A stretch of 37,940 bases of DNA from an uncultured Polynucleobacter sp. GTDB lineage: Bacteria; Bdellovibrionota_B; Oligoflexia; Oligoflexales; RGVZ01. The stretch lies in contig CAZUYQ010000035.1 in the NCBI GenBank assembly GCA_964624705.1, positions 1,599-39,538 on the forward strand, given 5' to 3'. Each line of letters opens with the position of its first letter. The stretch's first letter is position 1. Below, piece after piece: positions 1-37,940 of this stretch. The translations under genes were made by a program, and so were the position numbers. The notes under the pieces were generated by a model. The model had not been told where the DNA came from. It made no database searches and worked only from the letters and a program-made list of their open reading frames with translations.

Positions 1-2
1 CT

Positions 3-503
3 CAAGCCTCGAATACTAATTCCGCTTCCAATCAAGGATTTAGTCTGATGGGCGGCGGGTTTTTCGCCAGTCTTTTAGGGCTTGGCGGAATGGGAAATCT
101 AGGCACCATGGGAAACACTGGCATCTATCCGCAACCTGGCATGACAGCAAACACAGTCCTTACGAATTTAGCAATGAATCCTGCAAACGATCCGACTAGA
201 GCAGGCTACAATCCTAGTTTACCGCAGGCCGTAAACCCTGCAGGGCCTAATTACAATGCTGCGGCAACTCCTCAATATCTTCAACAGCTCGCGGCTCAGC
301 AAGCACAGGTAAGTGGTCAGCAGTATGTGAACCCATCTCAGCGCTATGCTCAAACAGGTCTAAACGTCGGGATGCTTGCTAAGGTGTTCAGCGGCTGTGC
401 GGGTGGAAACTGCAATTGTGCAAATGGTCAGTGCTCCAACTGCACTGGTGGTTGCAGTGGCGGGAACTGTAGTTGTCCTGGCGGGTGTTGTAATACGGTG
501 TGA
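3..503 (+). CDS. Hypothetical low-complexity (G/N/P/Q-rich) protein with a Cys-rich C-terminal tail; 5'-partial
   Basis: The frame of ORF 48..503 stays open back to nt 3 (QASNTNSASNQGFSL precedes the first Met), so the gene probably starts upstream of the window. The C-terminus is GCAGGNCNCANGQCSNCTGGCSGGNCSCPGGCCNTV (11 Cys in 36 aa). A strong hairpin terminator follows. Confidence 0.5.
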   Translation, partial: QASNTNSASNQGFSLMGGGFFASLLGLGGMGNLGTMGNTGIYPQPGMTANTVLTNLAMNPANDPTRAGYNPSLPQAVNPAGPNYNAAATPQYLQQLAAQQAQVSGQQYVNPSQRYAQTGLNVGMLAKVFSGCAGGNCNCANGQCSNCTGGCSGGNCSCPGGCCNTV

Positions 504-527
504 GAAGAGTATTAAAATACTAAAAAA

Positions 528-561
528 GAACTCACGTCATATGCCACGTGGGTTCTTTTTT
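528..561. terminator. Bidirectional intrinsic terminator between convergent genes
   Basis: GAACTCACGT (528-537) pairs with ACGTGGGTTC (546-555), a 10-bp stem with one G-U. It is followed by TTTTTT (556-561) and preceded by AAAAAA on the other side. It lies between the stops of 3..503(+) and corA(-). Confidence 0.7.
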
Positions 562-565
562 CTCT

Positions 566-1480
566 CTAGTCTTCGAACCAGCGTTGTTTTTTAAACCAAT
601 ACCAAATCAAACCTACGGTGGCGATCATCACAATCCAAACGCCTGCATAACCATAACGCCATTCCAACTCAGGCATAACTTTAAAGTTCATCCCATAGAC
701 ACCGACAATAAACGTCAACGGCATAAAAAACACCGAAAACAAAGTGAGGATGCGAATAACCTGGTTATTACGATGCGAATACATCGATAACTCCAGATTC
801 ACCAATGCACTTGCATCCTCCGCAAGTTCATCGGCAAAGAACATGAGGCTTTGGAGCGATTCAATCAAGTCTTGAGCATAAATGCGTTCGATATCTTGAG
901 CTCGTGGCAGGCGTTGAAAGATGGCTGCTGTGTGCCATAGAAGGCGTTTAATCGTCGACAAACGCCGAGCTTCTTGCCTCACGCCAGTGAATATCTCGAC
1001 AGTGCCTTTACCGTTACTGATAATGTCTTCGACTTTTTCAAAACGCGCTTCGAATTTAACGAAGGCTTCATCAAAGGTCATGACCGCTGCTTTACAAATT
1101 TCATAGTATAGACGAACAACATTTTCATCTGTAAATGAATCCTGAATCGATAAGATATATCTATCGAGAAAGCGTAAAGGCTTACGATGAATCGTAAGCA
1201 GAACGTTGCCCTTGGTTAAAACAACTAATTTGCGTGTCAACTGTTGGACGCTTGTTGATTCGGTAGTGGACTCTTCATCAAAGGCCCGCACGATCGTAAA
1301 TAAGTAACCCGAAGTCACTTCGAATTTCGGCAGATGTTCGGGATCTAGACAGTCTTCAAGAAGAACGGGATGGATTTGATACTCGGCTGCAAGCTCTGCG
1401 AGTTCTTCGACTGAAGGAGCCACAACATCAATCCATTTACAATCATTAATCTTTAGAATTGTTTGTAGCATATGTACCAA
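566..1480 (-). CDS. corA: CorA-family Mg2+/Co2+ transporter
   Basis: 304 aa. A soluble N-terminal domain is followed by two C-terminal TM helices that carry the YGMNF signature (FIVGVYGMNFKVMPE). Confidence 0.9.
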   Translation of the reverse strand: MVHMLQTILKINDCKWIDVVAPSVEELAELAAEYQIHPVLLEDCLDPEHLPKFEVTSGYLFTIVRAFDEESTTESTSVQQLTRKLVVLTKGNVLLTIHRKPLRFLDRYILSIQDSFTDENVVRLYYEICKAAVMTFDEAFVKFEARFEKVEDIISNGKGTVEIFTGVRQEARRLSTIKRLLWHTAAIFQRLPRAQDIERIYAQDLIESLQSLMFFADELAEDASALVNLELSMYSHRNNQVIRILTLFSVFFMPLTFIVGVYGMNFKVMPELEWRYGYAGVWIVMIATVGLIWYWFKKQRWFED

Positions 1481-1653
1481 TTCAGAATTTAGGATTTTGA
1501 ATTTATCTCAAGGCCTAGTTTACTCTTTCATACAAATCCAAGTCAAATTCAATAAATTCAAAACCTTAATTCACAAGGATTGGCCGCACTAACGTCAGGA
1601 GAATTGAATCTCAGATCATCTCCGTTTCAATATAAATCTGATATAATGAATGC

Positions 1654-2568
1654 ATGAATAAATATATAAATATGAAAAAAGTTCGCATAATTACCGCATC
1701 AGTGATGTTCGTCACTACTATGAACAGTTGTAAAAGTCGTCGCGAATCTGATGCCGCCTTAAATGAAACCTCAACAAGAAGAAAAATTGATTTCTTGTTT
1801 GTTGTCGCTCAAGGATTTTATTCTTGTACTTACAGACTTAGAAACACTCGAGAAACGATACACAACCTAACAACTGACGCTATAAAAAATGCACCTAAAT
1901 CAAAGCGATACTCTACCTCAGTAACCATCATTGAGCCTTGTTTCTCCGGTGGTTTGGTGGAGAATGCTGGCGCAGAAAAACTTCACTACACTATAACCCG
2001 TCCAGGTGAAGATACAGGAGATAAACGCGAGATCTCAGTTGATGCTCTCAATTACTCAATCGGATCCATCGCGAATGGCGCTAATAACGAGAACCCAATG
2101 TATGTCTATCTTATCGGGCATTCACATGGTGGATGGCTTGTGATGAACTCTGCTCTCAACTGGAGGTCTAAAGGTATCTTACGAGGACTATTTACCATCG
2201 ATCCGATTAGTTACAAGAACTGCACTCAATTACAAGGAATCGCTTATCATTTAGTTATGGGTTTAAATCTACTCGGATTTGAGAACCCGGAATGCACTCG
2301 TGCTCCAACTGATTTAGTGAATGACTATCCAAAAATCGCGGAGAATTCGAACCGGATTTGGCACAATTACTATCAAACTCAATTTTCCTACGTCCACTCT
2401 GGACCAGCTGAAGGTGCGACGACAAATCGTGAACTTAAATTCACCTATCCTTACGTCGATCTTATTAAGTTTGCTCACCGAGACATCTTAGGTGATGATC
2501 GTGTTTGGAGTTCTATAAAGAATGTTATTTCTAGCGACATACATAACGTTTTCGAATCCTTGAACTAA
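1654..2568 (+). CDS. Secreted/lipoprotein alpha/beta-hydrolase (lipase/esterase-like)
   Basis: N-terminal signal-like MKKVRIITASVMFVTTMNSC. Nucleophile elbow GxSxG as LIGHSHGGW. The start could instead be the ATG at 1672. Confidence 0.6.
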   Translation: MNKYINMKKVRIITASVMFVTTMNSCKSRRESDAALNETSTRRKIDFLFVVAQGFYSCTYRLRNTRETIHNLTTDAIKNAPKSKRYSTSVTIIEPCFSGGLVENAGAEKLHYTITRPGEDTGDKREISVDALNYSIGSIANGANNENPMYVYLIGHSHGGWLVMNSALNWRSKGILRGLFTIDPISYKNCTQLQGIAYHLVMGLNLLGFENPECTRAPTDLVNDYPKIAENSNRIWHNYYQTQFSYVHSGPAEGATTNRELKFTYPYVDLIKFAHRDILGDDRVWSSIKNVISSDIHNVFESLN

Positions 2569-2683
2569 AGAGTGGATCGTCTACAAAGAGAGTAAATATC
2601 CCATGAAGACAAGTATAATAGTGATTATCTAAATCTTCTCAACTTTCGCCTCCAAAACCAGACGACCAGATTCCGACGTAAAA

Positions 2684-4030
2684 TTGACAGACACAGCTCC
2701 CGGCGGCGTGGAGGGGCTAAATGGCTATGAATTGAAACCGGACTTTATCAAATCCGTCGGCAATCATATTGGATGCGAAGGCGCGAGTAAAGTCGTCGGT
2801 CACTATCGCGAAACATCATTCAGCAAGTCAATCCAAACAATTATGGAGGCGAAAGACGTATACGCAACTTTATTAAGTCAATTCTTAGATCCTAATGTTG
2901 CCGCAAAAGGCTGTACGGGATTAGGAAACAACATCAAACCTATCGACGATCTACCTGGATTTATGCGTATTTATAGTAAAGTCCGTGCTGCGGGCTATGG
3001 CCTCACCGTTATCGCCCACGGTGGATTTGGGAGTCACTTGACTCCTGGAGGAACTTTAGTTGAAACAAGAGATCGCATCAACGCCATCGGTCTTGACCTG
3101 GATAAAGGGACGGATAAAAAAACTCTGAGAGCATGGCGTATCGAATGTGATAACAGTTACGCCAGCGATGATCACTGTTCTCCGCATCTAGCAGAAGAGT
3201 TAAAAAAGCTAGAACAAGAGCAACCATCTTCTGTTCCCCAAGTCTATCTTTTTTGGGGTTACAGCAAGGGGGGAAATACCATTATTCAGGCACTAGCTTC
3301 GATGCCGGAAGTTAGATCTAAAACTATAGCTATCGTTACACTAGCAACACCGATCGCTGGATCACATGCCATTATGATGGCAACTCCCGCTATTAGTGCC
3401 GTTATTAAATCACATGCTGATCTACTGAAAGAGAATCCACCTTTAGCAGTCCTTGCTCCCACAGCCTATGGAATGACTCCAACCTCTATCAGAGACTATC
3501 TCAAGCTTCTGGAACCAGATCAGACACAGCTAGTTCTCGACGGTATGAAATCGTTACGGCTTGATCAACGCAAAAAATTCTTGTACTCCTGGCTTGCTAA
3601 ACAAGACTATAGCCGCCAGTCCGATCCTGTCTATCATCGCCAAAAGTTACCTGTCTTCCATATTGCCGGCGTCGTAGATCCCGGACAATTTCGCCCCTTT
3701 CCTGTGCTAACTCTTAAAGACGGTGAGCTAAGCATCAAAGACGATACGATGGATAGCAATCAATTAAAAGAAATGTCATTTATTGGCGGTTACCGGGACT
3801 TCCCGCTGAATGATGCCTGCGTCGCATTACAACATTCGGTTATTCCCAAAAATGCTCTTCCTAAAGGATTAGAGACCGAATTACTTGGCATCATCAAATT
3901 AGATCATTTAACCGCACAGTTCGGCTGGGGACGAGCAGCAGACGGGCCGAATGCAACACCGGCCATGGATCTCGTCGACGCGATCGCCGATACGATTGCT
4001 ACTCGTCTTGAGGGAGGACAACCTTTATGA
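2684..4030 (+). CDS. Alpha/beta-hydrolase-fold protein (lipase-like); N-terminus possibly disrupted
   Basis: GxSxG elbow WGYSKGG. The track start is a TTG. The same frame upstream holds ATG 2603 plus a signal-peptide-like sequence, interrupted by TAA at 2630-2632. The stop overlaps the next gene's start (ATGA at 4027-4030). Confidence 0.6.
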   Translation: MTDTAPGGVEGLNGYELKPDFIKSVGNHIGCEGASKVVGHYRETSFSKSIQTIMEAKDVYATLLSQFLDPNVAAKGCTGLGNNIKPIDDLPGFMRIYSKVRAAGYGLTVIAHGGFGSHLTPGGTLVETRDRINAIGLDLDKGTDKKTLRAWRIECDNSYASDDHCSPHLAEELKKLEQEQPSSVPQVYLFWGYSKGGNTIIQALASMPEVRSKTIAIVTLATPIAGSHAIMMATPAISAVIKSHADLLKENPPLAVLAPTAYGMTPTSIRDYLKLLEPDQTQLVLDGMKSLRLDQRKKFLYSWLAKQDYSRQSDPVYHRQKLPVFHIAGVVDPGQFRPFPVLTLKDGELSIKDDTMDSNQLKEMSFIGGYRDFPLNDACVALQHSVIPKNALPKGLETELLGIIKLDHLTAQFGWGRAADGPNATPAMDLVDAIADTIATRLEGGQPL

Positions 4031-5358
4031 AACACCTAAAATACTTATTCTCCGCTACTCTTTTCGCCTGCACAACTCCGGCTTTTGCAGAGTTTCATCC
4101 GATTATTGTTACCTTTCAACAGGGCTCAGCTAGTGACGCCGTCAAAGCCGGCGTTATAGAGCTGCTGTCGGACGCAATTCAAAAAGGAACTTTAAGGAGT
4201 TTAGCCTCAGGAATTTCGGGAACAGGAGAGAGATTTAAAAACCGCGTTATTCCTGGCACCCTCGGAGGTCTAACCAAAGCATTTACAGAGATAGATAAAA
4301 ATGTGGATGATGGATTTCGAGCATTTAAAAACTTACCCGGTCATAATTTTAATGGAGCAAATTGGAGTTTCGAGATCCATATGACCTGGACTGACAGATC
4401 AAAGTTCCCACCATTAACAGAGGAGCTAGGGGGACGTATGTTTGCGATGCTTTGGACTTTAGGCGAAGCCCAGGCACGCAACGCTCTGCAAAAAGGAAAT
4501 CAAGATGCTTTGGCAAGTGCACTTACATACGCGAATACTATTCCAATTGTAAATGGCAACGAGGTACCAGGCGGTCTACAAAGTTTTTTTGAAGATGGAG
4601 TAAGGGCTTACGCGGATATTGCGCCAAGGACTGCAAATGACTGGATTCCACTCTATATGGGCCTCACAGTGAGCCTTCTCAATAATGAACTCACGCTGAA
4701 TACAACGGCAATTATAAAACCGGCTGAGCTTAATCTTAAGTTAGACGACTTCAATTTGGTCTCAGCAAGATCACTCAAATATGAACCGAGTCGAGGACTA
4801 AGAACCGCCACGCACATTAATTTGAGTAAAACATATGGTTCAACAAGAAGCGAAAGTCGTTCCTTGTTAAAAGTAACATTCGGGAATATATCGTCCAACG
4901 ATATCCGCAGTAATTCTTTCTGCAAATTAAACTGCGATAAGTTTTTATATCAGGTTCCGACCCTATCGCTAAAACTGACTCCATCATTCGCTGCCCCCGA
5001 GAAAATGAAAGTGGCGGCATCATTGATTGGAACTGTGCTGTCACCATTTCTCGACTTCTTCGTTCTCATTAAACAAATTGTTATCGATTTCACTGATCCC
5101 GCAGGACCGAAAGTCTTGCCTGATAAATCACAAATGGTGTTTATATCTCGGCAGCAGATAGGCGCCGAGGAAAAGCTTCAAGTTTTGAACTCGAGTGAAG
5201 AGATACGGGATGGTTACAATCTATATGATAAATTAATCGGTCATGCGCTGGAAGACAGGATGACCGGTCAAATCCGAGATGGAATGTCTCAACTCAACAA
5301 TGCAGCCGATCAAAAATTAAATAGCTCACTAGAAGGTATTAGTCAGTTATTTAAATAA
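4027..5358 (+). CDS. Secreted hypothetical protein, translationally coupled to the upstream hydrolase
   Basis: Signal peptide MKHLKYLFSATLFACTTPAFA|EF. 4-nt ATGA overlap with 2684..4030. I recognise no motif. Confidence 0.6.
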   Translation: MKHLKYLFSATLFACTTPAFAEFHPIIVTFQQGSASDAVKAGVIELLSDAIQKGTLRSLASGISGTGERFKNRVIPGTLGGLTKAFTEIDKNVDDGFRAFKNLPGHNFNGANWSFEIHMTWTDRSKFPPLTEELGGRMFAMLWTLGEAQARNALQKGNQDALASALTYANTIPIVNGNEVPGGLQSFFEDGVRAYADIAPRTANDWIPLYMGLTVSLLNNELTLNTTAIIKPAELNLKLDDFNLVSARSLKYEPSRGLRTATHINLSKTYGSTRSESRSLLKVTFGNISSNDIRSNSFCKLNCDKFLYQVPTLSLKLTPSFAAPEKMKVAASLIGTVLSPFLDFFVLIKQIVIDFTDPAGPKVLPDKSQMVFISRQQIGAEEKLQVLNSSEEIRDGYNLYDKLIGHALEDRMTGQIRDGMSQLNNAADQKLNSSLEGISQLFK

Positions 5359-5366
5359 TTCATTTT

Positions 5367-5909
5367 TTACTGAGTACTACTATTTAAAAGCTTCCGCAAT
5401 TTTTCATTTGAGGATGCGTCAGGACCCCTAAACAAGGTCCATTCTTCTATTGCTGATCGATCAGGAAAGACACATATGCCAACTGCTCCCTCAGCAGATT
5501 GATAACCAGGGTTTGTTCCTCCCACCTTTAAGCAATAAAGGCTCGCGGGGTTTGCTCCACCATTGCCCGGGCTTACTTCAATCGTCGGATGCAATAGAAA
5601 TACGGAAACTGCTTTTGTTCTCGTTTGGGCAGGATCATTCAAGTAGCGAAACAATGTCCACTCTTCAATAATTCCTCCACCCACGTTGCAAAATCCACCT
5701 TGACCAGCTTCGTTGGTGTACATCTCGATGAGACCGCCGTGATCGACGCAGAATTTTGCCGAAGGATTTGCAAGACCAAGTTTATTTTCTTTGGCACCCA
5801 CCTTAGAACTCGCACTCATCTCCTCATGCGAGGCCGACGCGCAGCCCGCGATAAACTTAGTAAAAATTAAGATTACAAAAAAGAAAATTTTCGTACTAGA
5901 AAATCTCAT
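5367..5909 (-). CDS. Lipoprotein with two tandem DUF333 (putative hemolysin, COG3042-like) domains
   Basis: Lipobox FIAG|C. Two copies of the ANPS/A..C...GG......G..G.C.......EEWTLFR pattern: ANPSAKFCVDHGG...GFCNVGGGIIEEWTLFR and ANPASLYCLKVGG...GICVFPDRSAIEEWTLFRG. Confidence 0.7.
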   Translation of the reverse strand: MRFSSTKIFFFVILIFTKFIAGCASASHEEMSASSKVGAKENKLGLANPSAKFCVDHGGLIEMYTNEAGQGGFCNVGGGIIEEWTLFRYLNDPAQTRTKAVSVFLLHPTIEVSPGNGGANPASLYCLKVGGTNPGYQSAEGAVGICVFPDRSAIEEWTLFRGPDASSNEKLRKLLNSSTQ

Positions 5910-6095
5910 GAGCCGAACTCCGAGGTTATCGCCATAAATACGGTATCTACTTAGATATTTTGCATTATAGCCCCTTTAGCAGGCACGTCTACAGCTGATA
6001 CAGAAGATAGGAATGGAGCATTTGCAAACAACTCAGATTCTGATAGTCTAAGACACACCGTTATTCAGTGTGCGAGACAATCAAGAGGTTCCCGA

Positions 6096-6452
6096 TTGCG
6101 GTACTTCCAATCTTCGATCAGCCGATATCTTTTTGTACTTGCGACTATCGCCTTTATAGGTGTGAGTCTAAAACTTGTCACATATGGCGAGTGCAAACAT
6201 AATTTAAGCTCGTTTACTCTTTTCAAATCGGCAGATGAAACACCCGATCCACTCGAACTTTTTCCCGCGGAAGCCAAAAGTTCTGCCGATAAAAAAGAAC
6301 GTTTCCCGGTTACGACCGTTGAATATACCTGGGAAATTTCACTACCAAAGTTTATTGTCATCGAATGTCGCCCTATTATACCAGCAAGAAAACTTGCTGA
6401 ATTGACGCGCCCTCGCGTAGCATGTGGACCACCATCTTTAGCTTCATCTTAA
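6096..6452 (+). CDS. Possible small membrane-anchored hypothetical protein upstream of dabA
   Basis: TTG start 7 nt after AAGAGG (6083-6088), the same RBS hexamer used by dabA. One N-terminal TM segment (YLFVLATIAFIGVSL). It competes with antisense ORF 6065..6361 and has no recognisable family. Confidence 0.3.
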   Translation: MRYFQSSISRYLFVLATIAFIGVSLKLVTYGECKHNLSSFTLFKSADETPDPLELFPAEAKSSADKKERFPVTTVEYTWEISLPKFIVIECRPIIPARKLAELTRPRVACGPPSLASS

Positions 6453-6540
6453 AGCGAATATGCATTGGTTAACTCATCCCTCCGTTCGCCAGACCAATGT
6501 GAACCCAAAAATTATTAAGCATAAGATTTAAGAGGTTTAG

Positions 6541-9399
6541 ATGTCTATACATCGGCATGCGGATTCATCCGCTGACTTAGATGGATCCATGACCATTTGC
6601 GATGCAATCGAACATGTAAGAGGATATCTATCCTCACAGGGTCCCATTGATAATTTTATTCATCACAATACGTTTCACCACTTCGAACATGTTGCGTTTG
6701 AAGAAGCTGTCGAGCATGTTGCTCATTTGCTTAGAGCGGAACCATATCTTGCTCACGAAGAGTTTTGCGAAGCATGGCGGCGCGGTCGCATCACGGATGC
6801 AGATGTCGACGCTGAATTAACCCATCGGCTCGGTGCAACACCCCCGACTGAGCATACCGACTGGCGTAAACAAATCCTTATGGCTGCCTTGCAGATTCCT
6901 GAACGCAGGGAATGCGCCCGTACAGTCCGATGGTGGCTCGAAGATGGGCGCGGACTGAAGGACTTCGATCCTGCAGTGTCTACAGGAACAAAAACAAGAC
7001 TTATTGCTCAATCTCAAGGTCAAAATGCCACAAGCGCACTAACGACGCTTTGGAATGCCGTGGAAAAAAAATTAGATGAAAATATGAAACTTGAGTCAAA
7101 CTCTTCTTCGGCTGGAATTGGTATACCTGAAGACCGCAGTCTCGGTGATATTTCGATTCGTATCGTTGCAGCTTATTTAGATCGAGGTACAGCTCAGTGG
7201 CACATGCCTGAGCGCGATCATGGCCTCTGGCACTGCATGGTACAGCTAGCGAAGTATCGCAGTCCTATTGTGCCCAATAGCGTTGATCGACTACGCCACG
7301 ATGAACGGCTTGTCCACTTAATGCAGTCAAATGGTATGTCCGCATGCGCATATCTATTGAACGAATTGGATCCCACCCGAAAGCATTGGCAAGAAATCAT
7401 CCAAAGAGAATTACTAGCTCTTCCAGGTTGGGCTGGAATGCTTGCAACGTTGGAAGAAAGAAATAGCCTTCCAGATAAAAACCGGAGCTATCCGGCTCTT
7501 GTTGACTACATAGCAGTACGTTTGCTGTTAAAACGAGATCCCGAGAAGACTGTGTTCGAGACAACATCTCAATCCCATTCTATGAATATCGCATCATTCG
7601 CTGCTCAACTTTTTCGTGTGGCACAAGTTATGGGTTTAAGCGCGCGAGATATCGAGAAAATGCCTCAGAAGCAGTGGGCCGTATTCTGCAAGACACTTAA
7701 CGAAACTTCAGACTTTATGCGGCGACGTATATTACAAGGCGCATATGAACGGTCCTATCGACAGCAGTTCTTTACGGCACTTCAGCAGAATGCTAAGCAA
7801 AAAAATTCATTGCAAACCGCACGACCAAAGTTTCAAGCCATGTTCTGCCTCGATGAACGAGAAGAATCTTTCAGACGTCATCTGGAAGACTGTGAACCCA
7901 ATTGCATCACTTTTGGCGTCGCCGGATTTTTCGGGGTCGATATGCTCTATCATCCTCATGACGCTATGAATCCTGAGCCCTTCTGTCCGGCACCCGTCAA
8001 ACCAAAACACTTAATTAAGGAAAGACTAGTCCAGCCGAGAACAAAATTTCAGAAAATCACGCCCCAGTTTAAGAGCACGCTTAAATTGGCACGCAACCGT
8101 TTCTGGGGAGCACCACTATTACCGTCTGCTGCACTTATCGATTCATCGCGACTCTTCTTAAACGTGCACTGGTCAGGCGAGCTGATGCGTATCGGTAGAA
8201 AGCTTCGCCCTATCAAACAAGGCCCCACGGAACTTTCTATTTCCAGATCTGGCGAACAAGACCAACAAGTCGAACTTTCTCATGGTTATACAATTCTTGA
8301 AATGGCAGATCGCGTCGAGGCCATCTTAAGAATGGTTGGCCTTACCAGTAATTTTGCAGATTTGGTCTTTCTCATTGGACATGGATCGACCACGACAAAT
8401 AATCACTTCCAATCGGCATATGACTGCGGAGCATGCGGCGGACGAAGAGGGCAGTATAATGGCCGAGTTTTTGCTGGGATGGCAAATGATCGGAATGTCC
8501 GTGGCGAATTGCAAAAACGCGGTATCGCTATTCCTGATGACACAATCTTTGTTGGCGGCATACACGATACATGCTCTGAGTCGATTGTATTCTTTGACTC
8601 GGATGTCGAAATTCGTACTCATTTAAACAAAATAACCAATGCAGAGGATGCCTTCAATGAAGCAAGACGTAGAAATGCCCATGAGCGTTTCCGTCGCTTC
8701 GGAGATACTAGTAAGTTAAGTAAGGAACGAGCACTAAGCAAGGTAGAGACTAGAGCTCATCATGCTGCCGAAGTTCGACCAGAATATGGGCATGGCTCTA
8801 ACGCAGCATCCTTTGTCGGTCGACGATCCACAACTCGTGGATTATTCCTTGATCGTCGTTGCTTTCTGACCTCATATGATGCAGCTCAAGATCCGACTGG
8901 CAAGATCTTGAAGGGTCTCTTAAGCGCAATTATGCCGGTCTGCAGCGGTATCAACTTGGAGTATTACTTCTCACGTGTCGATAATCACACCTTCGGATGC
9001 GGCTCAAAATTACCCCATAATCTCACCTCTATGGTTGGCGTCGTTGATGGTCCTGCCAGCGATCTACGCAGTGGTCTACCTTGGCAAACTGTTGAAATTC
9101 ATGAGCCAATGCGACTCTTAACGATTATCGAAGCTGAAGTTGATTTTGTATTAAACGTACTAAATCAACTTCCGCAGATTCTCGAACAGTTCGATAAGGG
9201 TTGGGGACAACTTGCAGTACTTTCACCTAGCACTCACGAAATATTTCTAAGGGTTAACGGAGCGTTCGAAAAACAAGATTTACTGGATCCACCTGCGAAA
9301 ACACAAAATTCTCGCATGTACTACGACGGAAGAAACGATCATTTACCACCTGCAATCATTACTGCAGGGCACCTAGTGGGGGCTCCTCATGCATCCTGA
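6541..9399 (+). CDS. dabA: DUF2309/UPF0753 protein, DabA-type inorganic carbon pump subunit
   Basis: 952 aa. HHNTFHHFEH near the N-terminus. CLDEREE (Cys436/Asp438/Arg440, nt 7846-7860) and GHGS...YDCGACGG (His614, Cys629/Cys632, nt 8380-8436) match the beta-carbonic-anhydrase-like Zn-site signature of this family. RBS AAGAGG at 6530-6535. It overlaps the next gene by 11 nt. Confidence 0.85.
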   Translation: MSIHRHADSSADLDGSMTICDAIEHVRGYLSSQGPIDNFIHHNTFHHFEHVAFEEAVEHVAHLLRAEPYLAHEEFCEAWRRGRITDADVDAELTHRLGATPPTEHTDWRKQILMAALQIPERRECARTVRWWLEDGRGLKDFDPAVSTGTKTRLIAQSQGQNATSALTTLWNAVEKKLDENMKLESNSSSAGIGIPEDRSLGDISIRIVAAYLDRGTAQWHMPERDHGLWHCMVQLAKYRSPIVPNSVDRLRHDERLVHLMQSNGMSACAYLLNELDPTRKHWQEIIQRELLALPGWAGMLATLEERNSLPDKNRSYPALVDYIAVRLLLKRDPEKTVFETTSQSHSMNIASFAAQLFRVAQVMGLSARDIEKMPQKQWAVFCKTLNETSDFMRRRILQGAYERSYRQQFFTALQQNAKQKNSLQTARPKFQAMFCLDEREESFRRHLEDCEPNCITFGVAGFFGVDMLYHPHDAMNPEPFCPAPVKPKHLIKERLVQPRTKFQKITPQFKSTLKLARNRFWGAPLLPSAALIDSSRLFLNVHWSGELMRIGRKLRPIKQGPTELSISRSGEQDQQVELSHGYTILEMADRVEAILRMVGLTSNFADLVFLIGHGSTTTNNHFQSAYDCGACGGRRGQYNGRVFAGMANDRNVRGELQKRGIAIPDDTIFVGGIHDTCSESIVFFDSDVEIRTHLNKITNAEDAFNEARRRNAHERFRRFGDTSKLSKERALSKVETRAHHAAEVRPEYGHGSNAASFVGRRSTTRGLFLDRRCFLTSYDAAQDPTGKILKGLLSAIMPVCSGINLEYYFSRVDNHTFGCGSKLPHNLTSMVGVVDGPASDLRSGLPWQTVEIHEPMRLLTIIEAEVDFVLNVLNQLPQILEQFDKGWGQLAVLSPSTHEIFLRVNGAFEKQDLLDPPAKTQNSRMYYDGRNDHLPPAIITAGHLVGAPHAS

Positions 9400-10684
9400 T
9401 ACCATTCAATACATCCTTACTTGTGTTATTGCCTTGCCGCTCTGCACAGCACTCCTACTTGCGTGGTCAGGATCTTGGCGTAAACCTTTTGGCGAAGCCA
9501 CAATCGCGGGCGTGACGGCAAGTGTGTTGTGGACTAGCTTCGCAGTCGCTATTGGTCTGACTTTTTTAAAGCCAACGACATTTGATGGAATATTTCGCTA
9601 TGACGCCATTGCTGCTGTTTTTACCATCCTTACGGCATTTGTTACGGCTCTCACAGCATCCTTTGCAAGACGCTATCTTCACGGTGATTCAGGATTTCTT
9701 CGCTTTTATTGTTTTTTGCTAGCTTTAGCTGGTGGCAGTTACACTGCTTTCTCTGTGACTGAAAATTTACCTCTCATCGCGGGCTGGGAATGTGTTGGTC
9801 TGAGTTCATTTTTATTGATTGCCTATTTTTACAAACGTGCACGCCCACGAGATCACGCCATTTTGGTATTCGCTTGTTACCGCATCGGTGACGCGGCGCT
9901 TATGATTGCCTGTGCTTTAGCTGCTATCGTGAGCACTGAAAGCAGTATCCCTGCAAGTACGCTTGTTATTTGCTGTATTATTGCTGCCGCTGCATGCAAA
10001 TCAGCGCAACTACCCTTTTCCTTCTGGCTTCCTCGTGCAATGGAAGGACCGACACCATCAAGTGCCGTGTTCTACGGAGGGGTTTCCATTCATCTCGGAT
10101 GCTTTCTGTTATTAAGGACGGAGCCTTTGTGGGCAGGTCACTGGTGGGCTCATACAGCTATTGTTGCTATCGGATTGACTTCGCTCCTCTACGCTTGGAT
10201 CTCAGGTCGGACCAGTAGCGATGTGAAAACGAAATTAGCTTATGCAACCATCAGTCATATCGGTATGGTATTTGTCGAGATTGGCCTTGGTTGGAACATT
10301 TTAGCACTTATCCATGTTGCAACTCATGCCCTTGTTCGCACACCGCAGCTCCTACTCGCTTCGTCTGCTCTAGCAGACTATCTACAAGAAAGGCGCACAA
10401 AGGGCTCTGCAATAAAAGAGTTAGGATGGGAGAATAAATTACCTTCGAGAGTAAGTTGGAAGCTTTATCGATTTGGCCTAACTCGCGGTAACCTCGAATC
10501 CTGGATACGATTGATTATCGTTCAGCCTTTTGAATCCTGCGTTAAATTCTGCAATAGCATTGAAAACTTCATGGAACGTTCTTTAGCTGCGGAAGATCGA
10601 GATGCGACAACTCAGGAAACAGGGCAACATGACAGTCGCCACGAGCAGTTCTTTGCTGAAAATGCAAAAGGAGGATCTTTATGA
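9389..10684 (+). CDS. dabB: NuoL/MrpA-like proton-conducting membrane subunit (DabB-type partner of DabA)
   Basis: Polytopic membrane protein with the antiporter-core motif CKSAQLPFSFWLPRAMEGPTPSSAVFYGG. The distal segment YRFGLTRGNLESWIRLIIVQPF resembles the NuoL GFD.LY...F..PF region. It ends in a hydrophilic tail. Confidence 0.8.
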   Translation: MHPDTIQYILTCVIALPLCTALLLAWSGSWRKPFGEATIAGVTASVLWTSFAVAIGLTFLKPTTFDGIFRYDAIAAVFTILTAFVTALTASFARRYLHGDSGFLRFYCFLLALAGGSYTAFSVTENLPLIAGWECVGLSSFLLIAYFYKRARPRDHAILVFACYRIGDAALMIACALAAIVSTESSIPASTLVICCIIAAAACKSAQLPFSFWLPRAMEGPTPSSAVFYGGVSIHLGCFLLLRTEPLWAGHWWAHTAIVAIGLTSLLYAWISGRTSSDVKTKLAYATISHIGMVFVEIGLGWNILALIHVATHALVRTPQLLLASSALADYLQERRTKGSAIKELGWENKLPSRVSWKLYRFGLTRGNLESWIRLIIVQPFESCVKFCNSIENFMERSLAAEDRDATTQETGQHDSRHEQFFAENAKGGSL

Positions 10685-10851
10685 ATGTTCCATTGATTCT
10701 TAGTACTATTATGGTTGTTATCGCCACCGCGATGGCAGCAAAAATTGGTGTATCTCGTAGCGAGGGTTTGAGCATGTTTGCCATCGCCGGGCTCACATTC
10801 GCTACGACGATCTATACATCTCGCCTTCACCGCAAGCATGGTTTCAGATAA
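10681..10851 (+). CDS. Small two-TM membrane protein (56 aa), not in the supplied ORF track
   Basis: The ATG overlaps the dabB stop (ATGA at 10681-10684). Strong RBS AAAGGAGGA at 10667-10675. Translation: MNVPLILSTIMVVIATAMAAKIGVSRSEGLSMFAIAGLTFATTIYTSRLHRKHGFR. Confidence 0.5.
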   Translation: MNVPLILSTIMVVIATAMAAKIGVSRSEGLSMFAIAGLTFATTIYTSRLHRKHGFR

Positions 10852-10895
10852 ACCCATTCATCACGCTAGCTTTCTGGTTCGCAACCAGTCTTCCT

Positions 10896-11786
10896 ATGTT
10901 TATCAAGCAAGATCCTAGAGATTCTCAAGCCGCAACTCATAGCAAGAGAGTTTTTATACTGATCGAGGCTGCTTCTATCATTGCATTTGCTATTGGATGT
11001 TTACGCGGAGAAAGTAGTGTCGCGGGGCGCTTTGCTTTTGTAACGGCTGCATTTCTCCGCTTCGGGATTTTTCCATTTCACTTGGGAAGTGTCGGTTTTA
11101 TTCAAAATGCATCGTTAAGTGTGAAGATAACGCATCTTATAAATATATTGACTGCTATTACCGTTAGTTCTTCTTACCTAGTATCATTGCTAACGGACAC
11201 AGGATTGACCTCTAGTGCTATTAATTTCTTCCTGGTTTCTGCAGGATTTTTCGCTTTTGTATGCTGTGCACAAACACAATTTCGTCGCATGCTCATATTC
11301 GGCGTTTTCTCTTCTCTAAGTATTGCGATGGCATCCTTAGCCGCTTCCTCGAGTGAACATGTCATGCATGCAGCTTGGGCTATGGCGATCAATACAATTA
11401 TTGCGGCGGGTGCAGCATTTCTCTGCGAAGATGCCATTCAACGCCGCATCGGCACTCCCAATGCCTCGCAAATGCAAGGTTTAGCAACGTCTATGCCAGT
11501 ACTAGGTGGATTCGCTCTGGCTTCATTGCTGGAATTTGTTAACGCACCATTAAGTTGGGGATTTCACGCCGAGGAAGTCGCTATCGGAGCTTTATTTGAA
11601 AGATCGTCGTATGTCGGTTCTATTTCTGTATTTATATGGGCTATCCTTACTTTTGCGTTGATTAGGAATTTTGCAAAACTGTTTTGGGGACCTGCAAATC
11701 CAAAACCCTCAATGCAGATAGACCTCAATTGGAGTGAGCGCTGGGCGCTATTGACACTGGTTGTGTTAATAGTACTGCCGCTATGA
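10896..11786 (+). CDS. Second, degenerate antiporter-like (NuoN/NuoM-like) polytopic membrane protein
   Basis: About 8 TM segments. LRFGIFPFHLGSVGFIQNAS resembles the FPFH.W.P motif of Proton_antipo_M subunits. No obvious RBS. A hydrophobic reading continues upstream of the ATG in the same frame. Confidence 0.55.
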   Translation: MFIKQDPRDSQAATHSKRVFILIEAASIIAFAIGCLRGESSVAGRFAFVTAAFLRFGIFPFHLGSVGFIQNASLSVKITHLINILTAITVSSSYLVSLLTDTGLTSSAINFFLVSAGFFAFVCCAQTQFRRMLIFGVFSSLSIAMASLAASSSEHVMHAAWAMAINTIIAAGAAFLCEDAIQRRIGTPNASQMQGLATSMPVLGGFALASLLEFVNAPLSWGFHAEEVAIGALFERSSYVGSISVFIWAILTFALIRNFAKLFWGPANPKPSMQIDLNWSERWALLTLVVLIVLPL

Positions 11787-12091
11787 GTAATCGGATCGAA
11801 ATGCAATTAATCATGTCAAGTACAGAGTGCAGCTGAATTTGTTTGTCACGTTATTCAAACGAAGCTGCGCTTTTAACAAAAAGGTACAAGTTCGACCTGA
11901 GCCTAGTTCACTAAATCTAAACTATACGGCCATAAAGCTCACTCACTGCAAGCTCGCTAAACCACCGAATTAGCAGAGTTTAGTGTAAATTTATACTCAT
12001 CGTCCTATTAAACTCCGATAAACACGAATTCCGATATTCAACGTTTTGAAAAATATCTTCCTCACTAGCGCAGACATTCTCCCGATACGCA

Positions 12092-12116
12092 TTTTGTAAG
12101 AAATTCATTTACAAAA
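12092..12116. promoter_or_regulatory. Inverted repeat TTTTGTAA-N9-TTACAAAA upstream of the S1 protease gene
   Basis: Perfect 8-bp arms at 12092-12099 and 12109-12116, 19 nt upstream of ATG 12135. Candidate operator. Confidence 0.3.
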
Positions 12117-12134
12117 TCGAAATGGAGATGCGTT

Positions 12135-12872
12135 ATGCGACTTTTAAAATCAATGTTTTCGTTTAATTTGGCTTTGGGTTTATCAATGAGTGGCTATTCA
12201 TTAGCAGCCGATTTTGATGCTAAATTGATTGGTGGAACAATTGCAGATCTAGCAGACTGGCCTGCAAGTCCATGGATCGGCAATTGCTCTGCGACACTTA
12301 TTGGCGAGAGGGTCTTATTAACCGCAGCTCACTGCGTTTCTAATGGTGGTACAGCATCATTTTCTGCCGCTGGTACAAAATATAGCGGTAAATGCACACA
12401 TCATAGCAATTACCGTTCAAATCAAACAGCCGACTGGGCATTATGCGCACTAAATGCAGCGGTCCCGAATATTGAATTTGAAGTTGTCGCAGACGAAGAA
12501 GACGTGCACTGCAGCGCTGGTCAAGAATTTCTTTGGACTGGATTTGGCTGCCAAAGATGGAATGGCGGCATTGACGGGAAATTTCGCGTGGGAACTGTGA
12601 AATCTGTTAGCTGTCCACGTGGAACTAACCACGATGTCATAACTACTGGTAAGGTAGCACTATGCTCTGGCGATTCCGGGGGAGGCGGATACATCCAAAT
12701 TGGTAACACAAGACGTCTGGTTGGTGTTAACAGCCGTTCAAACACCACCGATACTTCTTACGTAGCGAACGTTTTCTCGAGCACCTTCAGAACTTGGGCC
12801 GAATCCTGGGCAAATTCAAAATCTGTTGAAATTTGCGGAATTCATGCAAGCGCGAAAAACTGTTCACTGTAA
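12135..12872 (+). CDS. Secreted trypsin-like serine protease (S1 family)
   Basis: Signal peptide, then LIGG. Catalytic motifs LTAAHC (His), ADWALC (Asp) and CSGDSGGG (Ser). Confidence 0.85.
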   Translation: MRLLKSMFSFNLALGLSMSGYSLAADFDAKLIGGTIADLADWPASPWIGNCSATLIGERVLLTAAHCVSNGGTASFSAAGTKYSGKCTHHSNYRSNQTADWALCALNAAVPNIEFEVVADEEDVHCSAGQEFLWTGFGCQRWNGGIDGKFRVGTVKSVSCPRGTNHDVITTGKVALCSGDSGGGGYIQIGNTRRLVGVNSRSNTTDTSYVANVFSSTFRTWAESWANSKSVEICGIHASAKNCSL

Positions 12873-12879
12873 TAAGTAG

Positions 12880-12907
12880 GGGCTAGCGTATTTCTATGCG
12901 CTAGCCC
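12880..12907. terminator. Hairpin between convergent genes
   Basis: GGGCTAGCG (12880-12888) pairs with CGCTAGCCC (12899-12907), a 9-bp GC-rich stem. No clear U-tract. Confidence 0.45.
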
Positions 12908-12978
12908 ACTATAGCTCCAATCATGAGGCTTAACTTCAAAAGATGCTTGAGCGGCTGCAAAGGGACAAACTGAAATAA

Positions 12979-13734
12979 TTATTCCCTATAAATCATTTTG
13001 CGAGACATCCCGCCATCGACCGTAAACGACTGACCCGTTATGAAACCAGCTGCCTCGGAAGCAAGATAAACGACAAGCGAAGCAATATCCTCCGGATAGC
13101 CGACACGTCCCACCGGGTGCTGAGTATGCGCCGATTTAGATAAGGGTTCTTGATCGCGGTTATCGCGTGTATCTATCCATCCCGGTCGAATGGCATTCAC
13201 TCTAACTTCTGGCCCGTAAGTGATTGAGAGCGCATGAGTAAGAGCCTCGATCCCCCCTTTTGCCGTGGAGTATGTCTCCGTATTTGATTCTGACATGAGG
13301 GCCCGAGTGGACGAAATATTTATAAGACTACCCTGCCTGAGCTTGAGTAGCGGTAACGCATGCTTCGCACCGAGGAAATAGCTCGTGAGATTCACTCCAA
13401 GCCGTCTATTCCATTCTTCCAGACTCATATCGGTAATTAGCGGTTGGTCGAGATTCGCAATTGCCGCATTATTAACGAGCAGGTCGACGCCACCAAATGA
13501 TCTGCGGCAAAGATCAACTAACCCAATCATATCGGCTTCTATTGAGACATCCATAACGAGGACACGGACATCACCTAGTTGTGATAAATTTTTTATCGCA
13601 TTTTCGCAGCCTTTTCCATCTTTGTCGCCAATGACAACACCATATCCGCAGTGTAGCAACGCTTCAGCAATCGCGTATCCAATTCCTCGAGCACCTCCAG
13701 TAACGATTGCTGATTTCTTTCCCATTTTTTCCAT
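12979..13734 (-). CDS. Short-chain dehydrogenase/reductase (SDR) family oxidoreductase
   Basis: TGGARGIGYAIA (cofactor loop), NNAAI, and catalytic YSTAKGG (YxxxK). I prefer ATG 13734 (MEKMGKKSAIVTGG, GGGGA RBS upstream) over the track start at 13788. Confidence 0.85.
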   Translation of the reverse strand: MEKMGKKSAIVTGGARGIGYAIAEALLHCGYGVVIGDKDGKGCENAIKNLSQLGDVRVLVMDVSIEADMIGLVDLCRRSFGGVDLLVNNAAIANLDQPLITDMSLEEWNRRLGVNLTSYFLGAKHALPLLKLRQGSLINISSTRALMSESNTETYSTAKGGIEALTHALSITYGPEVRVNAIRPGWIDTRDNRDQEPLSKSAHTQHPVGRVGYPEDIASLVVYLASEAAGFITGQSFTVDGGMSRKMIYRE

Positions 13735-13844
13735 ATGAGATCCCCATTTGTTTGAAGTCGAAGTTATTATTAGCGAAAGCTCATTCAATGTCTATTGCGC
13801 CTTTAGCGAGCCGCAAGATACAATCTTTTCATCCGAGGCCGAAC

Positions 13845-13869
13845 ACTATTCAAACGATCTAAGAATAGT
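13845..13869. promoter_or_regulatory. Candidate LysR-type (T-N11-A style) binding dyad in a divergent promoter region
   Basis: ACTATTC (13845-13851), an 11-nt spacer, then GAATAGT (13863-13869): a perfect 7-bp interrupted dyad between the SDR gene and the LysR gene. Confidence 0.45.
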
Positions 13870-13901
13870 TTTTGTAAGGCTATTTTTTAAGAGAAAATAA
13901 A

Positions 13902-14753
13902 ATGAACTTATACAATCTCAAATACTTTGTAGATGCAGCTAAATTAGGAAGCATGTCCGCTGCAGCAGATTTAAATCGCCTAAGTCGCCCGGCCATTAGT
14001 CACGCTATTCGAAAATTAGAGTCAGATCTCGACGTGGCACTCATCAAACATAAACGGCGGTCTTTTGAACTGACAGCGGCAGGTCAGTCGTTGTTAGCGA
14101 CGTCACAAGGATTACTTGACCACTTAGATACCATGAAGGACGAGCTAAAACAGGCTCATTCTAATCCAAGTGGAACCTACCGTATCGGCTGCGCTCGAAC
14201 TCTTGCAACCTTTATGCTTCCACAGGCACTGGCAAAACTGCGCGAGCAGTTTCCAAAGGTACAATTTAAGATCATCATCGAAAACTCCGAAAACTTGGTG
14301 ACATTGCTTGAAAGTAAGAAAATAGATTTGGCATTATTTGTTGGGGACGATAGTCTTCATGGATATGTAGAGAAAATTATTGATCGCGGGCATTTCATGC
14401 TTATTAAGCCGCGATCGAAACTCTATCCATCCCTAGGTTATGCCATGACAGAACGTCGTCCCGAAACAGAGCGTGTCAAAGCACTTTTCAAGCGGAAATT
14501 TTCTGAAGAAATCCTTGTTTTTGCGGAGATCCCAAGTTGGGACGCTATTTGGCACTGGACAGTACAAGGAATTTCTGGGGGATTAGTTCCAAGTTTCCTA
14601 TTACTACAGAGCAAAAATAAAGATCGCGTTGAAGTCGTCATCCCGAAGGTATTTCCCTACGAAGTAAAAGCACTCTATTCAAAAACGCGAGCTCACGATG
14701 TCGTCATCGAAGGTTTAATACATTGTTTGCGACCATTATTAGAAAAGAAGTAA
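13902..14753 (+). CDS. LysR-family transcriptional regulator
   Basis: N-terminal wHTH LKYFVDAAKLGSMSAAADLNRLSRPAISHAIRKLE followed by a roughly 200-aa substrate-binding-like domain. Divergent from the SDR gene. Confidence 0.85.
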   Translation: MNLYNLKYFVDAAKLGSMSAAADLNRLSRPAISHAIRKLESDLDVALIKHKRRSFELTAAGQSLLATSQGLLDHLDTMKDELKQAHSNPSGTYRIGCARTLATFMLPQALAKLREQFPKVQFKIIIENSENLVTLLESKKIDLALFVGDDSLHGYVEKIIDRGHFMLIKPRSKLYPSLGYAMTERRPETERVKALFKRKFSEEILVFAEIPSWDAIWHWTVQGISGGLVPSFLLLQSKNKDRVEVVIPKVFPYEVKALYSKTRAHDVVIEGLIHCLRPLLEKK

Positions 14754-14760
14754 GATCGTA

Positions 14761-15462
14761 CTAAATCGTTTTCGCATAGATTAGTGTCTCAATTTTTTGA
14801 TAGCACTCACCAAAATTTGACACATCAATCCAATGAATATTGGGATACTCTGAAAAAAGAGCCAATTGTCGATCTTTATAGATCAAAGCTCGCTTCAAAA
14901 TTTCTGATTTCGCCTCATGGAGACTCAATTCTCCATCTATGAACCTGACAGTTGGCACAGCTGCATGGCACTCTTTTATTAAATAACTATTCCGATACTC
15001 CGATAATTTCGCTGCCAGTTCCTCGACTAGACCATCATTGAAAGCCTGATCAATACGCTTTCGATATCTACCAGCAGTGTCAAATTCGGCGGGAAATCTT
15101 AAACCAATCACGTGTTTGAAAAGATTCTTCTTAGCATTTAGGGCTAGCAGGGCTGGGACGTAAACAGTGGATCCACCCTCAACAATTGGAATCCTCCCAG
15201 AAGCCAAAACTTCTGAACCGACCCTATCAACCATCTTTATGAATACATCTGCAGAGAAAGATGGTTCATCGGGTTCAAGCATTTCGTATAGATAGCTTGG
15301 CACATTCTGTTCCATTAAAGTATCTTGTAGTCCTGTCGCAATTGGAAAATGCTTATAAAGATAGGCCCGATCTACATTAATAACGGCTCCGTTGCTCCTT
15401 CGAGCCAATTCGTAGGCAATTTTTGTTTTGCCAGTTCCGCTTGGACCAATGATCATGATCAT
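14761..15462 (-). CDS. IPT/Tzs-family (adenylate isopentenyltransferase-like) P-loop protein
   Basis: 233 aa. P-loop IIGPSGTGKTKIA. VINVDRAYLYKHFPIATG and IPIVEGGSTVY match, from memory, the Tzs/IPT pattern GPT.SGKT...V.LDR.Q..P.IATG.....ILEGGS. The ATG overlaps the stop of the upstream ThiC-like gene (ATGA). Confidence 0.65.
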   Translation of the reverse strand: MIMIIGPSGTGKTKIAYELARRSNGAVINVDRAYLYKHFPIATGLQDTLMEQNVPSYLYEMLEPDEPSFSADVFIKMVDRVGSEVLASGRIPIVEGGSTVYVPALLALNAKKNLFKHVIGLRFPAEFDTAGRYRKRIDQAFNDGLVEELAAKLSEYRNSYLIKECHAAVPTVRFIDGELSLHEAKSEILKRALIYKDRQLALFSEYPNIHWIDVSNFGECYQKIETLIYAKTI

Positions 15463-16520
15463 TGTAAAGTCGCCTTTGCCCGTTGGCCAAGGACGTTTTC
15501 TAGCTTCATCATCGGATATTTAATATTGCGTAGCGGGCAATGAAATCCGCACATACTACAAATTTGAGGATCGCCTTCCAACGGGCCAAAAAGATTTACT
15601 CCAGTGGTACATTGATTTGATTGATTCTGGAATCGATCTTCATGATGAATAGTTTCAAGATCTCCGTTCGCAAGATTCATATTGTGCTTAAAGACTAGTA
15701 CGGTATCGACACCACTTTTAAGCGCGTCAAGAGTTGGAAGACGAATATGTTCATCACGCGTAAGCAGAAGATGGGTATGAATTTTCTTTTGTGAATTCAG
15801 GACGCTCGCTCCAATGATAGATGACAGATCGTCAAACGCATTTGTAGCGTCTGTCATGAGCGGTCCCATAACACATATTTGATTGTCTTTAATGGTCTCC
15901 ACGAAAGTTGAGAGAAGCGATGCATCGAGATGACCGCCGCACTCCAAGATATACTCATCTTTTCGAACATCTTGCTCATTCATAAATGCATTAATAAAAT
16001 CCAACTCTTCACGCCACAGGTTGCTGCGCTTTGATTCGACAACACGGCCAGGGCGTAACGAAGTACCGACAAACAATTCACAATTATTTTCACGAATAAA
16101 AGCCATCATTTCTTGAAAATCCTCGAAATGAGGGTTCTCCAGCTCATTCTTGGCGAGTCCAAATAAAAAATTTCCTGCCCTTGAATTAATGACGAACTGT
16201 TGCTCAATTGCCGCTCGTATTAAATGTTTGGGAGTCAGATGAAGGGTGAAGCATTTCACACCAAATGAATACTGATGTTTGATGACCTCGAGAATCGGCT
16301 TCCTGGTTAATACAGCATCATAAAGGGGAACGGTGCAAAAGCGCGTTGACTTGTGATCGAGCGACTTTATAAATTCAAGAATTTCCTTTTTCTTTTCAGG
16401 GATAAGCGATATTTCCGAAATGTAATCGACCTGCCTGGACAATGCATATCTTATCTTATCCTTCTCAGTTTCAACCTTGTCCATCCTGTTAGAACATCCA
16501 ACGTTCACCTTAACCTTCAT
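15459..16520 (-). CDS. ThiC-family (HMP-P synthase / BzaF-like radical-SAM superfamily) protein, N-terminally minimal
   Basis: From Met59 of the track ORF. MKVKVNVGCSN vs ThiC VKVNANIGNS. CTVPLYDAV vs GTVPIYQAL. CFTLH vs YFTIH. SLRPG vs GLRPG. ECGGH vs EGPGH. GPLMTD vs GPLTTD. TRDEHIRLP vs TPKEHLGLP. C-terminal CSMCGFHC (15537-15560) vs CSMCGPKFC. ATG 16520 is preceded by a GGGGG RBS. Confidence 0.75.
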   Translation of the reverse strand: MKVKVNVGCSNRMDKVETEKDKIRYALSRQVDYISEISLIPEKKKEILEFIKSLDHKSTRFCTVPLYDAVLTRKPILEVIKHQYSFGVKCFTLHLTPKHLIRAAIEQQFVINSRAGNFLFGLAKNELENPHFEDFQEMMAFIRENNCELFVGTSLRPGRVVESKRSNLWREELDFINAFMNEQDVRKDEYILECGGHLDASLLSTFVETIKDNQICVMGPLMTDATNAFDDLSSIIGASVLNSQKKIHTHLLLTRDEHIRLPTLDALKSGVDTVLVFKHNMNLANGDLETIHHEDRFQNQSNQCTTGVNLFGPLEGDPQICSMCGFHCPLRNIKYPMMKLENVLGQRAKATLQ

Positions 16521-16532
16521 TAAGCCCCCATG

Positions 16533-16551
16533 TAGCGCAGATCTAGCGCAG
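16533..16551 (-). promoter_or_regulatory. Tandem direct repeat in the leader of the ThiC-like gene
   Basis: Plus-strand TAGCGCAG (16533-16540), atc, TAGCGCAG (16544-16551). On the coding strand this is CTGCGCTA-N3-CTGCGCTA, with 11-bp periodicity, ending 12 nt upstream of the ATG. Confidence 0.35.
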
Positions 16552-16665
16552 GTTTTGGGGAAACTAGCAGCATTACATAGTAGATAAAAGTACATTAAAT
16601 TAATATTTAAAGTTAAAATATTTAACCTAAAAACTGCGGGTATTACGCTCGAGTTTATAACGAAA

Positions 16666-18762
16666 CTATTGAGGTTGGAGCTTCTTTGCATCACGTGGGT
16701 TGATTTTGAATACCTGATATAAGCAATGCCCTTCCAGAATTAAGGCAGGAATATGTTTTCTTGGGACTTCACCTGTTGCGACTGTATTATCTAAATCTCC
16801 AAACTCAATGATCTCAGGCATAACAACCACTTCTTTAATAAAAAATTCTACGCCTGTAGTCAAAGAATCGTCGATTCGCTCCAAGAGCGAACGCGTCTTC
16901 TTTTCTAAAAAGAGATTGCCACCGTTAATGATAGAATTTAGTGTGCTTTTTGCGAGTGTCAATTTGCCACTACGCGCATAAGCGAGCGCCAAATTATAAC
17001 TGATGGCATCATAATTTTTATCTCCCGGTCCTATCGCCTGCAGAGTCGACTGATACAGTGAAATAGCTTCTTCTATCTTACCGGTTTTGGTAAGCGCGAC
17101 TCCACGGTTATTCATATCGGCGATTAAGGGTTTCAGAGAACTTAATTTTCCAAAAGCCGCTCTGGCTTTGTCAGGCTCTCCCTCTTCTATCGCAATCGAA
17201 GCCTCGGTTTTAGCTATAATGTCACTGTTTGGATCTATCTTTTTGACGCTTGCGATGATTCCCTCAGCAGCCTTAATGTTACCATCTGTTTGATAACTTA
17301 GCTTTGCGATTTCACAGGCCCTACTAATATTCATCGGCGAAATCGACTGCGCCACTTCAAACGCCTTGAGGGCCTCGCTGAACTGACCCAACTTCAAAAA
17401 TGATTTACCCAGTAATGTTAAACTCGCGGTCTTGTCGTGAGACTTTAAGATCGAGGTGTTTGCAAACTTCACGGCGGAATCGTAGTCGCCCGCGAAATAA
17501 GCCGATAGAGCTTCGATTAAGAACTTGTCGCCTTCGCGGCAATCTTCATGATTTCTAAATTTATGTATGAGTTCTTGAGCTTCTTGCGTTCTACCTTCAC
17601 TAAAATAGTAATTTATTTTCCGATAAATACTAGCGAGGTTTAAGGGAATCTTTTCCTGACCAATGCCCCAAACAAGCCTCTTTAAGAAGTCCTTACGACC
17701 AACTGGTTTTTCGATGATCAAATCGACCCCCATATCTCGCAGCAATGGTAGATCAGAGGACTTAATCTGAGAACTCACGATTCCGATGATCACGCGTTGA
17801 TGGCCCGCACCTCTAATGCGCTGGACAATTGCAGCCCCATTTATTTTAGGAGTCCGCCATTCTAATAAAATTAAATCCGGCTCCGGATTGATATTTAGCC
17901 ATCTCTCCGTTTCTTCGGTACTAGCACAAATCTTTACTTCTTTGACGCCCGAAAGTTTAAGCAGTTCCGTGATTTGACTTTGAGCCGACTCATCGGAGTC
18001 GATAACTATCGCAAGGTCGAGATGAATGGCGCGTCCCCTCGACTCCTCATCCATTGTAGAGTTTTCAATTTTTTTACTGTAACGCTTCCGCAGCCCGTAG
18101 ACGGCTTGCTTTGACTCTTCATCAAGCAAAGTCACTTGATTTAAAGTTTGCCAGCCTTTCTCAACATGACCGCATAGAAGGTATGCTTCCGCTAAAGTAA
18201 TTAAAATGCCCGTATCAACTGGCAATACTTTGTGTAGATTTTGTTCTAGCCCAAGCAAAGATTCGAAGCAATGGAGCTCAATCAATAACTTACGTAAGTA
18301 GGAAGCGGCCGTTTTAATTTCTGAGCCGTTGCTTTTCTTTAAAGTGGCAAATAGTTCGTTAAATTCAGCAACCAGAATAGCATTCTGATCGCTCAAAGGA
18401 TGCCAAGAAAACAAACCCAACTCAAATGCTACAGGTAAAATGCGTTGTTCGTCCGGTAAGATGAAAACACTTATCGTCGGCACGTGGGAATTCTGCGTCA
18501 CATCGCGAAGCAGCCCTAACATCCGCTCGCCCTCGCCGGACGCGCACGCTACAACTAGCCAATCAGCAGGCATGGACGCACATGCCGCAAGACAAGAGGC
18601 AACGTCAGACGTCTTCTGAACATTTTTAAACTCGAGTGCAGCAAGAGCAGAAGTCAGGTTGTTAACTTGGGTTATATCACCTAAGCCAAAAACCACCACT
18701 TTTGCAGTGCGTTCCGAAATAGATTTTTCAAATAGGCTTACCATCTGGTCGAAGACCCACAT
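16666..18762 (-). CDS. Dual receiver-like domain / TPR-repeat protein (atypical response regulator)
   Basis: The N-terminal CheY-like fold (KVVVFGLGD...LVVACASG) lacks canonical acidic residues. The second REC (about 17668-18018) has DSDE, LILLEWRTP (Glu301 at the phospho-acceptor position, nt 17860-17862), IVSS and IIEKP. The C-terminal half is TPR-like (e.g. YNLALAYARSGKLTLAK). Confidence 0.7.
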   Translation of the reverse strand: MWVFDQMVSLFEKSISERTAKVVVFGLGDITQVNNLTSALAALEFKNVQKTSDVASCLAACASMPADWLVVACASGEGERMLGLLRDVTQNSHVPTISVFILPDEQRILPVAFELGLFSWHPLSDQNAILVAEFNELFATLKKSNGSEIKTAASYLRKLLIELHCFESLLGLEQNLHKVLPVDTGILITLAEAYLLCGHVEKGWQTLNQVTLLDEESKQAVYGLRKRYSKKIENSTMDEESRGRAIHLDLAIVIDSDESAQSQITELLKLSGVKEVKICASTEETERWLNINPEPDLILLEWRTPKINGAAIVQRIRGAGHQRVIIGIVSSQIKSSDLPLLRDMGVDLIIEKPVGRKDFLKRLVWGIGQEKIPLNLASIYRKINYYFSEGRTQEAQELIHKFRNHEDCREGDKFLIEALSAYFAGDYDSAVKFANTSILKSHDKTASLTLLGKSFLKLGQFSEALKAFEVAQSISPMNISRACEIAKLSYQTDGNIKAAEGIIASVKKIDPNSDIIAKTEASIAIEEGEPDKARAAFGKLSSLKPLIADMNNRGVALTKTGKIEEAISLYQSTLQAIGPGDKNYDAISYNLALAYARSGKLTLAKSTLNSIINGGNLFLEKKTRSLLERIDDSLTTGVEFFIKEVVVMPEIIEFGDLDNTVATGEVPRKHIPALILEGHCLYQVFKINPRDAKKLQPQ

Positions 18763-19119
18763 TATTACGGCGTTTTCTCTTTTTCCGCATTAATGGATTC
18801 GACAGTTTACCCAATAACTTGAGCTAAAATCTCAATAATCTGTTTTTATTCGTCAATCGAATGTTTCCTTGAGAAAAATTTTATCCTGCATGAATTTCAA
18901 TATTTTTTGGAGGTAAATACCCTATATGTCCGTTCAGTAATATTAGTAGATTTCCGCTACGTAAGACTACCTTTTAAAGTATGAGGATAGATTTGAACAT
19001 TAAAGTTTAAAAGCATATCAGCGTCTTTTGCTTCAATTTTTGACATCTGCTTTTTTAGGATTGATCTCGTCTGTTCAATCCATTTTTTATATTGTCGTTC
19101 CTGAGTAGACAAAAAACTC

Positions 19120-20043
19120 CTACTCCTGAAGTGTGCGACGAATCTGTTCCCTAAACCAACTGTGAGCAGGGTCTTGGTTATTTCGTTCGTGCCATACTTG
19201 AACAATCGTAATGTTGGGAATCTTTATTGGAAGCGGTAACATATTGATGGGAAATGCTTGATTCATTTGTTTAATCAAACGAGATGGTCCGGTAAAAATA
19301 GAATCTGTTTCACGAATAATCCAGGCCGCACTCATAAATGCATTCAGTCCTGCGATAATATGACGTTTGCGTTTTTTCTGCTTCAGTAGATCATCGATTC
19401 TGCCGTGAAGCTCGCCGCCGGGCGCTACTAGTATATGTGTTTCTTCACAGAATTCATCTAGAGAAAGTTGGCTCACCCCCTTTAATCGAGGATGATCTTT
19501 GCGAACAGCACATGCAAACGAATCAGAAAAAAGTTTTTGTTGATAGAATCCATCCGGGAGATCGCCGAAGAAACCTGCAACTGCGATATCGCAAATCCCC
19601 CGCTCTAAGTCCTCCCGAGGAAGGGAAAAGGACATGGAACGACTTACCATCTGAGTGTTGGGCGATTCTGTCCGAATAGTTCGCAACAATGGCGGGAATA
19701 AAAGGCTCTCGATTAAATCTGTCGTATAAACTCTAAAAACTCGCTCCATAGTCTTAGAATTAAAATTTTCCTGTCCTAGCACGTCCTTTGTAAAGTTCGT
19801 CAACAAGTGACGGATAGGGTGCGAAAGTTGTTCGGCCCTGGGCGTTGGCACCATTCCCTTCGACGATTTCACAAATAACTGATCCTTGAATGCCAAACGC
19901 AGGCGACCCAACGCATGACTTAAGGCAGATTGGGTAATTCCTAGAACTTTGGCAGCTTTAGTTATGTGTCTTTGGTCATCAATTGCGATAAACACTGCCA
20001 ATAGATTGAGATCAAACTTCTTAATTTTATCAATATTATCCAC
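19120..20043 (-). CDS. LysR-family transcriptional regulator
   Basis: FDLNLLAVFIAIDDQRHITKAAKVLGITQSALSHALGRLR wHTH plus an effector-binding-like domain. Divergent from the SnoaL-like gene. Confidence 0.85.
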   Translation of the reverse strand: MDNIDKIKKFDLNLLAVFIAIDDQRHITKAAKVLGITQSALSHALGRLRLAFKDQLFVKSSKGMVPTPRAEQLSHPIRHLLTNFTKDVLGQENFNSKTMERVFRVYTTDLIESLLFPPLLRTIRTESPNTQMVSRSMSFSLPREDLERGICDIAVAGFFGDLPDGFYQQKLFSDSFACAVRKDHPRLKGVSQLSLDEFCEETHILVAPGGELHGRIDDLLKQKKRKRHIIAGLNAFMSAAWIIRETDSIFTGPSRLIKQMNQAFPINMLPLPIKIPNITIVQVWHERNNQDPAHSWFREQIRRTLQE

Positions 20044-20089
20044 TACTTCACCATATTATAAATTACATTCATGTATATTATATATACAA

Positions 20090-20109
20090 TGCATTGGATT
20101 GATAATGCA
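20090..20109. promoter_or_regulatory. Inverted repeat TGCATT-N8-AATGCA in the LysR/SnoaL divergent intergenic region
   Basis: Arms at 20090-20095 and 20104-20109. Candidate LTTR operator. Confidence 0.3.
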
Positions 20110-20187
20110 AGCTTTAGTAAAAAACGCGTCATGTTGGATCGTCCAGCAGAACTAAAGACAAAACAGAAAACAAAAGGAAAGAAGGAC

Positions 20188-20613
20188 ATGCTTAGAACAA
20201 CAATCAATGCTTTAGGACTTGCCTCGTTATTCGCAGTATTTGGTGGGATAGCTTCAGCCAAATCAACAACTGAGGTCTGGACTCACCACATTCATGCCTG
20301 GGAGATCAGATCCGTACATGACATCGTTTCGGATTATTCCGACGAATCCGTCTTAGTCCTCAATAACGAGGTTTTTAAAGGTCAAGATCAGATTGCCAAT
20401 GTATTTACTCGGCTCTTTAACATCTTCGATGCTGGGACAAATCGGATTGATACTCCAGTAGTTCTTGATCGGTTCGTTTACATTACATGGCATTTCACCC
20501 CCACGAACAAGCAGGAATTCTTTGGGACCGATACTTTTGTCATTGAGAATGGAAAGATTGTTCTGCAAACGATTGCCTCGCCACTCTATAAATTATTTCC
20601 AGTTCAACCATAA
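20188..20613 (+). CDS. Secreted SnoaL-like / NTF2-fold protein
   Basis: Preferred start is ATG 20188, after AAGGAAAGAAGGA. Signal peptide MLRTTINALGLASLFAVFGGIASA. The mature part (WTHHIHAW...DTFVIENGKIVLQT) looks like a SnoaL/NTF2 cone fold. Confidence 0.55.
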   Translation: MLRTTINALGLASLFAVFGGIASAKSTTEVWTHHIHAWEIRSVHDIVSDYSDESVLVLNNEVFKGQDQIANVFTRLFNIFDAGTNRIDTPVVLDRFVYITWHFTPTNKQEFFGTDTFVIENGKIVLQTIASPLYKLFPVQP

Positions 20614-20664
20614 ACCAGTGCGCTAATCTATTAATCAACTTAGACCGTTCGAGGAGTCAAAAAA

Positions 20665-21135
20665 ATGCGTAACCCAATTATGATTGTCGTCATCGCTATT
20701 GCGGGATGGGTGACATCTGCGTTCGGAGCTGGCGAAGCCATTGTTTTTAAAAATCAAGCAGATTTAAAATGGGAAAAAATGCTTCCAGATCTGGGCGAAG
20801 ACTCACCAAGATTTGCGATTCTTCGAGTCGATCCAAAGGCCAAGGCGACAACTCTTACGGTAGAGTTTCCAAAGGCAATCTACATTCCAAAACATACTCA
20901 TGAAAAAAGTGAAACCCATTTTATTTTAGGAGGTTCACATCTCTTTGAACATGATGGTAAACGCTTCGAAGTTAAGGAACATGGCTACATTTACATGCCC
21001 GGCAAGTTCGTGCATGAGGCCTGGATTCCAGCAGGATCAAAGGTCGTTATTATTCTCGAAGACGGCTGGAAAATAAACTGGCTGAAGGGCGGGCCTACTA
21101 AGATAGACGTTGGGAAAAGTCCCCCGCCTCTTTGA
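20665..21135 (+). CDS. Secreted cupin-domain protein
   Basis: Signal peptide, then IPKHTHEKSETHFILGGS....GYIYMPGKFVHEA, a cupin two-motif pattern of the form H.H...E ... H. Confidence 0.6.
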   Translation: MRNPIMIVVIAIAGWVTSAFGAGEAIVFKNQADLKWEKMLPDLGEDSPRFAILRVDPKAKATTLTVEFPKAIYIPKHTHEKSETHFILGGSHLFEHDGKRFEVKEHGYIYMPGKFVHEAWIPAGSKVVIILEDGWKINWLKGGPTKIDVGKSPPPL

Positions 21136-21216
21136 GAATTAATAAACTTTGAATTCGAAAAAAAATACTGCATTCTATAATGAGAAAAATGAATCCATAC
21201 CGCGAGAGGACCGAAT

Positions 21217-21561
21217 ATGCTTCCTTCTCTATCATGTTTGTTTGTGGGAATTCTGTTGGCCCTATCTGCAGAAACTCAGGCGAAAGTTTCGCCCGGTCAT
21301 ATTAAAGAAGAAACGGCTTCATATAAATCTGCGGCTGGAACATTTGAAATTAAAGCCGTTCTCAGAGAAGTGACGGAACCTTACACATTTCAGCATCTAA
21401 AAGTCGATTACAGTGTGAAGCAAAATGGAAAGTTTTTACACCGTAGCGATCTTACCGGTGGTTCGACTTGGGGCTGCCTTTATGGCGACGACGCCGCCTA
21501 TTTTAGCTTTAGACAAGGAACGCAAAAATCCGCCCGAGGGAGTGTACATTTAAGTACATGA
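21217..21561 (+). CDS. Small secreted hypothetical protein
   Basis: Signal peptide MLPSLSCLFVGILLALSAETQA. GAGAGGA RBS-like sequence upstream. Its 3' end overlaps the hairpin that terminates the convergent tRNA. Confidence 0.45.
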   Translation: MLPSLSCLFVGILLALSAETQAKVSPGHIKEETASYKSAAGTFEIKAVLREVTEPYTFQHLKVDYSVKQNGKFLHRSDLTGGSTWGCLYGDDAAYFSFRQGTQKSARGSVHLST

Positions 21562-21574
21562 CCGAGGGCGGATT
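21527..21574 (-). terminator. Intrinsic terminator downstream of tRNA-Ser (minus strand)
   Basis: On the minus strand: AATCCGCCC...(nested TGTAC/GTACA stem)...GGGCGGATT followed by TTTGCG. The 9-bp GC-rich outer stem lies at 21527-21535 and 21566-21574. Confidence 0.6.
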
Positions 21575-21611
21575 GAAGCGTGACGAAGTATAAAGGTAAA
21601 AGAGGCAAGTA

Positions 21612-21701
21612 TGGCGGAGAGGGAGGGATTCGAACCCTCGTTACCCGTGAAGATAAACCAGATTTCGAATCTGGCGCATTCAACCACTCTGCCACCTCTC
21701 C
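21612..21701 (-). tRNA. tRNA-Ser (anticodon CGA), long variable arm, encoded CCA
   Basis: Reverse complement reads GGAGAGG-TG-GCAGAGTGGTTGAATGC-G-CCAGA-TTCGAAA-TCTGG-(variable arm TTTATCTTCACGGGTAAC)-GAGGG-TTCGAAT-CCCTC-CCTCTCC-G-CCA. The acceptor and anticodon stems pair perfectly. Confidence 0.92.
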
Positions 21702-21717
21702 GTATTGAAGTGGAAAC

Positions 21718-22236
21718 TTACTTATCACTCTCATCGTCAACAACAGTGGTTGATTTGCTTTGACGACGCCTGCGAAAGAATTCTTTGAGAATTTCAGAAC
21801 ACTGTTCAGCAAGGACCCCAGGTTGTACCAAATAACGATGGTTAAGGCGAGCATCTTCATGCACCTGATAAAGGCTTCCGCACGCCCCTGCCTTTGGGTC
21901 CATTGCTCCAAACACAACCCTTGGTATCCGTGCCTGATAAATAGCCCCTGCACACATCAAGCAAGGCTCTAAGGTCACATACAGTGTAGTGTCACTCAAA
22001 CGCCAAGCATTGGAATTTTTTGCACCTTCTTGGATTGCCATGATTTCGGCATGATGTAACGGATCGCGGTTTGTTTCCCTTAGATTCCATCCCTCACCAA
22101 TAATTTTACCGTCCTTAACAAGGACAGCGCCTACAGGAACCTCATCTAAATCTGCCGCTTTTTTAGCCAAGACGAGCGCTCGCTGCATAAATTTTTCGTC
22201 TAAAGTTTGATCTACTGTCGACGTTGATTCTTTCAT
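21718..22236 (-). CDS. tadA: tRNA adenosine(34) deaminase
   Basis: CDA-fold Zn motifs HAEIMAI and [10 protein letters not shown]. 172 aa. Confidence 0.9.
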
Positions 22237-23156
22237 GAGGACACCTCAGGTGCTAACTCTGCTTTTTTTTGGTCATGGATCGCTCCCCGAAAAAAAGGCA
22301 GCGCTACACCAGCCAGAAGAACAATCGTAGCACCTAAAAGTGATCTCGCGTTAGGGCGATCGCGAAATAAGACCACTGCAAATATCATATTGAAAACAGG
22401 AGCTGCGTAGCTTACGGCTGATGCCATCGCAGCAGGCGCCCGTTGATAAGATCTAGTCATAAAAAGTTGCGCGAGCGTTGCAGCCACCCCTGCACCAATA
22501 AGCGCTAACCATATTCTTGTATCTTGCGGCCAATGAATCGGTTGAAAAAAGAACCATAAAAGATGCAGCACTGTTGCAACAAATACAAAATAAAAAACAA
22601 TCGTAAGTGGATGATTTGTTCGTCCAGAACGCGCTACCATTGTATAAGCAATCGCCGCAAAAAAACCTGACGCCAGCGCCACAGTACGTCCCCAAAAAAG
22701 ATCCGCGCCGAAATCTGGTTGATACAACATATAAAGCCCGCAAATACTGGCTAGAATCGCAATCCAACCCCACTTCGTATTTTTTTGACCTAAAACCCAA
22801 GGACTTAAGAGCCCTACCCAAACCGCACTGCTTGAAGTAAGAAATCCAGACTCACCAATCCCGATCGCATGGATCGAATAAAAAACTGTCATAACTGACA
22901 GTGATCCGAAGAATCCTCGCAGCCACAGCGAACCACGAAAATTACCAAAAAGACCTCGTATGCCCAGCACTTTATTATCTCGGTCGTGAACAAAAAACGA
23001 CAGGATCACAACGACAATTAAATTAAAAAAAACGCGGAGAAACGACGCCATCATCGGCGATTCCCCCGCATTCCATACTTTGGTTTGATAAACCAGAGCA
23101 CCCATGATCGCAAACATTAAGCTTGCGATCAGCATGTCGACAAGCCCACGCTTCAC
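22233..23156 (-). CDS. EamA/DMT-family transporter
   Basis: About 10 TM helices arranged as two repeated halves. 4-nt overlaps with both flanking genes. Confidence 0.7.
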
Positions 23157-23686
23157 ATTGGCGTCTCGATGATGGTTGCTTTATCGATGGTCACAGCAAC
23201 GACCGGCCGATCTTGAGAACCTGTTTTAATTTCGCCAATAGCTTTTACAACTTTTAGGCTTTCCTCGTTTGCGGTCTTACCGAAGACGGTATACTGACGA
23301 TCCAAAAATGGCACTTTTTCTAAACATAGAAAAAACTGGCTCCCAGCAGAATCCGGGTCAGGAGTCCGCGCCATGGAAAGCACGCCCGGCTCGTGAAGTT
23401 TTGCGTTGAACTCCGCCTTGATCGTATAACCAGGACCGCCGCTTCCAGTTCCAACTGGACAGCCACCTTGGATTACAAACCCTTTGACGATCCGGTGAAA
23501 TGTCAGACCATCGTAGTAACCAATTTTTGCGAGACTTAGCATATTTGTAACATGACCAGGTGCAACGTCAGGCCACATATCGATGAGGATTTCGCCCATC
23601 GAGGTATCTAATTTAAGCTGGTATTTGTTCTTGGTGTAATCAAACGACGATGCAACAGCATCTACTTCAGCTTTGCGATTCTTCAT
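23153..23686 (-). CDS. ppiB: Cyclophilin-type peptidyl-prolyl cis-trans isomerase
   Basis: FHRIVKGFVIQGG, GTGSGGPGY, GVLSMAR, SAGSQFF. I prefer ATG 23686 (AAGGAA RBS 7 nt upstream). The track start at 23716 would add 10 aa. Confidence 0.85.
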   Translation of the reverse strand: MKNRKAEVDAVASSFDYTKNKYQLKLDTSMGEILIDMWPDVAPGHVTNMLSLAKIGYYDGLTFHRIVKGFVIQGGCPVGTGSGGPGYTIKAEFNAKLHEPGVLSMARTPDPDSAGSQFFLCLEKVPFLDRQYTVFGKTANEESLKVVKAIGEIKTGSQDRPVVAVTIDKATIIETPM

Positions 23687-23823
23687 AAAAAGTTTCCTTA
23701 ATAGTGACTTAAACATGGCCCGCTCATCGGTTTGCTAACTGCTTAAAAGAGGCAAGAAGCTACCACGGTCCCTGCTAAATAACTACTATTTGTGAAACAA
23801 ATATTTAAATGAATAAACGACTA

Positions 23824-25095
23824 TTATATGGCTTTACTGGCACTTACAGCTTTTTCCACAGCTACAATCGCCCCGACACCACCTAGATAATGGGAGGAGC
23901 CATGCACCATCCTAGCACCGGCTATCAATGACCAGTTCGGTGCCCCACTCAAACCATGGTCCAAAAGCACTGCCGTCTTTTGGTGAAGCCTCTGATCTTC
24001 TTTAGATACATTCTTCAAATGCCATCGCAAAGTATCTACGTCGCCCGCTTGTTCGAGCTCGGATTGAACTCTTTTCCACCACGAGGCAACCTCATCTTTG
24101 GCATTATAACCTGCCACTAGAAGTCGACCGTGATTAGGAATCACCGCCAGGACTGTCTCGACCACAAAGGCTAAATCCTGCTCACTCAGCCTCGGATACA
24201 TAATGATTGCAGCATGAAAGCGATTCTGCGGCAAATTTTGCAATCCAAGAAAGCTCCTTCGTACTAATCGAATCCGATTATGAAAACGTCCGCAGCGAGC
24301 TCTCACAAGTCGCAATGCTTCTGCATCATCATCCACCACTGTAACTTGTCTATGCAGACTGTCCGATAAAAGGGCTTCGACGAGTCCCTCAGCTTTGACT
24401 GCACCAACAATAAGTATTTTATCAGCATCACCAATATCCCGAATCATTGCCTGAATAAATTCTTGATGAGATCTCGACCTCATCAACAACTGTTCGGCAC
24501 CAGCAATGTAGCGTGCATGGCGACTCTGATCGTCAATTTTACTGTATAAATCTTCGAAAAATTTCACACGGTCATGCACTGAATTAATATTGAGGGCAAC
24601 GTTCCAACCGATAACCCGGCCGGTAATACGGTCTAATACAGGTGACATCAGTTTCATAAAAACCATGCGTCCGTATGCCGGTGAAATAAAAACCACACGC
24701 TCGCGGTCCGTAATCGGTAAGAGCGCTTCGCCCTGTAACTTCATTTCTCGATTTGGCAAGCGTCGGAAATTATCTATTAATTTATACCATTCACCGACGT
24801 TCATCCCACGCTTCATTCCTTCAGCCTCCCCAAAGACCATGTCGAACGCGATATTCCAATCAATGATCTTTTGGTCATTGCTCAATACAAATCCAGGGAC
24901 GCTACCTAAAAAGAACGATTGATCAGCTCGTGGATCACGATCATTCCAAAGGCGAACACCATGACCGTAATCACGACGTTCAGATTCACTTGTAGGCAAG
25001 GAACGCGAAGGTGAGAGCAGCGCCTTGTTAGCTTTAAGTGCTGATATCAGCCGCTCAAAAGGATTCGCATTTGAAAAATTAAATGTGCTTACCAT
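23824..25095 (-). CDS. Hypothetical protein: PAS-like N-terminal region plus Rossmann/methyltransferase-like C-terminal region
   Basis: VPGFVLSNDQKIIDWNIAFDMVFG is PAS-like. ILIVGAVKAEG...VTVVDDDAEAL...AAIIMYP...GRLLVAGYN has the strand order of a class-I MTase fold, but no GxGxG loop. Confidence 0.4.
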   Translation of the reverse strand: MVSTFNFSNANPFERLISALKANKALLSPSRSLPTSESERRDYGHGVRLWNDRDPRADQSFFLGSVPGFVLSNDQKIIDWNIAFDMVFGEAEGMKRGMNVGEWYKLIDNFRRLPNREMKLQGEALLPITDRERVVFISPAYGRMVFMKLMSPVLDRITGRVIGWNVALNINSVHDRVKFFEDLYSKIDDQSRHARYIAGAEQLLMRSRSHQEFIQAMIRDIGDADKILIVGAVKAEGLVEALLSDSLHRQVTVVDDDAEALRLVRARCGRFHNRIRLVRRSFLGLQNLPQNRFHAAIIMYPRLSEQDLAFVVETVLAVIPNHGRLLVAGYNAKDEVASWWKRVQSELEQAGDVDTLRWHLKNVSKEDQRLHQKTAVLLDHGLSGAPNWSLIAGARMVHGSSHYLGGVGAIVAVEKAVSASKAI

Positions 25096-25255
25096 GTCCT
25101 AGCTCCTTCGTGTGCCCATTCACCATCCACCTATAAGATAGGTAAAAATGGCTTTGGTCTGACTTATGGAGCAAGAACCGTGCTTAGCCTAAGCCTCAGC
25201 AAGTTGAGAGCGAAGAAACCTTTATAAATCAGCATGTTGACCCTTGAAAGCCAAG

Positions 25256-25271
25256 TGGCACTAGGCTTGCA
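25256..25271 (+). promoter_or_regulatory. Sigma-54 (-24/-12) promoter
   Basis: TGGCAC-TAGGC-TTGCA matches the TGGCAC-N5-TTGCW consensus exactly. It lies 88 nt upstream of ATG 25360. Confidence 0.6.
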
Positions 25272-25359
25272 CCTTGTTAGAGCAACAGAGAGCCATTAGG
25301 CACGATGTTAAGCCACGAAAAGGCTCAAGTTTATAGAACACAGGACAGGAGAAACCACT

Positions 25360-26793
25360 ATGAAAACAAAGACTAACCCCCCGCGGCGGATCGGATTCAA
25401 AAGCACCGTTTTGAGCCAATTAGTAACTGGGATCGCCGTGTCGATGTTTTTGACACCTGTCACGAATGCTAACGTTGTTGGTTCAGACATGCAGATCTTT
25501 AACCCAACCACCGATGGCCTCGACTTTATAACTGTCGAATCATCGGAGACATTGCTACCTGGTTTTGTCAATTTCGGATTCTTTATGAATTACGCGGTCA
25601 ACACTCTCCCCTATTTCGAGAATGATGGACAGCAACAAACTAAATCTCAATTCAATGACAAACTGTTAGCTGCAGATATTAATGTTGGTGTTGGTGTTGC
25701 AAAGAACCTGAGCATTGGCTTGAGCTTGCCGCAAATTCTAACTCAATCCATTACGACAGATGGCTACAGCGGACGTTTCCGTGATAACGGTAACACCGAG
25801 ATTCGTGGAAACGTTAAGTATCGACTTCTTGGCGATCAAGATGGTGGTATCGCAGTTGGTGGCGTCGTAAATGTTAACAGGACCACAGATAATCCATATG
25901 TGGGTGATCCTGCACGGCCGATTTATACTGCGCAGCTTATCGGTGATAAAAAAATTACCCGTGAACTAACCCTTGGTGCCAACATTGGATACCGCTGGCG
26001 TAACCCGGGCGCAGCACTGAAAGATGCAGCTCCGATTAAGCCACTTCCAAATCAATTTATCGAGTCGGTAGCTGCAAGCTATCATATCGAAAGCATCGAT
26101 TCAAAAGTGATCGCTGAAATTTATGCGAGTCAAGCTGCGGCGACGGTCGATAAAAATGGCGATCGTACCGCTGCCTCGAACGAGGCACTGCTTGGACTCA
26201 AACATGATGTAAACACCAATCTCGCGATTCACGGTGGAATTGGGACTGAATTACAAAACGGAATTTCGACTCCCGATTGGCGTCTCTACGCTGGTGTTAA
26301 CTGGTCCATGGGGCCGAAATTTTCTGAGCCACAGCGCGTCACTCATGATGGCGACGCCCCCGCTCCGGCAGAGAAACCCTTCTCAGGACCACCGAAGTCT
26401 TATGAGCGTGTGATTGTTCATGACATTTTGTTTGAGTTCGATAGTTCAGACAACATGGTTGGCCCAAGCAAAGACACTTTGGCTCAACTCGCGAATTACT
26501 TGAATCAACCACCAGTCTTCACAAAATTGATGGTGATTGGACATACGGATTCGATCGGTTCTGCATCTTACAATGAGAAACTTAGCCAGAAACGTGCGAA
26601 CACAATCAAACGTTGGCTGGTCGATCACCATCATCTCGACGGAAGTAAAATCGTCGCCGAAGGTCATGGTGCGAAAGAACCTGTATCAGCAAACTCGAAT
26701 TATCAGGGCCGACAATTGAACCGTCGCGTTGAATTTAGAATCTACCGCGATAAGGTTAAAGGTGCTGAGACGTTTGAGCTGAATAAGAATTGA
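25360..26793 (+). CDS. OmpA-family outer-membrane protein (beta-barrel N-domain plus OmpA_C peptidoglycan-binding domain)
   Basis: Signal peptide. The C-terminus carries FEFDSS...GHTDSIGSASYNEKLSQKRANTIKRWL...NRRVEFRI. Confidence 0.85.
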   Translation: MKTKTNPPRRIGFKSTVLSQLVTGIAVSMFLTPVTNANVVGSDMQIFNPTTDGLDFITVESSETLLPGFVNFGFFMNYAVNTLPYFENDGQQQTKSQFNDKLLAADINVGVGVAKNLSIGLSLPQILTQSITTDGYSGRFRDNGNTEIRGNVKYRLLGDQDGGIAVGGVVNVNRTTDNPYVGDPARPIYTAQLIGDKKITRELTLGANIGYRWRNPGAALKDAAPIKPLPNQFIESVAASYHIESIDSKVIAEIYASQAAATVDKNGDRTAASNEALLGLKHDVNTNLAIHGGIGTELQNGISTPDWRLYAGVNWSMGPKFSEPQRVTHDGDAPAPAEKPFSGPPKSYERVIVHDILFEFDSSDNMVGPSKDTLAQLANYLNQPPVFTKLMVIGHTDSIGSASYNEKLSQKRANTIKRWLVDHHHLDGSKIVAEGHGAKEPVSANSNYQGRQLNRRVEFRIYRDKVKGAETFELNKN

Positions 26794-26880
26794 AGAAGAA
26801 ATTTGATGATCCTCGTTGTTGTTGATGCTGGAAAAAATTGTTGCTGAAGCTGATGTTGAAGTAGAAAAAAGGAGTGACTT

Positions 26881-27822
26881 ATGAATTCGCTGAAAAATTC
26901 AAACAAATCAAATTTAGTCGGGGTTGCGATCTTACTTGCGATTGCCCTGGCATCATGTAAACAAGCCGGCTATCAGGTTTTACAGCCTGGATCGGACTCA
27001 CCACAGAACTTCCAGGGCGGCGGCCCTGCTGCACCCACTGCTAGGATCGAAGCGATGGATAACGGTGTGTCCGTCACCTGGACTTATGTCGGTAACAAAC
27101 TGGATATTCGCCCAACCCTTGATACGCTTGATCCAAATTACGTTGGTGTTGTTCAGTGCGACAATCCTGGGATCATTCAAGCGTCTTATGATCTTGGCAA
27201 CGGTCAAAAGCCAGTTGTTGATCGCAATGGCTGCACAAGTCTCGCGGCGGCTGGTCAAGTATTTACTCAAGCCGGCGAGTATGTTGTTCAGATGCAGGTA
27301 AAAAGCCAAGATAACGAAGTTGCATGGGCGTCGATGACTTTGCGAGTTCTTGATCGCGGAATTACGAGAGCCCAAGTCGAAGGTGGTTTTACTATCCATG
27401 CAAAACCGATTCTTACCGCAGTGAATCAACCAGTCGTCTTTACCGGAATTTGCGAACTAAACGGTCAATTGACCATTAGCTGGGATTTCGCTGACGGTGC
27501 AAAAGCAGACGGTGCAGCACTTCAGCATACTTATTTGCAAAACGGTCAATACCGTGTCACGGCTCTTTGTAAAAGCAATACCGGCCGGACCATGCAAGCT
27601 TCGCTTACCGTCGTGGTCATGACAAATCCCCCTGCAGTTCCTGATGTTGCGATTCCGATACCTGCTAACAACCCAAACTTGCCTCCGGCTATTATCACAC
27701 CACAACCATGTGATCAAAACCAAGGCCCATGTAGTACGAAGGTTCCAACTCAGCAAAATACGAAAGTGATCACTTACGGTTCAGATTGTACCTGTTACTC
27801 GGACTACTATTACAGATACTAA
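26881..27822 (+). CDS. Lipoprotein with PKD-like domains
   Basis: Lipobox LALAS|C. WDFADGAKADGAALQHTYLQNGQYRVTALC is a PKD signature, and an earlier segment looks like a second, degenerate copy. Pro-rich linker and a Tyr/Cys-rich C-terminus. Confidence 0.65.
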   Translation: MNSLKNSNKSNLVGVAILLAIALASCKQAGYQVLQPGSDSPQNFQGGGPAAPTARIEAMDNGVSVTWTYVGNKLDIRPTLDTLDPNYVGVVQCDNPGIIQASYDLGNGQKPVVDRNGCTSLAAAGQVFTQAGEYVVQMQVKSQDNEVAWASMTLRVLDRGITRAQVEGGFTIHAKPILTAVNQPVVFTGICELNGQLTISWDFADGAKADGAALQHTYLQNGQYRVTALCKSNTGRTMQASLTVVVMTNPPAVPDVAIPIPANNPNLPPAIITPQPCDQNQGPCSTKVPTQQNTKVITYGSDCTCYSDYYYRY

Positions 27823-27872
27823 AATATCCAGGCATACTAGAGGTTCTCCCTCGATTGGATCAAGAAACTCAG

Positions 27873-27905
27873 TTATCCTTAGTCTCATAACAAGACTAAG
27901 GATAA
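27873..27905 (+). terminator. Perfect 13-bp hairpin (terminator/attenuator)
   Basis: TTATCCTTAGTCT (27873-27885), loop CATAACA, AGACTAAGGATAA (27893-27905), then AGTTTTA. It sits 10 nt before ATG 27916. Confidence 0.55.
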
Positions 27906-27915
27906 AGTTTTAACG

Positions 27916-29889
27916 ATGCAAAAAATTAACATGACTCGCCTCGGTATCGCTTTAGCACCCCTCTTAGCGATATTTTTATCTTGCTGGCTCATTCAAATAC
28001 CAGCTTGTCAATCCGCACTGACAGGGTTGGAGCATGGATACTGGCTAGGAAAACTTGGGGTTACTGCCGCACTTATAGCCGTATCGTACTGGTGGATCGA
28101 TCTATCATATCGCCTCGGATTGTTATTCGATCACGTTATGCCAAAATCTATAAAACCAATTCCTGCCGTCTTTTCTTGGCTTGCTGGGGTAGGATTTCTA
28201 GCGTTCTTAGTTTTTGCCATAGCACACGCTCAGATACTTTATTTTTTGACGTTAGTCCTTATGACTCTTTTTATCGTCATTCTAAGCGAAGCGAAGAATC
28301 CCCCTAAAGAACGGGAACGAATAAAATTCTTCGCTCCGCTCAGAATGACTGTTGCTCAGTTCGGAATAGCGGATGCATTTTTACTCGCACTCATAGCTTT
28401 ATATACGATACCAAAGTGGATCGAATCCTTTCTTCCTAACGGACAGGGTGACCCTCTCTATTATCACGCATACAGTGCTTGGCAATGGTCCCAAGCAGGG
28501 GGATACAAATTCGATCCGTGGTTTCCCTGGTTTCTTCAGGGTGGAATCATGGAGTATATGTTTAGTGCGTTTGGAGTGATTCTAAAAAATCCACTGGCAT
28601 TGCTCATCGCTTCACAAATTTTTCATGCCACAGTAAGTATTTTATTTGGCGGTATCGTGGTTTATCAACTAAGCCAGTTATTTGTAAGGCGCCGTGTTTT
28701 TAGGCTTCTTGCAGTTCTTGCTTTTTTAACAATTGCCCGTGATCCGCTCGTCGTAATTAGAGCCAAAAACGATGGGTTTATTGCCATATTCTGCCTGGCT
28801 GCATGCTATGGCTTCTTCAGATATATACGATCAAAAAATGCTCATTGGCTTCTAATCGTTACTATATTCTCCGCCATGGCACTCCTCACTAAACACACCG
28901 CACTCTTCGTACTAATTCCTCTTGCATGCATTTTATGCTTTTATCTTGCGTGGTATAGACGAAAATCTGATGCAAAATCGTTGTTCTTATTTACGATCGC
29001 CACACTGCCCTTTGGTATGCTCATCTTGCTGCGAAATTTCGTCGAAGCCGGCTCGCCTGTGTTTCCAGCTATGACGCATTTAAGTTTCTTCCATTCGCCA
29101 TTTATTAATGACGAGATCGCAGCAAATGCCGCAAGATTTGTAGGCACAAATCTTGCGTTCTGGCCAGAATTTTTAACGGCATTTAAGAGTTATGCACTAT
29201 CAAAACCATTTTTTATATTTTCGTTTTTTTCGCTATTTTTGATCCACAAAAAACTGAACAGGTTCCTATTGATCTTGACTTTTGCAATCATGGCGATAAC
29301 GGCCCAACTAGCAGGTGGCGACCCTATTAGCGACCGATTTGCCATAGCGCTTTTAGGACTATTTGCGGTAACCGGTGCCGCCTTGCTTAGCGAGATCGAC
29401 GACTACTTACAAAATAAAAAATTTCAAGTTGCCAGACTTCCTATTTTTCTCATTGCATTATGCGCTGCCCTCTATAACTCGGGAGTAGAAATCCCGATCT
29501 CAAGATTTGTAAGACGCACGCTTCCTTTTACGTTCAATCAACAAACATTCTTTTCTTATGTAGCATCTGAACGCCCCCTTTTAGTACTTACAGATTGGAT
29601 AAACGAACATTATACGGCAGGGAGGATTCTCTCTACTTTTTCCGGAGAGGGGCTTTTATTGAAAATCCCAATCATTAATTATGATTCCGAGATCCGGGCA
29701 AATACGCTTATGCACGCGAGCAACATCGACGATTTCATCCATGGAATGAAAGACCAAGGTTTTACATTATTTTTAAAATTGAATGACGGCAATGCTTTCG
29801 AGCATCATCGTTCATTTTATCCGGATTTAGAAAAGCGTCTAAAATTAGTTCGCAGCTATGAAGAATTCAGACTCTATGAATTGCTTTGA
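27916..29889 (+). CDS. Large polytopic membrane protein, possibly a GT-C-fold (ArnT/PMT-like) glycosyltransferase
   Basis: 657 aa with more than 12 predicted TM segments and a C-terminal soluble domain. The architecture resembles GT-C enzymes, but I verified no diagnostic motif. Confidence 0.35.
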   Translation: MQKINMTRLGIALAPLLAIFLSCWLIQIPACQSALTGLEHGYWLGKLGVTAALIAVSYWWIDLSYRLGLLFDHVMPKSIKPIPAVFSWLAGVGFLAFLVFAIAHAQILYFLTLVLMTLFIVILSEAKNPPKERERIKFFAPLRMTVAQFGIADAFLLALIALYTIPKWIESFLPNGQGDPLYYHAYSAWQWSQAGGYKFDPWFPWFLQGGIMEYMFSAFGVILKNPLALLIASQIFHATVSILFGGIVVYQLSQLFVRRRVFRLLAVLAFLTIARDPLVVIRAKNDGFIAIFCLAACYGFFRYIRSKNAHWLLIVTIFSAMALLTKHTALFVLIPLACILCFYLAWYRRKSDAKSLFLFTIATLPFGMLILLRNFVEAGSPVFPAMTHLSFFHSPFINDEIAANAARFVGTNLAFWPEFLTAFKSYALSKPFFIFSFFSLFLIHKKLNRFLLILTFAIMAITAQLAGGDPISDRFAIALLGLFAVTGAALLSEIDDYLQNKKFQVARLPIFLIALCAALYNSGVEIPISRFVRRTLPFTFNQQTFFSYVASERPLLVLTDWINEHYTAGRILSTFSGEGLLLKIPIINYDSEIRANTLMHASNIDDFIHGMKDQGFTLFLKLNDGNAFEHHRSFYPDLEKRLKLVRSYEEFRLYELL

Positions 29890-30094
29890 GCTAAAGGCTT
29901 GGCCCGTTTCAGGCTCGTAAACTTTTGAAGCCAATTTTATGATTATTAGCGTGAATGCATACAAAAACCATGTGTGAATTGACTCTTATTGCTCTTTATT
30001 GACTGCTATTGCCATCGTGTCGATTCATATTGCAAGGCAATCAAGCATGTGTGTAACTAAGTATGAGGTAAGTTTTTCTAAGGAGCATTACACT

Positions 30095-33000
30095 ATGAGA
30101 ATTGCAAAATGGAATCGTGCGATCTGGTTCGCTTTCATCGCCATTACTGGTGCGGCCTGGGGAAACGCTTCACAATTTCCCGGCCCACTTGGCAGCGATC
30201 CTTGGGAACATCGTCCTAATGATCCGGACTATCCAGATCTCTGGCACCTATTCTCACACTTTCCTAAAGACTACGTCGGCACCTCTTCTCCTCAGGAGCA
30301 GGCTTTAGGTTCAGGGATGAGCGTCGACAAAGCATGGCAGTTGCATACCGGATCACCAAAAACGTTGATCGCTGTGCTTGATTCCGGCGTTAAGTGGGAC
30401 GCATCCGACATCAGAGACCGCATTTATATTAATATTGGTGAGGTACCCAAACCTGCCGGTAGTAATGTCTACGATAAAAATGGCGACGGCCGCGTTTCTA
30501 TCAGCGATTATGAGGGAGACCCTCGCGTTACTGATTTAAATCATAACGAAACCATCGACGTCGGTGATTTGATTCTTGCATTTAGTGACGGAAAAGACGG
30601 CGATGGTAATGGATTCGTCGACGATATTTCCGGATGGGTTTTTCACGAATTTGAAATTGATCCTGCGGACCGAATTCGCTTTGGAAATGGTACAGGGGAA
30701 GCCAAGGACTCGGTGGGATTGGTCAACAACAGTAATGGTGGTGCAGGATCTTGCCCTGACTGCACGGTCGTTTTCCTTAGAGTGAACGATAGTTTTGTGG
30801 TAGATGCAAATTCGTTCTTCGCTGCTGTTCACTATGCGACCGATCAAGGTGCGAGCCTTATTCAAGAAGCCTTAGGAAGCCTTAATCATAATGTCTACAC
30901 TCAAGAGGCCGTGAATTATGCATGGAATCACGATGTAATCATTATCGGCAGTGCCGCCGACGAGAATAGTTATCATCATAATTACCCCGGCACCCTTGAT
31001 CCTGTAATTTACGTAAACGCTGTACGCTACGACACGGCTAATGCACGCGACGCCAGTACTTTTATGGCCTTTAACAATTGCTCTAATTTCGGTGCCCGTG
31101 TTGATGTTGCTGCTTCTGGTTTAGCGTGTTCGAGTGAGGCCACAGGAAATCTAAGCGGTATCGCGGCACTTGCTTCGAGCTATGCGAGCTCTTTAGGAAT
31201 AAAACTTACAGCCGGAGAGCTTTCTGCACTTATCAAGACAACGGCGACAGATATTAACTTTGGTTCGAATGCAAATGCCCCGAATCGTCATTCAACCTGG
31301 CAAGGCTGGGATAAAATCACAGGCTACGGTCGTGTCAATGCATTTGCAATTCTATCTGCCATACGAGATCGCCGCATCCCGCCTCATGTGAGGATTGTCA
31401 GCCCCTCGTGGTTTGAACTCTACCGGCGTGATGCTCAAGGCGCGACGACCATCTCTGTCCCCGTTACTGGAGAAGTACGCACGAGACAAAGCGAGCCCGT
31501 TCATCTAAAGCTAGAGATTGCTCGGGGCGTCGATACTAGCGCGTCTCAATGGCTGACCGTTAAAGACGATCAAAATTTTGCACCTCAATTCACAGGTAAA
31601 ATAGCCGATATCCGCTTTGATCAAATGGATCTGCTACCGCCAAATTTATTGGATACTAACGAGTATAAAAACGCTGTGACAATAAAACTATCGATCACCG
31701 GACAAAATGGACTGACTTCAGAATCACGTAGGACCATTCACCTTTTCCAATCTCAGAATTTAAAGACCGGCTTCCCCACAAAAATGCAAGGTGGTGGAGA
31801 AAGCTCGGGGTTATTTGCTGATCTAAACCGAGATGGAAAACAAGAATACCTCACTGTTGACGGAGCAGGGTTTCTGTATGCCTACACTGCAAACGGATCT
31901 GAGCTCGAAGGATTCCCAGTTGCCGCCACGGGCCTCTCTCATTATCAACACCGCAATAATCGCGGAGATCAGATTCATGCTTCTTTGTTTGCCCCTATCG
32001 CCTCAGATGATCTCGATGGCGATGGTTATCCGGAGATTGTCGTGGCTTCACTCGAAGGTCACATTACAGTTGTGACTCACGATGGTAAACTTGCCGCCGG
32101 ATCTCCGTTTCAACTACCGTTTCCTCGCATGGAAAATGCCACCGAGACAAATGTTATTGCTCAAGGAATTTTCGCGGCCCCGGTTATTGCCGATCTAACA
32201 AAATCAGGCAAAAAAGATATTATCGTCTCAGCAGCGGACGGATCTGTTTACGTCTACGATATCAACGGTCAGATTAAAAGTGGCTGGCCAATGACCATCA
32301 CCGCAGGAGGCGTCAGTGCAAAGATTATGTCTTCGGCTGCCGTCTACGATCTTAATGGCGACGGCATAAAAGATATTCTATTCGGCACTAATCATAGCGG
32401 TCGCCAAGCTGGTTATGTTTTTGCCATCGACGGTCGAGGCAATAACGCGGCTATGCCTTTATTACATGGCTTCCCAGCCCAGGTTCCACTTATTCGTGAC
32501 GCATTGCTACCAACTATCGGCACCGGGGTTCCGACATCTCCTGCGATCGCAGATGTTGACGGTGACGGAATCAAAGAAATCATTATTCATCCATTCGTCG
32601 GTAAACCCTATATTCTAAATCTCGATGGCACTCTTAAAAAATCCTTAGGTCTTCAACGAACAAAACCTGACATTTACGGTGATAAAGCTGTCATCACTGG
32701 TTTTGGCCACCCAGGCTTCGCGAATGTAACGGGCGATGGAATTATGTCACCGGTGATCCTAAGCTCCGGTAGCAAGATTCTAGTCAGCATGGTCGCTGGC
32801 GGTATGCGCGTGCCTTACAACTACTTTGTCGGAGCATGGGACGCCAGGACCAGCACGATCAACGAACAAAATCTTTATCCTATCGAAGATATTCCATTGA
32901 TGGCCTCCCCTATTGCTGCCGATCTAGATAATGATGGTCGAGACGAAATCATGGTGGGAACCGGCGGATATTTTGTCCATGCATTCTCGGACAAGGGTGA

Positions 33001-33208
33001 AATTTCAGGGTTCCCTGAATTCACTGGCGGCTGGATGCTGGGATCACTATCGATTGGAGATATGGATGGCGATGGATTCTACGATATAGCCGGCACGACG
33101 AGGGAAGGAAATGTCTTTGTCTGGAAGACATCTGGTTCTATCAAATCAAAATCAACTTGGCCTACATTCAAAGGCAATAATGCACGCACCGGTGTGCAAG
33201 GAGAATAA
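30095..33208 (+). CDS. Secreted subtilase (S8)-like protein with a C-terminal FG-GAP/VCBS beta-propeller
   Basis: Start at ATG 30095 (AAGGAG at 30080-30085). Signal peptide MRIAKWNRAIWFAFIAITGAAWG. AVLDSGV (Asp). DGDGNGFVDDISGW Ca-loop. GNGTGEA where GHGTH is expected. SAADEN. CSSEATGNLSGIAAL. At least 7 repeats of type DLDGDGYPEIVV, DLNGDGIKDILF, DVDGDGIKEIII, DMDGDGFYDIAG. Confidence 0.75.
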   Translation: MRIAKWNRAIWFAFIAITGAAWGNASQFPGPLGSDPWEHRPNDPDYPDLWHLFSHFPKDYVGTSSPQEQALGSGMSVDKAWQLHTGSPKTLIAVLDSGVKWDASDIRDRIYINIGEVPKPAGSNVYDKNGDGRVSISDYEGDPRVTDLNHNETIDVGDLILAFSDGKDGDGNGFVDDISGWVFHEFEIDPADRIRFGNGTGEAKDSVGLVNNSNGGAGSCPDCTVVFLRVNDSFVVDANSFFAAVHYATDQGASLIQEALGSLNHNVYTQEAVNYAWNHDVIIIGSAADENSYHHNYPGTLDPVIYVNAVRYDTANARDASTFMAFNNCSNFGARVDVAASGLACSSEATGNLSGIAALASSYASSLGIKLTAGELSALIKTTATDINFGSNANAPNRHSTWQGWDKITGYGRVNAFAILSAIRDRRIPPHVRIVSPSWFELYRRDAQGATTISVPVTGEVRTRQSEPVHLKLEIARGVDTSASQWLTVKDDQNFAPQFTGKIADIRFDQMDLLPPNLLDTNEYKNAVTIKLSITGQNGLTSESRRTIHLFQSQNLKTGFPTKMQGGGESSGLFADLNRDGKQEYLTVDGAGFLYAYTANGSELEGFPVAATGLSHYQHRNNRGDQIHASLFAPIASDDLDGDGYPEIVVASLEGHITVVTHDGKLAAGSPFQLPFPRMENATETNVIAQGIFAAPVIADLTKSGKKDIIVSAADGSVYVYDINGQIKSGWPMTITAGGVSAKIMSSAAVYDLNGDGIKDILFGTNHSGRQAGYVFAIDGRGNNAAMPLLHGFPAQVPLIRDALLPTIGTGVPTSPAIADVDGDGIKEIIIHPFVGKPYILNLDGTLKKSLGLQRTKPDIYGDKAVITGFGHPGFANVTGDGIMSPVILSSGSKILVSMVAGGMRVPYNYFVGAWDARTSTINEQNLYPIEDIPLMASPIAADLDNDGRDEIMVGTGGYFVHAFSDKGEISGFPEFTGGWMLGSLSIGDMDGDGFYDIAGTTREGNVFVWKTSGSIKSKSTWPTFKGNNARTGVQGE

Positions 33209-33209
33209 A

Positions 33210-34766
33210 ATGAAGAATAAAATATTTTCAACTGTTCGCGTTTTGAAGATAACTCTATGTATATTTTTGTCCACGTTTATAAATCCAATCCGCGGATTCG
33301 CAGAATCTTCTGGTTGGGTGAGTAACGGGCTGCAGGCTGGAGTCAGTCACGACGGGTTCACATGGATCAGCGCAATGTTAACCGAAAATAGTTTGCAGGA
33401 TATTTCGCACATGCCTCTTTCGGATATTGACGAGGATATGGGTGGCGGCATCCAAGGTGAATTGAGCGGACTTTCTTACGATATTGACTTTGATCATTTA
33501 GATATAAATCCCCTAAGCAATAGCGTTGCTGTGCATCTGCATATGAATTCTATTCTCGTTCGAGCAGATCGTCTAAAATTTGTTAAAAAGTCTGGAATCA
33601 CACTTCGTTCTACTTGCGAAGATGTTGAAATCAGGGCTGGTCGCTCGTCATCGGTGGACCTCTATCTGAATCTTACGCCTAGCGTTGAAAATGGGCGCAT
33701 TCGCCTCACCGAGAAGGATATTCAGTTTGACGTTGATGACGACAATTTTAAAATCGACGGCCCGCGCCGCTGCTCGGGGTCTTTAGGCATTGGAAATCTT
33801 ATTAGCGCGTCGGTACACCACGTTCTAAGTCGCTCTAAAGATAAGATGCTTGAGGCCGTCAAAGATCGAGTTCGGTCGACGATTCCTAAAATGGAAGATT
33901 CCGTAAATTCCATGCTGTCCACTTCATTTCCTATCAGTTTAGGTGGAAACCATGCACTGACAGAGCATCAACTCATGGTACGCGGTCGACCAAACTCTAT
34001 CGCAGTCAACAGTGAAGGACTCAATGCGAACCTCGATATCAGTATTGAGAAATCGATGCAAAATCTTTTTGTCGATAGCCAACAACACAATGAATTCCTG
34101 GATTTTAGAGGCCCGGATGCGATCCTAGCTTCCTTCGCACTCAAAACAGCACTTATCAATCAACTTCTTCAGTACGCTGTGCCGCAGCGTTCAAATCCAA
34201 TTACAATTGACACACAGTCGTCTCCTGCAAGCCAGATCTTTTCACGATCATCTATTTCTTCAATTCTTCCAGACCTCAATCAACTGGAGTTAGATAGTGA
34301 AGCAATCGGGGCAAGTTTAAGCTTTGATAGTCCACCTACAATCTCTACACGTACAGCTTTAGATGGCGGCATCGAGCTTCTATTCCAATGCCCAGATTTA
34401 CACATTCTTTTGAGCATCGAGAAGGGCGGCAAAGCCATCCCCTATTTTGACCTCAAAATTGATGCAAGGTTTGACATTCGTATTGCGAAAGATCCAAGTA
34501 GTAACGGACTAGCTCTAACTATACAGGCCCCTGAACATGTCATTATTGATGGCGCATGGGTGCCGGGTTATGTCCCTCAACTCAATATTTTTGAGAGAGA
34601 CGTAGCACAAGTTCTATTCTCGTCAGCAATTGAATATCTATTCGTTGCTCAGCCTGTGTTTCGCATGCAGGCGCCTCGCATCAATTTAGTTGGAGCGCAT
34701 TTTCTGGAAGTGGCATATCCGTTTGCGACTTCAGAGCTTATTGGAGTTGCGTTAAGCGGGAAATAG
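33210..34766 (+). CDS. Secreted hypothetical protein coupled to the subtilase gene
   Basis: ATG 33210 lies 1 nt after the upstream stop. The AAGGAG RBS (33198-33203) sits inside the upstream gene. Signal peptide MKNKIFSTVRVLKITLCIFLSTFINPIRGFA. No motif recognised. Confidence 0.6.
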   Translation: MKNKIFSTVRVLKITLCIFLSTFINPIRGFAESSGWVSNGLQAGVSHDGFTWISAMLTENSLQDISHMPLSDIDEDMGGGIQGELSGLSYDIDFDHLDINPLSNSVAVHLHMNSILVRADRLKFVKKSGITLRSTCEDVEIRAGRSSSVDLYLNLTPSVENGRIRLTEKDIQFDVDDDNFKIDGPRRCSGSLGIGNLISASVHHVLSRSKDKMLEAVKDRVRSTIPKMEDSVNSMLSTSFPISLGGNHALTEHQLMVRGRPNSIAVNSEGLNANLDISIEKSMQNLFVDSQQHNEFLDFRGPDAILASFALKTALINQLLQYAVPQRSNPITIDTQSSPASQIFSRSSISSILPDLNQLELDSEAIGASLSFDSPPTISTRTALDGGIELLFQCPDLHILLSIEKGGKAIPYFDLKIDARFDIRIAKDPSSNGLALTIQAPEHVIIDGAWVPGYVPQLNIFERDVAQVLFSSAIEYLFVAQPVFRMQAPRINLVGAHFLEVAYPFATSELIGVALSGK

Positions 34767-34824
34767 CGCTTGTAAGAGAACCGGGAGTCTTATAACGATG
34801 AGCAATCACGGATTTCGAGGAGGC

Positions 34825-36225
34825 CTATAAGAACATTTCCATATTATGAACTGATCGTACTGCAACGACTTCAATTTGCCTTTTTACATTCTGGCCGCGG
34901 TTTAACTCCTGTGACCAAGACGAGGCAGGTACGTAAATCCGCTCAAATCCCATCTTGACCGCTTCCTGAATACGCGACATGAGATGCGAGGCACCTCTGA
35001 CCTCACCTGATAAACCAATTTCACCCACAAACGTCGAACGCCCTTGCACCGGCCGTTCTAAAAAGCTGGACGCAATAGCAACTGCCACAGCAAAATCAAC
35101 GGTGGGTTCTGCAATTTTAAGTCCGCCAGCAACCGTCATATACACATCCGTCATACCGATTTGCAGACCGCTACGTTTTTCCAGTACCGCCAATAAAATC
35201 GAGACGCGGTTGGCATCAAGCCCAGTCACTACACGTCGCGGGTTACCAAAAGCAGTGCGACCAACCAGTGATTGAATCTCAACCATGAGCGGGCGCGTAC
35301 CCTCCATAATAACTGTGGAGGTAATACCGCTAGGACGTGGTCCCTGATTACGATAGTGCTCTAAAAACTGCGACCCCGGGTCCGCAACGGAACGCATCCC
35401 GTCTTCCGCCATTTCAAAAACACCGATTTCTCCGGTACTCCCGTAGCGATTCTTAACCGCTCGTAACAAGCGATAACCACTATGGGCGTCACCCTCGAGA
35501 TATAGAACACAGTCTACAAGATGCTCTAGCACCCGCGGTCCAGCAATATTTCCGTCTTTGGTAACATGCCCAACCAGCCAAATTGGCATATTACGAGACT
35601 TAGCAACATCCAGAAGTTTTGCTGCACACTCTCTCACCTGAGTCACGCTGCCAGGAGCAGAGGCAATATCCTGACTAAAAATTGTCTGAATAGAATCGAC
35701 AACCAGCATATCGGGTTTGTGTTCATTGATCACACCAATCAGTGACTCTGCATTGGTTTCATTAGCAACTAAAATTTGCGAATGCATGAGTCCCAAACGT
35801 TTTGCTCGCAACAATATCTGCTCAGCACTCTCTTCACCACTCGCATACAAAACTTTTTTGCCTTGTTTTGCATAGGTATAAACGGCCTGTAGTAGCAACG
35901 TACTTTTACCTATTCCAGGATCACCCGATAATAAAACAAATGCCCCGGGAACCAAACCTCCCCCTAAGACTCGGTCTAATTCTGGAATACCGACAGGTGT
36001 GCGAGCAATATTGGGAAGATCCTGGGTCTCATCAAGTGCAAGGACTCGCGTACCGCTAGATTTTGCTGCTGCGGTCGACCCACGGCGAAAACCTAAACTT
36101 GGCGTTGCCACTGCTTCCTCGTGAACGCTACCCCAAGTATTGCAATCGGGACACTTCCCCTGCCACTGCAGATGTACCGCACCACATTCACTGCAAACAA
36201 ATTTGGAGGATGGTTTCTTTGCCAT
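34825..36225 (-). CDS. radA: DNA repair protein RadA/Sms
   Basis: N-terminal Zn ribbon CSECG...CPDCNTWGS, Walker A GDPGIGKST, the KNRYG motif, and a Lon-protease-like C-terminal domain. Start at ATG 36225 (GGAGA RBS). Confidence 0.92.
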   Translation of the reverse strand: MAKKPSSKFVCSECGAVHLQWQGKCPDCNTWGSVHEEAVATPSLGFRRGSTAAAKSSGTRVLALDETQDLPNIARTPVGIPELDRVLGGGLVPGAFVLLSGDPGIGKSTLLLQAVYTYAKQGKKVLYASGEESAEQILLRAKRLGLMHSQILVANETNAESLIGVINEHKPDMLVVDSIQTIFSQDIASAPGSVTQVRECAAKLLDVAKSRNMPIWLVGHVTKDGNIAGPRVLEHLVDCVLYLEGDAHSGYRLLRAVKNRYGSTGEIGVFEMAEDGMRSVADPGSQFLEHYRNQGPRPSGITSTVIMEGTRPLMVEIQSLVGRTAFGNPRRVVTGLDANRVSILLAVLEKRSGLQIGMTDVYMTVAGGLKIAEPTVDFAVAVAIASSFLERPVQGRSTFVGEIGLSGEVRGASHLMSRIQEAVKMGFERIYVPASSWSQELNRGQNVKRQIEVVAVRSVHNMEMFL

Positions 36226-36258
36226 TAAATGTCTCCACAATTAATCTAAATACAGGAT

Positions 36259-37940
36259 TTATTTTTTTGCCGTACGTTTTTTTTGATTACGCCGTCTTGT
36301 GGCACTTACTTTTTTGGACGCCAAAGAACTCTTCTGCTGACTTAATGATGGTGCAAATCCTGACTGATGTAACCACACACGACCAGTGTCGGTGAGTTCT
36401 GCCAGTTTAAAAGGAATAGATTTGCCATCTTTTTCGAATGTTGTTTGCCAAGTTTTCAACAACTTCTGTTCTTCGAGATCCATTAAAATCGCGTCATAGC
36501 GATTCCTAGACCAACCTTTATCCTCAAATAGTTCCCGAAATAATTGACCTACAGACTTAGCAAGAGACCTACACAGACGCTCCATCACTTGCCTCTGGGC
36601 ATCACGGTCTGCAGCACTAAAAGCATCGATACCGCGATCTTTCTTATGGGCTCCACGACAAATATCACAGTGCCCACAGGGGCCTGACCTATCTTCTCTA
36701 TCACCGAAATGATCGAGGAACTGCTGCATGCGACACTTTGAAGTCTTTGCAAATGCTAGGACATTTAGCAGCTGTTTTTGCTTATGTCTCCGCTGGGTCA
36801 CATACTTCCCAAACCACTTACCATCACCTAGTCGCACAATGCCGAACTCATCGACTACAACGCCGCCGTGAATCCATAATTTCTCCAAAGCTGGAAAAAA
36901 TTGCTTCTCAGCCATGGCCGATAATTCCATCAGCGAGTTGCGATCGATTCCTTTAGCTGTCACCAATTCATAAATTTTCTGCAGCTCCAGAGGTTCAGGA
37001 TAATTAACATCAAGCAAGTACTCGTTCGTTTTCTGATCTACAGGCGAATACATCAGCACCGCTTCACTCATCAAACCATCACGGCCTGCACGACCTATTT
37101 CTTGGTAATAACCTTCAAGGCTTGCTGGCAAAGCCACATGCACGACAGTACGAATATTCGATTTATCGATCCCCATACCGAAGGCAACCGTTGCGACCAT
37201 GACATCAACATCACCCGCCATAAATTGCGATTGAATCATCTGTCTCTGAGCTTGCGGCATGCCAGCATGAAAACCCTCAACTCGGAAATCACTCTTTAAC
37301 GCCGCAGCCATTTCTTCGGTAATTTTTCGTGTAGGTGCATAGATGATTGCAGGTCGACGATCTTCAGGCATCAACACAGTTCGGCACGCATCCATACGAG
37401 CACCTGGACTCATCGGTAGAACTTCAATCGCAATATTATTCCGACGAAATCCATGAATAAAAATCTTGGCATTGCTTAACCCAAGCTGCTGAACAATATC
37501 CATCTGAACATCAGGCGTCGCCGTTGCAGTCACTGCTACGATATTTGCGGGACGGAGGCGTTCCAACCTGGGACCTAGCATCCGGTATTCGGTCCGAAAA
37601 TCATGACCCCAACAAGAAATACAGTGAGCTTCATCGACTGCAATCATAGTTGGTTTATGCTGCTCTAAAAATTCAAGAAAACCCGGCACCGCAAACCGCT
37701 CCGGCGCCACAAATAAAAATTTCAATCCGCCGTCACGCCATAGTCGACAAGCCTCTTGCGAATCCGCACGCGTGCGCCCCGAATGAATACGCTCTGTCGG
37801 TATTCCTTGATGCTGAAGTTTATTCACTTGATCTTCAATCACTTTGTCTTCCAGTTTTGTGAATAGAATTTGAGGTTCGTTAAGTAGCTGTCCCTCTGCC
37901 AAATTTGTATTACCCGATTCCAGCCAATTAGTTGGTTTGG
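36259..37940 (-). CDS. recQ: RecQ-family ATP-dependent DNA helicase (5'-partial; runs off the window)
   Basis: DEAHCISCWGHDFR (motif II plus the aromatic loop), VTATAT, QEIGRAGRDG, and Zn-binding CGHCDIC. Lys/Arg-rich C-terminal tail. The frame stays open to nt 37940, and the helicase motif I region is missing. Confidence 0.85.
   Translation of the reverse strand, partial: KPTNWLESGNTNLAEGQLLNEPQILFTKLEDKVIEDQVNKLQHQGIPTERIHSGRTRADSQEACRLWRDGGLKFLFVAPERFAVPGFLEFLEQHKPTMIAVDEAHCISCWGHDFRTEYRMLGPRLERLRPANIVAVTATATPDVQMDIVQQLGLSNAKIFIHGFRRNNIAIEVLPMSPGARMDACRTVLMPEDRRPAIIYAPTRKITEEMAAALKSDFRVEGFHAGMPQAQRQMIQSQFMAGDVDVMVATVAFGMGIDKSNIRTVVHVALPASLEGYYQEIGRAGRDGLMSEAVLMYSPVDQKTNEYLLDVNYPEPLELQKIYELVTAKGIDRNSLMELSAMAEKQFFPALEKLWIHGGVVVDEFGIVRLGDGKWFGKYVTQRRHKQKQLLNVLAFAKTSKCRMQQFLDHFGDREDRSGPCGHCDICRGAHKKDRGIDAFSAADRDAQRQVMERLCRSLAKSVGQLFRELFEDKGWSRNRYDAILMDLEEQKLLKTWQTTFEKDGKSIPFKLAELTDTGRVWLHQSGFAPSLSQQKSSLASKKVSATRRRNQKKRTAKK

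Follow-up and report, generated by a model that had tools for sequence, protein, structure and literature searches.

A rare two-gene locus of Bdellovibrionota pairs a ThiC-like with an isopentenyltransferase-like protein: a candidate route to an undescribed nucleotide-derived molecule

What might a bacterium make with a relative of ThiC whose gene runs directly into that of an isopentenyltransferase (IPT)-like protein? To our knowledge two reactions have been characterised in the ThiC superfamily, the formation of HMP-P and of 5-hydroxybenzimidazole, both from AIR; the two are among the most complex radical rearrangements known. The original prediction for this locus stated that no pathway coupling the ThiC and IPT families was known to its author, and literature searches agree, full-text searches having yielded no description either of a ThiC-IPT pairing or of a phage ThiC-kinase. 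The features considered here lie in the whole stretch of 37,940 nucleotides that was analysed (henceforth the ‘window’):

13902 to 14753, plus strand: LysR-family regulator, a conserved partner of the pair by orthology
14761 to 15462, minus strand: predicted stand-alone IPT-family prenyltransferase, 233 aa (HMM, fold and alignment)
15459 to 15462, minus strand: ATGA stop/start overlap from the ThiC-like to the IPT-like gene (sequence reading)
15459 to 16520, minus strand: predicted ThiC-superfamily radical SAM enzyme, 353 aa, of a distinct clade (HMM, alignment and fold)
16521 to 16665, minus strand: AT-rich intergenic leader/promoter region of 145 nt, with the ribosome-binding site GGGGG at 16529-16525
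16588 to 16598, minus strand: 11-nt upstream box TTAATGTACTT (consensus TTAATKYACTT), conserved across loci

The open reading frame list places the two genes on the minus strand at 14761-15462 (233 aa, ATG start) and 15459-16694. Both this list and the sequence bear out the predicted overlap: the ThiC-like gene ends in ...TTA CAA TGA and the IPT-like gene begins with ATG ATC ATG ATC ATT GGT CCA, the letters ATGA at 15459-15462 being the stop of the former and the start of the latter. An identical 4-nt overlap occurs in L001, L002, L008, L009 and a JGI contig, and in L003-L005 an 11-nt gap separates the genes in place of the overlap. The ThiC-like gene starts at the ATG at 16520 (MKVKVNVGCS...), with GGGGG preceding it at 16529-16525; this start had been assumed originally, and all of the 17 clade homologues (341-360 aa) align with it from residue 1. 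A GTG start at 16694, given by the mechanical ORF call, was rejected because the gene would then overlap the one upstream.

Whether other genomes keep the pair, a question already posed with the original prediction, is answered by the related loci. The ThiC-like and IPT-like protein clades occur on common contigs, and in every bacterial clade locus found with downstream sequence available (the window, L001/L007, L002, L003-5, L008, L009 and the JGI contig) the two genes adjoin and are thus linked. All bacterial loci with the pair are Bdellovibrionota/Oligoflexia-type metagenome sequences, a small sample of about 10 independent loci, all of them metagenomic. The pair is present in 3 of 185,579 species genomes, and in a search of 1.84 billion representatives the ThiC-like clade (E<1e-30) comes to 14 clusters at 50% identity. 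One public source labels the homologues ‘phosphomethylpyrimidine synthase’ and ‘tRNA A37 N6-isopentenyltransferase MiaA’.

The 353-aa protein belongs to the ThiC superfamily. It matches ThiC_Rad_SAM (PF01964) with an E value of 1.9e-34 and 119.6 bits (cut-off 25), and its AF2 model (pLDDT 86.8, with a low-confidence C-terminal cluster region at pLDDT ~50) has ThiC 4s26 as its best fold match (TMq 0.74; Foldseek, 4s26/3epn 0.70-0.74). The ~60-100 N-terminal residues of short ThiCs are missing. The protein scores under the NCBIfam equivalog cut-offs for ThiC (NF009895, 121.9 vs 410; TIGR00190, 93.3 vs 460; NF006763, 69 vs 650) and under that of TIGR04386 for BzaB (60.5 bits vs 700). In a neighbour-joining tree without support values, the window clade groups with phage clades and away from ThiC, and the BzaF-like sequences (signature T/S-N-F-C) form yet another branch; the protein therefore sits in a clade of its own, a point that the original prediction had proposed to check. 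A survey of the ThiC superfamily also turned up many other uncharacterised active-site signatures.

Motif for motif, the protein had been aligned originally with ThiC and BzaF. All the motifs listed are indeed present (KVNVGCS 4-10, TVPLY 63-67, FTLH 91-94, LRPG 155-158, GGH 195-197, GPLMTD 219-224, EHIRLP 257-262 and C321/C324/C328), but base-contact residues and the catalytic Cys that forms HMP-P are replaced, which strengthens the original idea of a new product. PMC4389238 defines the ThiC residues that contact phosphate, ribose, N3, metal and SAM and that stack on the amino group. The C321-x2-C324-x3-C328 cluster motif has the CX2CX3C spacing of short archaeal ThiCs, and the metal-site residues H197 and H258 and the SAM contacts E257 and M323 are invariant in the clade. 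So is the ribose-5-phosphate anchor (N6, Y67, H94, S113, R114, R156 and E193) at the positions compared: the AIR-anchoring residues At R386, Y286, S342, H322, N228 and E422 correspond to R156, Y67, S113, H94, N6 and E193 in 17/17 members, and in Caulobacter crescentus (Cc) ThiC numbering N219, Y277, H313, S333, R334, R377, E413, H417 and H481 are kept in all 17. Changed in the same 17/17 members are D374→T, Y440→C, M248→S and C474→L (Cc numbering), which gives a remodelled base pocket of S35, T153, C216 and L251. Here the imidazole-N3 Asp (At D383 / Cc D374) has become Thr153, the Tyr stacked against the amino group of AIR (At Y449) Cys216 and the catalytic Cys (Cc C474) Leu251, without exception in the clade. 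ThiC mutants D383A and C474S make zero HMP-P (PMC11117688), and BzaF, which differs from ThiC at about three AIR-contacting positions, has Asn at the Asp383 position (PMC12661338). Compared with BzaF, defined by this Asn in an otherwise ThiC-like AIR pocket, the window protein has Thr at the Asp383 position and differs at four more pocket positions. An extra invariant Cys, C304, lies 17 residues ahead of the cluster motif and could supply a fourth ligand to the cluster, a possibility that would count against radical SAM chemistry. An auxiliary metal or Fe-S site formed by the clade-invariant C9, C62, C194 and C216 was considered and not adopted: conservation of C9 and C194 does not extend to the sister clades, and strand alternation should point C194 away from E193.

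The window protein accordingly resembles ThiC (phosphomethylpyrimidine synthase, EC 4.1.99.17) in its fold, C-terminal Cys motif, two-His second metal site, SAM contacts and ribose-5-phosphate anchors, but differs in the lost N-terminal domain, the four pocket substitutions Asp374→Thr, Tyr440→Cys, Met248→Ser and Cys474→Leu, the far-sub-cut-off scores, the separate clade and the surroundings of its gene. A thiamine regulon context (TPP riboswitch, thi genes) is typical of ThiC, although not strictly defining. Rfam matched no TPP or other riboswitch in the window as a whole, within 16400-16800 searched at E≤1, or at five related loci, and no LOG, thi or cob genes are among the window ORFs scanned, which upholds the earlier remark that a LOG-like product is absent. 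BzaF and BzaA-BzaB (5-hydroxybenzimidazole synthase of the anaerobic B12 lower-ligand pathway) offer a precedent for new products within the superfamily, BzaF being a ThiC paralogue that converts AIR into a different heterocycle; unlike BzaF, the window clade has Thr at the Asp position, differs at many more positions and has no cob genes nearby. Diverged housekeeping genes, that is, a thiamine pyrimidine synthase (or B12 lower-ligand synthase) beside a miaA, are the least probable of the explanations that we weighed. The public labels and the presence of both Pfam domains would fit them, but both mutagenesis-proven HMP-P residues are replaced in 17/17 members, position 374 is neither the Asp of ThiC nor the Asn of BzaF, scores fall 3- to 11-fold under equivalog cut-offs, the TPP riboswitch and the N-terminal domain are missing, only 3 of 185,579 species carry the genes and the IPT-like protein has no tRNA-binding domain.

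The 233-aa protein is a member of the IPT family. IPPT PF01715 matches it with an E value of 1.8e-16 and 61 bits (cut-off 23.6) and IPT PF01745 with 23.5 bits (cut-off 20), so that all three Pfam models proposed originally, PF01964 included, match above their thresholds; the miaA equivalog TIGR00174 scores 93.7 against a cut-off of 148.65, the N-terminal half alone matching. Its AF2 model (pLDDT 92.9) matches the MiaA cores 2qgn/3crm/3exa (TMq 0.82-0.87) ahead of Tzs (0.69) and NMP kinases (~0.45); given these values and the conserved Asp and Arg, the protein groups with isopentenyltransferases and not with unrelated P-loop kinases, a possibility raised beforehand. It consists of a MiaA-type P-loop core and C-terminal helices without the tRNA-binding insertion: residues 1-107 and 131-215 align to MiaA, ~75 residues of the insertion are skipped, and query residues 107-131 span MiaA residues 114-212. 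The motifs are GPSGTGKT 6-13 (P-loop G6-T13), D31-R32...PIATG and EGGS 95-98. Catalytic D31 (with R32 next to it) and R136 are invariant in 19/19 members, R136 being the second Arg of the R..R motif in alignments to 3d3q and 2qgn and the equivalent of MiaA R217 / Tzs R138. The roles of this catalytic triad (general-base Asp, Tzs D33 / MiaA D42; Arg, Tzs R138 / MiaA R217) are described in PMC8234997. The P-loop Thr that contacts the DMAPP bridging oxygen (Tzs T10 / MiaA T19) is Ser8 in the window and mostly Asn, else Ser or Thr, in the clade, and for this reason the donor chemistry could differ from that of classical IPTs. The original assignment to the Tzs type thus stands in part: the P-loop, DR...P.IATG and EGGS are present, and the short architecture and DR motif are common with Tzs, but overall the protein is closer to a MiaA core.

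This closeness bears on a role in RNA modification, in which an adenine of tRNA or of some other RNA would be prenylated by the IPT-like protein and modified further by the ThiC-like enzyme. MiaA and MiaB (tRNA A37 prenylation, then radical SAM methylthiolation), an IPT-family and a radical SAM enzyme, likewise act one after the other on a single adenine-type nucleotide, sequence and fold place the IPT-like core nearer to MiaA than to Tzs, and in one jumbo-phage locus the ThiC-like gene lies near an Rnl1-type RNA ligase and a phosphoesterase. However, the substrate of MiaA and MiaB is tRNA, and the ~75-residue insertion domain with which MiaA grips it is absent here; MiaB, a classical radical SAM enzyme with CX3CX2C, is not related to ThiC. 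The sub-cut-off miaA score, a ‘DR’ motif that is that of free-nucleotide IPTs and the complete mononucleotide 5'-phosphate pocket of the ThiC-like protein also speak against RNA as the substrate, which we regard as very improbable.

The genes around the pair were described originally as a REC-TPR protein and two flanking LysR regulators. All are present, and conservation with the pair extends to the downstream LysR but not to REC-TPR or to the LysR on the upstream side (19120-20043); REC-TPR, SDR, second LysR, SnoaL and cupin neighbours were rejected as pathway members, none being conserved beside the pair elsewhere. LysR 13902-14753 is orthologous, at 46-48% identity, to the LysR of L001, L002, L008 and L009, which there lies upstream of the pair and is divergently transcribed; in the window it lies downstream and convergent, with 7 nt between the stop codons. 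A cis box is conserved upstream of the ThiC-like gene: TTAATGTACTT begins 78 nt ahead of the start codon and has a single copy in the 37.9-kb window, against 0.11 expected by chance. Each of 11 Bdellovibrionota-clade locus records (~8 independent contigs) has exactly one copy, in every case 62-85 nt ahead of the ThiC-like gene. The box belongs to an AAAGT-N11-ACTTT dyad in L001 and L002, and we propose it as a candidate LysR/promoter element. Counts from a promoter/terminator scan were not above shuffled controls.

With somewhat more confidence than doubt, we read the locus as a self-contained, LysR-controlled two-gene operon of a few Bdellovibrionota/Oligoflexia lineages that makes an undescribed, probably prenylated, small molecule from a precursor of the ribonucleoside-5'-phosphate type. 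The product is most likely not vitamin B1, B12 or a classical cytokinin; the families, the conserved residues, the linkage of the genes and the cis box are observed, and the substrate, product, step order and biological role are what we infer. Judged by its conserved residues, the ThiC-like protein would be an active ThiC-type radical SAM enzyme, in which CX2CX3C would coordinate a [4Fe-4S] cluster, the His/His metal site would bind SAM and a ribose-5-phosphate substrate would be anchored as in ThiC. Because its base pocket is rebuilt, the N3-bonding Asp being Thr, the amino-stacking Tyr Cys, Met248 Ser and the H-atom-relay Cys474 Leu, it should be able to make neither HMP-P by the route of ThiC nor 5-hydroxybenzimidazole by that of BzaF, and may instead catalyse a different radical transformation on AIR or on a larger base such as that of an adenine nucleotide. 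The IPT-like protein, which keeps the general-base Asp, the diphosphate-binding Arg and the P-loop and has no tRNA-binding domain, would then move a prenyl group from an allylic diphosphate (DMAPP, or perhaps HMBPP or a longer one) to an exocyclic amino group on a free, nucleotide-like acceptor. Through the LysR protein and the box conserved upstream, the operon would be inducible.

The order of these steps is suggested, tentatively, by phages. T4-like and jumbo phages carry the nearest relatives of the ThiC-like protein, in DNA-metabolism neighbourhoods and either fused to an NMP-kinase-like P-loop domain or next to one; a homologue search with a sister-clade profile returned three proteins, and few sister contexts were readable. 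These sister clades have the same core pocket signature (S/T/C) and no IPT, and their pockets are not identical to that of the window clade, with Cys at position 474 in 7/12. The fused phage P-loop domain was rejected as an IPT, hhalign aligning the 25-residue P-loop alone and the motifs being adenylate-kinase-like. Neither protein of the pair matched PHROGs; tblastn against 50,697 phage records found ordinary ThiC alone, at 22-24% identity, a BFVD fold search gave no match with E<1e-3 and an IMG/VR scan with the window clade gave no match. By parsimony, since phage ThiC-like proteins with the same core pocket signature pair with an NMP-kinase-like domain, a common primary metabolite may first be the substrate of the ThiC-like enzyme, whose phosphorylated product the P-loop partner may then tailor, by phosphorylation in phages and by N-prenylation in the window operon.

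The steps could also run the other way, although we find this rather unlikely: AMP and DMAPP would give N6-isopentenyl-AMP as with Tzs, and the ThiC-like enzyme would then modify the ribose, purine C2/C8 or the side chain to yield a modified cytokinin-type signal, a free-nucleotide counterpart of MiaA followed by MiaB on tRNA. Adenylate IPTs (Tzs, Tmr, FasD and the recently described TvAPT) do share with the window protein the short two-domain architecture without tRNA-binding insertion, the P-loop, the general-base Asp followed by Arg (‘DR’), the diphosphate Arg and EGGS; the smaller pocket residues of the ThiC-like protein (Tyr→Cys, Met→Ser, Asp→Thr) would fit a base larger than aminoimidazole, and it retains the contacts to the ribose diol and the 5'-phosphate, as one would expect with a ribonucleotide (AMP, iPRMP). 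Yet the phage sisters with the same core signature have no IPT, so that the ThiC-like substrate there is probably not a prenylated nucleotide, and gene or domain order always puts ThiC-like first. Neither LOG nor cytokinin-oxidase genes are nearby and these organisms have no known plant association, whereas adenylate IPTs of the Tzs/Tmr type take AMP as acceptor and usually have a LOG partner. Set beside these IPTs, the window protein is weak on PF01745 (23.5 bits), nearer MiaA cores than Tzs (TM 0.69), of a clade with Ser/Asn for the P-loop Thr, without LOG in the window and partnered by a radical SAM enzyme.

The phage relatives also bring to mind viperin and prokaryotic viperins, in which a radical SAM enzyme acting on a nucleotide is genetically coupled (adjacent or fused) to a P-loop NMP kinase, as in the phage sister clades. 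Viperin has a classical radical SAM fold and dehydrates CTP; we know of no sequence relationship to the ThiC-like clade, and the window partner is an IPT, not a kinase. By similar logic the pair might make a nucleotide analogue against prey or phages, from an operon acquired from or exchanged with phages, a biological role that is compatible with the chemistry of our preferred reading but that we hold to be distinctly unlikely. The kinase-linked phage genes in DNA-metabolism neighbourhoods, the very patchy distribution (3/185,579 species; 14 clusters at 50% identity) and the predatory lineages of the hosts point towards it. Against it, PADLOC defence models gave no meaningful match to either protein, the flanks are ordinary chromosomal genes that differ by locus and show no signature of a mobile element or defence island, the GC content is unremarkable, and control by a LysR protein is more suggestive of a response to a metabolite than of one to infection.

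Going beyond the preferred reading of a prenylating operon, it is possible, though we put it forward tentatively, that the window clade and its phage sisters constitute a third functional branch within the ThiC superfamily. Its enzymes would perform a new radical rearrangement of a ribonucleotide, possibly a purine nucleotide and not AIR, and pass the product to a P-loop partner, in phages for phosphorylation toward a non-canonical nucleoside di- or triphosphate and in Bdellovibrionota for N-prenylation to a new class of prenylated nucleotide-derived signal or toxin of predatory bacteria. With radical machinery and ribotide anchor kept and the base pocket rebuilt, the clade offers a cheap and concrete target for a third reaction, in two small genes expressible in E. 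coli. The strict coupling to a free-standing IPT would take nucleotide prenylation beyond cytokinins and tRNA, and the NMP-kinase fusions of the phage relatives suggest that a wider nucleotide-modifying module has gone unrecognised, one that might play a part in conflicts between phage and host or predator and prey.

The gene junction reads TTA CAA TGA / ATG ATC ATG, showing that the stop codon of the ThiC-like gene and the start codon of the IPT-like gene have ATGA (15459-15462) in common. The overlapping minus-strand pair of the original prediction is therefore confirmed by direct reading of the sequence, and every ThiC-family and IPT-family motif that it had named was found in the two proteins. 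The features concerned are as follows:

14761-15462, minus strand: IPT-like open reading frame, 233 aa, as in the ORF list
15459-16694, minus strand: ThiC-like open reading frame as listed mechanically
16529-16525, minus strand: ribosome-binding site GGGGG before the ThiC-like ATG

The true start of the ThiC-like gene is the ATG at 16520; its close homologues (17/17) are 341-360 aa long and can be aligned from residue 1.

When 5.8 billion proteins were searched by word index, a tight clade of ~18 ThiC-like proteins (53-98% identity) emerged, beyond which the next-best matches were archaeal ThiC at 27% identity. The IPT-like search returned a counterpart clade of ~20 proteins (36-93% identity), mostly on the same contigs as the ThiC-like clade. 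At every bacterial locus with readable downstream sequence the IPT-like gene lies immediately 3' of the ThiC-like gene, namely at L001/L007 (the SG_bin7 MAG, LWDK01), L002, L003-L005, a JGI contig, L008 (Oligoflexales MAG JBILMN01) and L009 (Bdellovibrionaceae UBA5009, DGYJ01), and tblastn searches of all loci with the two proteins agree with this pairing. The two genes overlap by 4 nt at most loci; in L003-L005 they are separated by 11 nt. In L005 (392-1452) the ThiC-like gene is split over two frames (99 aa and 254 aa), and in the otherwise identical L003 and L004 it is whole; either an assembly error or a frameshift variant is the probable cause. At 36% identity, the IPT-like protein of L006 (1529-2221) is the most distant relative; its gene sits next to a ClpB-type gene on a 5.8-kb contig of 33% GC (GCA_024449895.1) that has no ThiC-like gene, and the IPT-like clade is therefore not invariably paired. 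The ThiC-like clade occurs in only 3 of 185,579 species-representative genomes and a metagenome scan added only a few loci, every sequence in the clade sample being metagenomic.

The Pfam models put forward with the original prediction match as proposed: ThiC_Rad_SAM in the first protein (E 1.9e-34), and IPPT (E 1.8e-16) and IPT (23.5 bits) in the second. The ThiC-like protein nevertheless scores far below the NCBIfam equivalog cut-offs for ThiC (NF009895, 122 bits vs 410; TIGR00190, 93 bits vs 460) and BzaB (TIGR04386, 60 bits vs 700). Its AF2 model (pLDDT 86.8; uncertain over the last 50 residues) is matched by ThiC structures at TMq 0.70-0.74, and it is without the N-terminal domain of ThiC. 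In Arabidopsis thaliana ThiC, R386, Y286, S342 and H322 contact the phosphate, N228 and E422 the ribose hydroxyls and D383 the imidazole N3, whilst Y449 stacks on the amino group, H426 and H490 are ligands of the second metal and E489, L259 and M572 contact SAM (PMC4389238). The mutants D383A and, in Caulobacter crescentus numbering, C474S abolish formation of HMP-P, the thiamine-pathway product (PMC11117688), and BzaF differs from ThiC at ~3 pocket positions, with Asn replacing Asp (PMC12661338). We compared these residues across 17 clade members, 12 sister sequences and 19 canonical sequences. The anchoring, metal and SAM residues are all retained in 17/17 clade members, as is a CX2CX3C cluster motif with the spacing of short archaeal ThiCs. 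Within the pocket, by comparison, the clade carries D374→T (D383 in A. thaliana), Y440→C (Y449), M248→S and C474→L; N222, G272 and G414 are further substituted by Cys, and Cys304 is an extra invariant Cys. No TPP riboswitch was found upstream of the gene in the window or at five other loci. Judged from its sequence, the ThiC-like protein looks like a competent ThiC-type radical SAM enzyme acting on a ribose-5-phosphate substrate, and is predicted to be neither an HMP-P synthase nor a synthase of 5-hydroxybenzimidazole (HBI), the BzaF product.

The IPT-like protein scores far below the equivalog cut-off for miaA (TIGR00174, 94 bits vs 149). Its AF2 model (pLDDT 92.9) matches MiaA cores best (TMq 0.82-0.87), followed by plant adenylate IPT (0.77), Tzs (0.69) and NMP kinases (~0.45). 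In the phmmer alignment residues 1-107 pair with MiaA 9-114 and residues 131-215 with 212-296, and ~75 residues of the MiaA tRNA-binding insertion are therefore absent. In Tzs, the IPT catalytic triad consists of Thr10, Asp33 and Arg138 (PMC8234997); the corresponding D31 and R136 are invariant throughout the clade, the Thr position is occupied by Ser, Asn or Thr, and an Arg comes directly after D31, as in bacterial adenylate IPTs. No LOG gene, the usual cytokinin partner of IPTs, was present among the window ORFs scanned. These features argue for a free-substrate prenyltransferase of MiaA-lineage descent.

With the exception of LysR, the genes around the pair differ from locus to locus. At four other loci a LysR gene is transcribed divergently upstream of the pair, and the window LysR (13902-14753) shares 46-48% identity with it; in the window the gene is instead downstream and convergent. 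Each of the 11 clade locus records has a single copy of an 11-nt box, TTAATKYACTT, on the coding strand, 62-85 nt 5' of the ThiC-like start (1 observed in the 37.9-kb window vs 0.11 expected), and in L001 and L002 it falls within an AAAGT-N11-ACTTT dyad that has the shape of a LysR site. Relative to the other loci, either the LysR gene or the operon has evidently moved in the window, and the box has remained with the ThiC-like gene. Together, the LysR and the conserved box indicate that expression of the pair would be inducible.

Other neighbours fared differently. Neither the REC-TPR protein nor the second LysR, both noted near the pair in the original prediction, is conserved with it at other loci. 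The former, immediately upstream of the operon (16666-18762, minus strand, 698 aa), combines a single receiver domain at residues 252-363 with a long TPR stretch at 377-615; its N-terminal ~240 residues have no Pfam match and an output domain is absent. A short-chain dehydrogenase gene (12979-13788), divergent from the conserved LysR across 13789-13901, was rejected as a partner, as it does not recur beside the pair at the other loci. Further away, 6541-11786 (plus strand) contains a DabA homologue (952 aa, PF10070, E 2e-218) followed by ORFs 9389-10684 and 10896-11786, both of which match overlapping stretches of Proton_antipo_M; the DabB partner may be split, duplicated or frameshifted. At 21612-22236 (minus strand) a TadA/MafB19-type deaminase gene (21718-22236) is immediately followed by a tRNA-Ser(CGA) gene; the deaminase also weakly matches the Bdellovibrio 'Bd3614-like deaminase' model.

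Among 1.84 billion representative proteins searched exhaustively with HMMER, only 14 matched at E<1e-30, and those outside the window clade are ThiC-like, N-terminally short and from AT-rich sources. These sister proteins are 31-36% identical to the ThiC-like protein and their genomic contexts are phage:

L010, 10001-11472: T4-like phage (Portal_T4, gp2), ThiC-like gene, then a 149-aa P-loop kinase
L012, 2703-4325: phage-borne sister-clade ThiC-like locus
L013, 5995-9523: 259-kb IMG/VR jumbo phage, ThiC-like, NMP-kinase-like, metallophosphoesterase and Rnl1-type RNA ligase genes
L016, 4998-6098: 326-kb contig, ThiC-like gene with a metallophosphoesterase nearby

In the T4-like phage and jumbo-phage contigs an adenylate-kinase-like P-loop domain is fused to, or adjoins, the ThiC-like protein; four sister proteins carry it C-terminally, with the motifs GxPxSGK, sxGDyxR, IIDNPxK and RxxRxDD. 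We rejected the fused domain as an IPT, since it has only the P-loop in common with the IPT-like protein. In the window and phage loci alike, a ThiC-like enzyme is genetically linked to a P-loop protein with the kinase/IPT fold, and the kinase-like and IPT-like partners both bind an acceptor that resembles a nucleoside monophosphate. From this we infer an order in which the ThiC-like enzyme would first transform a ribotide and the P-loop partner would then tailor the molecule still carrying its phosphate, by phosphorylation in the phages and by N-prenylation in the window pair. The main rival is the reverse order, in which the IPT-like enzyme would act first, on AMP. Biologically, the pair may supply a signal, a toxin or a cofactor.

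The radical chemistry of the pair on a ribotide would be akin to that of ThiC and BzaF, and its prenylation of a free amine to that of adenylate IPTs. Its proteins fall outside ThiC, BzaF and MiaA by the tests that define membership, and the IPT-like protein fits the adenylate IPTs only loosely. A full-text literature search found no description of the ThiC-like/IPT pairing or of the phage module, nor is the pairing mentioned in a genome-mining study from 2026 on non-canonical adenine prenyltransferases. The phage ThiC-like/kinase module, which was not found in GenBank phage records, PHROGs or BFVD, also appears to be undescribed.

In a neighbour-joining tree without support values the window clade clusters with the phage clades, and canonical ThiC (signature M-D-Y-C) and BzaF-like proteins (T/S-N-F-C) are placed apart. 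The ThiC superfamily contains many further clades with uncharacterised pocket signatures (proteins P0074-P0208). These have in common a scaffold with invariant ribose-phosphate and metal residues (Y277, H313, S333, R377, E413, H417 and H481), and their base-pocket signatures include M-T-M-N, x-x-R-T and T-x-G-S, compared with M-D-Y-C in ThiC and T-N-F-C in BzaF-like proteins. The varied pocket signatures suggest that the ThiC superfamily catalyses several additional, uncharacterised reactions.
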